A stretch of 58,475 bases of DNA from Deltaproteobacteria bacterium (lineage in GTDB: Bacteria; Myxococcota_A; UBA9042; PHBI01). The stretch covers positions 1-58,475 of the forward strand of contig JAEUKJ010000179.1 in NCBI GenBank assembly GCA_016792665.1, read 5' to 3'. Below, piece after piece: positions 1 through 58,475 of this stretch. A program made the position numbers and the translations under genes. Each line of letters opens with the position of its first letter. Positions within the stretch are counted from its first letter, which is position 1. The notes under the pieces are model-generated. The model was not told where the DNA came from. It made no database searches and was given only the letters and a program-made list of their open reading frames with translations.

Positions 1-225
1 CCGCAGAGCGAGTGGGGGCTCGTGTCGATCGTGCACGAAGGGAGCACCGAGGAGATCGATCTCGGCGCCGTCGGAGGTCCCTTCACGGGGCCGTCGTGGC
101 GCCTCCTGACCGGCACGTATCGGGTGCGCTACGAGCGCAGCAGCACGTACACCTGGCGCGAGGGCATCCTCGCCCCGGAGAACAAGGCGGCCGCGATCGG
201 GTGCTTCGAGCTCGTCGGGCCGTGA
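1..225 (+). CDS. 3' end of a hypothetical protein (truncated by window start)
   Basis: Frame 1 is open from base 1 (PQSEWGLVSIVHEG...CFELVGP) to TGA at 223-225, with GC-rich third positions. Confidence 0.65.
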   Translation, partial: PQSEWGLVSIVHEGSTEEIDLGAVGGPFTGPSWRLLTGTYRVRYERSSTYTWREGILAPENKAAAIGCFELVGP

Positions 226-252
226 GCCCGAGCCAAGGGGCTCGAGCCAATA

Positions 253-296
253 CTTCGATGGTCATCGAAGGATGATTCGATGGCCATCGAAGGATG
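253..296. repeat. Two tandem palindromes, TTCGATGG(T/C)CATCGAAGGATG, 22-bp period
   Basis: Copies at 254-274 and 276-296; the second core TTCGATGGCCATCGAA is a perfect 16-bp palindrome. Confidence 0.85.
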
Positions 297-305
297 CAGC
301 GACGA

Positions 306-483
306 CTCTCTCAAGCGACGCCGCAGATCGCCCTTTTTCAGCTGAGCAGCGAGCTCAAAAAGGGTCAGATGCAAGGAGCTCGAGAGACAAGGAGCGAGGC
401 GGGCTCGGGGCCCACGGGACCTGCGGCCCCGCACCCCGCGTCGAGCTCTCCAAGCGACGCCGCAGATCGCCCTTTTTCAGCTC
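306..483. repeat. 32-bp direct repeat plus long imperfect hairpin (REP/MITE-like or bidirectional terminator)
   Basis: CAAGCGACGCCGCAGATCGCCCTTTTTCAGCT at 312-343 and 451-482; inverted arm GAGCTCAAAAAGGG at 351-364. Lies between convergent genes. Confidence 0.75.
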
Positions 484-1310
484 GCTGCAGTGCGGCGTGA
501 GGCGACGAGGATGAGGCGCGGCGACCCCAGACCATAGTCCGAGCCGTCGGTGTCGTCGGCCAGGGCCTCGACGTCGAAGCCGGCCTGGTCGACGAGGTCC
601 AGGAGCTCGCGCGTGGTGAGGCACCAGTGCGCGTAGCGGCGGGTGGTCGTGGCCCCGGTCGCATCGGTGAAGGCGTAGGTGCCGACGACGCGGCTCGCCT
701 CGATGTCGTAGTCGTTGTCGATGGTGACGCGCACGCCGCCGGCGGCGAGGTCGATCTGCTCTTCGAAGTGCGAGAGGAAGCTCTCGGCGACCATCGCGTC
801 ATCGAGGACGATGCGGCCCCCGGGGACGACGAGGCGCGCGAGGTCGTCCAGGAAGACGGCGAGCTCGTCCGGGGGGAAGTAGGCGAGCGTGTTGCCGAAG
901 CAGTAGGCGCCGTCGAAGGGGGCCGTGGGCTGGAAGGACTCGAGGTCGCGGAGGTCGTGGGTGACCGTCGTGACCGGGAGCTTGCCGGGCTTGGCGGCGG
1001 CGGCGAGGTGGCCGAGCTCGGCGGCCGAGAGGTCGACGGCCGTGACGTGGAAGCCGCGGCGCGCGAGGCCGAGGGCGTGACGGCCGGCGCCCGAGCCGAG
1101 GTCGAGGAGGCGCTTGGGGGTCTTGTCGGCGTGGATCGCCGAGGGGCCGAAGGCGTCGGCCAGGTAGGCGACCTCCTCCTGGGTCATCTCGGGCGGGACG
1201 AGGTGGCGCCAGAGCTCGTGGACGGGCCCCTCGAAGAAGGCGGTCGCGTCGTCGAGGGGGAGGTCTTCGAGCTCGAGGTCGTCGTGGGACGTCGTGGGCG
1301 TGTTGGACAT
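477..1310 (-). CDS. Class I SAM-dependent methyltransferase
   Basis: Motif I LLDLGSGAGRH, VTAVDLS, FDGAYCFGN, PGGRIVLD. Start moved to ATG at 1310. Confidence 0.9.
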   Translation of the reverse strand: MSNTPTTSHDDLELEDLPLDDATAFFEGPVHELWRHLVPPEMTQEEVAYLADAFGPSAIHADKTPKRLLDLGSGAGRHALGLARRGFHVTAVDLSAAELGHLAAAAKPGKLPVTTVTHDLRDLESFQPTAPFDGAYCFGNTLAYFPPDELAVFLDDLARLVVPGGRIVLDDAMVAESFLSHFEEQIDLAAGGVRVTIDNDYDIEASRVVGTYAFTDATGATTTRRYAHWCLTTRELLDLVDQAGFDVEALADDTDGSDYGLGSPRLILVASRRTAAS

Positions 1311-1437
1311 GGGGCGCGGGGTAGCGCGAGGGCGGGTCCGCCGCAACGACAATCGGGACCCGGGGGTGTCGCGGCGAGCGCGCGGCCTGGGTGGCAGGCC
1401 TTGGCCGTGGGCCCATCGGAGCTGCGCGTTTCGAGGG

Positions 1438-1454
1438 GTGAACAGGTGTTCAGA
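1438..1454 (+). promoter_or_regulatory. Putative LexA (SOS) box upstream of uvrA
   Basis: TGAAC-AGGT-GTTCA palindrome: GAAC-N4-GTTC core with the GTTCAG half-site described for Myxococcus LexA. About 60 bp upstream of the uvrA ATG. Confidence 0.65.
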
Positions 1455-1513
1455 TTGTCATTGCCTTTCTCGGAACGGCGCGTAGGATGCGGCGTTCGCA
1501 TGGGGTAGGCGGC

Positions 1514-4500
1514 ATGATTCGAATCCACGGGGCGCGTCAGAACAACCTCCAGAACGTCGACGTGGCGATCCCGCGCGGCAAGCTCACGGTCGTGACCGGC
1601 GTGTCCGGCTCGGGCAAGAGCTCGCTCGCCTTCGACACGTTGTATGCCGAGGGGCAGCGCAGATACGTCGAGAGCTTCTCGACCTATGCGCGGCAGTTCC
1701 TCGAGCGGATGGATCGGCCGGACGTCGATCGGATCGACGGGCTCTTGCCGGCGGTCGCGCTCGAGCAGAAGAACACCATTCGATCGTCGCGCTCGACGCT
1801 CGGGACGCTCACCGAGCTGACCGACTACTTGAAGGTCCTGTTCGCGCGCACGGCCGAGCTGTTCTGCCCCACGTGCGGCGAGCGGGTCGTGCCCGATCAC
1901 CCCAGCGTCGCGGCCGACCGCGCCATCGAGGCCCATGCCGGCAAGCGCGCGCTGGTGACTTTTCCGTTCGCGGCCGGGCGCGGCAAGGACGCCGAGCTGG
2001 CGACCCGCTTCCTCGTGCAGCAGGGCTATCGGCGCGTGCTCCGGAAGGGCAAGGTGGTCGAGCTCGACGACACGGCGCCCGCATTGACCGGCACCGAAGA
2101 GGTCGTGGTCGATCGCCTGGTGGTGAGCCAGGACGAGAAGGCGCGCCTGGTCGAGTCGATCGAGACGGCCTATCGGCTCGCCGACGGCGTGGCCCACCTG
2201 TATGTCGACCAGGGCGAGGCGGGGTTCTCGAAGGCGATCCTGAACCGCGATCGCAAGCACTGCGGGCAGACCTTCGATGCGCCGAGCGAGGGGCTGTTCT
2301 CGTTCTCGAGCCCGATCGGTGCGTGCGAGGCGTGCAAGGGCTTCGGGCGCGTGCTCGACATCGACATGAACCGCGTGGTGCCGGACGTGCGGCGCTCGCT
2401 CGGGGTCGGGGCCGTCGAGCCGTGGTGGACGGCGGGGCGCGCGGCCGAGCGGCGGGCCCTGGAAGAGGCGTGCAAGGCGGCCGGCGTGTCGCTCAATGTC
2501 CCGTGGGAGCGGCTGTCTGACGAAGACCGCACCTTCGTGCTGGAGGGCACGGGCAAGAAAGCGAAGGGCTGGAAGGGCGTGCGCGGGTGGTTCAAGGCCC
2601 TCGAGCAGAAGACCTACAAGATGCACGTGCGCATCTTCCTCGCGCACTATCGGGCCTATGTGCCGTGCATGACGTGCGGCGGGTCGCGGCTGAAGCCCAG
2701 CGTGCGGTGGTGGAAGCTCAACGGGCGGACCCTGCCCGAGGTGCTGGGCTTGACGGTGAGCGAGGCGTGGGGCTGGGTGACGACGCTGCCGGACTCGGCG
2801 CGGTCGCGGGCCCTGGCGCCGGTCTCGACGCAGCTGGCCGATCGTCTCGGGTACCTCGAGCGCGTCGGGCTCGGGTACCTGAACCTCGATCGTCAGGCGC
2901 GGACCCTGTCGGGTGGCGAGGTGCAGCGCGCGAACCTGACGACGACGCTCGGCAGTGGGCTGGTCAATACGCTGTTCGTGCTGGACGAGCCGACGGTCGG
3001 GCTGCACGCGGCCGACTCGGAGCGGCTGGCCGATGTGTTGAGCGAGCTCGTGCGGCGCGACAACACGGTGGTCCTGGTCGAGCACGATCCCGATGTCCTG
3101 CGGGTCGCCGACCATGTGATCGAGATGGGGCCGGGGCCAGGCAAGGATGGCGGCAAGGTCGTCTACGAGGGGACGCCGCAGGCGTTTCGTGGGGTCGTCG
3201 GGTCGCCCACGCTGGAGGCCCTGGACGCGCTCGCCAAGCCGCGCAAGGCCGCGACCAAGGCGCGACGGCTGGAGGTGGACGCGGCGTTGGTCATCAAGAA
3301 TGCGCGGGCTTGGAACCTGAAGGGCATCGACGTGAGCTTCCCGCGTGGAGCGCTGTCGGTGGTGACGGGCGTGTCGGGGTCGGGCAAGTCGACCTTGATG
3401 GACGACGTGCTCTATCGCGGTGTCCTGAGGAAGCAGGGGCGCACGACGGAGACGCCGGGGCTGTGCGATGCGATCGAGGGCCTCGAGCACTTCTCGGAGG
3501 TCGTCTGGATCGATCAGTCGCCGCCGCAGGCGAGCTCGCGCGCGAACCCGGTGACCTATGTCGGGGCGTGGGATCACTTCCGCGGGCTGTTCGCGCGGAC
3601 AGACGATGCGAAGGCGCGCGGCTACACGCCGACGACGTTCTCGTTCAACACGGGCGAGGGGCGGTGCCCGGCGTGTGAGGGCAGCGGGGTCGAGACGGTC
3701 GAGATGCAGTTCCTGGCCGACGTGAGCCTCGCGTGTGAGGTGTGCGAGGGTCGACGCTTCAAGCCCGAGGTGCTGGACGTGCGCTGGAACGGGCGCAACG
3801 TGGCCGAGGTCCTCGACCTGACGATCGACGAGGCCGTGCCGATGTTGAACGCCAAGCTGCAGGCGACGTCGGCCTTGCGCAGCTTGCAGGACGTGGGGCT
3901 CGGGTATCTGCGCCTGGGGCAGCCGCTCTCGACGTTGTCGGGCGGTGAGGCACAGCGGCTCAAGCTGGCCGAGCACCTGGCCAGTCGGAAAAAGCACGTG
4001 CTGTTCCTGCTGGATGAGCCGACCACGGGCCTGCACCTGAAGGATGTCGAGCGGCTCAACGGGGTGATGAGGCGGCTCGTCGAGGTCGGCGAGCACACCG
4101 TGATCTGCGTCGAGCATCACCTCGATGTGATCGCGGCGGCCGACCACGTGATCGATCTCGGACCCGGCGGCGGCGTGCACGGTGGCAATCTCCTCTTCGC
4201 CGGACCGCCGGGGTTGCTGGCCCGAGAAGAGAGTGCCACGGGCACCCATCTCAGGCGTTGGTTGGCGGGCGTGAAGCCGCTGGCGCGCGACGGGGTGGCG
4301 GACGTGGGGCTCGCGTATGATGCCCCGCGCGAGGGGTGGATCAGTGTCGAAGGCGCGCGCACGCACAACCTGAAGTCGATCGATGTGCGCCTGCCGCGGA
4401 GTGGGCGCACGGTGGTGTCGGGGGTGTCGGGCTCGGGCAAGTCGACGCTGGTCTTCGACATCATCTTTTCCGAGGGGCAGCGCCGCTTCCTCGATTGTCT

Positions 4501-6871
4501 GTCCGCGTACGCGCGGCAGTTCATCGAGCAGCTCGCCAAGCCCGAGGCGGACCGCATCGAGGGCATCCCGCCGACGGTCGCCATCGAGCAGCGGACGACG
4601 CGCGGAGGCTCGCGCTCGAACGTGGCGAACGTGACCGAGATCGAGCCGTTCCTGCGGATCTTGTGGGCGCGCCTGGGGACCATCCCGGGGGCCGGGATCT
4701 CGGGCGGACTCACGATCGAGGCGCTGGCCACGCACCTCCGCGCCGTGGACCCGAAGACGCCGGTGCACGTGTGCGCGCCGATCGTGCAGGCGCGGCAGGG
4801 GCTGCACCTGGACGTGTTGGCGCGCGCGCGGCGCGAGGGCTACCGCGTCATCGTCAATGGAGAGGAAGCCGATCCGGCGACGCTCCCGCGGCTGAGGAAG
4901 AAGCAGCACCACGACATCGACTTCATCATCCGGACGGTCGCGCCGAAGTCGAAGGACTTCGTAGACGTCCTGGAAGAGGCGGCGGCGCTCGGCAAGAGCC
5001 AGGTGAAGATCGCCGGGGCGGAGCGCGCGGCCAAGGTCTTCCAGGTGGTCGGGGTCGGGCTGGACGCGGCGCTGGGGCGCTCGGACAGCGGCTTCGACCC
5101 GCGCTACTTCTCGCCGCGCACGACGCTGGGGCGCTGCGAGTCGTGCGAGGGCTGGGGCGTCTACGACGACGGGACGACGTGTGGAGAGTGCCACGGGTGC
5201 CGGCTCGGGCCGATCGGGCGGAGCGTCATCTTCGGCGGCAAGGCCTTCCCCGAGGTGATGGAGTACACGGCGCCGGGGGTGCTGGCGTTCTTGGAGGCGA
5301 TGGCGCTGACGACGCGCGAAGCGAAGATCGCCGAGGGGCCGTTGAAGGCGGTGCGCGAGCGGGTCGAGTTCCTCGAAGAGGTCGGGCTCGGCTACCTGCA
5401 GCTGAACCGCGCGGTGCGGACCCTGTCGGGCGGCGAGGCGCAGCGCATCCGGCTCGCGGCGCAGCTCGGCGCGCACCTCTCCGGGGTGCTCTACGTGCTG
5501 GACGAGCCGACCATCGGCCTCCACCCGACCGACACGATTCGCCTCTTGAAGACGCTGGACGACCTCGAGGCGCGCGGCAACGGCATCTTGATGGTCGAGC
5601 ACGACGAGATGACCCTGCGCACGGCCGACGTGCTCATCGATATCGGGCCGGGTGCCGGTGTCGAGGGCGGCGAGGTCTTGGCGCAGGGGCCGATCGCGGA
5701 CGTGCTCGCGAACCCGCGCTCGATCACCGGGCGCTGCCTGGCGGCGCCGCGTGGCAAGGTGCGTGAAGAGCCGCGCGAGCTCGACGACGCGGACTGGATC
5801 GAGCTCACCGGGATCCGGCATCACTCGCTCGACGGGGTCGACGTGAAGGTGCCGCGCGGGCGACTGACGGTGGTCAGCGGGGTGTCGGGGTCGGGCAAGT
5901 CGAGCCTGGTCGAGGTCCTGACCAAGGCGGTCACCGGGGAGCGCGGGGACGGCACGTGGAAGAAGAAGAAGGGGACCGACGGGCTCGAGACGCTGATCGA
6001 GATCGACGACCAGCCGATCGGCAAGAACCCGCGCTCGACCCCGGCGACCTACGTCGGCCTCTGGGATGACGTGCGGACGATGTTCGCGGCGCACCCCGAG
6101 TCGAAGGTGCGCGGCTACGATCGCAGTCGCTTCAGCTTCAACGTCGCGGGCGGGCGGTGTGAGGCGTGCGCCGGGGCCGGGACGGTGACGCTCGAGATGA
6201 GCTTCCTGCCCGACGCGTATGTCGCGTGCGGGGTGTGCGGCGGGACGCGCTACGCACCGCAGACGCTGCAGGTGCGGTGGGAGGGGCACTCGGTCCACGA
6301 CGTCCTGCAGATGCCGGTGCGCGATGCGCTGGTGGTGTTCGATCGGCTGGCGAAGATCAAAGAGAAGCTCGCGATGTTGGACGATGTCGGGCTCGGTTAC
6401 CTGACGCTGGGGCAGGGGTCGCCCACCTTGAGCGGAGGCGAGGCGCAGCGCATCAAGCTGGTCACGCACCTCGCGGGGCGTGGGCAGCCCAAGACGGTCT
6501 TGATCCTGGACGAGCCGTCGATCGGTCTGCACATGGCGGACGTGCCGAAGCTGCTCGAAGTCCTGCATCGGCTGGTCGACAAGGGCGCGACCGTGATCGT
6601 GGTCGAGCACAACCCAGACATCATGCGCGAGGCCGACTGGATCATCGACATGGGGCCGGGCCCTGGCGCGGCGGGCGGCAAGGTCGTCTACCAGGGGCCG
6701 TACGAAGGGCTGGTCGGACTCGTCGGGTCGAAGACGGGCGAGTACCTGGCCGGCGAGATCGGCGCGAAGCCAAAGGCGAAGGCGCGCGAGGCGACCAAGG
6801 CGCCGCGGACGAAGCGGGCGGCTGGACGCGGGGCGGCGGCGACGCGGGCGGCCATGGCGGGTGGGGCTTAG
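1514..6871 (+). CDS. uvrA: Excinuclease ABC subunit A, double-length (two fused UvrA units, four ABC domains)
   Basis: Four Walker A GVSGSGKS motifs, four LSGGE signatures, four LDEP Walker B motifs, UvrA-specific [11 protein letters not shown] and several CxxC zinc modules. Confidence 0.95.
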
Positions 6872-6970
6872 GAAGCCCGGCTGCACGGGGCGGGTGCGAT
6901 GCGGCCCGGGTCGGATTGAGTGCGGGGCCGCTGTCGGGTAGTCTCGTGTGGCAAATCACGCGAGGGCTTC

Positions 6971-9526
6971 ATGCGGAACTCCCGAAACTCGTCGTTCTCC
7001 TCGGTCGCGTCGTTGTCGAAGGTGGGCGTCCTGGGGTGCGTGGTCGCGCTGGCCGCGTGCGATGGTGGGGCGGCGATCGAGTCGGTCGACTGGCGCGGAC
7101 TCGAGGCGCGGATCAAGGCCGTCGAGGACGAGAACGCGACGCTCAAGGCGCAGCTCGCCGACAAGGTCGAGGCCAGCGCGCTGTCCGGCTACGCGACGAG
7201 CGAGGACGTGGCGGCCTGCGCCAAGGCGAGTGACCTGGAAGACGTCGTGAGGACGAGCGATCTCGCGACCTACCTGACCGAGGCCGACCTCGCGGGCTAC
7301 GCTACCGCCGAGGCGGTCGCGGCCTGCGCGACCAAGGCCGAGCTCGAGGGCTACGCCACCGACCAGGAGGTCACCGCGCTCAGCACCCAGCTCGCAACCT
7401 TCGTGACCCGGCCCGAGCTCACGACCACGCTGACCGACTACGCCAAGACCTCCGCGCTCGCAGCCTACGCCACCAAGGCCGAGCTCGCCGACTACGCCAA
7501 GACCTCCGCGCTCGCGGCCTATGCCACCAAGGCAGAGCTCGCCGACTACGCCAAGACCTCCGCGCTCGCAGCCTATGCCACCAAGGCCGAGCTCGCCGAC
7601 TACGCCAAGACCTCCGCGCTCGCAGCCTACGCCACCAAGGCCGAGCTCGCCGACTACGCCAAGACCTCCGCGCTCGCGGCCTACGCCACCAAGGCCGAGC
7701 TCGCCGACTACGCAAAGACCTCGGCGTTGGCCGGCTATGCCACCAACGCGCGGGTCGACGGGATCGCGGCCGCGGTCGCGGCGCTGAACGAGGACCTGGC
7801 CCCGCTCGAGATCGACGCGCTGCGCGTCCTGCGCGACGACACGACCAAGAACATCCCGGGGGACTTCGCGACCCTCGCCGACGCCTTCGCGTGGATCGAG
7901 GGCTACTCGATCGCCCAGGGCAAGACTGTCACCTTCAAGCTGGCCGACGGCACCTACACCTTCAACGCGCCGCTCGACATCGGATACCGCGACGGCGCCA
8001 AGGTGCGCATCGTCGGCAACGCGGCCGACGCCTCGAAGGTCGTGCTCTCGTTCCCGACCGGGCCTGGCCTGCGCGCGCGCTTCGGGCGACTCGGCTGGGT
8101 CGAGGGCGTCACCATTCGCGGCAATCGCGTGGACGGCTCGGTCGGCGTCGAGGCCCGCGAGACCGGCGCCATCCGCCTCGCCCCGGGCGTCGTGGTCGAG
8201 AACTTCGGCCGCACCGGGGTGCGCGCGCTGTTCAACGGCTATGTCCTGGCCGAGGGCGTCATCTCGAAGAACAACGTCGAGGATGGCTTCGCGGCGACCG
8301 ATGGCGGCTTTGTCTACGCGCCGGGCGCGACCGCGACGAACAACGGACGCCACGGCTTCGCGGCGCTCATCAACGGTGGCATCGAGGCGCGCAACGCCAT
8401 TGCGAACGACAACGGCGGGCACGGGTTCAACGCCTACCTCGGCTCGGCCCTCTATCTCGACGGCAGCAAGGCCGAGCGCAACGCGTTCGGGGGCTTCACG
8501 GCCTCGGACGCGGCGGGCCTGCGGGTCGCCAACGGCATCGCCAACGACAACGGCGAGCAGGGCTTCGGCGCCTTCATGAGCGCGTCGCTCTGGGCCGACG
8601 GCTCGAGCGCGACGTCGAACGGAGAGGCGGGCTACACGAGCGGCATCGCCGCCGGCCTGCGCGCGCGCAACGCGACCGCGACGAGCAACACCTTCACGGG
8701 CTTCGAGGCGTACCAGGGTGGCGCCGTGCAGGCGCAGGGGTCGCGCGCCATCACCACGCACGGCACGGGCTTTGGAGCCTACCTGAACGCCTCGATGCAG
8801 GCGCAGGGGTCGCTGGCTCAGGACAACGAGGGAAGCGGCTACGAGGTGTGGCTCGGCTCGGGCATGAACGCGCAGAACGCGGTGGCGACCGACAACGAGG
8901 GGTCGGGATTCTCGGCTGGGATCAACGGCGGCCTCGTCGCAGACCAGGCGCGCGCCAGCGGCAGCCTGTGGGGTGGCTTCGAGGCGTGGCTCTCGTCGGC
9001 CATCTCGGCCGACTCTGCCATCTCCGAGGACAACCAGGGCGGCTTCTCGGCCGGCATCGGCAGCGCCATGACGGCCAACGGCGCGCGGTCGACCTCGAGC
9101 CGCGGCAACGGCTTCGACGGCTGGATGTCGAGCGCCATCGACATGAGCGGCACCACCGTCGAGGACTCGGCGAACGCCGGTCTCTACGCGGGTGAGAACT
9201 GCTCGGTGAATGCCCAGTCGGCCGAGGTGATGGGCAGCGGCTGGGTGGGTCTCGGCGTCAACTACAGCTCTACTCTCAACGGCGACTTCGCGTACGTGCA
9301 CGACAACGGGAGCGACGGCATCCACTGCGCGGGCGGCGTGTGCCACGTGCGCAGCGCGCGCATCGAGAACAACAGCGGGGTCGGGCTGAACGTGTTCTGG
9401 ACGGGGTGGCTCGACGCCGCGCTGACCACGACCTCGGGCAACAACCCGAACACGTACATGCCCGTGAGCACGACGGACGGGATCTCGATCCTCTACGCCG
9501 ATCCCTTCTACAACCCGCAACCCTGA
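6971..9526 (+). CDS. Lipoprotein with tandem-repeat stalk and right-handed beta-helix (tailspike/pectin-lyase-like)
   Basis: Lipobox LAAC; coiled coil; 18-aa repeats; PGDFATLADAF...LADGTY cap; many ~23-aa N-x3-GF-x-A repeats. Confidence 0.75.
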   Translation: MRNSRNSSFSSVASLSKVGVLGCVVALAACDGGAAIESVDWRGLEARIKAVEDENATLKAQLADKVEASALSGYATSEDVAACAKASDLEDVVRTSDLATYLTEADLAGYATAEAVAACATKAELEGYATDQEVTALSTQLATFVTRPELTTTLTDYAKTSALAAYATKAELADYAKTSALAAYATKAELADYAKTSALAAYATKAELADYAKTSALAAYATKAELADYAKTSALAAYATKAELADYAKTSALAGYATNARVDGIAAAVAALNEDLAPLEIDALRVLRDDTTKNIPGDFATLADAFAWIEGYSIAQGKTVTFKLADGTYTFNAPLDIGYRDGAKVRIVGNAADASKVVLSFPTGPGLRARFGRLGWVEGVTIRGNRVDGSVGVEARETGAIRLAPGVVVENFGRTGVRALFNGYVLAEGVISKNNVEDGFAATDGGFVYAPGATATNNGRHGFAALINGGIEARNAIANDNGGHGFNAYLGSALYLDGSKAERNAFGGFTASDAAGLRVANGIANDNGEQGFGAFMSASLWADGSSATSNGEAGYTSGIAAGLRARNATATSNTFTGFEAYQGGAVQAQGSRAITTHGTGFGAYLNASMQAQGSLAQDNEGSGYEVWLGSGMNAQNAVATDNEGSGFSAGINGGLVADQARASGSLWGGFEAWLSSAISADSAISEDNQGGFSAGIGSAMTANGARSTSSRGNGFDGWMSSAIDMSGTTVEDSANAGLYAGENCSVNAQSAEVMGSGWVGLGVNYSSTLNGDFAYVHDNGSDGIHCAGGVCHVRSARIENNSGVGLNVFWTGWLDAALTTTSGNNPNTYMPVSTTDGISILYADPFYNPQP
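7436..7747 (+). repeat. 54-bp coding tandem repeat (DYAKTSALAAYATKAELA), five full copies and one partial
   Basis: Units start at 7436, 7490, 7544, 7598, 7652 and 7706. Confidence 0.95.
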
Positions 9527-9581
9527 CCGAGCCGCGCTGAGGTCACGATGTCGGCGCTGGCCTGGCGGTCGACGCCGATCG

Positions 9582-10649
9582 CTACACGGAGCCCGGCTTG
9601 GTGCGCGCGCAGGGTGAGGCGCCGAGCGGCTCGATCTGCACGGTCGCGTGCCCGATCCCGAAGCGGTCCTCGAGGTCGTGCTCGAGCCTGGCGAGAAAGG
9701 GCGGCGGGTAGGTCGCGCAGTCCATGGTGAGGTGCACGGTGAGGGCGATCTCGGTCGTGCTCATGGCCCAGACGTGGAGGTCGTGGACCGCCTCGACCCC
9801 GGGGAGGGCGCGCAGGAAGGCCTCGACCTGATCGAGCGAGATGCTCTTCGGCACGCCATCGAGTGAGAGGTGCAGCGAGTCGCGCAGGAGCCCCCACGTC
9901 CCCCAGAGCACGATGACCGACACGAGCAGGCTCGTCAGCGGGTCGACCCAGTCCCAGCTCGTCGTCCAGACGATGGCCCCGGCCACGATGACACCGGCCG
10001 AGACGGCGGCGTCGGCGATGAGGTGCAAGAACGCGCCGCGCAGGTTCGCGTCGCCCTTGCTGCCCTCGTAGAAGAAGAAGGCCGAGAGACCGTTGACCGC
10101 GACCCCGACGGCGGCGACCCACATCATCGTCGGCCCCTGCGGCTCGACGGTGCTGCCGAACCTGCCGATGGCCTCCCACGCGACGACCGCGACGGCACCC
10201 ACCAGGAGCAACGCGTTGGCGAGCGCGGCGAGCACCGTCGAGCGCCGGAGCCCGTAGGTGTGGATCGACGACGGGGCGCGGCGCGCAAGCGTGGCCGCCC
10301 CCCAGGCCAGGCCGAGCCCGAGCACGTCACCTGCATTGTGCGCGGCGTCGGCGAGGAGGGCCGAGGAGCTCGCGAGGATGCCGAAGACGACCTCGACCGC
10401 GACGAAGATGACGTTGAGTGTGATGCCGATCACGAACGCGCGGCCATGGTCGCCGGACGGCGGCCCATGCGCGTGACCATGCCCCGACGCATGCGCGTGA
10501 CCCGACGCATGGGCGTGACCGTGACCCGACGCATGCGCGTGACCCGACGCAGGGGCGTGACCCGACGCATGGGCGTGGCCCGACGTGTGCGCGTGACCGT
10601 GCGCGTGGCCGTGCGCGTGACCCGACGAAGGCGCGTGGGGGTGGCTCAT
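9582..10649 (-). CDS. Cation diffusion facilitator (CzcD/ZitB-like Zn/Co/Cd exporter) with His-rich N-terminus
   Basis: ALLADAAHNAGD, AFLHLIAD, VHDLHVW, HATVQIE motifs; N-terminal GHAHAS repeats. Confidence 0.93.
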   Translation of the reverse strand: MSHPHAPSSGHAHGHAHGHAHTSGHAHASGHAPASGHAHASGHGHAHASGHAHASGHGHAHGPPSGDHGRAFVIGITLNVIFVAVEVVFGILASSSALLADAAHNAGDVLGLGLAWGAATLARRAPSSIHTYGLRRSTVLAALANALLLVGAVAVVAWEAIGRFGSTVEPQGPTMMWVAAVGVAVNGLSAFFFYEGSKGDANLRGAFLHLIADAAVSAGVIVAGAIVWTTSWDWVDPLTSLLVSVIVLWGTWGLLRDSLHLSLDGVPKSISLDQVEAFLRALPGVEAVHDLHVWAMSTTEIALTVHLTMDCATYPPPFLARLEHDLEDRFGIGHATVQIEPLGASPCARTKPGSV

Positions 10650-10683
10650 GCGGGGTCGATCCGGGCCGCGGCGAGGGTGCGCG

Positions 10684-11370
10684 TCATCGCGCGACGAAGC
10701 GCAAGGGCGCCTTCAGGGTGAGGGGCGGGGCCGCACCGGTGACCGGGTCGACGACGAAGACCTTGGCGTTCGAGGTGCCGTGCGCGACGCACTCGGTGGC
10801 GAGGCCGCCTTTCAGGACCGAGCCCGGTCCGCGGACCTCGAAGGGGGAACCCCCGCGGACCTTGTACCACTTGCCGCCATGCAGAAAGCCGATTCCCCAG
10901 GCTGACTTGCAGGCCTCGCAGGGGCCGACGCCGATGCCGACAGGGATGTCGCAAGAGCCGCCCTGGAAGAAGGTGTTGGGCGGATAGCGCACGACCGCAT
11001 CGGTCATGGTGACCTCGATGAAGAGGCCGCTGGCGGGGTGGTAGACCGTGACGAGATCGTAGATGGCGCGACCCGCGGTGACGTCGTCGCCGCCGCGCCG
11101 CACGAGCAGTCCGAGCGGCACGCCATCGGCGTCTTCGAGCCAGAGCCCGGCCGGGTCTTCGGTGCCCGCGGGGACGTCGTCGGGGCGCTGGGTGTCGAGC
11201 GGGGTGTCGCTCACCGAGGTGTCGGCCGAGACGGTGTCCCCGGGGAGCGCGGTGTCGACTGAGGTCGCGTCGTCGACGCCGTCGGCGCTGTCGACCAGGA
11301 CGGGGCCGGGTGCTGCGCTCTCGGAGCAGGCGAGGAAGGAGAAGGTGAGCGAAGCGAGGAGCATGCGCAT
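10684..11370 (-). CDS. Hypothetical lipoprotein with Asp/Thr-rich linker and Cys-containing C-terminal domain
   Basis: MRMLLASLTFSFLAC lipobox; DT-rich linker. Confidence 0.75.
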   Translation of the reverse strand: MRMLLASLTFSFLACSESAAPGPVLVDSADGVDDATSVDTALPGDTVSADTSVSDTPLDTQRPDDVPAGTEDPAGLWLEDADGVPLGLLVRRGGDDVTAGRAIYDLVTVYHPASGLFIEVTMTDAVVRYPPNTFFQGGSCDIPVGIGVGPCEACKSAWGIGFLHGGKWYKVRGGSPFEVRGPGSVLKGGLATECVAHGTSNAKVFVVDPVTGAAPPLTLKAPLRFVAR

Positions 11371-11690
11371 GGCGCGACGATGCCCGAGCCGTGACGGCGA
11401 GGCAATCTCAGGCGGTGGCGCGGGGCGGGCGAGGTCGCGCGGGGCTGGTCCGAGGCGGTGCGGGAGGGCTCGCCACGGCGCCTGAACTGGAGTATGTCTC
11501 GCGCCCTCGCGCGGCAGGTGCATGCGCGAGCCCGAGGGCAGGCTCAGCCGGGCCTTCGGCGGCCATGGCGCGCGCCGGGGTGCGCATGGCTCCTTTCCCA
11601 TCCCGGAGGCGTCGCGTCGCCCGTCAACGGGGCGCGAGCAAGGTGGTCGCTGCGAGCCTTTGCGGGCTGGGCGATCAAGAGGTTCACACC

Positions 11691-13025
11691 ATGGCTTGGG
11701 TCATCGCTATTGTTTTTGCGGTCCTGGCGATCGCGCTCTTCCTGAAGCAGATGCGGGACGCCGCGCTCGTCAACGAGCTGCGCGACGCGCGGGACGAGCT
11801 CCAGAAGGACATTCGTCGTCTGGCCGAGAAGGTCAAAGACCACGACCAGAAGATGTCGAAGAAGGACCAGGAGGTCGGGGCTTCGAAGGATCAGAAGAAG
11901 CAGATCCAGGACGCCGAGGCCGCCAAGAAGGCCGCCGAGGCTGCAAAGAAGGCCGCCGAGGAAGAGAAGTCCAAGGTCGAGGAGCGCAACCGCGAGCTGT
12001 CGGCCGAGCTGAACCGCGTGCGCATCGAGAAGGAGCAGCAGCGTCAGGAGCTCTACACCGCGAAGGAGCGGCTGCGCGAGCTGGGCGAGTCGGCGGCTCA
12101 GGTGGCCGAGCTGAAGGCTGCGGCGGCGAAGGCCAACGAGAGTGCCAAGGCAGCCGAGCAGCGCGCCGAGGCGGCCAAGGCCGAGGCCGCGTCGCTGAAG
12201 CCGGTCCAGGGCGAGACGGACGAGCAGCGGGAAGAGCGCCAGTCGGCGAAGCTGAAGCGCGAGGTCGAGCGGCTCTCGACGTCGGTCGGCAAGCTCGAGT
12301 CGGCGCTCGAGAAGTGGAAGACGCAGGCGCTCGAGAGCGAGAGCGCGGCGCGCAGGAACGACAAGCGCGTGCGTGACACGCAGAGCCTCCTGAACATCAC
12401 GCAATCGCAGCTGGACCATGCGCTGGACGAGATCCACATCCTGAAGTTCGGCGAGGAGCCGGAGTTCCCGCAGGTGGAGAAGGCCAAGAAGAGGGCGGCG
12501 CTGAAGCCGAGGGAAGAGGCCGTCGAGGTGCGCGCCGGTGAGGTGAAGGTGCTGCCCGACCTCGAGCGCGAGTTGAGCGGTGAGGCGGCCCCCAAGGCCG
12601 ACAGCGCGGCCACGCCCAAGGCCGAGCCGGCCCCGAAGGCCGCCAGGGTCGAGGCGCCCAAGGTCGAAAAAGCTGACAAGGTCGAGGCCCAGACGGTCGA
12701 AAAAACTGACACGGCGCCCAAGGCCGAGCCGCCCAAGGCCGAGCCGCCCAAGGCCGAGCCGCCCAAGGCCGAGCCCGCCAAGGCCGAGCCGCCCAAGGCC
12801 GAGCCTCCCAAGGTGACCGCGAAGGCCGAGGCGCCCAAGGCCGACGCGAAGTCGGACGCCAAGGGTGACGCGAAGAAGGCCAAGGCCGACAAGCCCGAGG
12901 CCAAGGCCGACAAGGCCGAGGGGACGACCGTCCTTCGCAAGAAGGAAGAGGCCCCGGCCAAGACGGACGCGAAGGCGGCCGACGCTGGGCCGAAGTCGAA
13001 GGCGCCGCCGCGTCCGAAGAAGTGA
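11691..13025 (+). CDS. Membrane-anchored long coiled-coil protein with Pro/Lys/Ala/Glu-rich tail
   Basis: GAGG RBS before ATG 11691; N-terminal TM helix; heptad-rich middle; PKAEP repeats. Confidence 0.85.
   Translation: MAWVIAIVFAVLAIALFLKQMRDAALVNELRDARDELQKDIRRLAEKVKDHDQKMSKKDQEVGASKDQKKQIQDAEAAKKAAEAAKKAAEEEKSKVEERNRELSAELNRVRIEKEQQRQELYTAKERLRELGESAAQVAELKAAAAKANESAKAAEQRAEAAKAEAASLKPVQGETDEQREERQSAKLKREVERLSTSVGKLESALEKWKTQALESESAARRNDKRVRDTQSLLNITQSQLDHALDEIHILKFGEEPEFPQVEKAKKRAALKPREEAVEVRAGEVKVLPDLERELSGEAAPKADSAATPKAEPAPKAARVEAPKVEKADKVEAQTVEKTDTAPKAEPPKAEPPKAEPPKAEPAKAEPPKAEPPKVTAKAEAPKADAKSDAKGDAKKAKADKPEAKADKAEGTTVLRKKEEAPAKTDAKAADAGPKSKAPPRPKK
12717..12812 (+). repeat. 15-bp coding tandem repeat (PKAEP)
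   Basis: About six copies of CCCAAGGCCGAGCCG with variants. Confidence 0.85.
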
Positions 13026-13047
13026 GGTCGCGAGGGCGATGAGGTGG

Positions 13048-13085
13048 GGCGCGTTCCTCTCGCGAGGGCGCGCCTTTCTTGTTTC
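13048..13085 (+). terminator. Putative intrinsic terminator
   Basis: GGCGCGTTCCTC/GAGGGCGCGCC stem followed by TTTCTTGTTT, just after the stop at 13025. Confidence 0.6.
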
Positions 13086-13117
13086 AGGGCTCGTGACGGC
13101 CGAGCAGGAGAGAGAAC

Positions 13118-14203
13118 GTGAACACGGAGACGGTGCTTCGCCCCCATGCCGAGGTGACCTTCGCGGCCGAGCTGACGGCGCTGGCCGCGGTCGATCACGC
13201 CCCGCGTCCGGGGTCGTGGCGGCTCTCGCCGCAGGCGGTGCGGACCTATCTCCTGGGCGGCACCCTGGCCGACGGGACGGTCATCACGCCGAAGTACATC
13301 GGGGCGGCGCGCCTCATCGAGGTCGCGATAGCGACTCTAGCGACCGACCGGGCCCTGCTGTTGGTGGGCGTGCCGGGCACCGCGAAGAGCTGGGTGGCCG
13401 AGCACCTGGCGGCGGCCATCTCCGGGGTCTCGACGCTGCTCGTGCAGGGCACCGCGGGCACCGACGAGAACCAGCTGCGCTACGGCTGGAACTACGCGCG
13501 CCTCCTGGCGGAGGGGCCGTCGGAGGCGGCGTTGGTGCCGAGCCCGGTGCTGGTCGGGATGCGAGAAGGGCGGCTCGTGCGCGTGGAGGAGCTGACGCGG
13601 ATCCCCTCCGAGGTGCAGGACTCGCTCATCACGCTCTTGTCCGAGAAGACCATGCCGGTGCCCGAGCTCGCGACCGAGGTGCAGGCGCGGCCAGGCTTCA
13701 ACGTCATCGCGACCTCGAACCTGCGCGACCGCGGCACCAACGACCTCAGCGCGGCGCTCTTGCGGCGCTTCAACATCGTGACCCTGCCGACGCCCGAGAC
13801 GCTGGAGGACGAGGTCGAGATCGTGCGGCGCCGCGTGCACGACCTCGGGCGGGCCTTGGCGCTGCCGGCCGAGACGCCGCCGCTGGCCGAGATCCGGCGT
13901 ATCGTCACGGTCTTCCGCGAGCTGCGCGACGGGCGCAGCGTCGACGGTCGCACCAAGCTGAAGTCGCCGAGCGGTTCGATGTCGACGGCCGAGGCAGTCA
14001 GCGTCGTGACGCATGGCCTCGCGCACGCGGCCTACTTCGGCGATGGGCAGGTGCGCGCGGACGACCTTGCGCCGGGGCTGGTCGGGGCGATCTTGAAGGA
14101 CCCGAACCAGGACCGCGTGGTGCTGGACGAGTACCTGAAGACGGTCGTGAAGGACCGCGAGGAGTGGCGAGATCTGTTGAGGGCCTGCCTCGATCACCTT
14201 TGA
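13118..14203 (+). CDS. MoxR-family AAA+ ATPase, YehL-like
   Basis: Walker A GVPGTAKS, Walker B RVEELTR, NLRDRG..LSAALLRRF; N-terminal LRPHAE...WRLSPQAV typical of YehL-like proteins. Confidence 0.88.
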   Translation: MNTETVLRPHAEVTFAAELTALAAVDHAPRPGSWRLSPQAVRTYLLGGTLADGTVITPKYIGAARLIEVAIATLATDRALLLVGVPGTAKSWVAEHLAAAISGVSTLLVQGTAGTDENQLRYGWNYARLLAEGPSEAALVPSPVLVGMREGRLVRVEELTRIPSEVQDSLITLLSEKTMPVPELATEVQARPGFNVIATSNLRDRGTNDLSAALLRRFNIVTLPTPETLEDEVEIVRRRVHDLGRALALPAETPPLAEIRRIVTVFRELRDGRSVDGRTKLKSPSGSMSTAEAVSVVTHGLAHAAYFGDGQVRADDLAPGLVGAILKDPNQDRVVLDEYLKTVVKDREEWRDLLRACLDHL

Positions 14204-14297
14204 GCCGTGCAGGCCTGAGAACATCGTCGCCAGGGCCCCGAGCGCGGCCGAGCAGCGCGCCCTGGGTTCGAGCCCGGCGGCCTGCTACGATGGGGCC

Positions 14298-14492
14298 ATG
14301 TTCTTCTTCGAGATCGTGAGCTTCATGATCGTGTGGCCCATCGTCTGGTGGCTCGGGGGAAGGTTGGCGCGCGACGGCGAAAAGCCCGCGCCGCCGCGTG
14401 AGCCCCTGCCCGACAACGTCGTCGACCTTGCGTTGTACCGGCGGGCTCGCGGGGCCGAAGCGGGCGGGGCGAGTCGGGCGCGCGGACGCTGA
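14298..14492 (+). CDS. Small membrane protein
   Basis: Hydrophobic N-terminus and NVVDL..YRR tail; fills the intergenic gap. Confidence 0.55.
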   Translation: MFFFEIVSFMIVWPIVWWLGGRLARDGEKPAPPREPLPDNVVDLALYRRARGAEAGGASRARGR

Positions 14493-14540
14493 AGCGATGG
14501 ACCAGGGCAGACGGGACGACTTGGATCTGGGGACGGGACG

Positions 14541-15785
14541 TCAGTGCCAGCGGCCCTTCAAGCGATCGGGCACGCGCAGGACGAACGCGTCCAGGTAGAC
14601 GTGGCCCGAGAAGTCGGCGCCGAAGGCCATGAGCCCCGCGTCGAGAGTGCCGTCGAGCTGCCAGTTCGGGACGAAGCCGCGCGCCTTGGGGAGCGCGCCG
14701 ACGACCTCGACCGCGGACCAGGTCTTGGTCGCGAGGTCGAGCTGCCAGAGGTCGGCCAGCATGTGGCTGCCGTTGGGGGCGTCTGAGCCATAGCCGAAGA
14801 GCAGGATGCTCTCGTCGGGCGCGAGCGAGGTCCAGGCGTAGCGACGGCCGGGTGGGCGCTCGCCGGTGATGGCGACCTCGCGCCAGGTCTCGCGCTCGCC
14901 GTTGAAGCGCCACACGTCGGTCGGGTAGGTCGGGGCGCCGTCGGCGAGGCCCATGCCACCCAGGAGGAGCACGTCGCCGTTGTCGAGGACGTGGACGGCG
15001 GCGTCGTAGCGGGCGGAGGGGCCGGCCGCGGCGAGCTCGGTGAAGGTGCGGTCGGTGGGGTCCCAACGCCAGGTGCTGGCCGTGAAGGCGCGCTGGGTCG
15101 AGCTCAGGCCGCCAAAGACGTAGCCGCGGTCGTGGGGGCCCGAGAAGAAGGCGGCGCAGCCCACGGGGAAGTCGGCCACGCCGGCGGTGTCGATCGGGGT
15201 GGCGTTGCCGGTGTCGAGGTCGATGAGGACGACCGAGGTCACGTCGCCGAAGTTCGAGCCGCGGCCACCGACGACCAGGAGCTCGTTGCGGGTCGGGTCG
15301 TGGAGAGCGCACTGGCAGTAGCGCGGGACGTCCTGCGAGGCGACCTCGGTGGCCGTGAGCATCGTGCCCGCGAAGGTGCCGCCGTGGATCTCCGCCCGCA
15401 CCTTCTGCGTGCCGTCGACCCCACCGATGAACAGGCGGCCGGCCGTGACGGCGCCCCAGAGGGGCGGCAGGCCGTCGACCTGGATCGGCTCGAAGGAGAA
15501 GGCGTCGCTGGGTCCGGTCGTGTCGGCCACGTCGGGGGCGACGTCAGCTGAGGCGTCCGCGGTGTCGCTCGTGTCGAGCGCGGTGTCGTCCGTCGTGTCG
15601 CTCGGGGTCGTGTCGGACGCGTCGCTCGTGTCGGCCGGGGTCGTATCCGCAGCGTCGAGGGTGTCGCTGGGGGCGGTCGTGTCGACGGCGTCCTGACCCG
15701 CCGCCGGCCCGTCCGAGCAGGCCGCGAGCGCGAGGGTGACAAGGCAGGCAGGCGCGAGCGGGAAGAGGCGGCGAGGGCTTCTCAC
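14541..15785 (-). CDS. Kelch-repeat (beta-propeller) lipoprotein
   Basis: LALAAC lipobox; DT-rich linker; repeated LLVVGG/YVFGG/LLLGG...W motifs. GTG start with GGAG RBS. Confidence 0.82.
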   Translation of the reverse strand: MRSPRRLFPLAPACLVTLALAACSDGPAAGQDAVDTTAPSDTLDAADTTPADTSDASDTTPSDTTDDTALDTSDTADASADVAPDVADTTGPSDAFSFEPIQVDGLPPLWGAVTAGRLFIGGVDGTQKVRAEIHGGTFAGTMLTATEVASQDVPRYCQCALHDPTRNELLVVGGRGSNFGDVTSVVLIDLDTGNATPIDTAGVADFPVGCAAFFSGPHDRGYVFGGLSSTQRAFTASTWRWDPTDRTFTELAAAGPSARYDAAVHVLDNGDVLLLGGMGLADGAPTYPTDVWRFNGERETWREVAITGERPPGRRYAWTSLAPDESILLFGYGSDAPNGSHMLADLWQLDLATKTWSAVEVVGALPKARGFVPNWQLDGTLDAGLMAFGADFSGHVYLDAFVLRVPDRLKGRWH

Positions 15786-15916
15786 GAGGGACTCCTGGGT
15801 GACGCGGCGAGCTCGATCGATGACGCCTCGGCGCCGAATGCGCAAGACGCGCGCGGCCCGGTTTCCCAGTGCGAACCGAGGACGACGTTCGGTTCGGGAT
15901 CGCGGACCGAGCCGGG

Positions 15917-18900
15917 TCAGGGCCTACGGCGGCGGAGACCGAGCCCGAGCCAGGCGATGAGGAGGCCACCCAGGTGCAAGCCCGAGCCACCCGCGCAGCC
16001 CGAGGTCTCGGGAACCGGGAGGGTCTCGGGCAGCTCGACCCGCGGGGCTCCAGTGTCGAGGATGCTCGTGTCGCGGGCCACGGTGGTGTCGGTTGTCGGG
16101 AGCGTGTCGGCGATGGTGTCGTGCGTGTCGCGAGCGTCGGTGGTGTCGAGGACATCGGTGGTGTCGGGCTCGGTCGTCGTGTCGGGTTCGACCGTCGTGT
16201 CGACGATCAACGTCGTGTCGGGTTCGACCGTCGTGTCGGCGACCACGGTCGTGTCGGGTTCGACCGTCGTGTCGACGATCAACGTCGTGTCAGGTTCGGT
16301 CGCTGTGTCGACGATCAATGTCGTATCGGGCTCAGGTGTCGTGTCGACCAACACGGTCGTGTCGGGCTCAGGTGTCGTGTCGGGCTCAGGTGTCGTGTCG
16401 GGCTCAGGTGTCGTGTCGACGACCACGGTCGTGTCGGGCTCAGGTGTCGTGTCGACCAACACCGTCGTGTCTGGCTCAGGCGTCGTGTCGGGCTCGGGGG
16501 TCGTATCGGGCTCGGGGCTCGTGTCGACCAACACCGTCGTGTCAGGCTCAGGCGTCGTGTCGACCACCACGGTCGTGTCGGGCTCGGGAGTCGTGTCGGG
16601 CTCGGGGGTCGTGTCGGGCTCGGGGGTCGTGTCGACCATCACGGTCGTGTCGACGGGTGCCGCCGTGTCGACCGGGACCGCGGTGTCGGGCGCGATATCG
16701 GTGTCCTGGTCCATGGCGAGATCGGGCTCATCGGTGTCGCTGGCCGTGTCGACCGGGACGTCGGTGTCGACCTCGTCCACCTCGTTCGAGACGTCCTGAA
16801 CCTCCGCGACGACCTCGACGTCTTCGACCTCAGCGACGACCTCGACGTCTTCGACCTCAGCGACGTCCTGAACGTCCTCGCCTTCCTCGACGACCTCGGC
16901 TTCCTCGACGACCTCGGCCTCCTCGACGACCTCGACGACCTCGACCTCCTCGACGACCACCGGACACTCGCAGGCCTCCCACGTGCCGCCAAAGCACTGG
17001 TCCGCGCGGCGGACACAGTCGGGGCCCTCATCGCAGGCCGCAAGGACGAGCGACGCGTCGGCCGCATCGACCTGCCCGTCGCAGTCGTCGTCGCGGCCGT
17101 TGCAGACCTCGACGAGGGTCTGGCAGGCGTCGATGACGCCGTCGTCGTTGCAGTCGTGGCCGCCCGCCGCGAGCGCGCAGCTGTCGACGACCCCATCGCG
17201 ATCGCAGTCGTCGACCAGCCCTTCGTCGATCTCGCACGCATCGAGGCGACCGCTGCCGTCGCAGTCGATCCCCTGCTGACATGCATCGGCGGTCCCATCG
17301 CCGTCGCAGTCCTCGAACGACTCGCACACGTCGAGGCGGCCGTCCTGGTCGCAGTCGGCCTCGCCCCCGCGCAGGTCACAGCGGTCGAGGAGGCCGTTGT
17401 CGTCGCAGTCCTGCCCCGCGATCTGGCAGCCATCGAGGACACCGTCCCCGTCGCAGTCCAGCGCCCCCGCCGCGAGCTGGCAGTGGTCGGCCACCCCATC
17501 ACCGTCGCAATCGGCGACCCCGGCCTCGACCACGCATCGGTCGAAGGCGACGAACACCGCGGAGTAGGCCGGCACCGCGACCGCCTCCGCCCCCTGCCCT
17601 ACCGTGAATGGGTCGCTGAAGAGGCCGGTCCCGAGCTCGCCGCCCATGCGCCTCAGCGCCACCACGCGCGCGGCCCCGAGGCCTTCGACCGTGACCAGGA
17701 CGTCCCGGTCCGGGTCCTTGTTGACGAGCACCACCGTGACCGGGCCCAGCGGATCTCTGGCGGCGTAGGCGCCGAAGTGATCGGGATCCGAGGACGGGAT
17801 CGCGAGCGACAGCTCGCCAAACGGCAGCTCCGCGTCTCGGTACAGGCGGAACGCCGACTGCACGGCGGTCCCGACCGGAGGCAACGGCCAGAAGGTCGCG
17901 AGGTCCACACCCTCACGCCCGAAGATCCCGAGCACATCGGCCGCGGCGAGCCCACCCGACAGGTCACGCTCGGCCCCCCAGCTCCACTCGCCGATCGCCA
18001 GCTTCGTCCCGGGATAGCGCGCCGCGATGATCTCGCGCATGCGCGGGATGAGGCGCGGGCGGTTGCGGTCGGCCTGCGAGGTCGCGTCCTGGTCGACCCC
18101 GATCCAGCCCTCGTCCGTATAGCTCGCGTCCCACAGCGAGCGCGTCGATCGCAGGCGGCGCGCCTTCAGCGCGGACGAGCCGGCCTCGTCGGTGAAGACG
18201 TCGGTCGGGTAGAAGTGGATGTCCAGCGCGTGCAGCGTGCGGCGCCCGAGTTGCTGGTCACGGGCCTTGGCGCGCCCGAGGAACCACGGCAGGAAGTCCT
18301 GGCCGCCGTGCGCTGCCTTGTCCGCGGCGCCGACCCCGGTGTTCCAGTAGAACCACCAGCAGCACGAGGACGGGGCCGCGATCTGCGCGTCGGGGAAGCG
18401 GTCGAGGATGACGTTCGAGTAGCGATCGAAGCGGTCCCAGATCTGATCATACGACAGCGGTGTCGCCTGTATGTCGCGGTGCGTCTCGTGGGCGATGTCG
18501 AGCTCGTTGTCGATGGCGAACCAGATCGGACCATCGACGAGCGTCGCCAGCCAGTCTGCCGCGAGCGCGGGCGACCACGCCGTCATCGTGTCGCTCGGGT
18601 CGTTGACGACCTTCTGCCCACTGTGAAGGACCCCGTTGCCGGCGTCCGGACGCGAGGGGTTCGTCGCCGTCTGGGCCCCGTACTTGGCCACCGAGAACGA
18701 GTGCGAGCTGGCGTCCTTGGCCACCCAGTCGAGGGCAGGCAGCGAGAAGAACGGCACGAGCCCGAGCTCGGTCATGTCTTCGATCCAGGCGACGGCACCG
18801 TCCTCCTGGCGGTTCATGAACCAGTTGTCCGCGCCCGCGTTGGTCACGTCGAGGAAGGGGTTGTGAGCGCTCGTGTGGTTGCCGCCCCAGCGCGCCACGG

Positions 18901-19753
18901 TGACGCCGTTGCGCTCGACGAAGGCGGCATCGGGCGGGAACGCGATGCCGTAGATCTCGGGCGCGATGGCGCGCACCGGGTCGAGGTCGACAGACAGCGT
19001 GCGCGACGCGAGGGTGCGGGTCCAGACGCCATCGGCAGTCGTGACGATGACCGGCCCGTCGACGAGGTCGTCGTCCAGGGTCACGACCGCGCGCGCCGGG
19101 TTCGCGAGCGTGACCGCGTCGATGACGCCGAGCGTGCGCCCGCCGTTGTCGACCTGGACATCGGCGGGCTCGCCACGCCCGTAGAGGACGAGCGCGCGGC
19201 GGCCGGCGAGCTCGGCGTTGGTGAAGACCTGCGGCTCGGGCATGGCGCTGAGCAGCGTCACGTCGTCGACCCGGAAGGTCACCTGGGCGTTGGTCCCGTT
19301 CATGATCGAGATGCGCGTCCAGGGGCCCTGGCCGAAGGCCGAGAGCGGGATCAAGACGCGGCGATAGGCACCGTCGATGGGCGTCGTGTAGTCGCCGACC
19401 GGGAGCTGTGGCGAGGCGACGAGGCGGACGTCGTCCTGGAGGTAGACCCGCAGCGGGGTCTGCCCTTCGACCCAGAACGAGAGCACGGTGGAGGTGCCGA
19501 GCCCGGTGGCGCGATAGAACGAGAGGGCCCCGAAGCCCGAGGCCGTGCCGCGAATGGCGCGCGCGCCGGTGTGCACGAGCTGGGTGTGCGCGAGGTCGTA
19601 GCTGCCGGACCAGGACCAGTTCTGCCAGCCGGCGGACAGGGCGTCGGCGTAGATCACCTCGTCGGCGCGGGCAGGTCCCGAGAGCAAGTAGAGCGAAGCG
19701 AGCGCGAGGAGCGACTTCGAGAAAGGGCGGTGGCGTGTCAACCTGGCGATCAT
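15917..19753 (-). CDS. Surface-anchored glycoside hydrolase family 44 (endoglucanase/xyloglucanase) with Cys/Asp repeats, repetitive stalk and MYXO-CTERM-like tail
   Basis: Signal peptide; RWGGN, DNE..IAHETHRD, LDIHFYP, RSTRSLWD, LAIGEWSWG, ADVLGIFGREG; C-terminal GC..GG-hydrophobic-RRRR. Confidence 0.85.
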   Translation of the reverse strand: MIARLTRHRPFSKSLLALASLYLLSGPARADEVIYADALSAGWQNWSWSGSYDLAHTQLVHTGARAIRGTASGFGALSFYRATGLGTSTVLSFWVEGQTPLRVYLQDDVRLVASPQLPVGDYTTPIDGAYRRVLIPLSAFGQGPWTRISIMNGTNAQVTFRVDDVTLLSAMPEPQVFTNAELAGRRALVLYGRGEPADVQVDNGGRTLGVIDAVTLANPARAVVTLDDDLVDGPVIVTTADGVWTRTLASRTLSVDLDPVRAIAPEIYGIAFPPDAAFVERNGVTVARWGGNHTSAHNPFLDVTNAGADNWFMNRQEDGAVAWIEDMTELGLVPFFSLPALDWVAKDASSHSFSVAKYGAQTATNPSRPDAGNGVLHSGQKVVNDPSDTMTAWSPALAADWLATLVDGPIWFAIDNELDIAHETHRDIQATPLSYDQIWDRFDRYSNVILDRFPDAQIAAPSSCCWWFYWNTGVGAADKAAHGGQDFLPWFLGRAKARDQQLGRRTLHALDIHFYPTDVFTDEAGSSALKARRLRSTRSLWDASYTDEGWIGVDQDATSQADRNRPRLIPRMREIIAARYPGTKLAIGEWSWGAERDLSGGLAAADVLGIFGREGVDLATFWPLPPVGTAVQSAFRLYRDAELPFGELSLAIPSSDPDHFGAYAARDPLGPVTVVLVNKDPDRDVLVTVEGLGAARVVALRRMGGELGTGLFSDPFTVGQGAEAVAVPAYSAVFVAFDRCVVEAGVADCDGDGVADHCQLAAGALDCDGDGVLDGCQIAGQDCDDNGLLDRCDLRGGEADCDQDGRLDVCESFEDCDGDGTADACQQGIDCDGSGRLDACEIDEGLVDDCDRDGVVDSCALAAGGHDCNDDGVIDACQTLVEVCNGRDDDCDGQVDAADASLVLAACDEGPDCVRRADQCFGGTWEACECPVVVEEVEVVEVVEEAEVVEEAEVVEEGEDVQDVAEVEDVEVVAEVEDVEVVAEVQDVSNEVDEVDTDVPVDTASDTDEPDLAMDQDTDIAPDTAVPVDTAAPVDTTVMVDTTPEPDTTPEPDTTPEPDTTVVVDTTPEPDTTVLVDTSPEPDTTPEPDTTPEPDTTVLVDTTPEPDTTVVVDTTPEPDTTPEPDTTPEPDTTVLVDTTPEPDTTLIVDTATEPDTTLIVDTTVEPDTTVVADTTVEPDTTLIVDTTVEPDTTTEPDTTDVLDTTDARDTHDTIADTLPTTDTTVARDTSILDTGAPRVELPETLPVPETSGCAGGSGLHLGGLLIAWLGLGLRRRRP
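16160..16640 (-). repeat. Coding tandem repeats (PEPDTT / VLVDTT, 18-bp units)
   Basis: More than 20 GTCGTGTCG-containing units in the GH44 stalk. Confidence 0.9.
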
Positions 19754-19817
19754 AGCCAGGCACACGGGTCGAGGCGCCAGCGAACCGGAGGGGCTTCAGC
19801 GGGCGCTCAGATCGGAG

Positions 19818-20597
19818 TCAGCGCCCCAGCGGCACCGGGCGACGCGGGCAGAGGGCCGCGGCCATGGGGTGCTCGAGCTCGACGGCCCAGGTGCAGCGCA
19901 GCTCGGGAGGGACGCTGGTGGCGGTGCGCAGACCGCGGTGCAACAGCATCACGGGCGCATCGTGCTCGATGAGGAAGGTCATGAGCGAGGTCGCGTCTCG
20001 CGGCGAGAGGAAGCCGCGCGGGTCGACCGGAAGCGGGTGCCCGTCGACCTCGAAGGCGACGTCGGCGGGGCACTCGGGGCGGACCACGTCGACCGGCGGC
20101 AGGCTGTACTCGCTCTGGTAGTGGCGGTCGGGGATGAGGAAGGCCAGGGCCAGGGTGACGAGGCCGTCGAGGCCGATGACCGTTGCCATCACGTCGAGGG
20201 CGGGCGCGTCGGCGTCGGGGCCATCGCCACGCGGGACGAAGGCGAAGGCCGCGGCGAGGCCGAGCTCGGCGGCGCCGATGAAGCTATAGGCCAGGCGACC
20301 ACCGGAGTCGAAGCCGTAGGAGTCGACCTTCACGCGTGCGGCGGGCTCGTAGCGGCGTTGCTCGCAGACCGCGTAGGGCGGGGTGTCGAGGCGAGCCTCG
20401 ACGATCAGCGAATCGATGGGCTCGGCCGGGGCGCCAGGTGCCACGACCCATTGCTTGTCTTCGATCGTCGAGGTCGTCGGCCACTGTCCGGTGGCACCGA
20501 CGACGGTGCCGGTGAGGACGCCGCAGCCCGCGAGCGAGGCGGAGACGGGGACGATCGAGAGCATCGAGAGCAAGGTGAACGCTCGGCGGCGCCGCAT
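19818..20597 (-). CDS. Hypothetical lipoprotein with two internal hydrophobic helices
   Basis: MRRRR...SLAGC lipobox; GAGAGG RBS. Confidence 0.7.
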   Translation of the reverse strand: MRRRRAFTLLSMLSIVPVSASLAGCGVLTGTVVGATGQWPTTSTIEDKQWVVAPGAPAEPIDSLIVEARLDTPPYAVCEQRRYEPAARVKVDSYGFDSGGRLAYSFIGAAELGLAAAFAFVPRGDGPDADAPALDVMATVIGLDGLVTLALAFLIPDRHYQSEYSLPPVDVVRPECPADVAFEVDGHPLPVDPRGFLSPRDATSLMTFLIEHDAPVMLLHRGLRTATSVPPELRCTWAVELEHPMAAALCPRRPVPLGR

Positions 20598-20747
20598 AGA
20601 GCCTCTCAGGTGAGGCGCACACGTCGGAGGGGGCGCGCCCGGAGGCGCCGAGCGACGCGCGACCCGGCGTTCTATTCGCGGCCGGCAGCGACGCGCCGAG
20701 ATTATTCCCGGGGCGCGGCGCGATTCGCCAGCGCGTGCCGCGAGGGA

Positions 20748-21386
20748 TCAGACGAGGCGGCGATCGTGGGGGCCGAAGCGCTGGACGATGGCGTCGTAGG
20801 TCGCGGCGGCGCGGGCGTCGAGGTCGGCGCGGGTGCCGTCGTTGTCGATGAGCCAGGTCGCGAACTCGCGGCGCGTGGCGTCGTCGGTCTGGGCGGCGAT
20901 GCGGCGGTCGGCCTCGTCCTCGGTGAGGCCGCTTCGCGCGAGGAGGCGCTCGCGCTGGAGGTCGCGTGGGCACAAGACGCAGACCAGGGCCGAGAGGCCG
21001 TGCTGGGCCTTGTTCTCGAGGATGAGGGCGGCCTCGTAGAGGACCCAGCCGAGCTTGTCGCGCTGGGCCTCGGCCAGGAGCTTGCCGGTGCGCGCGAGGA
21101 TGGCCGGGTGGGTGATGGCGTTCAGGGTCTTGAGGCGCGCGGGGTCGGAGAAGGCGAGGGCGCCGAGGGCCTGGCGATCGAGGGTGCCGTCGGGCGCGAG
21201 GATCGCGTCGCCGAAGGCACGGACCAGCGCCGCCAGCGCGGGCTCGCCCGGGGCGACGACCTCGCGGGCGATTTGATCGGCGTCGATGATGCGTACGCCG
21301 CGTGCGCGGAAGTGTTCGGCGACGGTGGACTTGCCGCAGGCGATACCGCCCGTGAGACCGATGACGTGGGTAATCGAAGCGCCCAT
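20748..21386 (-). CDS. coaE: Dephospho-CoA kinase
   Basis: IGLTGGIACGKSTV, IDADQIAREVV, LDRQALG..F, LNAITHP. Confidence 0.95.
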   Translation of the reverse strand: MGASITHVIGLTGGIACGKSTVAEHFRARGVRIIDADQIAREVVAPGEPALAALVRAFGDAILAPDGTLDRQALGALAFSDPARLKTLNAITHPAILARTGKLLAEAQRDKLGWVLYEAALILENKAQHGLSALVCVLCPRDLQRERLLARSGLTEDEADRRIAAQTDDATRREFATWLIDNDGTRADLDARAAATYDAIVQRFGPHDRRLV

Positions 21387-21418
21387 GCGCGCGTGATGGC
21401 ACGCGGCCGCGCGCGTCG

Positions 21419-22087
21419 TCAACGCGGCTTCGCGCGGGGCTTGCGGGTGCGGGGTGCGAGCGCGGGTGCAGGGGCGGGAGACGCGCCGATGCCGCCCATG
21501 AGGACGCGGAGCTGGAGGTCCACGAGGGCGTCACCCGCGGCGAGCGCGCCAAAGGGGGTGCTTGGACCGAGGGCGCGCAGGATGACCTGCGGGGCGGCGC
21601 CGATGACGCCCGTGACGATGGCCATGAGCGGCATCGGGAGCTCGGAGGTGAGCGAGCCGTCGCGGCGGCCGTCGGCGACCAGGCGGAAGAGGAGGGCGAC
21701 GTGGCCGGTCTTGAAGCGCTCGACCAGGCGGGCCAGGCGGTCCGACGACGAGAGCGCCTCGCGGATGATGAGGCGGAAGGTGTCGGCCTCGATGCCGTTC
21801 ATGTGGGCGATGCGGCGATACAGGGCGCGCACGCGGTCGACGTAGGTCGTGTGCTCGGGGTCTTCGAAGATCTGCTCGAGGTCGCCCAGCACCTTGGCGT
21901 AGACCTCTTCGACGACGCCGAGGAAGAGGTCCTCCTTGGTAGGAAAGTAGTAGTAGACCATCCCGATACTGGTGGCGGCGTCCTTCGCGATGGCGCGCAG
22001 TGAGGCGCCGTCGACGCTCTCGGCGAGGAATCGCGCGCGGGCGGCGGCCAGCAGTCGGGGACGGATGTCGGTGCGAGGTCGAGCCAT
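21419..22087 (-). CDS. TetR/AcrR family transcriptional regulator
   Basis: MARPR...ASLRAIAKDAATSIGMVYYYFPTKEDLF; start overlaps the permease stop. Confidence 0.92.
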   Translation of the reverse strand: MARPRTDIRPRLLAAARARFLAESVDGASLRAIAKDAATSIGMVYYYFPTKEDLFLGVVEEVYAKVLGDLEQIFEDPEHTTYVDRVRALYRRIAHMNGIEADTFRLIIREALSSSDRLARLVERFKTGHVALLFRLVADGRRDGSLTSELPMPLMAIVTGVIGAAPQVILRALGPSTPFGALAAGDALVDLQLRVLMGGIGASPAPAPALAPRTRKPRAKPR

Positions 22088-23214
22088 CAGCCGAGCTTCT
22101 TCCTGAATCGGAGGGAGGCGAGGAGCACCAGGACGCCGAGGATGGCGGCCATCTGCCAGGCTTCCTGGGTGAGGTCGTCGAGGCCTGCGCCGCGCAGCAC
22201 GATGCCGCGGACGACGCGCAGGAAGTGGGTGAGCGGCAGGGCCTCGGCGATCCACTGCGCGGGCTGGGGCATGGCCTCGAAGGGGAACATGAAGCCCGAC
22301 AAGAGGATGTTCGGCAGGATGAAGAAGAAGGACATCTGCATCGCTTGCTGCTGGGTCTGGGCGAGGGTCGAGAAGAACAGCCCGAGCGCGAGGTTGGCGG
22401 CGATGAAGAGCAGCGAGAGGAGATAGAGGAGCGGCAGGGAGCCGACCACGGGCACGTCGAAGACGAAGCGGCCGAGCAAGAGGATGAGGGTCATCTGCAG
22501 GTAGCCGATGACGATGAACGGCAAGATCTTGCCGATGATGAGCTCGACGCTCTTCACGGGCGAGACGATGAGCTGCTCGAGGGTGCCGCGCTCGCGCTCG
22601 CGGGCGATGGCCATGGCGGTGAGCATGACCATGGTCATGGTGAGGATGACCCCGACCAGGCCGGGCACGATGTAGATCGCGGTGCGGAGATCGGGGTTGT
22701 ACCAGGTGCTCGGCTCGAGGCGGATCGGCTCGTAGGGGGCCAGCCCCGAGGCAGCCATGCGCTCGATGAGGAGCCGGCCCGAGCGCGCGGCGATGAGCGA
22801 CGCGGCGGTGTTGGTGGCCGATGCGACGGTCTGCGGATCGGAGCCATCCAGGACGAGGCGCACGGTGGTCGGGTGGTGGCGGACGAGGTCCCTCTCGAAC
22901 GAGGTCGGGATGATGACGGCGACCTTGGCGGTCGAGCTGCGGAGCGCGCGGTCGACGTCTGCATAGCTCTCGGCCTGACCGACCAGATCGTAGAAGCCGG
23001 TGGCGCGCAGGGACTGGGCGAGGTCGCGCGAGGAGGCGCTGCGGTCCTGGTCGTAGATGACCGTCGGGATGTGGCGGACGTCGTTGTTGATGGCGTAGCC
23101 GAACAAGAGGAGCTGGATGATCGGGAGGGCGATCATCATGGCCATGGTCAGGCGATCGCGGCGGAGCTGCCGGAGCTCTTTCAGGGCGATGACCAGCGGA
23201 CGCGAGAGGTTCAT
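22087..23214 (-). CDS. ABC-2 type permease (YbhS/YbhR-like)
   Basis: KELRQLRRD, LLFGYA, YNP, ARERERGTLEQL, LLSGFMFP. Confidence 0.93.
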   Translation of the reverse strand: MNLSRPLVIALKELRQLRRDRLTMAMMIALPIIQLLLFGYAINNDVRHIPTVIYDQDRSASSRDLAQSLRATGFYDLVGQAESYADVDRALRSSTAKVAVIIPTSFERDLVRHHPTTVRLVLDGSDPQTVASATNTAASLIAARSGRLLIERMAASGLAPYEPIRLEPSTWYNPDLRTAIYIVPGLVGVILTMTMVMLTAMAIARERERGTLEQLIVSPVKSVELIIGKILPFIVIGYLQMTLILLLGRFVFDVPVVGSLPLLYLLSLLFIAANLALGLFFSTLAQTQQQAMQMSFFFILPNILLSGFMFPFEAMPQPAQWIAEALPLTHFLRVVRGIVLRGAGLDDLTQEAWQMAAILGVLVLLASLRFRKKLG

Positions 23215-24209
23215 GACGCGCCCTCTCTCGTGCCGACCGAGGCCGCATGTCGCGAGGGGTCGCCGTCGTCGCGGACCATGGAGACGAAGGCGTCTTCGAC
23301 GGTCGGGCGCGCGGCGCGGATGCGTTCGATGGTGATGTGGGAGGTGGAGAGCGTCGCGTTGACGAGGGCCTCGGGATCGACCCCGCCGCGCGTCGCGACG
23401 CGGAGGAGGTGGCCGAAGTGGGCGACCTCTTCGACCGCGGGGAGGGCGCGGAGGGCAGCCGCGGCGGCGACGGCGTCGGCGGTGGTCGGGACCGAGAGCT
23501 CGGCGACGCGGAGGTTCCGGCGGGCGACGATCTCCTCGGGGGTGCCGACGTCGAGGAGCGTCCCGCGGAAGATGAAGGCGAGGCGGTGGCAGCGCTCGGC
23601 CTCGTCCATGTAGTGGGTCGTGACGAGGATGGTGGTGCCCTTCGCGGAGAGCTCGTGGATCTGCTCCCAGAACTCGCGGCGCGAGACGGGATCGACGCCG
23701 GCGGTGGGCTCGTCCAGGAACAAGAGCGGCGGCTCGTGGATGGTGGCCGAGGCGAGGGCGACGCGCTGCTTCCAGCCGCCGGACAGCGTGCCCGCGAGCT
23801 GGTGCTTGCGCTTGACGAGGCCGGTCTTGTCCAGGACCTCGGCGATGCGCGCCTTTCGGACCTTGCGCGGCACGCCGTAGATGCCGGCGTAGAACGACAG
23901 GTTCTCGAGGACGGTGAGGTCTTCGTAGAGGCTGAAGCGCTGGGTCATGTAGCCGATGCGGGCTTTGACGGCTTCGGGGTCCTTGGCGATGTCGTAGCCG
24001 ATGACGGTGCCGCGCCCTTCGGTGGGGTCGAGGATGCCGCAGAGCATGCGGATGGTGGTCGACTTGCCGGCGCCGTTGGGACCGAGGACGCCGAAGATCT
24101 CGCCGCGATGGACGGCGAGGTCGAGGTCGCGCACCGCGACGAGGGCCCCGAAGCGGCGAGAGAGGCCGTGGGTCTCGATGACGAGCGGGCGCGGGTCGGG
24201 CGCGGTCAT
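23211..24209 (-). CDS. ABC transporter ATP-binding protein
   Basis: GPNGAGKS, LSGGWKQR, LFLDEPT, TTHYMDEAE. Confidence 0.95.
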   Translation of the reverse strand: MTAPDPRPLVIETHGLSRRFGALVAVRDLDLAVHRGEIFGVLGPNGAGKSTTIRMLCGILDPTEGRGTVIGYDIAKDPEAVKARIGYMTQRFSLYEDLTVLENLSFYAGIYGVPRKVRKARIAEVLDKTGLVKRKHQLAGTLSGGWKQRVALASATIHEPPLLFLDEPTAGVDPVSRREFWEQIHELSAKGTTILVTTHYMDEAERCHRLAFIFRGTLLDVGTPEEIVARRNLRVAELSVPTTADAVAAAAALRALPAVEEVAHFGHLLRVATRGGVDPEALVNATLSTSHITIERIRAARPTVEDAFVSMVRDDGDPSRHAASVGTREGAS

Positions 24210-25333
24210 GGGTGGGCGGCCGTCGGGGCGGGTGCCGCGGAGGTCGGCGATGTGGAGGCCGGCGCTGCGGACGAGAAGCGCGCGAAGGCGGGCAGACCGG
24301 GGTGCAGGCGATGCTCGGGGTCGGCGATGCGGAGGCGCACGCGCACGACCAGGTGCGGGCGCTCCTGCTCGGAGAAGACATAGCGCGGCGTGAACTCGGT
24401 GGTGTCGGCGATGTGCTCGATGGTGGCGGCGAAGGTCGGGCGCGAGGCCTGGCCGGGTGGACCGTCGACGATGACCTCGGCCGCGGCGCCGACCGTGAGC
24501 GGCGCGAGATCGGTCGCGGCGACGAAGACGTCGGCATAGGGGTGGTCCGGGTCGCCGAGCGTCGCGACCGGGGTGCCGGGGCCGACGACCTCGCCGGGAT
24601 CGGCGGTGAGCTCGAGCAAGGTACCAGCCGCAGGGGCCCGCAGGACGAGCTTGTCCAGGCGCTCGGTCTCGGCCGCGAGCGCGACCTGGGCGGCGGCGAT
24701 GCGGGTCTTGGCGACCTCGAGCTCGGTCGTGCGCGCGCCGGCCCGGGCCGAGGCGAGCTGGTGCTGGGCGGCCTCGCGCTGGGCGGCGGCGGTGCGCACG
24801 CGGCCTTGCAGCTCGTCGACGACGGCCTGGGTCGAGACCTTGTCGGCCAGCAGTTTGCGCTCGCGCGTGAGCGTCGTCTGGAGGGTCTTCTCGCTGGACT
24901 GGAGCGCGCGCACCTGCGCCTCGAGGGTCGAGACATCTTCGGGACGGGCCCCGGCCTCGAGCACGGCGAGCTGTGCCTTGGCCGTCTCGAGGTCGGCCTC
25001 GCGCACGGCGACGGCCGCGCGGGCCAGGGTGTCGTCCAGGGTGGCCAGGACCTGGCCGGCCGCGACCCGGTCGCCCCGGCGCACGAGGACACTGACGAGG
25101 CGGCCCCCGACCTCGAAGGAGAGGGTGCGCTGGTCGAGCTCGACGACGCCCTGGTACGGGCTCGGCACCGAGGTGGCGCGTCGATCGCACGCCACCAGCG
25201 CGAGCATCAGCGTCAGCGCGACGGCCGCGCGAGAACCCCAGCGGGCGGGGCGAGGCACAGGTGCACGCGCCGGCAGGCTCGGTCTGCCAGGCCTTGTGCG
25301 TCTTGGAACCGGGGTGGCCGAGTTCTTTATCAT
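24206..25333 (-). CDS. HlyD-family membrane fusion protein (YbhG-like)
   Basis: GGRLVSVLVRRGDRV lipoyl half, alpha-hairpin, LRAPAAG, EFTPR. Start uncertain. Confidence 0.9.
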   Translation of the reverse strand: MIKNSATPVPRRTRPGRPSLPARAPVPRPARWGSRAAVALTLMLALVACDRRATSVPSPYQGVVELDQRTLSFEVGGRLVSVLVRRGDRVAAGQVLATLDDTLARAAVAVREADLETAKAQLAVLEAGARPEDVSTLEAQVRALQSSEKTLQTTLTRERKLLADKVSTQAVVDELQGRVRTAAAQREAAQHQLASARAGARTTELEVAKTRIAAAQVALAAETERLDKLVLRAPAAGTLLELTADPGEVVGPGTPVATLGDPDHPYADVFVAATDLAPLTVGAAAEVIVDGPPGQASRPTFAATIEHIADTTEFTPRYVFSEQERPHLVVRVRLRIADPEHRLHPGLPAFARFSSAAPASTSPTSAAPAPTAAHP

Positions 25334-25368
25334 ACGTCTGATAATACATGCCGGGCCGCTGGCCGCAA
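25327..25368 (-). promoter_or_regulatory. Sigma70-like promoter with overlapping palindrome (putative TetR operator)
   Basis: Minus strand TTGCGG-N16-TATTAT; palindrome TTATCA-TACGTC-TGATAA at 25327-25344. Confidence 0.6.
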
Positions 25369-25521
25369 GACCTTCGACGATACGGGCCGTGTCGAAGCGG
25401 GCGTGGGATTGCGCACGCCGATCTCCCCTGGGGTGGGCGACTTCGCGAGGGGCACGCGCGGCCAGGGGCGCCGGAGTGAACGCGGTTGCCGCCAGGGACC
25501 GCGCGGTGTAAGGGGCTTGCG

Positions 25522-26850
25522 ATGGTGTCGCAATCCGAAGAGCCGCCGAACGTGGATGGGTCCCCCGAGGATGTCGCCGAGGAGAGGACGGTCCCGCTCG
25601 CGTGGCGCCTCCTGACCTCGCCGCGCACTTTTCTCGCGACCTCGGCGCTCATCGCGCTGCTCTTCGCGTGGGCCGCGACCCTGCCGCAGCGCCCGCTGGC
25701 CTCCGAGCTCGCGCGCCGCATGCCGTTTGCGTCGGCCGAGGCGATCACCGGTCTCGGGCTGGACGACGTCCTGGTCTCGTGGCCGCTCTTCCTGCTGGTG
25801 GCGGTGCTGGTGCTGAACGCCGCGGGCATCGCGCTGGCGCGTCGACTCGGCACGGGGGGCCCGGGGTCGCGGCTCTTCTCGCGGCTTGCGACCACCCTGC
25901 CCTACCCGGTCGAGGCCGTCCGAGCCGAGCTGCCGCGCGCGCTGGGTGGGTCCGTGGCGGCCCAGCTCAAACCCGGGGGCCTGATTCTGCGACGCGGCTT
26001 CTACCGTGAGGGCGCCGCGCTGGTGGTGCTCGGCGTGCTGGCGCTGGGTCTCGCCCTGGTGGTCTCGCGCGGGTCCGCGGTCGAGCACCGGCTGACCGTC
26101 ATCCCCGCGACGGGCGTGCTGTCGACGGCCGAGACACGGCACGACGACGTCTTCATCGCGCAGGTCCTGCCGTGGGGCGTGATGTGCGATCGGCCCGACC
26201 CCCAGGACCCGACCCGCACCGTGCCCTGTCGGGTGGCGGGCCCGGGCGAGTCGCCGGTCGAGCTCGCGCTCGCGCCGGGGGGAACGACGCACCTCGACGA
26301 GCGGGTCTTCTCACTGGTGCGCGAGGTGCCGCGCGTGCCGGCCCTGGACGAGCCGATCGAGCTCGTCATGACGCGTGACGGTCGGGCCGAGCGCGTCCGC
26401 CTCGACCCCGGCAAGCCCGTCGAGCTGCGCGCCACTGGGCACACGTTGACGGCGTGGCCGGGTCCGGACGGGCCGCTGGTCGTGCTGGAGAAGCCCGCGT
26501 CCGCGGACCAGCCCGCGCGCACCGTGTTGCTGACGCCGCCCAAGACCGCGGTCGTGCCCACCGGCCCCGCGGCCACCGCGGCCCAGACGGTCGATGGCCT
26601 GCGCTTCGAGGCGCGCCCCGCGACCACGATCGAGGTCCGCGCGACGACCTCGCCCGAGGCGCCGCTCGTGCTGGCAGGCCTCGCGATGGTGGTGCTCGGG
26701 CTCATCCTCATGGGCGCTCTCCCGCACCTCGAGGTCACGGTGAGCGCGGCCCCTGGCGGCTCGCGCCTCGAGCTCTCGAGCCACAACCGCCCCTTCCTGC
26801 CCGAGCGCGTCCTCGCGGCCGTCGGACGTCTCCTCGCGAGGCCCTCATGA
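25522..26850 (+). CDS. Divergent ResB/CcsB-like membrane protein
   Basis: WRLLTSPR...TLPQR, LGLDDVLVSWP and RGFYRE match ResB layout; large periplasmic domain; C-terminal TM. Confidence 0.6.
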   Translation: MVSQSEEPPNVDGSPEDVAEERTVPLAWRLLTSPRTFLATSALIALLFAWAATLPQRPLASELARRMPFASAEAITGLGLDDVLVSWPLFLLVAVLVLNAAGIALARRLGTGGPGSRLFSRLATTLPYPVEAVRAELPRALGGSVAAQLKPGGLILRRGFYREGAALVVLGVLALGLALVVSRGSAVEHRLTVIPATGVLSTAETRHDDVFIAQVLPWGVMCDRPDPQDPTRTVPCRVAGPGESPVELALAPGGTTHLDERVFSLVREVPRVPALDEPIELVMTRDGRAERVRLDPGKPVELRATGHTLTAWPGPDGPLVVLEKPASADQPARTVLLTPPKTAVVPTGPAATAAQTVDGLRFEARPATTIEVRATTSPEAPLVLAGLAMVVLGLILMGALPHLEVTVSAAPGGSRLELSSHNRPFLPERVLAAVGRLLARPS

Positions 26851-28073
26851 GCTCGCTCGGCCCCAACGCCGGCTTCGGCGGCCTCACCGGTCGCTTCCGC
26901 CAACACCTCCGGCGCGGCGGCCCCGCGCTCGTGATGGCCGCCGTCGGCGCCGCCATCGGTCTGCCTCATGCTCCGGGTGGCGCGACCCTGGCGTTCCTGG
27001 TCGCCACGCTCGCCTCCTTCGGGACCCGCACGGGGCTCGCGGCAGGCGCGCTCGCGCTCATCGCCGGGGTCGGCGTGGCGCCGGTCGCGATCGCCTTCAG
27101 CCCGTTCGAGATCGCGGGCGCGGCACTCGGCGGGCTCGCCCTCGGGCTGCTGCTGCGCGAGGGAGAGCGCCTCTTCGAGGGCCTCCCGCCCGCTCTCATC
27201 GGGGCGTTGGCCGCGCTGGTCCTGGCCTTCACGCTGGTCATCCCTTCCGAATCGGTGAGGCTCGCGACGACCGAAGGCGCGCCGCTCTTCCTGCCCGCGC
27301 TCATCGTCGATGCGGCATCGATGACGCGTGTCGCGACGACGGTGCCGGCGGAGATCGACCTCGCCGCGCCCTCGGCCCTGATCACCGTCGCGCTGGCGGC
27401 GGCGCTCGCGGCGGCGCTCTTCTTGTTGGGCGCGCGCACGCGCAAGTTACAAGTTGCTACATGGCGGATCGCAGCCGTCGGAGGCGCGCTCGGCGTGGTG
27501 GCCGGGCTCGCGGGGCTGGTGCAGCTCATGGGCTCGGCGACGTTGGACACCGAGACCATGCGCCACGCGTACGACCTCCGGGCGAGCCTCGGCGGGTCGG
27601 TGCTCGACCTCGTGGTGCCGCCGGTGGCCGAGCTCCGCCTCTGGTCGCGCCCCTTCATCGATGGGCTGAGGCTCGTGCCCGCGGTCTTCCTGGCGGGGCT
27701 CGCGGTGCGGAACCTCCTCGTCCTGCGCGCGACGCCGCTCATCAAGGCCGAGGTCCGGGCCGACCACGCGGGTGGTGCCGCGGGGCTGATCACAGGTGAC
27801 GGCGAGGCGCCGCTGCTCGGGAGCTGGACGCCGCTCATGCCGTTGGCGCTCGCGGCGGCGGGGCTCGCGGCGGCGGCCTTGGGACTCGGGAGTGGCGCAG
27901 GCGCGCTCTCGGGGGCGGCGCTCGCGCTCATCGGTGGGATGGCGCTCGGGCTCGGGGCCCTGGTGGCCTCGCGCTTCGACCCGAGCCTCGACCTGGCGCC
28001 GCGCGTCGCGCTGGTCGCGGTCGCGGTGCTCTGGGTCCAGGCCTGGGTGGTCGGCCCTCTCTTCGGGGCATGA
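26847..28073 (+). CDS. Polytopic membrane protein of unknown function
   Basis: ATGA overlaps at both ends; many Ala/Gly/Leu TM segments. Confidence 0.75.
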   Translation: MSSLGPNAGFGGLTGRFRQHLRRGGPALVMAAVGAAIGLPHAPGGATLAFLVATLASFGTRTGLAAGALALIAGVGVAPVAIAFSPFEIAGAALGGLALGLLLREGERLFEGLPPALIGALAALVLAFTLVIPSESVRLATTEGAPLFLPALIVDAASMTRVATTVPAEIDLAAPSALITVALAAALAAALFLLGARTRKLQVATWRIAAVGGALGVVAGLAGLVQLMGSATLDTETMRHAYDLRASLGGSVLDLVVPPVAELRLWSRPFIDGLRLVPAVFLAGLAVRNLLVLRATPLIKAEVRADHAGGAAGLITGDGEAPLLGSWTPLMPLALAAAGLAAAALGLGSGAGALSGAALALIGGMALGLGALVASRFDPSLDLAPRVALVAVAVLWVQAWVVGPLFGA

Positions 28074-28942
28074 CCGAGCGCGATCCGCTGCTCGCGCCGC
28101 GAGGGCGCCGGCGCCGACGCCTTCATCCGCTGTGGGGCGTGGCCGCGCTGATCGCGGGCCTCGCTGGGATCGCGGCGCTCTGGGTGTGGGTCTTCAGCCC
28201 GATCTTCGTGACCCCGCAGGAGTTCCACGGTCGACAGCGCCGCTTCGATCGGGTCATCCGCGAGGTACTGCACGCGCGCGGCGAGTCGGTCTCGAAGCTG
28301 CCGCCCTGGCCGGGTCCCCTCTCGGTCGAGCGCCTCGAGCTGATGGCCTGCGTCGAGGGGCAGGTCGTGCGCGGCGTGCGCTACGCCAGCGGCAAGCAGA
28401 GCATCGACTACCCGTGGGGAGACCTGCCGCCGCACCTCGGGACCTCGCCGGACCTGGTCATCCGCTGCATGCGCGAGCTCGACCTGGACCTGCAGCAGAT
28501 GGTGCACCTCGATCGCACCAAGAACCCCAAGCGCTATCCGATTCAGTTGGTCGCGCAGCGCCAGCCGGACAAGAGCCTCGACCATCGGCGCGTGGCCTTC
28601 CTCTTCACCTTCGCCAAGGCCTTCTGGCCCGACGCCCCGCTCGAGCACGACACGCCCGAGGCCGCAGCCCTGTGGCTGCCCGGCGACATCGTCTTCTGGA
28701 AAGAGGGCGGGCGCGAGGGCTTCCCCGGGCTCATCGGGGTCGTGCTCGATCGTCGCGACCCGACCGGCATGCCGCTGGTCGCGACGCTGCACCCGGACGA
28801 GGGGCGAGCCACGAGCCACCATCGCCTCGACGAGTGGCCGGTACTCGGACACTTCAAGCCGGACATCGACGTCATCTTCGAGCGCTTCCTCGAGGCCTAC
28901 CCCGGCACCGCGCAGGAGCCGCGCCCGGCCGTCCAGCCTTGA
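28070..28942 (+). CDS. Membrane-anchored DUF1287-like protein
   Basis: YPWGDLP, DLVIR..DLQQMVHLD, DKSLDHRRV, WLPGDIVFW, GHF. Confidence 0.75.
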   Translation: MTERDPLLAPRGRRRRRLHPLWGVAALIAGLAGIAALWVWVFSPIFVTPQEFHGRQRRFDRVIREVLHARGESVSKLPPWPGPLSVERLELMACVEGQVVRGVRYASGKQSIDYPWGDLPPHLGTSPDLVIRCMRELDLDLQQMVHLDRTKNPKRYPIQLVAQRQPDKSLDHRRVAFLFTFAKAFWPDAPLEHDTPEAAALWLPGDIVFWKEGGREGFPGLIGVVLDRRDPTGMPLVATLHPDEGRATSHHRLDEWPVLGHFKPDIDVIFERFLEAYPGTAQEPRPAVQP

Positions 28943-29105
28943 GCGCCACGCCCGGTCCCAGCGGCGTCGAGGGCGGCGCGAGTACGGCCGAGGTGACCTG
29001 GGTCGATGCCACGCGGCGCGGACTTCCGGGGTGGTCTGGTCGAAGTGCGACGAACCTGATACCTGTCGTAGCGCTGACGCCGTCGCCGGCGGTCGGGCAC
29101 CGATC

Positions 29106-29960
29106 ATGAAGAAGAAGGACCTCGCGCTCGACCTCCTCGAGATGGCCCTCGCCCGGAAGGACGAGCCGGTGGCGCTTGCGACGGCGCTCATCGCGCTCGA
29201 TCGACTGACGGCGCAGCGGCCTGATCATACCCTTGCGCACTACGCGGCAGGTCGGGTCCTCATGCTCCTCGGCAAGCACCAGCTCGCGCTCGGTGCGTTC
29301 CGCGTCGCCATCGGCTGCGATCCGGACCTCTACGACGCGCACTACTTCGAGGGCGTCTGCCACTGGCTGCTGGGCTTCGACGAGCTCGCCCTGGACAAGC
29401 TCGCCGACGCCTTCCGCCGCGACAAGACGCGCTTCGAGCCGTGGTACGACGCGGGGCAGATCCACGCCAACCGCGGGGCCCATCGCGACGCGCTGGCGTG
29501 CTTCGAGCGCGCACAGGCGCTGGTGCCCGACGACTTCGGCGTGAAGAAGAAGGTCTTGCAGTGCGAGATCCGTCTCGGCCTGTGGGAGCGCGCGCGCCAG
29601 ACGCACGCGGCGCTGCGCGAGCTCTGGGCGCGGTCGAGCGACCCCGAGATCCAGGCCCTGCGGAGCTACGTGCTCGACCAGTTCGAGCTCGATGATCGCG
29701 ACGTGCTGGTGCTCGAGAGCTTCGTGCCCGTGGGCGATCCGCAGGTGCTGATGAGCTTCGTGGTCACCGAGGGTGGCGAGCTCGTCTTCACCGTGAACCT
29801 CGAGTCGTCGAGCGCCCTCCGGGCCGCGGGCTACGCGTGGATCCTCGTCGTGCAAGAGGGCGACGTGCGCGTCAACACCGACATCCGCTACTACGAGCGC
29901 CCGGGCTACCCGGTGCTCAAGGCCGACGTCGACGTGCTGTTGCGACGCTGGGGTCGCTGA
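29106..29960 (+). CDS. Tetratricopeptide repeat protein
   Basis: AHYAAG, AHYFEG, PWYDAG...ALACFERA TPR pattern. Confidence 0.85.
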   Translation: MKKKDLALDLLEMALARKDEPVALATALIALDRLTAQRPDHTLAHYAAGRVLMLLGKHQLALGAFRVAIGCDPDLYDAHYFEGVCHWLLGFDELALDKLADAFRRDKTRFEPWYDAGQIHANRGAHRDALACFERAQALVPDDFGVKKKVLQCEIRLGLWERARQTHAALRELWARSSDPEIQALRSYVLDQFELDDRDVLVLESFVPVGDPQVLMSFVVTEGGELVFTVNLESSSALRAAGYAWILVVQEGDVRVNTDIRYYERPGYPVLKADVDVLLRRWGR

Positions 29961-30035
29961 GCCGCCGTAGAGGCGAGGATCGCGAGGCAAGGAGGCCGTG
30001 GCGCTGCCCCAGGGTGCGTGATATGGTCCGCCGCC

Positions 30036-32366
30036 ATGGCGAAGGTGACCCCACAGCGGTTCGGCAAGTACATCCTGCTCAGGCGCATCGCGCTCGGCGG
30101 CATGGCCGAGATTTTCAAGGCCAAGTCTGCAGGTGCCGAGGGGTTCGAGAAGGACCTCGTCATCAAGCGGATCTTGCCGCACTTCTCCGATGACGAAGCC
30201 TTCGTGCGCATGTTCGTGGACGAGGCGCGTCTCACCGCGAAGCTGCAACATCCGAACATTGTTCAGATATTCGATTTCGATGTGGTCGACGGCTCGTACT
30301 ACATCGCGATGGAGTACATCGAGGGCAAGGACCTGAAGGACATCACCGAGGAGTCGCTGAAGCAGGGCGACCCGCTCTCGGTGGCCCAGAGTGTCTTCAT
30401 CGCCGCCGAGGTCGCCAAGGGCCTGCACTACGCCCACACCAAGGAAGAGAAGGGGCAGCCTCTCGGGATCGTGCATCGCGACGTGACGCCGAGCAACGTC
30501 ATGATCTCGTATCGCGGCGACGTGAAGCTCATGGACTTCGGCATCGCCAAGGCCGCGCAGCGCTCGACCAAGACGCAGGCCGGCGCGGTGAAGGGCAAGG
30601 TCGCCTACATGAGCCCCGAGCAGGCGCGCGGCAAGCCGCTCGACGGGCGCAGCGACATCTTCGCGCTCGGCGTGATGCTCTGGGAGATGCTCACCGGCAA
30701 GCGCCTCTTCATCGCCGACAGCGACTTCGAGACCATCGAGCACGTGCTGAGGCTCGAGGCGCCGGCACCGAGCACGATCAACCCGCGCTGCCCTCCCGAG
30801 CTCGACCCGATCGTCGCGAAGTGCGTGGCGAAGGACCCGAACGCGCGCTACGCGTCGGCCGAGATTCTCGCGCGCGACCTCACGCGTTGGTACTACTCGA
30901 CGGTCACGGATCTCGAGAAAGAGAAGCTCAAGCCGCTGATGTATCGGGTCTTCAAGCAAGACATCGATCAGCTCGAGCAGAGCTCCTACGAGGACGACGC
31001 GGTGCTGGCGGCCGGCGGACTGCCGCCCATCGCGGGACCGACGGCGATGCAGCCTGCGTCGCGCACCGGGCCGGTGAGCGAAGACGCGACGCGCATGGAG
31101 ATCGGCACGGCCGACAAGACGCGCGTGGCGGCCGGCTCGCTGCTCAGCGACGTGACGTTGACGCGCTCGCGCGGGACCGTGACTGGGGCGCCGAGCCTCG
31201 CGAACCCGATCGAACCGCAGCGCAAGGGCTCGGCCCTGCCCTGGATCCTGCTGGCGATCCTCTTGCTGGGTGGCGGCTTCGCGGCCCTGTGGTTCCTGGT
31301 CCTCGACAAGCCCGCGACCATCGCCCAGGGGCCGACCACGACCCCGGTCGGTGGGACGGCCACCGCGCCGGGCCCCGACGTGACGAGCCCGGACAAGGGC
31401 AAGGCGACGCTCTACATCAAGGTCGATCCGCACACGGCCGAGGTGAAGGTCGATGGCAACGTGGTGGGCGGCGAGGTGTCGGGGCTGAACCTCGGCCAGA
31501 AGGTGCGGGTGGTCGCCGAGGCCCCCGGCTACAAGCGCTTCGAGGACTTCGTCGCCATCGAAGATCCGGCGCCGGTCTTCGCGATCAAGATGGAGAAAGA
31601 GGGCGTCGCCCGGCGCGTCATCATCAAGCCGTCGGCCGACGCGGACGAGGTCTTCGTCGACGATCAGCGGCTCGGTCTCGGGGCGCAGCCGTTCTCGGGG
31701 ACGGTCGGCCAGGAGGTCCTCGTGCGGATCGTGCCCGCGACGGGTGGGCCGGCGGTGACGAAGCTCGTGAAGATCACCGAGGACGCGTCGACGTTCGAGG
31801 TCGCGACCCCGGGAGCCCTGGTCGTCACGATCGAGCCGGTCGAGGCGAAGGTGACGGCGTCGAGTGGCACGATCGAGGTCCAGAAGCCGGGGGTCGTCGC
31901 GATCCGGGGCGTCGAGTACGGCAAGACGGTCACGATCGAGGTCAAGGCGAAGGACTTCAAGGACGCGGTGCGCGACGTGATCGTGTCGCAGCCGAACCAG
32001 GCCGTGTCGGTGAAGCTCGACAAGGCCGCGCCCGAGAAGCCGGGCAAGCCCGAGAAGCCCGGCACGCCGGACAAGCCCGGCACGCCCGAGAAGCCCGGCA
32101 CGCCTGACAAGCCCGGCACCCCCGACAAGCCCGACAAGCCCGAGATCCCGGTCGCCTCCAAGGGGTCGATCAGCGTCACGGCAAAGCCGTGGGCGCAGGT
32201 CCAGGTCAATGGCCGCCCGTACGGGTCGGTGCCCGTCACCGTGAAAGAGCTCAGCGAAGGGACCTACACGGTGCTCCTGACGAAGGGGCCGCAGTCGGTG
32301 ACCCGGACCGTGATCGTGAAGGCCGGCAAGCAGGCCTCGGTCTTTGTCGACTTCACCGAGCTGTGA
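30036..32366 (+). CDS. Membrane Ser/Thr protein kinase with PEGA-like extracytoplasmic domains
   Basis: GGMAE, VIKR, HRDVTPSN, DFG, YMSPEQ; TM helix; C-terminal PWAQVQVNG PEGA repeat. Confidence 0.95.
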   Translation: MAKVTPQRFGKYILLRRIALGGMAEIFKAKSAGAEGFEKDLVIKRILPHFSDDEAFVRMFVDEARLTAKLQHPNIVQIFDFDVVDGSYYIAMEYIEGKDLKDITEESLKQGDPLSVAQSVFIAAEVAKGLHYAHTKEEKGQPLGIVHRDVTPSNVMISYRGDVKLMDFGIAKAAQRSTKTQAGAVKGKVAYMSPEQARGKPLDGRSDIFALGVMLWEMLTGKRLFIADSDFETIEHVLRLEAPAPSTINPRCPPELDPIVAKCVAKDPNARYASAEILARDLTRWYYSTVTDLEKEKLKPLMYRVFKQDIDQLEQSSYEDDAVLAAGGLPPIAGPTAMQPASRTGPVSEDATRMEIGTADKTRVAAGSLLSDVTLTRSRGTVTGAPSLANPIEPQRKGSALPWILLAILLLGGGFAALWFLVLDKPATIAQGPTTTPVGGTATAPGPDVTSPDKGKATLYIKVDPHTAEVKVDGNVVGGEVSGLNLGQKVRVVAEAPGYKRFEDFVAIEDPAPVFAIKMEKEGVARRVIIKPSADADEVFVDDQRLGLGAQPFSGTVGQEVLVRIVPATGGPAVTKLVKITEDASTFEVATPGALVVTIEPVEAKVTASSGTIEVQKPGVVAIRGVEYGKTVTIEVKAKDFKDAVRDVIVSQPNQAVSVKLDKAAPEKPGKPEKPGTPDKPGTPEKPGTPDKPGTPDKPDKPEIPVASKGSISVTAKPWAQVQVNGRPYGSVPVTVKELSEGTYTVLLTKGPQSVTRTVIVKAGKQASVFVDFTEL
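32031..32145 (+). repeat. Coding repeat P(E/D)KPG(T/K)
   Basis: 18-bp units in the kinase linker. Confidence 0.8.
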
Positions 32367-32473
32367 GGCCGGTGCGAGCCTCTGCGCGCGGTGGCGCGGG
32401 TGGCTTCCCCCGGATCTCGCAACGACCCAAAGTGCGTTGAAGATTGCGCTGTTGCATGGGATCGCTTTTTCCG

Positions 32474-32502
32474 TTCACTTCGACCGGGACCCGTGCTAGA
32501 CC
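32474..32502 (+). promoter_or_regulatory. Putative sigma70 promoter of rpsD
   Basis: TTCACT-N17-TAGACC with an extended TG. Confidence 0.4.
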
Positions 32503-32624
32503 CCGCCGCCCTGTCGAGATCCGAACGGTCCGCGAGTCTGTGACCCTTCGGAGATGCATCCGCCGGCAACCTGGCTCCGCCAGGCCTAGAGTGGATTAGA
32601 ACCCAAGCGAGCTCAGAAGAAGCC

Positions 32625-33239
32625 ATGTCGCGATACACCGGTCCTCGTCTCAAGAAGATGCGCGCGCTCGGAATCGATCTCCCCGGCCTCTCGCGGAAGT
32701 CGATCGAACGGCGGCCTTACCCGCCGGGTCAGCATGGCCCGAAGGCGCGCAAGAAGCTCACCGACTACGGCAAGCAGCTTGCCGAGAAGCAGAAGCTTCG
32801 CCTGAACTACGGCCTGGGTGAGCGCCAGATCCGCCGCTACATGGTCGAGGCCCGCCGCTCGAAGACGGCCTCGGGCGACAAGCTCGTCGAGCTGCTCGAG
32901 CGTCGCCTCGACAACGTGGTGTTCCGCGCCGGCTTCGCGCCGACGATCCCGGCCGCCCGCCAGCTCGTCGCGCACGGTCACTTCACCGTGAACGGCCGCC
33001 GCGTCGACATCCCGAGCTTCCAGGTGAAGGTCGGCGATCTCGTCTCCGTGAAGGAGAAGAGCCGCGAGCTGAAGGCCATCCTGGAGAGCGTCGAGGCCCA
33101 GAGCCTGGCGCGCCCCGACTGGCTGGACGTGAACAAGGGCGAGAAGAACGCCAAGATGCGCGAGCTGCCCGGCCGCGAGTCGCTGCCGTTCACGTGCGAC
33201 CTCCAGCAGGTCGTCGAGTACTACGCCAAGCGCCTCTAG
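32625..33239 (+). CDS. rpsD: 30S ribosomal protein S4 (stand-alone, no zinc-ribbon cysteines)
   Basis: MSRYTGPR, PPGQHG, QLAEKQK, LERRLDNVVFR, ARQLVAHGH, VVEYY. Confidence 0.97.
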   Translation: MSRYTGPRLKKMRALGIDLPGLSRKSIERRPYPPGQHGPKARKKLTDYGKQLAEKQKLRLNYGLGERQIRRYMVEARRSKTASGDKLVELLERRLDNVVFRAGFAPTIPAARQLVAHGHFTVNGRRVDIPSFQVKVGDLVSVKEKSRELKAILESVEAQSLARPDWLDVNKGEKNAKMRELPGRESLPFTCDLQQVVEYYAKRL

Positions 33240-33294
33240 TCGGCGGTCGTGATCGCGCCGGATCTCCGGCTCGCACTCGCGACGATCGCACATC

Positions 33295-33336
33295 GCAAAG
33301 ACCCTGCCTCCTCACGGATGCGGGGTTTTTGCTTTG
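33295..33336 (+). terminator. Intrinsic terminator after rpsD
   Basis: GCAAAGACCCTGCCTCC-TCAC-GGATGCGGGGTTTTTGC stem with a U-rich end. Confidence 0.7.
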
Positions 33337-33403
33337 GGCCCACGGGCCTTCTGCGGATTTGCACCCGCCGGCAGCCTCGGTCCGCGAGGCCTTGTGCGAA
33401 ATC

Positions 33404-33430
33404 GTGTCCACCGCGCGCGACTCACGGGTC
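33404..33430 (+). promoter_or_regulatory. Putative ECF-sigma autoregulatory promoter GTGTCCAC-N13-CGGGTC
   Basis: Same motif and spacing recur at 36844-36870. Confidence 0.6.
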
Positions 33431-33471
33431 TCAGTGATTGTAGACCCTCGAGGCACCCCCTACGGAGCACG

Positions 33472-33960
33472 ATGCCTCCCGCCATCGCACGGACCGAGCT
33501 CGACCTCGGCCACCTCTATCGCACCCACATCACCATGGTCCGCCAGCGTTGCTTGCGGATCCTCGGAGCCCAGGCCATGGCCGAAGACATCGCCCAGGAC
33601 GTCTTCGTCTCGTTCGCCGAGACCTACGGCTCGAAGCCGCCCGAGCGATCGGGCGCGTTGCTCTATGCGATGGCGACCCACCGGGCGCTCAACGCGTTGC
33701 GCGATGGGCGGCGACGCAACGAGATCCTCGCTCAGAACGCGAGCACGGAGGTCGAGATCCCCAACGAGCTCGGCGTCGATCTGCGCCGCGCGCTAGCGGC
33801 CCTCGACCCCGAGCTCGCCGCGATCGGCACCTACACCTACGTCGACGGCATGGAGCAGGACGAGATCGCCGAGGTCCTCGGGCTCCATCGACGCACCGTG
33901 AGCCGACGCCTCGAAGCCTTCCGCGTCGAGGCGCGCGCGCTCCTCGGAGGACAGCGATGA
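33472..33960 (+). CDS. ECF RNA polymerase sigma factor
   Basis: Region 2 AEDIAQDVFV...LYAMATHRALNALR; region 4 DGMEQDEIAEVLGLHRRTVSRRL; GGAG RBS. Confidence 0.92.
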   Translation: MPPAIARTELDLGHLYRTHITMVRQRCLRILGAQAMAEDIAQDVFVSFAETYGSKPPERSGALLYAMATHRALNALRDGRRRNEILAQNASTEVEIPNELGVDLRRALAALDPELAAIGTYTYVDGMEQDEIAEVLGLHRRTVSRRLEAFRVEARALLGGQR

Positions 33961-34634
33961 CAACGATCAACCCGACACGAACCCCGACCTGCCTCTCCGC
34001 CTATCGCGTGTCCCAGCTCGCGGCGGGCCTGCTCGCGGGCCCGTCCCTCGCCACCTGCGAGGCCCACCTCGCCACGTGCGCCCGCTGCAGTGAGCTCGTC
34101 GCGCATGAACGCCGCGCCGTCGAGGAAGCCCTCGCCGCGCCCGTGCCGCCCTCGCTGGCAGTGATCGCAGGGCGACGCGACGCAGCGATCGCGGCCAGGA
34201 AGCGCTGGTGGCGCGTGCTGCCGATGCTGGGGATCGTGGCGATGGCAGCCCTCGCCCTGGTCGTGGTCCAGACCTCGGGTGCGCCCGACCCGCAGCCCGA
34301 CACGATCCGCGCCAAGGGCGCCTTCGTGGTCGAGGCCAGCGTCCAGCGCGACAACGCTCTGGTCGTCGATCAGCAGCGCCTGAGCGATCTCGGCACGCTG
34401 CGCGACGGCGATCGCCTGCGCCTCCACCTGCGCAACGCGACGGGCTCGGTGAAGGTCGAGGGGCAGGACGGCGCGACCTGGGTGATCCTCTTCGAGGGCC
34501 CGGTTCCGGCCGATGGATGGTTGCCGCTCGGGCTCGCCGTCGACAATACCTCCGAGACCGCGCTACGTGTGACCGTGTGCGCGGCCGCCGAGGTCGCGTG
34601 CGAGACCCTCACCCAGAGGCTGGACGTGCGTTGA
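33957..34634 (+). CDS. Zinc-binding (ZAS) transmembrane anti-sigma factor
   Basis: C...HLATCARC (HxxxCxxC), one TM helix, periplasmic beta domain; ATGA overlap with the sigma gene. Confidence 0.85.
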   Translation: MTTINPTRTPTCLSAYRVSQLAAGLLAGPSLATCEAHLATCARCSELVAHERRAVEEALAAPVPPSLAVIAGRRDAAIAARKRWWRVLPMLGIVAMAALALVVVQTSGAPDPQPDTIRAKGAFVVEASVQRDNALVVDQQRLSDLGTLRDGDRLRLHLRNATGSVKVEGQDGATWVILFEGPVPADGWLPLGLAVDNTSETALRVTVCAAAEVACETLTQRLDVR

Positions 34635-36184
34635 TGTTGGCCGCCCTCGCGACGCTCATCGGGCTCACCACCGCCGCCCTCCCTCCGCCTGGCGAGACGC
34701 GCTATGCGCTCATCGTCGGCGCCCACGAAGGGGCCAGCGGCGAGGTCACCCTCGCCTTCGCGGGGCGCGATGCGAAGCGCGTCGGCGACGCCCTGGTGCA
34801 GCTCGGCGGCTTCCTGCCCGACAACGTCGTGACCCTCATCGACCCCGACAGCGGTCGCATGCGGGACGCTCTGGCGCGGCTGAATGCGCGGCTCCGTGCC
34901 GAGCGCGGCCCCAACAAGACCAGCGTGCTGTTCGTGTACTACTCGGGGCACGCGGACGAGCGTGCGCTCCACCTCGGCGACACCGCCGTGCCGTGGGACG
35001 AGCTCGTCAACAACGTGCAGGGCTCGGCGGCCGAGCTGCGCGTGCTGGTCGTCGATGCCTGTCGATCGGGCTTCGCGACGCGCGTGAAGGGCCTGAGACC
35101 CGACGTGCCCTTCGCGCTGCCGGTCGCGGTCGAGCCCGCCGCCGAGGGCATGGCCATCCTGGCGTCGGCGACCCAGGGCGAGGACGCGCAGGAGTCCGAG
35201 GCGCTCGGCGCGTCCTTCTTCACGCACCACCTGCTGGCCGGCCTGCGCGGCGCGGCGGATGCGAACGACGACTCGCTCGTGACCCTGGAAGAGGTCTATC
35301 GCTATGCGCGCGATCAGACCGTCGCCAGCACCGCGACCACCGCGACCGGCGTCCAGCATCCGACCTACCGCTGGGACTTCAAGGGCCGGGCCAACGTGGT
35401 CCTGGCCACCCTCGCGGCGACGCGCTCGCAAGGCGTCGTCGTGCTGCCCGGCGAGGGGCGCTTCCTCTTTCACGAAGGCCGCGTCGATGGCCCGCTCGCC
35501 TCCGAGGTCGTCAGCCGCGGGGTCGGCACGCGCGTGCTCTTGCCGGCCGGTCGCTACGGCGTGCGCTGGCGGCGGCCGGCGCGCTATCACGAGGGCGTCA
35601 TCAACGTGGTCGCCCAGAAGGAAACGGCGATCGATGCCTCGTCGTTGCAGGTCTTCGAGTACGCGCGCCTCGTCCGCAAGGGGGGCGCGGCCGACGACGC
35701 GTGGGAGCTCATGGCGCTGGGACAGGTCGCCTCGCCGCCGCTCGCGGCCTACGACGCGACGCCGGGGATCGCACTCGGGGCGTCTCTCGATCTCAGCGCG
35801 TTGGGCCTCGACGCGCTCCTCTGGTATGGCGCGTCGGCCTCGGCCGGCGACGGGCTCGCGGCCACGGCCCACGAGCTCGGGCTGGTCGTCGGCGTCCGCA
35901 AGAGCTTCGACGTCGGGCCGGTCGCCCTCGGGCTCGGGGTGCGCGGCGGCCTGGTCGCGCTCGCGCAGTCCTTCGAGGCCCCGGACGAAGCGACGCGCAG
36001 GCGGTTGGCTCCGTTGCTCGAGGTCCCGCTGCGCGCGGCGATCGTCTTGGATGGGCCGCTCTCGCTGGTGCTGGAGGGCGGGCTGCGGGTGAGCCCGCGT
36101 GAGGTCTTGCGCGACGACGAGAGCGCCGAGGCGACCTGGCTCGGGGCCTGGGGTCGGCTCGGGCTCGCGTGGGCGATGCCATGA
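34634..36184 (+). CDS. Exported caspase-family (C14-like) protease with probable C-terminal outer-membrane beta-barrel
   Basis: Signal-like N-terminus; RYALIVG, catalytic YYSGHA and DACRSG, SFFTHHL..GLRGAAD, QHP; amphipathic beta-strands ending RLGLAW. Confidence 0.85.
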   Translation: MLAALATLIGLTTAALPPPGETRYALIVGAHEGASGEVTLAFAGRDAKRVGDALVQLGGFLPDNVVTLIDPDSGRMRDALARLNARLRAERGPNKTSVLFVYYSGHADERALHLGDTAVPWDELVNNVQGSAAELRVLVVDACRSGFATRVKGLRPDVPFALPVAVEPAAEGMAILASATQGEDAQESEALGASFFTHHLLAGLRGAADANDDSLVTLEEVYRYARDQTVASTATTATGVQHPTYRWDFKGRANVVLATLAATRSQGVVVLPGEGRFLFHEGRVDGPLASEVVSRGVGTRVLLPAGRYGVRWRRPARYHEGVINVVAQKETAIDASSLQVFEYARLVRKGGAADDAWELMALGQVASPPLAAYDATPGIALGASLDLSALGLDALLWYGASASAGDGLAATAHELGLVVGVRKSFDVGPVALGLGVRGGLVALAQSFEAPDEATRRRLAPLLEVPLRAAIVLDGPLSLVLEGGLRVSPREVLRDDESAEATWLGAWGRLGLAWAMP

Positions 36185-36819
36185 AGACCTGGGGCGCGAT
36201 CGCAATGGGGGTCGCCGTGACCGTCGGCGCCTGCGATCCGTTGGCGGAAGGCGACTGGCGCGGCGCGCCGCAGATGATCGTGCGCCTCGAGGTGGGCGCG
36301 CTACCGATCCCGCGCCCCGACGAGCTGCGCACCCTCGCCATCGTGTGGACCTCGCTCGGTGGGCCGACCGATCGCCAGAGCTTCGAGCTCCCCCAGGCCG
36401 AGCCGCAGTCTTTCGGCGGGGTCGAGCTGCGCCTCCACGCCAGCACCGCCATGCGCAACGTGGCCCAGGTCGGGGCTGCCGCCCCGAAAGCCGGCGTGGC
36501 GATCGGCTTCCCGCTGGTGCGACTCGGTGACGTGAGCGAGCCCCTCGATCTCGACGATGGGGTCATCGCGGTGAGCGACGACCACTACCTCGTCTGGGCC
36601 GAGGACGCCGACCGCGCACGTGCCGCGGGTGGCCCGGCGATGGCGGCGATCTTGAACCCGATCGCCCTCGAGGATGGCTTCAACCTCGCGGTCGGCGTGT
36701 GCCGCGAGGGGCGGCCGAGCCAGGTCCTCATCGTGCCGCCCGAGCGCGTGGCCCTGGTGCCGGTCGAGACCGTGCGCGCGGGGAGCTGCCTCGACGTGTT
36801 CTGGGGCGCCTGGCGATGA
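36181..36819 (+). CDS. Hypothetical lipoprotein
   Basis: TVGAC lipobox; ATGA overlap with the caspase gene. Confidence 0.8.
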   Translation: MKTWGAIAMGVAVTVGACDPLAEGDWRGAPQMIVRLEVGALPIPRPDELRTLAIVWTSLGGPTDRQSFELPQAEPQSFGGVELRLHASTAMRNVAQVGAAAPKAGVAIGFPLVRLGDVSEPLDLDDGVIAVSDDHYLVWAEDADRARAAGGPAMAAILNPIALEDGFNLAVGVCREGRPSQVLIVPPERVALVPVETVRAGSCLDVFWGAWR

Positions 36820-36843
36820 ATCGCGAGGGGCCCTCATTTTCTG

Positions 36844-36870
36844 GTGTCCACGGGCGCGAGCTCGCGGGTC
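36844..36870 (+). promoter_or_regulatory. Second copy of putative ECF promoter GTGTCCAC-N13-CGGGTC
   Basis: Matches 33404-33430; about 85 bp upstream of ATG 36955. Confidence 0.6.
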
Positions 36871-36954
36871 ATCCACAGCGAGACCGGCAGCGACGACTTG
36901 TGCGCAAGCCGAGATGACCAGCACACTGACGACGACCGACCCTTCGAGGACACC

Positions 36955-38517
36955 ATGCGACGCCTTGCTCGACCCATCCTGCTCACCGCAATGACCTTCG
37001 GTCCCCTGACCTCGGCCTGCACCGAGACGAGCGAACCCGTGAAGGGCCAGCCGATCGTGATCTTCCCGGCCGCCGTCCAGAGCGCCGCCAAGACCAACGC
37101 CCGGGCCATCGCGCACGAGCTCTGGCAGGCCCAGGACTGGCTCGGCAAGACCGACAGCGTCGACGCGATCGGGGACGTCTTCCAGTTCGGGGTCGAGACC
37201 GACATCCCGGCGCCGCGCAACGCCATCTTCCTGCCCGAGGACGAGCGCGAGTTCAACGAGGCCATGGACGACCTCGACACCTTCCTGGAAGAGCACGTGT
37301 TCGTCGATGCGCAGATCGAGTCGCGCAACGACACCTCGATCACCTACAAGCTCGACCCGCAGATCGCTTGCGACGCCGATCTGTTCGACCTCGAAGATTG
37401 CCAGCGCTTCCTCACCGAGATGCCGATCCGCATCCGCGCCACGCGCTTCCGCGAGTCCGACGTGGACCTCGAGTTGCTGGCCGGCCCCGACAAGACGAGC
37501 CTCGCGACCCTCGAGCTGCACGAAGACCTGGCGGCCCTGACGGTCGACTTCGCCTCGGGGGCGGCGGTCATCGACGAGCTCGTCGCGGTCGCCGACGGCG
37601 ACGATGAGGACGGCCCCACGGTCGACATCGACGGCAAGGCCCGCATCGCCGTGCGCCGCCTGGCCGAGGACAAGCTGCGCCTCGAGTCCGCCGTGACCGA
37701 GCCGATCGCGCTGAAGGTCGACCAGGGCGAGGAGGGCATCGTCGAGGTGACGAGCGCGCTCGGCACGTTCGCCCTGGACGTCGACTACGCCGCGAGCAAG
37801 GCGACCCTCGACATCGACCTCGGCCGCAGCACGGTGACCGCGCCGAAGCGCCTCGTGCAGATGCAGCCCGAGTGCTACGAGGTGTGGTCGACCGACGCGG
37901 ACGGCAACGAGACCTACACCGAGGAGTGCGACGGCGAGACCCTGCCGGAGGCCCAGGGGCAGTTCTCGCTCATCGTCGAGCGCTTGGCCGTCTATGCCGA
38001 GCTCGATGACACGGCCAAGAACATCGCGTTGAAGGGGCTCGCGCTGGGGCCGATCAAGGTCCTCTCGGATGCGGCGACCGCGGCCGAGCTCTCGATCGGG
38101 GGCACGACGCCCTTCGACCTCACGCTCGCGACCAACGACGACGACACCGTGAACCTCTCCCTGTCGCGGGCGGTCGAGGCCTCGGCCATCCTGCGCATGG
38201 GCCTCCTCGACGACACCTTCGGTGACCTCCCCGAGTGGTTCCGCGACGAGGACCTCGGCTTGAAGATCCTCGGCGAGGCCCCCTCGCTCACCGCCCTCGT
38301 CGAAGGCATCATCGTCGGAGCCGCCACCACCCTCGAGATGACGAGCCGCTTCGGCGACCCGCAGCAGTTCTCGGCCGAGGCCGGCCAGTGCGTGTGGGTC
38401 GACACCTCGACCGACCTCGAGGAGAACGAGTCGCACCCGTTCGACATGCGCAAGGGCGACACCTGCCCGGAGCCCGACGCCGAGATCGGTGTCGGCGGGA
38501 GCAACCCTCCGTCCTGA
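36955..38517 (+). CDS. Large acidic beta-rich lipoprotein of unknown function
   Basis: GAGGA RBS; LTSAC lipobox; three apparent Cys pairs. Confidence 0.82.
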   Translation: MRRLARPILLTAMTFGPLTSACTETSEPVKGQPIVIFPAAVQSAAKTNARAIAHELWQAQDWLGKTDSVDAIGDVFQFGVETDIPAPRNAIFLPEDEREFNEAMDDLDTFLEEHVFVDAQIESRNDTSITYKLDPQIACDADLFDLEDCQRFLTEMPIRIRATRFRESDVDLELLAGPDKTSLATLELHEDLAALTVDFASGAAVIDELVAVADGDDEDGPTVDIDGKARIAVRRLAEDKLRLESAVTEPIALKVDQGEEGIVEVTSALGTFALDVDYAASKATLDIDLGRSTVTAPKRLVQMQPECYEVWSTDADGNETYTEECDGETLPEAQGQFSLIVERLAVYAELDDTAKNIALKGLALGPIKVLSDAATAAELSIGGTTPFDLTLATNDDDTVNLSLSRAVEASAILRMGLLDDTFGDLPEWFRDEDLGLKILGEAPSLTALVEGIIVGAATTLEMTSRFGDPQQFSAEAGQCVWVDTSTDLEENESHPFDMRKGDTCPEPDAEIGVGGSNPPS

Positions 38518-38547
38518 TGAAGCACCGGGGATGAACGGGTCAGGGTC

Positions 38548-39171
38548 TCACGCGGTGACGCGCGCGACCTTGGCCCGCCCTGCGCTCGCATCGCGCAGCG
38601 CCGCTTCGAAGGCGGCGCGGACGGCACTCTCGATCGACACCGTCAGCGTGACCTCGGCGCCGTAATCGGCGCCTTCGTGTTTGGCCGCATAGGCCGCCAA
38701 CACCCCCTGCACCGCGCCGGACAGGGTGTAGTCGAAGCCGATGGCGTAGCGCGTGGTCGGCACGAAGGGGACGACCTGGCTCGCGGCGAGCACCGCGCGG
38801 GCCGCGTCCCCGTAGCCCTTGGCGAGGTCGCCGGTCGCCAGCTTCTGGCCACCCGGGATGCGCGCGACGAGCACGACGGTGTTTATCAGACCGAGCTGGT
38901 CGAGGCGCTGGAGGATGGGTCGACCCGCGGCACCGATGGGCTCGCCTCCATCGGACCAGCCGAAGTCCTCGGGCTCGGGGGCGACGCGAAACGCGTAGGC
39001 GTGATGCACCGCGTCGGGATGGTCCGCGCGCGCCTCGACGAGCGCGGCCTTGGCGATGGCGAGCCCGTGCTCGGGCGCGGTCGGCAGGGCGCGCGCCAGA
39101 AAGCGCGAGGCCTTGACGCGCTCGCCCTCGGCGAAGGCGGGCTCGGCAATGGTCATGAATGAGGTCGTCAC
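38548..39171 (-). CDS. YigZ/IMPACT family protein (divergent)
   Basis: VKASRFLA, HPDAVHHAYAFR, SDGGEP..AGRPIL, C-terminal ferredoxin-like domain. Confidence 0.85.
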   Translation of the reverse strand: MTTSFMTIAEPAFAEGERVKASRFLARALPTAPEHGLAIAKAALVEARADHPDAVHHAYAFRVAPEPEDFGWSDGGEPIGAAGRPILQRLDQLGLINTVVLVARIPGGQKLATGDLAKGYGDAARAVLAASQVVPFVPTTRYAIGFDYTLSGAVQGVLAAYAAKHEGADYGAEVTLTVSIESAVRAAFEAALRDASAGRAKVARVTA

Positions 39172-39209
39172 CGCTCGCTCGACTCCGTCCGACGCGTCAT
39201 CATCGACGC

Positions 39210-39794
39210 ATGATACCCCCAGAGGACGCCCCTGACACGCCCGCTGACACGCCCGCAGACACGTCCAACGACACGCCCGCTGACATGTCCAAAGCCACGC
39301 TCGACGCGCGCACCGCGCACGAGGCGCGTGCGACCCCCACCCTGCTGGCCGTCGACCTCGGGCTGCGCACGGGGCTCGCCGTGTTCGGTCGCGACGGCCG
39401 CCTCCTCCGCTATCGCTCGACCCACTTCCCCGACCTCGGCACCCTGAAGCGCGCCTTGCCGCGCGTGCTCACCGAGGCCCCGAACCTCGCCTGCCTCGTG
39501 TGCGAGGGCGACCGCCACCTGGCCGCCATCTGGACCCGCCACCTGCCGCGCGATGCCGAGCTCGTCTGGGTCTCGGCCGAGACCTGGCGTGAGGGCCTGC
39601 TCACCCCGGCCGAGCAGCGCGACGGGCCGACCGCGAAGCAGAGCGCCGACCGCCGCGCCCGCGAGGTCATCGCCGCCTCGGGCCTCTCGCGCCCGACCTC
39701 GCTGCGCCACGACGCGGCCGAGGCCATCCTCATCGGACTCTGGGGCGCGCTGCGCCTCGGCTGGTGCGAGCGCCCACCCTGGCGCCGACGCTGA
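39210..39794 (+). CDS. RNase H-fold / RuvC-like putative nuclease
   Basis: LLAVDLGLRTG, VCEG, AETWR, HDAAEAILIG. Alternative start 39285. Confidence 0.6.
   Translation: MIPPEDAPDTPADTPADTSNDTPADMSKATLDARTAHEARATPTLLAVDLGLRTGLAVFGRDGRLLRYRSTHFPDLGTLKRALPRVLTEAPNLACLVCEGDRHLAAIWTRHLPRDAELVWVSAETWREGLLTPAEQRDGPTAKQSADRRAREVIAASGLSRPTSLRHDAAEAILIGLWGALRLGWCERPPWRRR
39225..39287 (+). repeat. 12-bp tandem repeat GACACGCCCGCT (DTPA)
   Basis: About five imperfect copies. Confidence 0.75.
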
Positions 39795-39947
39795 GCGCGG
39801 CCTGGCCGTCCTCGGCGACCTCACCCCGCGCTCATGGCCACGCTGGCCTCTCGCGCATGGTGGACGATGCCATCGGGATCGCGTCGGTGCCCCTTCCTCG
39901 AGACCCTCGATCGCAAGGCCGACCTCACCCTCGACTGAGCGGCGAGC

Positions 39948-40928
39948 TCAGTAGATGAAAGCGTCTGCGCCGTTGGTGACGGTCACCATGATGATCGTGT
40001 CGGCGCGCGTGGCCGCATCGATCTGACCCCAGGCCGTGCGCAGCGAGTCGACGTGCGGCGCGTCGTAGGCCAGGACGTGGAGGATCTGCTTCACCCAGCG
40101 ATAGGGCGCCGACACGTTCGCGCTCGAGATGAGGATGTCGCCGAGCTTCTTCTCGAGGATGCTCTTGGCCTGCGCCACCGTGTAGGGCGCGTCGAAGGGG
40201 AAGCCGACCGCGCGCGTCACGCTGACGCCGACCTTCTCGTCGTCGATTTCCATAAGGATATCGGTGATCTTACCCTGCTGGTCGTAGACGATCTCGGTCT
40301 CGGTCGCGATGAGGGTCGCGAGCTCGCAGCGCTCGAGGACCTCCAGCGCGAAGACCTCGCTCATGACCGAGCTGCCGCCCGCGTTGCCGTCGCGGATCAT
40401 CTCCTGGCTGTCGGGCAGCAAGCGCGCGAAGTCGACCTCGTCGTAGGGGTCGGTGCCGAAGTCGATGGCGTTGACGAAGAAGCTCGGGGCGGGATCGGCG
40501 AGCTCGGTGTCGATGACGCCGCACTCGCCCGAGATGGTGCCGAAGCCGGGCAGAGGAAGGGTCGGGCTGGTGTCGGGAGCGACCTCCGCGTCGGTGTCGA
40601 CGTCGGGCACATCGTCGACCCCATCAGCCACATCGGCCACATCGGCAACATCGAGCCCATCGGCCCCGTCGAGCGGGTCCTCGGTGTCGCTCACGTCGGG
40701 CCCGACCTCGTGTGAGTCGTCCGCATCGCTCGCGTCAGCGCTCGGCTCGCCGTCGACCTCGGAGGCGCTGTCGACCTCCACCTCGGTGAGGTCCCCATCA
40801 TCGATCTGGTCGGGCACGACGGACGAGTCGCGTGTGTCGTCCGACACATCGGCGGCCCCATCGTCGCCACAGCCCGAGAGGGACCCGACACCCACGACCA
40901 CCGCGACGATGAAGGTTCCGATGCGCAT
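39948..40928 (-). CDS. Lipoprotein with acidic linker and C-terminal AAC4-like domain
   Basis: LSGC lipobox; NAGGSS..SE...E.E..Y...ITD...GVSVTRA...W.KQILHV. Confidence 0.7.
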   Translation of the reverse strand: MRIGTFIVAVVVGVGSLSGCGDDGAADVSDDTRDSSVVPDQIDDGDLTEVEVDSASEVDGEPSADASDADDSHEVGPDVSDTEDPLDGADGLDVADVADVADGVDDVPDVDTDAEVAPDTSPTLPLPGFGTISGECGVIDTELADPAPSFFVNAIDFGTDPYDEVDFARLLPDSQEMIRDGNAGGSSVMSEVFALEVLERCELATLIATETEIVYDQQGKITDILMEIDDEKVGVSVTRAVGFPFDAPYTVAQAKSILEKKLGDILISSANVSAPYRWVKQILHVLAYDAPHVDSLRTAWGQIDAATRADTIIMVTVTNGADAFIY

Positions 40929-41031
40929 CTCGCGAAAGCTACGCGATGGCCAGCGCGCGAGCAACCCCGGCATCGCGCCAGCACCGTCGCGGCCGTGGCT
41001 TTTCGAAGTGATCCCAACTATATCCATACAC

Positions 41032-42860
41032 ATGGAGGACGATCCCAGGGCGCGCTTCGGCCATGCCTTCCGCCTCGGCACCTCGGTCGCGAGCGTCGCC
41101 GCCCATGGCGAGCGCAGCCAGCGCTGGATCCGCCTCGCCCGCGCGAGCCTCGCCGTCCTGCTCGTGACGACCGTCGGCACCTGGGGCTTCTGGACGCTCT
41201 CGGACGGTCGCCACTCGGTCATCGAGTGCCTCTACATGACGGTCATCAGCATCTCGACCGTCGGCTTCAACGAGGTGATCCCCATCTCCAGCGACGCCAT
41301 GCGCCTCTTCTCGATGGGGCTCATCCTCCTGGGCGGCGCGTCGCTCGTCTACTTCCTCACCGCCATCGCCGCGTTCTTCCTCGAGGGCGACCTCATCTAT
41401 GGGTTCTGGCGGCGCCGCCTGGCTCGCGCGCTCGACCGCCTCGACAAGCACGTCGTCGTCTGCGGACTCGGCCGCGTCGGGGCTACGCCTTCAACGAGCT
41501 CCAGTCCTCACGCTGGCCCGTGGTCGGCCTCGACCGCGAAGCGAGCCGGGTCGAGGCCCTCCTGCTCGAACACGGCGACCGCATCCTGTTCGCGGTGGGC
41601 GACGTCTTCCTCGAGGAAACCCTGCTCGCCGCTCGCCTCGAGCGCGCCCATGCCCTCGTCGTCGCCCTCGCCGACGACCGCGACAACCTCCTCCTCTGCG
41701 TCACGGCCCGCCAGGTCAACCCTTCGATCCGCCTCGTCGTGCGCCTGGTCGACCCCGACAATGCCTCTCTCTTCGAGGGCGCCCACGCGGACGCCATCGT
41801 CCACTCACCGCGTGTCGCCGCCAAGACGATCGCGAGCGACCTCCTGAACCCGGCTCTGTCCGACTTCACCCACCGCCTCATCACCTCGGAGTCGCATCGC
41901 AAGCCTCTGGAGCTGCTCACGGTATCACCCGATGATGCGGCCGTCGGGCAGCCGCTCGACGCCCTCGTCTTCGGGCACAAGGGCGGCGGCATGATCGTCG
42001 CCCACCGCCGAGCCGGGGACGCCCGCTTCGCGTTCCGTCCCGAGGGCTCGCGTCTCGTCGAAGGCGGCGACGAGCTGCTCCTCCTCGCCTCCCGCGAGGA
42101 GCGTCGCCACCGGAACATCGCGCCCCGCGCGACGACCTCGAACGGCGCATCGCCGCTTGGGCCGCCCGAGGCGAGGCACGCGGTCCTGGCAGGGGCAGGT
42201 GCGGTAGGGCGCGCGCTGGCGAAGGAGCTCCGGCATCGCGGGATCAGGGTCAGCGTCATCGAGAGGGACGCGGCCAAGCTGGCCCTGCTTCGCGACGCCC
42301 TGGGCGACGATCCCGACCTGCACCTGGTCTGCGGCGACGTCTACGACAAGCACGCCCTGAGCGAGGCCGGGCTCGAGCGTGCCTGGGCCTTCGTGTCGGC
42401 GCTCCAGGCCGTGCGCGACAACCTCTTCCTCGCGGCCACCGTCCACCATCAACACCCGCACCTGCGCATCGTTGCGCGCGTGGGCAGCCGCCGCGAGGCC
42501 CGCCGCATGGAGGCCTTCGGCGCCGAGGCGTTCAACCCGGGCGCCATCGGTGGCGTGCACCTCGGGCGGCTCGCGATCCACCCCGAGCTGGTCGCCTTCG
42601 CCGACGGGCTCGAGGCCTCGCTCGAGCGGACCGAGGCCCTCGCCATCTTGCCGGTGACGCGCCCCGGACTCGACGGCTCGCGCCTCCGAGAGCTCCCCAC
42701 GGGCGACCTCGGTGCGGTGGTCGTCGGACTCCGACGCAAGAAGTCAGGCCACTTCGTCTATCACCCCGACCCCGCCATGCGGCTCTCCGTCGGGGGCGCC
42801 GTGGTGGCGCTCGGCGAGGCTCACGCGCTGGAAGCGCTCAGCGCGTTCCTCGGCGGCTGA
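41032..42860 (+). pseudogene. 2-TM K+ channel with tandem RCK (TrkA-N/C) domains, split by a frameshift near 41482
   Basis: ISTVGF filter and VCGLGRVG in one frame; YAFNEL...GD...DNL and a second GAGAVG RCK domain in another. May be a sequencing error. Confidence 0.85.
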
Positions 42861-42883
42861 CTCCGCGCTGTCGCGCTTGCCCT

Positions 42884-43414
42884 TCACGGGACTCGGAGGA
42901 CGCCGAGCTTTTCTGGATCGACCACGACGAAGATCCCGACCGCGCTCGTGTGGACGACGCCGGGCTCGCTCTCGATGCGGCCGTGTACCTCGATGCGACG
43001 CCCCGCGACCGAGCGCACCTCGGCAAAAGTGATAGTGTCTATCATAAGTGGCAAGGGCCGCTTGTAGTCGACCGTCAGCCGCCCCAGCACCACCGAGTGA
43101 CCGGCGTGCCACGCCGCGACTCCCATGACCTCGTCGAGGACGGCCGCCAGGGAGCCGCCGTGGGCGTGCCCGGGAGGGCCCTCGGCGTCGGGCCCGAACC
43201 ACACGCGCGCCCGCACCTCGCCGCGCTCGACGTGGCGCCAGAAGGCGACGCGCAGACGGTTGCCAAAGGGATCGCCCGAGACGAAGGACCGGATCCGATG
43301 GACCGGCTCAGGGTTCTCGAGGCGCTCGAAGCCAGGCTCATCGGGCGCATACGGAGGCAGCGGATCGGGGGCACGCATCGCGCTCGATATACGCGGCGCG
43401 GTCGGGCGCGTCAC
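42884..43414 (-). CDS. PaaI/hotdog-fold thioesterase
   Basis: EGPPGHAHGGSLAAVLDE, LTVDYKRP. Alternative start 43378. Confidence 0.9.
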   Translation of the reverse strand: MTRPTAPRISSAMRAPDPLPPYAPDEPGFERLENPEPVHRIRSFVSGDPFGNRLRVAFWRHVERGEVRARVWFGPDAEGPPGHAHGGSLAAVLDEVMGVAAWHAGHSVVLGRLTVDYKRPLPLMIDTITFAEVRSVAGRRIEVHGRIESEPGVVHTSAVGIFVVVDPEKLGVLRVP

Positions 43415-43420
43415 GTGCGC

Positions 43421-44419
43421 TCACTCGTCGCCGCTACCCCGGCGTTCGACGCAGCCCTCGGGGAGACGGCCCGGCGCGTACTTGCGCGGGCAGTCGAAGT
43501 CTTCGGGCAGCGTGGCCTCGCAGCGCGCACGGTCGCAGGTCGCGGCACAGATGCGCTGGAGGACTGGGGCGAGCTCGGGGTGATAGCGCACGCCGAGGAT
43601 ACCGCTGTCGCGCTGGACCTCGTGGCGCACGGGGGTCGCGCGGCCGCGCGCCCAGACGACGAAGGCGTCGCCGTCCCAGTCGTGCGCGAGGGCGAAGGTC
43701 TCGTCGCTGGCGACCCAGAAGAGGCCACGCGGCTCGAGGCGGGCGTCCTCGGCCTTGCCCTGGCCGGCCCGGATCTGGGGAAAGGCCGCGCTGCTGCCGC
43801 ACGGGTCGAAGGCGGACGGGCACTGGTCCTTCGCGTAGCGAGCCCAGGTCGGGCGACGGTCGCTGGCCGCCGAGCGCCACGCGTTGTCGTTGCCGAGGAC
43901 GGCCCGGGACAGTGGCGAGCCGGCGGTCGACTTCGGGTTCCAGCAGCGGTCGTAGGTCGGCAGGGGCTCGCCGAGAAGCGCGCCGCCGACCAGATCGGTG
44001 AAGACCGGATCGGCGCATGCCGCCTTGCCACCGCGCACGCGATCAGGCGCGACGAAGGCCGGGCTGTCGCCACAGGCCGCCGCGCACTGGCAGCTCGGGC
44101 GCAGCGCGTAGGCGCCGAGCGCGACGAGGTCGCCCGCGACGTCGACGACCCAGAGTCCCTTCTGCGAGAGGAGGGGGCGGGCGGGATCGGTCGGGATGAC
44201 GAGCGTGTGATAGCCCCACGCCCCAGCGTCGCCGTCGCGGAAGTAGACGACGAAGGCGCCACGCCCCGGGGCCTCGACCGGCGTCACGGTCGCCCGAGGC
44301 GGCTCGGGCGGCGGCTGCAATGGCTCGGGCTGCGCCGGCTCGGGCTGCGGCGAGACGCGCGGCGTAGAGGTCGTGCAGGCCGAGAGCAGCACGATCATGA
44401 CGAGAGACGAGATGCGCAT
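43421..44419 (-). CDS. Cys-rich hypothetical lipoprotein
   Basis: LLSAC lipobox, Pro-rich linker, GAGGA RBS. Confidence 0.72.
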   Translation of the reverse strand: MRISSLVMIVLLSACTTSTPRVSPQPEPAQPEPLQPPPEPPRATVTPVEAPGRGAFVVYFRDGDAGAWGYHTLVIPTDPARPLLSQKGLWVVDVAGDLVALGAYALRPSCQCAAACGDSPAFVAPDRVRGGKAACADPVFTDLVGGALLGEPLPTYDRCWNPKSTAGSPLSRAVLGNDNAWRSAASDRRPTWARYAKDQCPSAFDPCGSSAAFPQIRAGQGKAEDARLEPRGLFWVASDETFALAHDWDGDAFVVWARGRATPVRHEVQRDSGILGVRYHPELAPVLQRICAATCDRARCEATLPEDFDCPRKYAPGRLPEGCVERRGSGDE

Positions 44420-44491
44420 GGGGTCCTCTCGAGCGTGATAGCGGGCGCCACGAGCGTCGTCATCTGTCGCCGAGCTGAACGCCGCGCGGGC

Positions 44492-45565
44492 TCAGCCGCG
44501 AGTAGACGCTTGGCTCGCCAGGCGCTCTTCGCGCGGACGCGAGGCGGCCAGGGCCAGGGCCTCGAGGGCGGCGGGCGCACGCTGGGCCTCGGCGTCCTTC
44601 ATCTGCCCGATGCTCGCGATGCCGTGCTTCCACGCCTTGGCGAGTGGGGTCTTCGCGAAGAGGCTCAGCAGGTGGCGCGTGACGGCGTGGGGCTTGGTGC
44701 CGCTGGCGACCTCGCGCGCGAGGTAGGGCACGACCGCCAGCGCCGCTTCCGAGCGGGTCTGGGCGGGGTTCGCGGCGGCGCCGAAGATGCGCGTGTCGGC
44801 CTCGGCGAAGACCCACGGGTCGTCGCAGGCCGCGCGACCGATCATGACGGCGTCGACGTGCTCGAGCTGGAGCTTGGCCTCGGCCAGGGTCTTGATGCCG
44901 CCGTTGATCTCGATCGCCAGTTCCGGGTGCTCGCGCTTCAGGCGATGGACCTCGTCGTAGCGCAGCGGCGGGATGGTGCGGTTCTCGCGCGGCGACAAGC
45001 CATTGAGCCAGGCCTTGCGCGCATGCACGCTGAAGCGATCGGCCCCGGCCTGAGCGACGACCTCGACGAAGGCGAGCATGTCCTCGTACGCGTCGCGGTC
45101 GTCGATGCCGATGCGGTGCTTGACGGTGACCGGGATGGAGACGGCCGCGCGCATGGCCGAGACGCACTCGGCGACCACCTCGGGCACGGCCATCAAGCAC
45201 GCCCCGAAGCGCCCGCGCTGCACCCGATCCGAGGGGCAGCCGACGTTGAGGTTCACCTCGTCCCAGCCGAGGTCCTCGGCGATCTTGGCGGCCCGAGCCA
45301 ACATGCGCGGGTCGTCACCGCCGAGCTGCAGCGCCACCGGGTGCTCGACCGGGTCCTTGCGGAGGAAGTCGACGCGACCGCCGAGCACGATCGCCTGCGC
45401 GGTGATCATCTCGGAGTAGAGCAGCGTCTCGCGCGTCAGCGCCCGCAGGACCACGCGGCAGTGCCGGTCGGTGTAGTCCATCATCGGCGCGACCGACAAG
45501 GCACGCGTCTGTCCGCGGCGCGGGCTCGGCGCAGTCGACATCGGGGCGGGATCAGGGGTCGTCAC
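44492..45565 (-). CDS. dusA: tRNA-dihydrouridine(20/20a) synthase
   Basis: SVAPMMDYTDRHCR, NLNVGCPSDRVQ, HARKAWL.GLSP.ENR.IPPL.Y. Confidence 0.95.
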   Translation of the reverse strand: MTTPDPAPMSTAPSPRRGQTRALSVAPMMDYTDRHCRVVLRALTRETLLYSEMITAQAIVLGGRVDFLRKDPVEHPVALQLGGDDPRMLARAAKIAEDLGWDEVNLNVGCPSDRVQRGRFGACLMAVPEVVAECVSAMRAAVSIPVTVKHRIGIDDRDAYEDMLAFVEVVAQAGADRFSVHARKAWLNGLSPRENRTIPPLRYDEVHRLKREHPELAIEINGGIKTLAEAKLQLEHVDAVMIGRAACDDPWVFAEADTRIFGAAANPAQTRSEAALAVVPYLAREVASGTKPHAVTRHLLSLFAKTPLAKAWKHGIASIGQMKDAEAQRAPAALEALALAASRPREERLASQASTRG

Positions 45566-45732
45566 GGCGCGGGACCCTGCCCTCGCCCGCGCCGCACGTC
45601 AACGATGAGCCACGCAATGCGTACCCGCGCGCGACTTGACCGCGATACCGACTCGGGCATCAACTGCGCCCCGACGCGTTCTGTCAGGCTCTCGTCTCGC
45701 CCCCACCACGCCCCCTCGCAAACGAAGGTCTC

Positions 45733-46362
45733 ATGCGTCTCCTCCGCCTCGCCGCCGTCGCCGCTGCCTCCGTCCTCGCCCTGCCCGCCCTGGCCGGCGA
45801 CATTCCCAAGACCTTCAAGAGCGACTCGTCCGGCCAGCTCCCCCCAGGCGTCAAGGCCTCGGGCACGGTGCTGCGCTCGGTGAGCTGGGTCGACGACAAG
45901 GGCGACAACCTCGCCGTCTTCTCGACGACCTCCAAGACCAGGACGCGCAAGGGGCACGACCCCGAGCTCACCACCACGATCTTCGTCGACATCTTCCAGG
46001 GCAAGAACGGCAAGCTCAAGAAGCAGCGCAGCGTCCGCGAGATCGTGGCCAACTGCGAGTTCGACCTCACCAACGAGTTCCTGCCGACCTCGGTCATGGT
46101 GACCGACCTCGACCAGAACGGCGTGGGCGAGCTCACCTTCGCCTATCGCTCGACCTGCCGCAGCGACGTCAGCCCCGCCACGATGAAGCTCCTCGTCCTC
46201 GAAGGCCCCAAGAAGTACATCCTGCGCGGCCAGACCCGCATCTTCCCGGGCGGCAAGGACCAGGAAGCCGTCGGCGGCGACTACACCCCCGACATGAAGG
46301 GCGCCCCGCAGGCCTTCCTCGACCACGCCGACAAGGTCTGGAAGAAGTTCGTCACCGAGTAG
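45733..46362 (+). CDS. Secreted protein (resembles the M949_RS01915-like family, from memory)
   Basis: Signal peptide; W.D..G.N, CEFD, TDLDQNG..E, CRSDVSP..MK...KY.LRG. Confidence 0.7.
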   Translation: MRLLRLAAVAAASVLALPALAGDIPKTFKSDSSGQLPPGVKASGTVLRSVSWVDDKGDNLAVFSTTSKTRTRKGHDPELTTTIFVDIFQGKNGKLKKQRSVREIVANCEFDLTNEFLPTSVMVTDLDQNGVGELTFAYRSTCRSDVSPATMKLLVLEGPKKYILRGQTRIFPGGKDQEAVGGDYTPDMKGAPQAFLDHADKVWKKFVTE

Positions 46363-46416
46363 GCGCCGTCCGCGACCGTGCGCGCCGATCCCCGCGGGGG
46401 CGCGCCGGCCGGTCGC

Positions 46417-47685
46417 TCACGCGGCCTGACGCTTGCCGACGACTGCCTGCAACATGCTGCGGGGGATGGCGTCGCCATGGACGAAGCGGCGACACACGGT
46501 GTGCAGCGCCTGCCGATCGAGGTGGCGCCCGTCGCGCGTGAGGATCGCTTCGAGGAGGCGCTCTTCGGCGCGCGAGACCTTGCCGTCCGGGAACGCCGCC
46601 AGCGCCAGGACCTCGAGCACGAGGTCGCGCTCGTGTTGGGTCAGGCGGTCGAGCGCCGCGATGAAGGCCTGGGTATCGTCGAGTTCCTTCACCTCGACCC
46701 TGCCGAGACGTCGCGAGATGGATCGCATCAACGCGAGCAGGTTCGGGTGCACCTCGTGGCTACGCACGATGGTGGACGCGACCGCACGCATCATGGCCTC
46801 CAGCACCTCGCGGCGCACGGCCTTCTCGCCGCGCAAGATCTCGATGAGCAGCGTCTCGCAGGCCGACGGCCCCAAGGCCCGGATGCGCGCTTGCCGCACC
46901 ATGCGCCACGCGACCCACGCGTCCCATGCACCGGTGATGAGGACGTCGGTGAAGGTGAGGTAGGCCTTGACGATGGCGCGGCCGCCGACGCGTCGTATCA
47001 AGAGGCGCACGATGAAGTTGGTGAGGCTGATCTTCAGCTTGTAAGAGACGGTCGCGAGCACCATGCGCCACTTGGAGATCTCTCGATAGGGATCGATCCC
47101 GAACGGATTCTGCGGCGGGTTCGGCAGCTCCAGCGCCGCGCGCGCCAACGCCAGTGCGACCGCGTTCTGCTCGTCGGTCGGCGGGTCCACCCCGCGCGGG
47201 ACGAGCCTGATCCCGGCCTCGCGCGCGATGAGGTGGACCGTCTTCAGCGCGAAGCGATAGAGGATCGCGACCTCGATCATGGTCGCGACGATGGTGACGC
47301 CGTTGACGATGAGGAAGTCGCGGATGTCCTCCCAGAAGGTGGTCTCGATGTGCTCGGGCACCGCCAGCACGAACGACGCGATGGACGAGATGAGGCCCGA
47401 CAGCGCGCCGATGCCGAAGGCGACCCACACCATCTTGCGCCCGAGGCGCCGGATGGCCTCGCGCTCCTGATCGTCGAGGAGGTGGACGACCTCGTCGCCG
47501 TGCAACTCGGGCAGCTTCGCCTCGTAGCGCTTGAAGCGCTCGAGGCCCATCTTCTCGAGCTTCGGGTTGGTCGGGACCGCGAACTCGAGCCCCAGCTCCT
47601 CGAGCTTATGGACCGTGGCCTCGACGATCGAGCCGTCGAGCTCGCCCGCCGTCCTCGCGTCTTCGGGTGTTGTCTCCGCCACCAT
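46417..47685 (-). CDS. Membrane protein with TerB-like C-terminus (possibly LBF_2804-like)
   Basis: TM segments; LARAALELPNP..FGIDP; C-terminal DGKVSRAE. Confidence 0.7.
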   Translation of the reverse strand: MVAETTPEDARTAGELDGSIVEATVHKLEELGLEFAVPTNPKLEKMGLERFKRYEAKLPELHGDEVVHLLDDQEREAIRRLGRKMVWVAFGIGALSGLISSIASFVLAVPEHIETTFWEDIRDFLIVNGVTIVATMIEVAILYRFALKTVHLIAREAGIRLVPRGVDPPTDEQNAVALALARAALELPNPPQNPFGIDPYREISKWRMVLATVSYKLKISLTNFIVRLLIRRVGGRAIVKAYLTFTDVLITGAWDAWVAWRMVRQARIRALGPSACETLLIEILRGEKAVRREVLEAMMRAVASTIVRSHEVHPNLLALMRSISRRLGRVEVKELDDTQAFIAALDRLTQHERDLVLEVLALAAFPDGKVSRAEERLLEAILTRDGRHLDRQALHTVCRRFVHGDAIPRSMLQAVVGKRQAA

Positions 47686-47693
47686 CGACGACC

Positions 47694-48518
47694 TCAGAGG
47701 AGTCCGCCGGCGAGCCGCCAGCCGGGTCCGCGCTTCACCCACTTCACCTGATGTGAGAGTGACTCTCCCTTTTCGCCGCGCCGCGCATGCCGCGTCCGCA
47801 CCACCGTCCCCTCGATCGCCTCGGCCACGACCGACTGCGGCTCGACGTAGCCCTCGAACTGGATCTCGCCCTGGGCCGCCTCCCAGGCGTGTCGGAACTG
47901 GTCGAAGGTGACCTTCTTGTCCGACGTCGAGGCGCTCGCGTCGCACAGCTCGCGGAAGGCCCGCCAGTGATGCGTCGCGAGGATGCGATAGAGCAGCGGC
48001 AGCAGATCGGCCGGCTTCTCGGTCGCGTTCGGCACGGCGATCCCGGCCTGCAGCTTGTCGAGGCTCGCCACCGCCTGATCGAGCCCGGGGACGGCCCCCT
48101 CGCGCTCGAGGAGGAGCTGCCCGCGCACGAAGATCGGCCCCAGCTCGACGACCAGCTCCGGCGCCTCGAGCTCGGTGCGCGCCTCGAGCACGGTGACGAT
48201 CGCGTCCCAGCGGTCCTCGCGCCGAAAGCCGAGCAGGGCCTGCACCTCGCGCATCCGCCCGACGCGCTGCGCCCAGACCATGTCCATCGGGATCGCGACC
48301 GCGAGACGCTGCCCCTGCGCGCTCTCGGTCCGATGCAGGATGGCCCGCCCCGTGTCGTGCGGCCCCTGCGAGGTCGGGTCGATGCCCGTCAGCGCGAAGC
48401 GCGCGCCGACCTCGGGCCGCACCTTGCCGACCGGCCCCGGGACCTCACCGAGCAGCGTCTCCCAGCGCAGCCGCCCTGCCTCGATGACCGAAGCGCGGAT
48501 CGTGTCGAGCTCTCCCAT
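47694..48518 (-). CDS. Hypothetical protein
   Basis: GGAGG RBS before ATG 48518; tight spacing with neighbours; possible NTF2-like C-terminus. Confidence 0.75.
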   Translation of the reverse strand: MGELDTIRASVIEAGRLRWETLLGEVPGPVGKVRPEVGARFALTGIDPTSQGPHDTGRAILHRTESAQGQRLAVAIPMDMVWAQRVGRMREVQALLGFRREDRWDAIVTVLEARTELEAPELVVELGPIFVRGQLLLEREGAVPGLDQAVASLDKLQAGIAVPNATEKPADLLPLLYRILATHHWRAFRELCDASASTSDKKVTFDQFRHAWEAAQGEIQFEGYVEPQSVVAEAIEGTVVRTRHARRGEKGESLSHQVKWVKRGPGWRLAGGLL

Positions 48519-48535
48519 TCCATTCCTCCCCGGTG

Positions 48536-50680
48536 TCATGGCGTCGGCACCAACTTCAACATGACGGACTTGCCGCTGGTCGTCGCGAGACGCTGCCGCA
48601 CAGGCTTGAAGCCGGCCCGCGACACCGAGATCTCGACGCCCGCCTCGCCATCCCACTCGACATAGAGCGGCGTTTCTCCGACAGACTGCCCGTGGACCGA
48701 GACCCGCGCGCCGACCGGATCGGAGTCCACCAACACGCGGTGCGTGGTCGCGGCCGCCTTCTTGACGAGGTCGGGGTCCTCGAGATCGGCCAGCGGATCG
48801 ACCGGCTTCTTGTCGTTCGGGTCCACTTTCGAGAGCGGCTCGACCTTGTCCAGCCGACTCGGCTCCTTGGCCTTCTCGACCACCGGCGCGGCTGCGGGCC
48901 GCATCGTGTCGGTCGCCACGGTGTCGGCGGTCGCGATTCTGGGCGCGGTGTCCGCAAGGACGCTGCCCGGGCCCGTATCGGTCGTAGCCTGCGCGACCGC
49001 GTCTACGGCACCGACCGCGCCGACCTCGACCGCATTGGTCGGGCTCGCTACCTCATGCACGGCGACACTCGCGTCGTGACCCGCGCGCCCCGTCGGCGCC
49101 TCGGCCTCGACCTCGCTCGTCGCGACGGTGCGCGGCAGGGTCGCGAACAAGATCGCCGCCGCGATCCCCGCGACCGCGACGCCCAGGACGAACCAGAGCA
49201 CCGGCGACCCACGCCGCTTCACCTCGATCTCGGGGTCCGACCACGCGCTCGCAGTGCGTCGCACCTCCTGGGACAAGACCGCGTTCGCACCCTCGCGCGC
49301 GCCGGCTCCAGACCCGCCGGTCGCGGGGCCGGCCCCTCGCGCCGGGCCGAGCGCACCGGAGTCCCCGCGCACGTCCGTCGGGCGTGGACCGGTGTGCGGG
49401 CCCGAGGGCGGCGTGGTCCTCACGTTCTCGCGCAGGCTCGGGCGCGGTCCGGTCCGCGGCCCCGAGCGCGGGCCCGGCGTGGCCCCTTGCGGTGGGGTCG
49501 TCTCGGGCGTCGCCGCCGCGGCTCCCGGGCCGGTCATGCGGCGCGGCTTGGTCGTCAGCTCGGGCACGCGCGGCGCGTTCGAGCGACCCGTCGTCGGCGC
49601 GACGCCATAGGGGTTGGTCGCGCGCTTGGTCGAGCGCGAAGTAGGGCCGCCGGCGCCCGCCGCCGGAGCCGCGAACTCGGCGGTCGTGGTCGGCATCGGG
49701 AGGATCGGCTGGACGCGCGCGAGCTCGAGCAGGTCGAGCGCCTTCTGGGCGCCGTCCGGTCGGTTCCACGGCTTCTTCTCGAGGCATCGCAGGACGAGGT
49801 CCACCAGCGGCCCCACCAGCACGCGCCCGTCGCGCTCGGGGGCCGGTGGCATCTTCACGCTGTGAGCCACCAGGAGGTCGCTCGGCGAGACCTCGGAGAA
49901 CGGCGGCTTGCCCGTCAGGAGCTCGTAGAGCAGGGCACCCGCCGAGTAGAGATCGCTGTGCCCCGAGACGCCGCGGCCGCGCGCCTGCTCGGGCGCCATG
50001 GTGCGCCACGCCGCCGACAGCGCCTGCGGAAAGACGAAGGGGGTCGCGTCGTCGTCGGCCAGGACGCGCACGAGCCCGAAGTTCTCGATCTTGATGGACT
50101 CGCCACCGCCTGCCCGCGTGAGCAGGATCACGTTGTGGAGGCCGAGGCTGCGATGCAGCACCCCGTGCGTGTGTGCCTCCAGCAGGGCGTCGAAGAGCTC
50201 CTTGGCGATGGCGACCAGGCGCCCCGGGTCGAAGGGGCCTCCGCGCGTCAGGACCTCGGCGAGGGTCGGGCCGGCGACGAGCTCTTGCGCGATGAAAAGC
50301 GTGCCGTCCTCGGCGACCCCGTGCTCCATGACGCGCACGATGTTGGGGTGCGCCAGCGAGGCGACAAGGCGCCCCTCGCGCTGGAAGCGCGCGATGAGCC
50401 CGAGGTCGGTCGCGATCGACGGCGCCAGGAGGCGCACCGCGATCGGCGTGTTCAGGCGCAGATCGGTCGCGCGATAGGCCGTGCCGAGCGTGCTCTTGCC
50501 GAGCACCTGGTCCAAGCGATAGCGCCCCGCGAGGACCTCGCCTTCGCGGGTACCGGGGTCGCGCCCGAGGTAGCGGGCGCGCTCGACCGTGGCATAACCG
50601 TCGCTCTTGCAGAACGGCGCCTGCGTCTCGGTCCCACATTGAGGGCAGATGCGCGTGACCATGGGACCGGGAGGATACAT
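48536..50680 (-). CDS. Membrane Ser/Thr pseudokinase with N-terminal Cys motif and C-terminal PEGA domain
   Basis: Kinase fold (HPNIV, MAPEQ, SDLYSAG) but IAVR, HRS and NFG replace VAIK, HRD and DFG. Confidence 0.85.
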   Translation of the reverse strand: MYPPGPMVTRICPQCGTETQAPFCKSDGYATVERARYLGRDPGTREGEVLAGRYRLDQVLGKSTLGTAYRATDLRLNTPIAVRLLAPSIATDLGLIARFQREGRLVASLAHPNIVRVMEHGVAEDGTLFIAQELVAGPTLAEVLTRGGPFDPGRLVAIAKELFDALLEAHTHGVLHRSLGLHNVILLTRAGGGESIKIENFGLVRVLADDDATPFVFPQALSAAWRTMAPEQARGRGVSGHSDLYSAGALLYELLTGKPPFSEVSPSDLLVAHSVKMPPAPERDGRVLVGPLVDLVLRCLEKKPWNRPDGAQKALDLLELARVQPILPMPTTTAEFAAPAAGAGGPTSRSTKRATNPYGVAPTTGRSNAPRVPELTTKPRRMTGPGAAAATPETTPPQGATPGPRSGPRTGPRPSLRENVRTTPPSGPHTGPRPTDVRGDSGALGPARGAGPATGGSGAGAREGANAVLSQEVRRTASAWSDPEIEVKRRGSPVLWFVLGVAVAGIAAAILFATLPRTVATSEVEAEAPTGRAGHDASVAVHEVASPTNAVEVGAVGAVDAVAQATTDTGPGSVLADTAPRIATADTVATDTMRPAAAPVVEKAKEPSRLDKVEPLSKVDPNDKKPVDPLADLEDPDLVKKAAATTHRVLVDSDPVGARVSVHGQSVGETPLYVEWDGEAGVEISVSRAGFKPVRQRLATTSGKSVMLKLVPTP

Positions 50681-50772
50681 GCTCGGCCGCTCCTACGGAA
50701 GCGCTGCGGCGGCGGCAACCGCACGCGGCGAAGCCCCCGGAGCGGGCCCAGAGCACGGACCCGAACGCCCTC

Positions 50773-51561
50773 CTAGAGCGAGAGACGCTTGAAGCCTGCC
50801 TCGGGGATGGCCTTGATGACCCCCATCACGCCGCGCCAGAAGGGCGGCCAATAGAGGTCGTCGCGGCGCGCCTCCATCGCTTCGAGGACCGCGTGCGAGG
50901 CGGCCTCGGGCGAGGCGATGGGGATCTTGGTCGCGAGCCCCCAGGTCATGCGCGTGTCGATGAAGCCGAGCTTCGCGGTCATGACGTGCACGCCCTTCGA
51001 GAACACGCGGTTCCGGAGCCCTTGCAGGTAGAGCGCGAGGGCACCCTTGGCGCTGCCATAGGCATAGTTCGACTGGCGCCCGCGATCACCGGCGACCGAT
51101 CCCAGTGCCGCGATGATCCCGCGCCCGCGCGCCGCCATCTGGTCGGCCACCAACTCGGCCAGCGACGCGGCCCCGAGGTAGTTCACCTCGACGATGCGGC
51201 GCAGCATCTGCGGGTCGCGGCGCCCGTCATCGCCCATGTCGCCGAAGGCGATGACCATGCGCTCGATGGGGCCGACCGCCGCCTCGATGCTGCTGACCAG
51301 GGCTGCGTGGGTCTCGACCGCGCGCGCATCGAAGCCGCCCGAGATCGCCACGACCCGGGTGCGCACCGCGATGTCCTTGGCGATGCGCTCGGCCTCGGCC
51401 TGGTCCCGCGCCCCGACCCACACCGGATGTCCGCGCTCGGCAAAGCGCAAGGCAAGCTCGCGCCCCACCCGCGAGGTCACGCCGAAGACCACCGCCGCAC
51501 CTCGCACCGCCCCCTCCACGCCGCTTCGCGGCTGCTCGTTGCCTCCCTCACCGCGCTCCAT
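50773..51561 (-). CDS. SDR oxidoreductase, DprE2-like
   Basis: GVTSRVG, SVAGDRGRQSNYAYGSAK, GFIDTRMT; start overlaps the dprE1-like stop. Confidence 0.88.
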   Translation of the reverse strand: MERGEGGNEQPRSGVEGAVRGAAVVFGVTSRVGRELALRFAERGHPVWVGARDQAEAERIAKDIAVRTRVVAISGGFDARAVETHAALVSSIEAAVGPIERMVIAFGDMGDDGRRDPQMLRRIVEVNYLGAASLAELVADQMAARGRGIIAALGSVAGDRGRQSNYAYGSAKGALALYLQGLRNRVFSKGVHVMTAKLGFIDTRMTWGLATKIPIASPEAASHAVLEAMEARRDDLYWPPFWRGVMGVIKAIPEAGFKRLSL

Positions 51562-52937
51562 CACGAACGTCCTCCGGGCGTCACCAGGCCGAGCCTCTCG
51601 CCCATCGTCGATCGGAAGACCCCCTTCGGGTCGACCGCGTCGCGAGCCGCCTTCCATGCCTCCCACTCGGGGTACATGCGCTGGAAAGATTCGCGCGACA
51701 CCCGCGCATCCTTGCCGAGATAGACGCGTCCCCCCGCCTCGACGGTGATCGCGTCCAGCCGCTCGAGCAGCTCGAGCAGCGGCGCCCCGTGGTTCGGGAA
51801 GTCGAGGGCCAGCGTCACGCCCGGCGTCGGGAACGACAGCCAGCCGTTGTCGGTGGGCCCGAACTCTTTGATCACAGCCAGGAAACTGCCGAAGCCCGAG
51901 CGCGTGATGGCACCCAGGATCTCGCGCAGGGGCCGCTGGTCGGGCGTCTTCGGCAGGACCATCTGGTACTGCAGGAAGCCGCGCTTGCCGTAGATCCGGT
52001 TCCAGTGGCGCACCGCGTCCAGCGGATAGAAGAACGGCTCGTAGTGGACGATGCTGTTCTTCTGGCCGCGCGGGTGCTTGCGGAAGTAGACCTCGTTGAA
52101 GGCCTTTACGGTCGCCTGGTTCAAGAGCCAGCCGGGCCCGTCGATGGGCACGTCCAGGAGGCGGTCGGCCGCGTCGACGACCCGGCCGAGGAGGCTCTTC
52201 TTCGCCTCGATCCCCTGCGGGGCGTGGCGCCCGCGCATGAAGATGCCGCGCCCCATCGCCTTGCCGGTCGTGACGCAGTCGATCCAGCCGACCGTGTGCG
52301 TGAAGCCCGTGCTCTCGGCCGAGACCGCGAAGAAGTGGTCGAGGTCCTCGACCCGCACCGACTCCATCTCGATCCAGGGCCCGGCCACGGGCGTGAGACG
52401 CAGCTCGACGGAGAGCACGACGCCGGTCAGGCCGAGCCCGCCGACGGTCGCCTTCCACAGCTCGGGGTGGGTCTCCTTGCGGACCTCGAGGACCTCGCCA
52501 CTGGCCGTCAGCAGCTCGAAGCTCCGCACGTGGTTCGAGAAGCTGCCATCGACGTGGTGGTTCTTGCCGTGCACGTCGCAGGCGAGGGCGCCACCCAGCG
52601 TCACGAACTTCGTGCCCGGCGTGATCGGCAGGAAGAAGCCGCGCGGCACGAACACGCGCAAGACCTCCTCCAGCGAGACCCCGGCCTCGGCCTTCAGCCA
52701 GCCGGTCGCGGGGTCGAAGGCCAGGAACCGATCCAAGCGGGTCGTCATCACGACGTGCCCCGAGTGCAGCGCCGTGTCGCCATAGCTGCGCCCGAGGCCG
52801 TACGCCAGGAGGCCGTCCCCCTGGCTGTCGCCAACGGCCTTCACCATGTCGGCGCGCGTCTCGGGGCGGGCGACCTCGGCCGAGATGACCGGCCACCGAC
52901 CCCACCCTTCCATGTCGCGTTTCACCCAGTCAGCCAC
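51561..52937 (-). CDS. FAD-linked oxidase, DprE1-like (decaprenylphosphoryl-ribose 2'-oxidase family)
   Basis: GLGRSYGD, PGTKFVTLGG...DVHGKNHH, FFYPLD..WNRIYG..GFLQYQ, GGRVYLGKD. Confidence 0.9.
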   Translation of the reverse strand: MADWVKRDMEGWGRWPVISAEVARPETRADMVKAVGDSQGDGLLAYGLGRSYGDTALHSGHVVMTTRLDRFLAFDPATGWLKAEAGVSLEEVLRVFVPRGFFLPITPGTKFVTLGGALACDVHGKNHHVDGSFSNHVRSFELLTASGEVLEVRKETHPELWKATVGGLGLTGVVLSVELRLTPVAGPWIEMESVRVEDLDHFFAVSAESTGFTHTVGWIDCVTTGKAMGRGIFMRGRHAPQGIEAKKSLLGRVVDAADRLLDVPIDGPGWLLNQATVKAFNEVYFRKHPRGQKNSIVHYEPFFYPLDAVRHWNRIYGKRGFLQYQMVLPKTPDQRPLREILGAITRSGFGSFLAVIKEFGPTDNGWLSFPTPGVTLALDFPNHGAPLLELLERLDAITVEAGGRVYLGKDARVSRESFQRMYPEWEAWKAARDAVDPKGVFRSTMGERLGLVTPGGRS

Positions 52938-53021
52938 GTCAGGCTCCTTTGCGCGCGGGCAAGCTGCCCGACCATGGCGACCGCTTCAACGCAATTCTGT
53001 TCGCCCGCGGCCCGGTCGGCC

Positions 53022-54863
53022 TCAACCGGCCGCGCGCAGGACGAGGCCCGGGACCCAGCGCTCGAGGGCGCGCGACAGCGCCTCGGACGCGATCGGCTTC
53101 GGCAGGTAGTCGTCCATGCCCGCGGCGCGGCACTCGTCGATGATCCCCGGCATCACGTTCGCGGTCATCGCGATGATCGGCGTGTGGCGGCCGACGATGC
53201 GCTCCAGAGCGCGGATCTCGCGCGCCGCCTGGAAGCCGTCGACGTCGGGCATGTGACAGTCCATGAAGACCACTGCATACGGCACGAGCTGCATAGCGTG
53301 CACCGCTTCGGCCCCGTTGCCGGCCACGTCGGCCTGGCATCCGAGGCGCTCCAGGAGGCGCGTCGCGACGAGCTGGTTCACGGGGTTGTCCTCGGCCACG
53401 AGCACCCGCGGGCGTCCCATGTCGGCCGCGACCGCCATCATCTGCACAGTCCCCTCGACCCGCGTCGGGACGGCGGTGCGCGCGCTCTCGACCGGCGTCA
53501 CGAGGTTCGTGATGCGGCGCTTGAGCGTCTCCTCGCGCATGGGCTTGGGCAGGTATCCACCGGCGCCGACGGCGCGCACGACCGTGTCCCCGGTGCGCTG
53601 GGTGAGGTGCCCATAGAGGAGCACCGGGATCGAGCCGCACAGACGCACGACCTCGGCGGCCAGCTTGGCCTCGCCGCGCTCGAGGTTGCGCGTGTTCATG
53701 AGGACCAGGCGCGCGTGGATCGCCTCGCGCCCGAAGAAGTGCTGGTGCTCGTCGCTAAGCGCTTCGGGGTCTTCGGGCAGCACGTGGCACTCGACCTTGA
53801 AGCCCAGGTTCAGGAGTCGCTCGGCGACGATCTCGGCGCTGATCGGATCGGGGTCGAAGACCAGGGCCAGCCCCGCCGCAGACGGCGGCACCTGCACGAC
53901 CGGCGCGCCCGCGACCGGCTCGAGGTCGATCGTGAAGCGAAAGGTCGAGCCCTTGCCGATGACGCTCTCGAGGTCGATGACGCCTCCCATGCTCTCGACG
54001 AGGCGCTTCGAGATGGCGAGGCCGAGCCCGGTGCCGCCGAAGCGACGGCGCGAGGTGCCGTCGACCTGCGAGAACGGCCTGAACAATGCGCGACGACCGG
54101 CCTCGTCGATGCCGAGCCCGGTGTCCGAGACCCGGAACTCGAGCTTGGCGCCGTCGGGGCGAACCGTGACGATGACCCCGCCGGTCTCGGTGAACTTCAC
54201 GGCGTTGTCGATGAGGTTCAGGAGGACCTGGCGCAGGCGGCCCGCGTCGCCGCGCACCCGCGAAGGCGTCCCGGCGTGCGCGACGTAGCCGAGCTCGATG
54301 CGCTTCTCGGTGGCGCGCGGGGCGGCCAGATCGATGACCTCTTCTATGACCTGGCGCAGCTCGAAGTCGGCGGCCTCCATCTCGAGGTGTCCGGCCTCGA
54401 TCTTCGAGTACGACAGGATGTCGTTGACGATGCGCAAGAGCGCCTGGGCCGAGGTCCGGATGGTGGTCGCGGCCTCGCGCTGCTCGGCGTCGAGGTCGGA
54501 CTCGAGGAGGAGACCGCTCATCCCGATGACGCCGTTGAGCGGGGTCCGGATCTCGTGGCTCACGGTCGCCAGGAACTCGCTCTTGGCCCGCTCCTCGGCC
54601 GAGGGCACCGCCACCTCGGGCGCGGGAGGAGCCGGCGACGAGGCTGCTGCGGGCACCGGATGAGGCGCGCCCGACGACGCGGGCCGGCGCGTGAGCCACC
54701 ACGCCAACGGCAATACCAGCGCCGCGAGCCCCAGGACGAGGGCATCGGGCGGGTCGAAGGCGACCGTCAGGACGGCCAGCGCGACCCCGATGAAAGCGAG
54801 GATCCAGGCCGCGCGAGGGTCGGCCGCGCCGCGCGCGGGGCGCGATGTGGAGTCGGTTTCCAA
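53022..54863 (-). CDS. Hybrid histidine kinase/response regulator
   Basis: SHEIRTP H-box, N box NAVKFT, G boxes DTGLG and GGTGLG, degenerate receiver, then intact receiver (EDN, MDC, KP). Confidence 0.93.
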
Positions 54864-54947
54864 CCGTGATGAGCTCCCGAGACGCCTTGCATGATAGCCG
54901 AATCGGCACGATCGTCACGTGCACTTCTGATGTCGCGAGGTTTCGAC

Positions 54948-55640
54948 ATGCGCCCCGGTGCTCTCCTCATCGCCGTGTTCCTCGCTACCACGCTCGGCTG
55001 CGGCTCGAGTGGCGGCGCGACCTGCCCCGACAAGGACCCGCTGTCGGCGCCCGATCCGAAGCCCTGCCCGATCTGTCCGGTGGTGCGGCCCGCACAGGCA
55101 CCGACCAAGATCGGGGCCGAGACCTTGAAGCGCGATCGCGAGCGCCACTTCGCACTCATCGCCATGGCGGCCGACGGCGCGAGCGCGTTGGTGCGCCTCG
55201 ATGATGCGGCGGCCGGGGCCTTCTACCAGCTCGTCGATCTCAACGTGACGCCCGTGCCCAAGCTCATCAAGAGCTGGCGCCTCGAGGACGTCGGCGAGAA
55301 AGACGCCCTGAAGGCCGCCACCAAGGCCATGAAGGTCGTGGCTCCGGGGCCGCCCTCCCAGCGCAACGCGGCAGACATCGCGCTGCTCGCCGCCGACGAC
55401 GGCGCCGAGGTCACCGTCCTGGCCATGAAGGGCGAGCGGGCCGTGCCGATCGCCACACTACCGCGCCTCACCGACGAGGACGGCGGGCTCTCCGACGTGA
55501 GCATCATCAAGCTCGCCTGGGACCCGACCGGCACGCGCGCGATCATCATCCATCGCCAGAAGAGCGCGGGCCCACCGGCGCTCACGACCGAGTGGCTCCA
55601 TGTGGTGCCGGTCGCGAAGGACGCGCTTCCGTTCGACTGA
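54948..55640 (+). CDS. Hypothetical lipoprotein
   Basis: GAGG RBS; TLGC lipobox. Confidence 0.75.
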   Translation: MRPGALLIAVFLATTLGCGSSGGATCPDKDPLSAPDPKPCPICPVVRPAQAPTKIGAETLKRDRERHFALIAMAADGASALVRLDDAAAGAFYQLVDLNVTPVPKLIKSWRLEDVGEKDALKAATKAMKVVAPGPPSQRNAADIALLAADDGAEVTVLAMKGERAVPIATLPRLTDEDGGLSDVSIIKLAWDPTGTRAIIIHRQKSAGPPALTTEWLHVVPVAKDALPFD

Positions 55641-55842
55641 GCTCGGCCTCGCCCTCAGACGGCCTCGCGCCTTGCGCGCCTGCGACCGCCTCGACCCACC
55701 CGAGCTCGACCCACGCGGCCTCCAGAGCCGCGAGCAACCGTCGTGCCTCGTTCCAGTGCAGAGGCCGCTCGATCGACATGCGCGCCCTCAGGTGGGCGAG
55801 GTTCTCCGGCACGATCGGGAGCGCGGTGAGTGGCGGCGTCAT
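55582..55842 (-). CDS. Small hypothetical protein
   Basis: ATG start and protein-like helical composition; tail overlaps the convergent gene. Confidence 0.45.
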   Translation of the reverse strand: MTPPLTALPIVPENLAHLRARMSIERPLHWNEARRLLAALEAAWVELGWVEAVAGAQGARPSEGEAELSRTEARPSRPAPHGATRS

Positions 55843-55895
55843 ACTGCTCGCATGTTCAGGTGTCGCGTAGCGCCGCGCAAGCCTAAAGTGCGCCG

Positions 55896-56792
55896 ATGGA
55901 TCGCCGCGCGACGTTGCTCGTCACCTGTCCCGATCGTCCCGGCATCGTCGCGACGGTCACCACCTTCCTCTATCACCACGGGGTCAACATCCTGCGGCTG
56001 GACCAGCACTCGACGGGCAGCCTGGCGAAGCCTGGTCTCGATCTCCCTTCACGCCCCGACAGTCTGGCCTCGCCCGGCACCTTCTTCATGCGCATCGAGT
56101 TCGAGACGCCGCCCGTCGAGGGCGCGCGCCCCGCGTTGGAGGCGGCCTTCAAGGCCGTCGTCGCCGAGCGCCTGGACATGTGGTTCTCGCTCGCCTGGGC
56201 CCGCGACCTCCGCCGCGTCGCGGTCCTCGTCAGCAAGCACGACCACGCCCTGGTCGAGCTCTTGTGGCGCTGGCGCCAGGGTGAGCTGCCGTGCGAGATG
56301 CACGCCATCATCTCGAACCACGAGGTCGCGCGCCGCGCCGCCAAAGACTTCGAGCTGCCCTTCCACGTCGTCGACTCGAGCGACAAGGCGCGCGCCGAGG
56401 CCGAGCTCGAGCGCCTCCTGGACGGCGTCGATCTGGTCGTGCTCGCGCGCTACATGCAGATCCTCTCGCCGGCCTTCGTCGAGAAATTCCACCATCGAAT
56501 CATCAACATCCACCACTCGTTCCTGCCCGCCTTCGTCGGCGCGCGGCCGTATCACCAGGCCCACGAACGCGGCGTGAAGCTCATCGGCGCGACCGCGCAC
56601 TACGTGACCTCCGAGCTCGATCAGGGCCCGATCATCGAGCAGGATGTCATCCGCGTGAGCCATCGCCAGGACGCTGCCTCGCTCGTGTCCCTCGGCCGCG
56701 ACATCGAGCGCCAGGTCCTCGCCCGCGCCGTGCGCTGGCACCTCGAACACCGCGTGCTGGTCCACGAGGGCCGCACCGTCGTCTTCAACTGA
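55896..56792 (+). CDS. purU: Formyltetrahydrofolate deformylase
   Basis: CPDRPGIV ACT domain, LARYMQIL, INIHHSFLP, GVKLIGATAH, LDQGPIIEQ. Confidence 0.96.
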   Translation: MDRRATLLVTCPDRPGIVATVTTFLYHHGVNILRLDQHSTGSLAKPGLDLPSRPDSLASPGTFFMRIEFETPPVEGARPALEAAFKAVVAERLDMWFSLAWARDLRRVAVLVSKHDHALVELLWRWRQGELPCEMHAIISNHEVARRAAKDFELPFHVVDSSDKARAEAELERLLDGVDLVVLARYMQILSPAFVEKFHHRIINIHHSFLPAFVGARPYHQAHERGVKLIGATAHYVTSELDQGPIIEQDVIRVSHRQDAASLVSLGRDIERQVLARAVRWHLEHRVLVHEGRTVVFN

Positions 56793-57426
56793 CCTCGGCC
56801 GGCTCGTCAGCACGCAGAGCAGCGGCGCGCACGACGAGCGCGAGGTCGGTCTCGAGGACCCGCACGACCTCGATTTCCAAGCCCCTGGCGGCGAGCCACG
56901 GAACCTCCCCGAGCCTCACGCCTCCCAGCGCCGGCTCGCGGCGTCGGATCGGATCGGCCTCGAGGCGATCCTGATCCAAGAGCACCACCACCCCGACGCG
57001 CCGCGCAGCCCCCGCGACCCGCTCCAGCAGCGCCCGCACGCGCCCGAAGCGGACCCCATCGTCGCGCAGCGAACGGCCATCGACCAACACGCCGACGGCC
57101 GCGACCACCTCGGCCTCGGGCAGCGCCTCGACCATGAAGTCCGCGCACCGCAGCGCGACCTCGGGCTGCATCGCGCGGCCGCGCTCGAACAAGCGCGGGT
57201 CCCGCTCGATCCCGAGGTAGCGGACCTCGACCCGCGCAGCCAGGTAGCGCCCGAGCGCGCCGAGCCCAGCGCCCAGGTCGAGCACGCGGTCGCCCTCGCG
57301 GACGTAGCGTGCGACCGCCTCGAAGCGCGCCGCCTGGCGCGTCGCGTCCTCCCAGCCGACCGCGCGCGCGGGGTCGCTGTGCCCGTGGAGCTCGCCGTAG
57401 TAGTCCTCGGCCTCGCCGCTCGCCAT
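56785..57426 (-). CDS. Class I SAM-dependent methyltransferase
   Basis: AVGW...Q..RF, VLDLGAGLG, YLGIE. Confidence 0.82.
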   Translation of the reverse strand: MASGEAEDYYGELHGHSDPARAVGWEDATRQAARFEAVARYVREGDRVLDLGAGLGALGRYLAARVEVRYLGIERDPRLFERGRAMQPEVALRCADFMVEALPEAEVVAAVGVLVDGRSLRDDGVRFGRVRALLERVAGAARRVGVVVLLDQDRLEADPIRRREPALGGVRLGEVPWLAARGLEIEVVRVLETDLALVVRAAALRADEPAEVS

Positions 57427-57466
57427 GCTGCCCTCGCCGCCCGGGCGAAAAAGTTTTCACGCCTCG

Positions 57467-57494
57467 GGAACCTAATCCGTTACCGAATCGTCTA
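57467..57494 (+). promoter_or_regulatory. RpoE-like ECF promoter GGAACC-N16-CGTCTA
   Basis: Classic GGAAC/CGTC bipartite motif about 33 bp upstream of ATG 57527. Confidence 0.55.
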
Positions 57495-57526
57495 TAACGC
57501 GTTCGACCGCCACGGAGACTCCCCAG

Positions 57527-58192
57527 ATGAAGCAGCCGAAGATTGCGACCCTGTCCAAGCTCGTGACCCGCCTCGCCCTCGCGGGGGCCTGCGCCATCGT
57601 GCCGGTGGCCGCCATGCCGAGCACGTCGCTCGCCTGCGGCAACAGCTATCGCTACGAGCTCGACCCGAAGACCCAGATGGTCGTGAAGGCCGAGGAGGCG
57701 CTGCAGGAAGGAGACTACGCGCAGGCCTGGAAGCTGGCCACCGGCGCCACCGGGTCCGTCGGGCAGAAGGTCGAAGGCCAGGCCAACCCCTCCGAGATCG
57801 GGGCGCTCCGCGGCCGCACCCTGCGCGTCACCGCCATCGTCGCGGTGCGCACCCGCGGCAAGGTCACCGCGTCCGCCGACGCCGCGACCCAGGCCAGCTA
57901 CACCAAGTGGGCCGTCGACCAGCTGAAGATCCTCGTCCAGCGCGAGGCCGGGAACCCGTACCTCCAGGCGCGTCTCGCCGAGGGGCTCGCGCTCGGCCAG
58001 GACGGCGAGGCCGAGGCCCTGAAGATCCTGAAGAACCTGGCGGACAACGACATGATGCCGGACGCGGCCGCCTGGCTCCTCTACGCGAAGCTCTCGAAGG
58101 ACGCGAAAGAGCAGGACCGCGGGCTCGGCCAGTGCAAGCTGCGCGCGAACGACCCGACGATCTGCAAGCTCGAGGCGCCGGGCAAGATCTGA
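57527..58192 (+). CDS. Secreted helical (TPR-like) protein
   Basis: GGAG RBS; signal peptide ending SLA-CGN. Confidence 0.8.
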   Translation: MKQPKIATLSKLVTRLALAGACAIVPVAAMPSTSLACGNSYRYELDPKTQMVVKAEEALQEGDYAQAWKLATGATGSVGQKVEGQANPSEIGALRGRTLRVTAIVAVRTRGKVTASADAATQASYTKWAVDQLKILVQREAGNPYLQARLAEGLALGQDGEAEALKILKNLADNDMMPDAAAWLLYAKLSKDAKEQDRGLGQCKLRANDPTICKLEAPGKI

Positions 58193-58475
58193 TGCGCTGG
58201 CTCTCGCGTCGCCGCCCCGTCTTCGCGCTCACCGCCGCGCTCGTGGCGGTGGTCGCGTGGACCGCGTCGCGCGCCGAGCCGCCCGTCCCAACCGAGCCGC
58301 CCCCGTCGATCCCCGAGCCGCCTCAGAGTCGCATGACGGGTCCCGCCGGCATCGAAGGGCTCGACGGCGCGGCGCTCGTGAAGCACTTCGAGTGCAACCG
58401 CTGCCACGAGGGCGATCGGCTCGAGCGCCCCACCGCAGACAAGGCCTGCGTCGGCTGCCACGCCGCCATCCACGC
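58192..58475 (+). CDS. Multi-heme c-type cytochrome, 5' part (runs off the window; not in ORF track)
   Basis: TGATG overlap; my translation is MRWLSRRRPVFAL...ECNRCH...ACVGCHAAIH, with two CxxCH motifs. Confidence 0.8.
   Translation, partial: MRWLSRRRPVFALTAALVAVVAWTASRAEPPVPTEPPPSIPEPPQSRMTGPAGIEGLDGAALVKHFECNRCHEGDRLERPTADKACVGCHAAIH

What the first reader, a model, noticed from the sequence alone, without database searches (positions are those of the whole stretch)
33404..38517. Candidate caspase-driven trans-envelope signalling system: ECF sigma, ZAS anti-sigma, exported caspase with beta-barrel, lipoprotein and a target gene
Seen: four genes coupled by ATGA/TGATG overlaps. The protease keeps the His-Cys dyad (YSGH, DAC), has a signal-like N-terminus and ends in alternating beta-strands with a terminal aromatic. 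The anti-sigma has HxxxCxxC, one TM and a basic motif (IRAKG) just outside the membrane. Known: membrane anti-sigmas are usually inactivated by regulated proteolysis, and many bacterial caspase homologues cut after Arg/Lys. Inference: an outer-membrane-anchored periplasmic caspase, modulated by the lipoprotein, is the dedicated site-1 protease that cuts the anti-sigma near RAKG and releases the sigma. Similar gene clusters may be common in myxobacteria, but I know of no mechanistic description.
Basis: partly seen in the sequence, partly recalled or inferred. Interest (0 to 1): 0.85.

Follow-up and report, generated by a model that had tools for sequence, protein, structure and literature searches.

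The report
Caspase-linked ECF sigma envelope signalling module
A tightly coupled operon found throughout myxobacteria pairs an ECF sigma/anti-sigma switch with an exported, outer-membrane-anchored caspase-like protease whose own loop carries the same Arg-x-Lys-Gly motif as the anti-sigma's exposed linker, which suggests an undescribed way of switching on a sigma factor.

Summary
Window 33472-36819 encodes four overlap-coupled genes: an ECF sigma; a ZAS-type single-pass anti-sigma; an exported C14 caspase (His106/Cys143) with a beta-sandwich and a predicted 8-strand OmpA-like barrel; and a lipoprotein. A fifth gene (36955-38517) shares a promoter-like motif with the operon.

The module is a Myxococcota family, not a one-off. 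In 72 loci holding caspase homologues, the anti-sigma periplasmic domain lies directly upstream in 66 and the sigma in 64.

The anti-sigma's R-x-K-G lies in a predicted disordered linker between the membrane helix and an Ig-like, DUF4384-type domain. It is conserved: [KR]-[GAST] in 64 of 67. The caspases carry R-x-[KR]-G seven residues after the catalytic Cys (64 of 72) and a [KR]-G in the linker before the barrel. Their S1 acidic residues match Arg/Lys-specific metacaspases.

The most likely reading is a dedicated site-1 protease for the anti-sigma. Cleavage is inferred, not shown. The complex prediction gave no verdict, and outer-membrane anchoring places the enzyme far from an inner-membrane-proximal site, so a release or mis-assembly step is probably needed.

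I found no description in the literature searched. The closest relatives in concept are DdvA, craspase-Csx30 and DegS-RseA.

The parts
33405..33430 (+). Promoter-like motif TGTCC-N16-GGGTC, 41 nt upstream of the sigma ATG. Putative autoregulated ECF promoter.
   Evidence: One of only 2 matches in the 58-kb window; 0.25 expected, and 3 of 100 shuffles reach 2. There are 22 matches in the 7.25-Mb genome against 15 for the reversed control. The same motif sits at the equivalent place in ortholog L035. A variant, GTCCA-N14-CGTGTC, sits there in L109.
33472..33960 (+). ECF sigma factor (162 aa)
   Evidence: Pfam Sigma70_r2 and Sigma70_r4_2 above cut-off. NCBIfam TIGR02937 sigma70-ECF 57.9 bits against a cut-off of 42.9. 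The stop overlaps the anti-sigma start as ATGA.
33957..34634 (+). Single-pass anti-sigma (225 aa): N-terminal ZAS-like helices, one membrane helix, a flexible linker and a periplasmic Ig-like (DUF4384-type) domain.
   Evidence: AF2 model, pLDDT 85.2: helices 15-60, long helix 65-106, pLDDT below 50 at 110-118, beta-sandwich 124-224. DUF4384 hits 14 of 29 homologues; the window's own copy has no Pfam DUF4384 hit.
34065..34088 (+). H-x3-C-x2-C motif (HLATCARC, residues 37-44)
   Evidence: zf-HC2 scores 17.2 bits, below its cut-off of 22.2.
34206..34274 (+). Predicted transmembrane helix (residues 84-106)
   Evidence: Hydropathy maximum. AF2 helix 65-106.
34305..34319 (+). IRAKG (residues 117-121), the proposed site-1 cleavage site R-x-K|G
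   Evidence: R118 and G121 are conserved in at least 90% of 29 homologues. Over 67 anti-sigmas: R.[KR]G in 42, [KR]G in 54 and [KR][GAST] in 64. In the third sample of 77: 62, 73 and 75. The motif lies at the end of the low-pLDDT linker, just before strand 124-131.
34634..36184 (+). Exported C14 caspase-like protease (516 aa): signal-like N-terminus, caspase domain about 21-250, beta-sandwich 256-342, linker 345-353, 8-strand barrel 356-515.
   Evidence: Peptidase_C14 2.9e-12. AF2 pLDDT 88.2. Foldseek matches MALT1, caspases, metacaspases and legumain, and OmpA-type barrels.
34940..34951 (+). YSGH with catalytic His106
   Evidence: G-H is present in 72 of 72 homologues.
35054..35062 (+). DAC with catalytic Cys143 and S1-pocket Asp141
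   Evidence: D-x-C is present in 72 of 72. It aligns with metacaspase DSCHSG.
35078..35092 (+). TRVKG (residues 149-153), R-x-K-G in the loop after the catalytic Cys. Candidate autoprocessing or pseudo-substrate site.
   Evidence: [KR]G in 72 of 72 and R.[KR]G in 64 of 72. It is followed by a segment with pLDDT below 50 at 153-168.
35399..35659 (+). Beta-sandwich domain (residues 256-342)
   Evidence: AF2 strands 256-342. No Pfam family. No profile similarity to the anti-sigma domain.
35669..35686 (+). LVRKGG (residues 346-351) in the low-confidence linker between the sandwich and the barrel. Candidate self-release site.
   Evidence: [KR]G at the aligned columns in 69 of 72, and within the hexamer in 71 of 72. 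pLDDT is below 50 at 345-353.
35699..36178 (+). Predicted 8-stranded outer-membrane beta-barrel (residues 356-515)
   Evidence: Eight long strands in the AF2 model. OmpA transmembrane domain TM 0.68-0.71, plus NspA, OmpX, OmpW and Ail.
36181..36819 (+). Lipoprotein (212 aa) of a conserved family that has no Pfam model
   Evidence: Lipobox VGAC. An HMM of the family finds a copy in 25 of 32 loci, 24 of them directly downstream of the caspase. By my count, it is present in 36 of 44 loci with the full barrel subtype and in 1 of 28 others.
36845..36870 (+). Second copy of the promoter-like motif, 84 nt upstream of the fifth gene
36955..38517 (+). Putative sigma-dependent target: 520-aa lipoprotein-like protein of unknown family.
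   Evidence: No Pfam or NCBIfam family. Homologues sit at the same place only in the close relatives L006/L035 (33-36% identity) and L109 (36%). Atlas structural neighbours are weak (AsmA-like, DUF2125; TM at or below 0.62).

Best explanation
This is one member of a widespread Myxococcota envelope-signalling module with four parts:
- an ECF sigma;
- a cognate single-pass ZAS-type anti-sigma whose periplasmic Ig-like (DUF4384-type) domain hangs on a flexible linker ending in R-x-K-G;
- an exported metacaspase-like cysteine protease, probably specific for Arg/Lys, with a beta-sandwich and a C-terminal 8-strand outer-membrane barrel;
- a lipoprotein.

Proposed mechanism, with each step marked:
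1. The protease is exported and anchored in the outer membrane with its catalytic domain in the periplasm. This is inferred from signal peptides, the predicted barrel and standard barrel topology.
2. It is held inactive or out of reach. It may be a zymogen or be pseudo-substrate-inhibited through its own R-x-K-G loop, and it is spatially separated from the inner membrane. This is inferred.
3. On a signal, it becomes active and reaches the inner membrane. The signal may be outer-membrane perturbation, failed barrel assembly, or an input through the lipoprotein. Release may occur by self-cleavage at the conserved V-R-K|G-G linker. This step is speculative.
4. It cuts the anti-sigma after Lys120 in R-A-K|G. 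That removes the DUF4384-type domain and leaves a stub of about 14 residues. This is inferred from motif conservation and motif identity with the protease's own loop.
5. An RseP-type site-2 protease, which the genome encodes, clears the membrane stub and the sigma is released. This is inferred by analogy.
6. The sigma transcribes its own operon and the downstream lipoprotein-like gene from promoters of the form (T)GTCC-N15/16-(C)G(G/T)GTC. This is supported by a two-site phylogenetic footprint in three genomes.
For: Operon coupling:
- ATGA/TGATG/ATGA overlaps in the window.
- The sigma/anti-sigma and anti-sigma/caspase overlaps recur in most homologous loci.

Synteny:
- A sigma lies upstream in 27 of 29 first-sample loci and in 31 of 32 once wider flanks were fetched.
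- Over 72 loci, the anti-sigma C-domain is directly upstream in 66 and the sigma in 64. Three of the sigma misses are contig ends.
- In the named third sample, of 69 loci with at least 1500 nt upstream, 67 have the sigma and 66 the anti-sigma C-domain.
- In the window's own genome, all 5 caspase hits have a sigma/anti-sigma beside them.

Active enzyme with basic specificity:
- G-H, D-x-C, D46, E183 and E187 are present in 72 of 72.
- The best solved relatives by sequence are metacaspases (AtMC4 1e-06, CgMCA1, AtMC9, Yca1). D46 aligns with the Asp of their C-x-N-D, and D141-x-C143 aligns with D-S-C.

Substrate-site argument:
- R118 and G121 are among only about 10 columns conserved at 90% or more in an anti-sigma alignment with 24% mean identity.
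- The motif lies in the AF2-disordered segment 110-118/121, just before the folded domain.
- It lies about 24 residues before the start of the Pfam DUF4384 match.
- R-x-[KR]-G sits 7 residues after the catalytic Cys in 64 of 72 caspases and is followed by a disordered loop.
- One locus lacking Arg at P3 lacks it in both proteins: L061 has AEVKG and VNEKG.

Site-2 protease: an RseP-like Peptidase_M50 is present in the genome.

Promoter.

Precedents in print:
- DdvA's periplasmic CHAT domain is proposed to cut its own juxtamembrane linker ahead of RseP (PMC11506125, passages).
- One group of Csx30 C-terminal domains is DUF4384. Csx30 is the sigma-sequestering substrate of the caspase-like Csx29 (bioRxiv 2022.08.17.504292, passage).
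Against: - No cleavage data exist.
- Geometry: the linker between the sandwich and the barrel is only about 9 residues, and the proposed site is 11-14 residues from the inner-membrane helix. An assembled outer-membrane-anchored enzyme is therefore unlikely to reach it without a release step, for which there is no evidence beyond a conserved [KR]-G.
- The motif is degenerate in a minority. Strict R.[KR]G is present in only 42 of 67 anti-sigmas, and 3 of 67 lack [KR][GAST].
- The post-Cys R-x-K-G could be a structural or active-site element rather than a cleavage site.
- Four of 72 loci have a different arrangement: the caspase is followed by a sigma and an anti-sigma that lacks the DUF4384-type domain. 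One locus has no sigma at all.
- The window's own anti-sigma does not reach Pfam thresholds for zf-HC2 or DUF4384.
- The window barrel lacks a canonical terminal aromatic.
- No promoter dyad is shared across the 30 sigma upstream regions, although this is expected for paralogous ECF systems.
Confidence: 0.55

Rival explanations
1. The caspase and lipoprotein are simply co-transcribed outputs of the sigma, envelope effectors such as a stress, cell-death or remodelling protease. The anti-sigma is inactivated by something else: another site-1 protease, redox chemistry at the ZAS motif, or ligand binding to the DUF4384-type domain. R-x-K-G would then be a structural or ligand-binding feature.
For: - ECF operons commonly include regulon members downstream of the anti-sigma, and the operon seems to be autoregulated.
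- The geometry argues against direct cleavage by an assembled outer-membrane-anchored enzyme.
- The ZAS motif could support redox sensing.
Against: - The association is near-obligate in both directions in the window's own genome. The four anti-sigmas of this type with E at or below 3e-18 all sit next to a caspase homologue.
- Synteny holds across three different C-terminal architectures of the protease.
- The same R-x-K-G occurs in an exposed linker of the anti-sigma and in the protease's own loop.
- Regulon members usually vary between lineages. The fifth gene here does, whereas the caspase does not.
Confidence: 0.25
2. The regulation is non-proteolytic or runs the other way. The anti-sigma's DUF4384-type domain binds the caspase, acting as an inhibitor, a tether or a co-sensor. 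Signalling then works by partner binding and release rather than by cleavage. Alternatively, the anti-sigma controls protease activity.
For: - DUF4384 is repeatedly found fused to or next to caspase-type proteases (PMC7475262, passages; bioRxiv 2022.08.17.504292, passage). This is compatible with a docking domain.
- The catalytic domain and the anti-sigma domain are co-conserved.
Against: - Catalytic and S1 residues are invariant in 72 of 72, so proteolysis matters.
- The conserved motif lies in the flexible linker, not on the folded domain.
Confidence: 0.12
3. The arrangement is a chance juxtaposition or a gene-calling artefact in a high-GC metagenome-assembled genome.
For: The genome is a MAG of 789 contigs at 85.6% completeness. 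The 70% GC content creates many spurious ORFs.
Against: All four genes have homologues in the same order in dozens of genomes, including cultured Nannocystis exedens DSM 71 and Labilithrix luteola DSM 27648.
Confidence: 0.01

Closest known systems
DdvA-DdvS of Myxococcus xanthus: a ZAS anti-sigma with a fused periplasmic TPR-CHAT domain (PMC11506125; passages read)
   Same: - Same phylum.
- An ECF sigma held by a zinc-type N-terminal anti-sigma domain, with a single membrane helix.
- A periplasmic caspase-fold protease proposed to make the first cut in the flexible juxtamembrane linker, ahead of RseP.
   Different: - In DdvA the protease is CHAT (with TPR), fused to the anti-sigma, dimeric and proposed to act on itself in trans.
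- Here it is a separate C14 protein with its own signal peptide, a beta-sandwich and an outer-membrane barrel.
- The anti-sigma here carries a small DUF4384-type domain instead.
- The module includes a lipoprotein, and no CBASS or CRISPR genes are seen here.
Type III-E craspase: Cas7-11 with Csx29 (TPR-CHAT) cutting Csx30, which holds RpoE with Csx31 (PMC10028731, listing and abstract only; bioRxiv 2022.08.17.504292, one passage)
   Same: - A caspase-fold protease cuts a sigma-sequestering protein in the linker before its C-terminal domain.
- One group of Csx30 C-terminal domains is DUF4384, the family hit by 14 of 29 anti-sigma homologues here.
   Different: - Craspase is cytoplasmic, RNA-guided and CRISPR-linked, and its protease is CHAT.
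- This module is periplasmic with a Sec-type signal and an outer-membrane barrel. I saw no CRISPR genes among the window genes I scanned.
Sigma-E / RseA / DegS / RseP of E. coli (from general knowledge, not from a call)
   Same: - Regulated intramembrane proteolysis of a single-pass anti-sigma.
- The first cut is in the periplasmic part and reports on the state of the outer membrane.
- A site-2 M50 protease is present in this genome.
   Different: - DegS is an inner-membrane-anchored HtrA-type serine protease with a PDZ sensor and is not encoded in the sigma operon.
- Here the candidate is a clan CD cysteine protease, anchored in the outer membrane and translationally coupled to the anti-sigma.
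EACC2-caspase neighbourhoods with an ECF sigma and a DUF1822 TPR protein (PMC8195603; passages), and ECF54 with CHAT, subtilase or carboxypeptidase neighbours (PMC8999054; one passage)
   Same: A caspase-family protease recurs next to an ECF sigma, and the protease is proposed to control the sigma.
   Different: - Those systems have other domain sets (EACC2, TRADD-N, TPR), and ECF54 has no anti-sigma.
- None has the combination of ZAS, membrane helix, R-x-K-G and DUF4384 in the anti-sigma with a barrel-anchored C14 protease.
- The NCBIfam 'caspase, EACC1-associated type' model scores 68.8 bits here, below its cut-off of 140.
RcsF / OmpA / IgaA outer-membrane stress sensing (from general knowledge; a functional analogy only)
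   Same: A lipoprotein and an outer-membrane barrel report the state of the outer membrane or of its assembly to an inner-membrane signalling protein.
   Different: No sequence or fold relation was tested. Rcs is a phosphorelay and does not work through proteolysis of an anti-sigma.

Membership tests
ECF (group 4) sigma-70 factors | Only the sigma-2 and sigma-4 regions are present, in a small protein | tested here: met
   162 aa. Sigma70_r2 at residues 15-82 and Sigma70_r4_2 at 103-147, both above cut-off. TIGR02937 57.9 bits against a cut-off of 42.9.
ZAS (zinc-binding) anti-sigma factors | An H-x3-C-x2-C motif in an N-terminal helical anti-sigma domain | tested here: inconclusive
   The motif HLATCARC is present at residues 37-44, and helices are predicted at 15-60. 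However, Pfam zf-HC2 scores 17.2 bits, below its cut-off of 22.2. H...C..C was found in 20 of 29 homologues listed (my count). Zinc binding cannot be tested here.
Peptidase C14 (clan CD caspase fold) | A His-Cys dyad on the caspase/hemoglobinase fold | tested here: met
   Peptidase_C14 47.2 bits against a cut-off of 21.4. H106 and C143 are invariant in 72 of 72. Foldseek matches caspases, MALT1, metacaspases and legumain.
Metacaspase / orthocaspase-type (Arg/Lys-specific) members of C14 | Acidic S1 pocket: an Asp in the C-x-N-D position and an Asp two residues before the catalytic Cys | tested here: met
   D46 aligns with the Asp of AtMC4 'CVND', and D141-A-C143 aligns with 'DSC'. Both are present in 72 of 72. 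The assignment of these positions to the S1 pocket is recalled from metacaspase structures, not taken from a call. Specificity itself cannot be tested here.
NCBIfam NF047832 'caspase, EACC1-associated type' | Score above the curated cut-off | tested here: not met
   68.8 bits against a cut-off of 140.
OmpA-like 8-stranded outer-membrane beta-barrels | Eight antiparallel transmembrane strands | tested here: met
   Met in a prediction only: AF2 gives 8 strands over residues 356-515 with high pLDDT. OmpA transmembrane domain TM 0.68-0.71, plus OmpX, NspA, OmpW and Ail.
OmpA-like 8-stranded outer-membrane beta-barrels | A C-terminal beta-signal ending in an aromatic residue | tested here: not met
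   The window protein ends AWAMP. Only 6 of 32 homologues end in F/Y/W, and many end Y-x-P or Y-x-R.
Pfam DUF4384 | A match to PF14326 in the periplasmic domain | tested here: inconclusive
   The window copy has no hit at E of 0.1 or better. 14 of 29 homologues hit at E of 0.01 or better, the best at 8.1e-10 and 39.1 bits against a cut-off of 27. The window copy aligns with these throughout.
Regulated intramembrane proteolysis of anti-sigma factors | A site-2 (M50, RseP-type) protease is available | tested here: met
   Peptidase_M50 scores 109.8 and 88.2 bits on one 583-aa frame of contig C692.
Regulated intramembrane proteolysis of anti-sigma factors | Signal-dependent site-1 cleavage of the periplasmic part | not testable with these tools
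   Only inferred, from the conserved exposed R-x-K-G.
DdvA-type or craspase-type CHAT systems | A TPR-CHAT protease, fused to the anti-sigma or bound to a CRISPR effector | tested here: not met
   No CHAT or TPR hit in any of the five proteins. The protease is a separate gene.
Bacterial lipoproteins (fourth gene) | A signal peptide ending in a lipobox Cys | tested here: met
   ...VTVGAC at residues 13-18. Homologues show L-x-G-C-G-D. No LipoP-type tool was run.

The most novel reading that the evidence does not exclude
The module is a protease-based monitor of outer-membrane assembly or integrity.

The clan CD protease is normally sequestered at the outer membrane by its barrel, about a periplasm's width away from its substrate. 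When the barrel cannot be inserted, or when the enzyme frees itself by cutting its own V-R-K|G-G linker after outer-membrane damage (possibly gated by the partner lipoprotein), it reaches the inner membrane. There it clips the anti-sigma at R-x-K|G and launches an ECF response.

This would be the first caspase-fold site-1 protease acting in trans in the periplasm. It would also be an evolutionary sibling of the craspase-Csx30(DUF4384)-RpoE switch, with the DUF4384 domain acting as a general caspase-addressed module on sigma-sequestering proteins.
Probability: 0.2. Interest if true: 0.85.

Novelty: new variant of a known kind. Interest (0 to 1): 0.72.

Why it matters
Myxobacteria carry dozens of ECF sigma factors, and the inputs of most are unknown. 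This analysis defines one large, multi-copy family of them; some genomes gave 5 caspase matches. It also gives that family a concrete, testable activation route.

If the route is right, it adds a new protease class (clan CD, caspase fold) to the short list of site-1 proteases for anti-sigma factors. It would show a bacterial caspase homologue acting in ordinary signal transduction rather than in cell death. It would also link three so-far separate observations under one principle: a caspase-fold protease cutting a sigma-sequestering protein ahead of a C-terminal domain. The three observations are DdvA's periplasmic CHAT domain, craspase cutting Csx30, and DUF4384 riding with proteases.

The conserved R-x-K|G site, the invariant Cys143 and the promoter motif supply ready-made mutants and a reporter. 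Cultured carriers exist: Nannocystis exedens DSM 71 and Labilithrix luteola DSM 27648.

Tried and rejected
1. Complex prediction of the caspase (residues 20-345, alignment A1) with the anti-sigma periplasmic part (residues 104-225, alignment A2): score 0.00 in both runs, verdict 'no answer'. I do not count this for or against binding.

2. Search for a promoter dyad (5-mer, N15-18, 4-mer) shared by the 30 sigma upstream regions: the best dyad occurred in 6 sequences, and shuffles reached 4-7. Rejected as a family-wide motif. Only the ortholog-level motif survived.

3. An apparent shared 'CTTGTGCG.AA' upstream of the sigma and of the fifth gene, seen by eye. By my own rough estimate about one such match is expected by chance. 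Dropped.

4. Profile-profile comparison of the caspase family with the anti-sigma family, testing whether the caspase's beta-sandwich is a DUF4384 relative: probability 0.5%. Rejected.

5. Fold search with the anti-sigma model: only generic Ig-like sandwiches (RhoGDI, PDE6-delta, complement MG, PKD), with a best E of 3.8e-04 and TM at or below 0.6. No functional assignment.

6. Atlas search for the fifth gene: feature scores at or below 0.87, and weak structural neighbours (AsmA-like, DUF2125, TonB-receptor barrels). No assignment.

7. Pfam and NCBIfam for the lipoprotein and the fifth gene: nothing found.

8. Literature. No paper holds 'extracytoplasmic function' + 'sigma factor' + 'Peptidase_C14', 'Myxococcus' + 'metacaspase' + 'ECF', or 'site-1 protease' + 'anti-sigma' + 'cysteine protease' + 'periplasmic'. 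The 7 papers that mention DUF4384 do not describe this module. The main text of the ECF re-classification (PMC7826278) has no occurrence of caspase, DUF4384 or peptidase. Its supplements, which describe the genomic contexts of the groups, were closed and may already list this context.

10. Rows dropped or treated apart:
- L027/L055 (the anti-sigma frame seems broken) was left out of alignment A2 and counted as a miss.
- L015/L063, L075 and L098 are cut by contig ends.
- L073 has a split caspase frame.
- The long frame called in L074 looks spurious.
- The three samples of loci overlap in genomes (GTDB representatives) and are related to each other, so the counts are not independent events.

Full report
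WHAT IS THERE

The region is 67-74% G+C and full of spurious frames. Start-codon context and homology give five plus-strand genes:
- sigma, 33472-33960
- anti-sigma, 33957-34634
- caspase, 34634-36184
- lipoprotein, 36181-36819
- a fifth gene, 36955-38517, after a 135-nt gap

The first four are joined by ATGA, TGATG and ATGA overlaps. The flanking genes look unrelated:
- a Ser/Thr kinase with a PEGA domain (30018-32366)
- rpsD (32625-33239)
- an IMPACT/YigZ-family gene on the minus strand (38548-39171)

THE PROTEINS

Sigma. It has only regions 2 and 4 and passes the ECF model.

Anti-sigma. It carries HLATCARC at residues 37-44, one hydrophobic helix at 84-106 and IRAKG at 117-121. Its zf-HC2 score is below Pfam's cut-off. 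An AlphaFold2 model built on 29 homologues (pLDDT 85.2) shows N-terminal helices and a long helix over 65-106. A segment at 110-118 has pLDDT below 50, and a confident beta-sandwich spans 124-224. The basic motif therefore sits at the end of a flexible juxtamembrane linker, immediately before the folded domain.

That domain hits Pfam DUF4384 in 14 of 29 homologues but not in the window's own copy. Where it hits, the Pfam match begins about 24 residues after the motif. By fold it is a generic Ig-like sandwich.

Caspase. It passes Peptidase_C14. Its model (pLDDT 88.2, pTM 0.71) has these parts:
- a caspase domain
- a low-confidence loop at 153-168
- a beta-sandwich at 256-342
- a low-confidence linker at 345-353
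- eight long strands at 356-515

Foldseek returns two groups of matches: MALT1, caspases, metacaspases and legumain; and the OmpA transmembrane domain (TM 0.68-0.71), NspA, OmpX, OmpW and Ail. The barrel is thus supported at the level of prediction. The protein ends AWAMP, and only 6 of 32 homologues end in an aromatic residue.

Export is supported mainly by the family. 31 of 32 homologues have a hydrophobic N-terminal stretch, most with a basic residue before it. No SignalP-type tool was available.

Lipoprotein. The fourth protein has a lipobox (VGAC). Its family has no Pfam model.

IT IS A FAMILY, NOT A ONE-OFF

A search of 301 genomes of the phylum found caspase homologues at E of 1e-10 or better in 126, often several per genome. 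I examined three samples of loci.

First sample: the 29 best non-own loci.
- 27 have an ECF sigma about 1 kb upstream on the same strand.
- With wider flanks, 31 of 32 loci (window and two own paralogues included) have it. The exception is cut by a contig end.

Second sample: 40 lower-ranked, more divergent homologues, surveyed together with the first sample using HMMs. Over all 72 loci:
- The anti-sigma's periplasmic domain lies directly upstream in 66.
- The sigma lies upstream in 64. Three further loci are cut by contig ends.
- Four loci have a variant order: the caspase, then a sigma, then an anti-sigma without this domain.
- One locus has no sigma at all.

Third sample: named records, overlapping the first two samples in genomes.
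- Of 69 loci with at least 1500 nt upstream, 67 have the sigma and 66 the anti-sigma domain.
- The records are almost all Myxococcota: Nannocystaceae, Kofleriaceae, Haliangiales, Polyangiaceae, Anaeromyxobacteraceae and Bradymonadia.
- They include cultured Nannocystis exedens DSM 71 and Labilithrix luteola DSM 27648.
- The protein atlas likewise gives Myxococcota as the commonest phylum.

In the window's own genome, all five caspase hits sit beside a sigma/anti-sigma pair. The four anti-sigmas of this type with E of 3e-18 or better each sit beside a caspase homologue.

The overlaps between sigma and anti-sigma, and between anti-sigma and caspase, recur in most loci.

The lipoprotein family lies directly downstream in 24 of the first 32 loci. 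By my count, it occurs in 36 of 44 loci whose caspase has the full barrel of the window's subtype. It occurs in 1 of the 28 others, and that one is a split gene of the same subtype.

Other subtypes keep the caspase, sandwich and linker but carry a different C-terminal region. Some are 590-780 aa long, with G-x-Q repeats and a barrel-like end that often finishes in Phe.

The fifth gene recurs only in the closest relatives.

THE ARGUMENT FOR A PROTEASE-SUBSTRATE PAIR

1. The enzyme looks active and specific for basic residues.
- G-H, D-x-C, D46, E183 and E187 are present in 72 of 72.
- The nearest solved relatives by sequence are metacaspases.
- D46 aligns with the Asp of their C-x-N-D, and D141 lies two residues before the catalytic Cys.
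- These are the positions I recall as the acidic S1 pocket of Arg/Lys-specific metacaspases.

2. The anti-sigma motif is conserved although the proteins share only 24% mean identity. R118 and G121 are among about ten columns conserved at 90% or more. Counts:
- Over 67 anti-sigmas: R.[KR]G in 42, [KR]G in 54, and [KR] followed by a small residue in 64.
- In the third sample of 77: 62, 73 and 75.

3. The protease carries the same tetrapeptide seven residues after its catalytic Cys (TRVKG).
- R.[KR]G is present in 64 of 72 and [KR]G in 72 of 72.
- A disordered loop follows it. This is the place where caspases and some metacaspases process themselves (from general knowledge).

4. A third [KR]-G (V-R-K-G-G) lies in the flexible linker before the barrel, in 69-71 of 72.

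5. One locus that lacks Arg at P3 lacks it in both proteins (L061: AEVKG and VNEKG). This is a single case, not a statistic.

6. A site-2 protease of the RseP type is encoded in the genome.

THE OUTPUT

TGTCC-N16-GGGTC occurs twice in the 58-kb window. Both copies are on the plus strand, one 41 nt upstream of the sigma and one 84 nt upstream of the fifth gene.
- 0.25 matches are expected, and 3 of 100 shuffles reach two.
- The genome holds 22 matches against 15 for the reversed control.
- The orthologous locus L035 (caspase 57% identical, 58%) has the motif at the same two places.
- The 69%-identical locus L109 has, at both places, the variant GTCCA-N14-CGTGTC. The -10-like element has therefore changed in step at the two sites.
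- The relaxed pattern GTCCA-N14-CGKGTC matches 15 places in the genome against 9 for the control.

This supports an autoregulated operon and a sigma-dependent fifth gene. The function of that gene stays unknown.

WHAT SPEAKS AGAINST THE SIMPLE PICTURE

- Cleavage is not shown.
- The complex prediction gave no verdict.
- An eight-stranded barrel puts both of its ends in the periplasm (general knowledge), so the catalytic domain is periplasmic. However, it is tied to the outer membrane by about nine residues.
- The proposed site is only 11-14 residues from the inner-membrane helix.

Direct attack by the assembled protein is therefore unlikely. I propose two alternatives:
- The enzyme acts before or without barrel insertion, which would make it a reporter of outer-membrane assembly.
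- It frees itself at V-R-K|G-G.

Both alternatives are speculative. The post-Cys motif could also be a structural element.

COMPARISON WITH WHAT IS KNOWN

Three ideas in print come close:
- M. xanthus DdvA has a periplasmic TPR-CHAT domain fused to a ZAS anti-sigma. That domain is proposed, not shown, to cut the protein's own linker ahead of RseP (PMC11506125, passages).
- The type III-E caspase-like Csx29 cuts Csx30, which holds an ECF sigma. [quoted passage not shown]
- Aravind's group noted EACC2-caspase neighbourhoods with an ECF sigma (PMC8195603, passages). ECF54 has CHAT neighbours (PMC8999054, one passage).

None of these describes a separate, exported, barrel-anchored C14 protease coupled to an anti-sigma with a ZAS motif, a membrane helix, R-x-K-G and a DUF4384-type domain. 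My searches found no such description.

VERDICT

I rate it a new variant of a known kind: regulated proteolysis of an anti-sigma, with a new protease class and a new architecture. Interest is 0.72.

Noticed in passing
L081, L085, L088, L089: A variant arrangement. The caspase homologue is followed, not preceded, by an ECF sigma and an anti-sigma that matches only the N-terminal part of the model, with no DUF4384-type domain. Three of the four come from one family (f50).
   Followed up: no
L092, L093, L095, L097-L103: Long caspase homologues (590-780 aa) keep the caspase, sandwich and [KR]-G linker. They then carry tandem G-x-Q-hydrophobic repeats and a barrel-like C-terminus that often ends in Phe. 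They still have the sigma and anti-sigma upstream but no lipoprotein of the c3 family.
   Followed up: partly
L036, L038, L045, L050, L051, L060, upstream of the sigma; lipoprotein sequences: The lipoprotein family has Cys-rich, very acidic C-terminal tails. In several loci the DNA just upstream of the sigma also encodes the end of a Cys-rich acidic protein. In L037 the lipoprotein homologue lies upstream of the sigma. The gene order may therefore be circularly permuted in some lineages.
   Followed up: no
window 33957-34634; model mba6e3fcf5c79: The weak fold neighbours of the anti-sigma's periplasmic sandwich include the lipid-binding Ig-like proteins RhoGDI and PDE6-delta (E 1.5e-03 to 3e-02, TM about 0.4). 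This is a lead that the domain might bind a lipid or an acyl chain, and no more than that.
   Followed up: no
window 30018-32366 (+): A Ser/Thr protein kinase with a C-terminal PEGA domain lies two genes upstream. Kinase homologues appear at varying positions in 8 of 32 loci (cluster c4). This probably reflects only their abundance in these genomes.
   Followed up: partly
G000 contigs C65:85626, C214:2992 and 11 others: Thirteen further genome matches to GTCCA-N14-CGKGTC. Two of them share the extended GTCCAC...CGTGTC form. They could mark further regulon members.
   Followed up: no
L114, L140, L146, L152, L159, L163, L167, L170: Several metagenome bins titled 'uncultured Enterobacterales' or 'Enterobacteriaceae' carry this myxobacterial-type module. 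The record titles look mislabelled.
   Followed up: no
window 33300-33335: A hairpin-plus-T-run-like stretch (…GGATGCGGGGTTTTTGC…) follows rpsD, before the sigma promoter-like motif. It may be the rpsD terminator, which would make the module a separate transcription unit.
   Followed up: no
G000:C46:298-2562 (-), locus L107: A 754-aa protein carries the same DUF4384-type domain at its C-terminus, with an ECF sigma upstream. The contig ends 297 nt downstream, so whether a caspase follows is unknown.
   Followed up: partly
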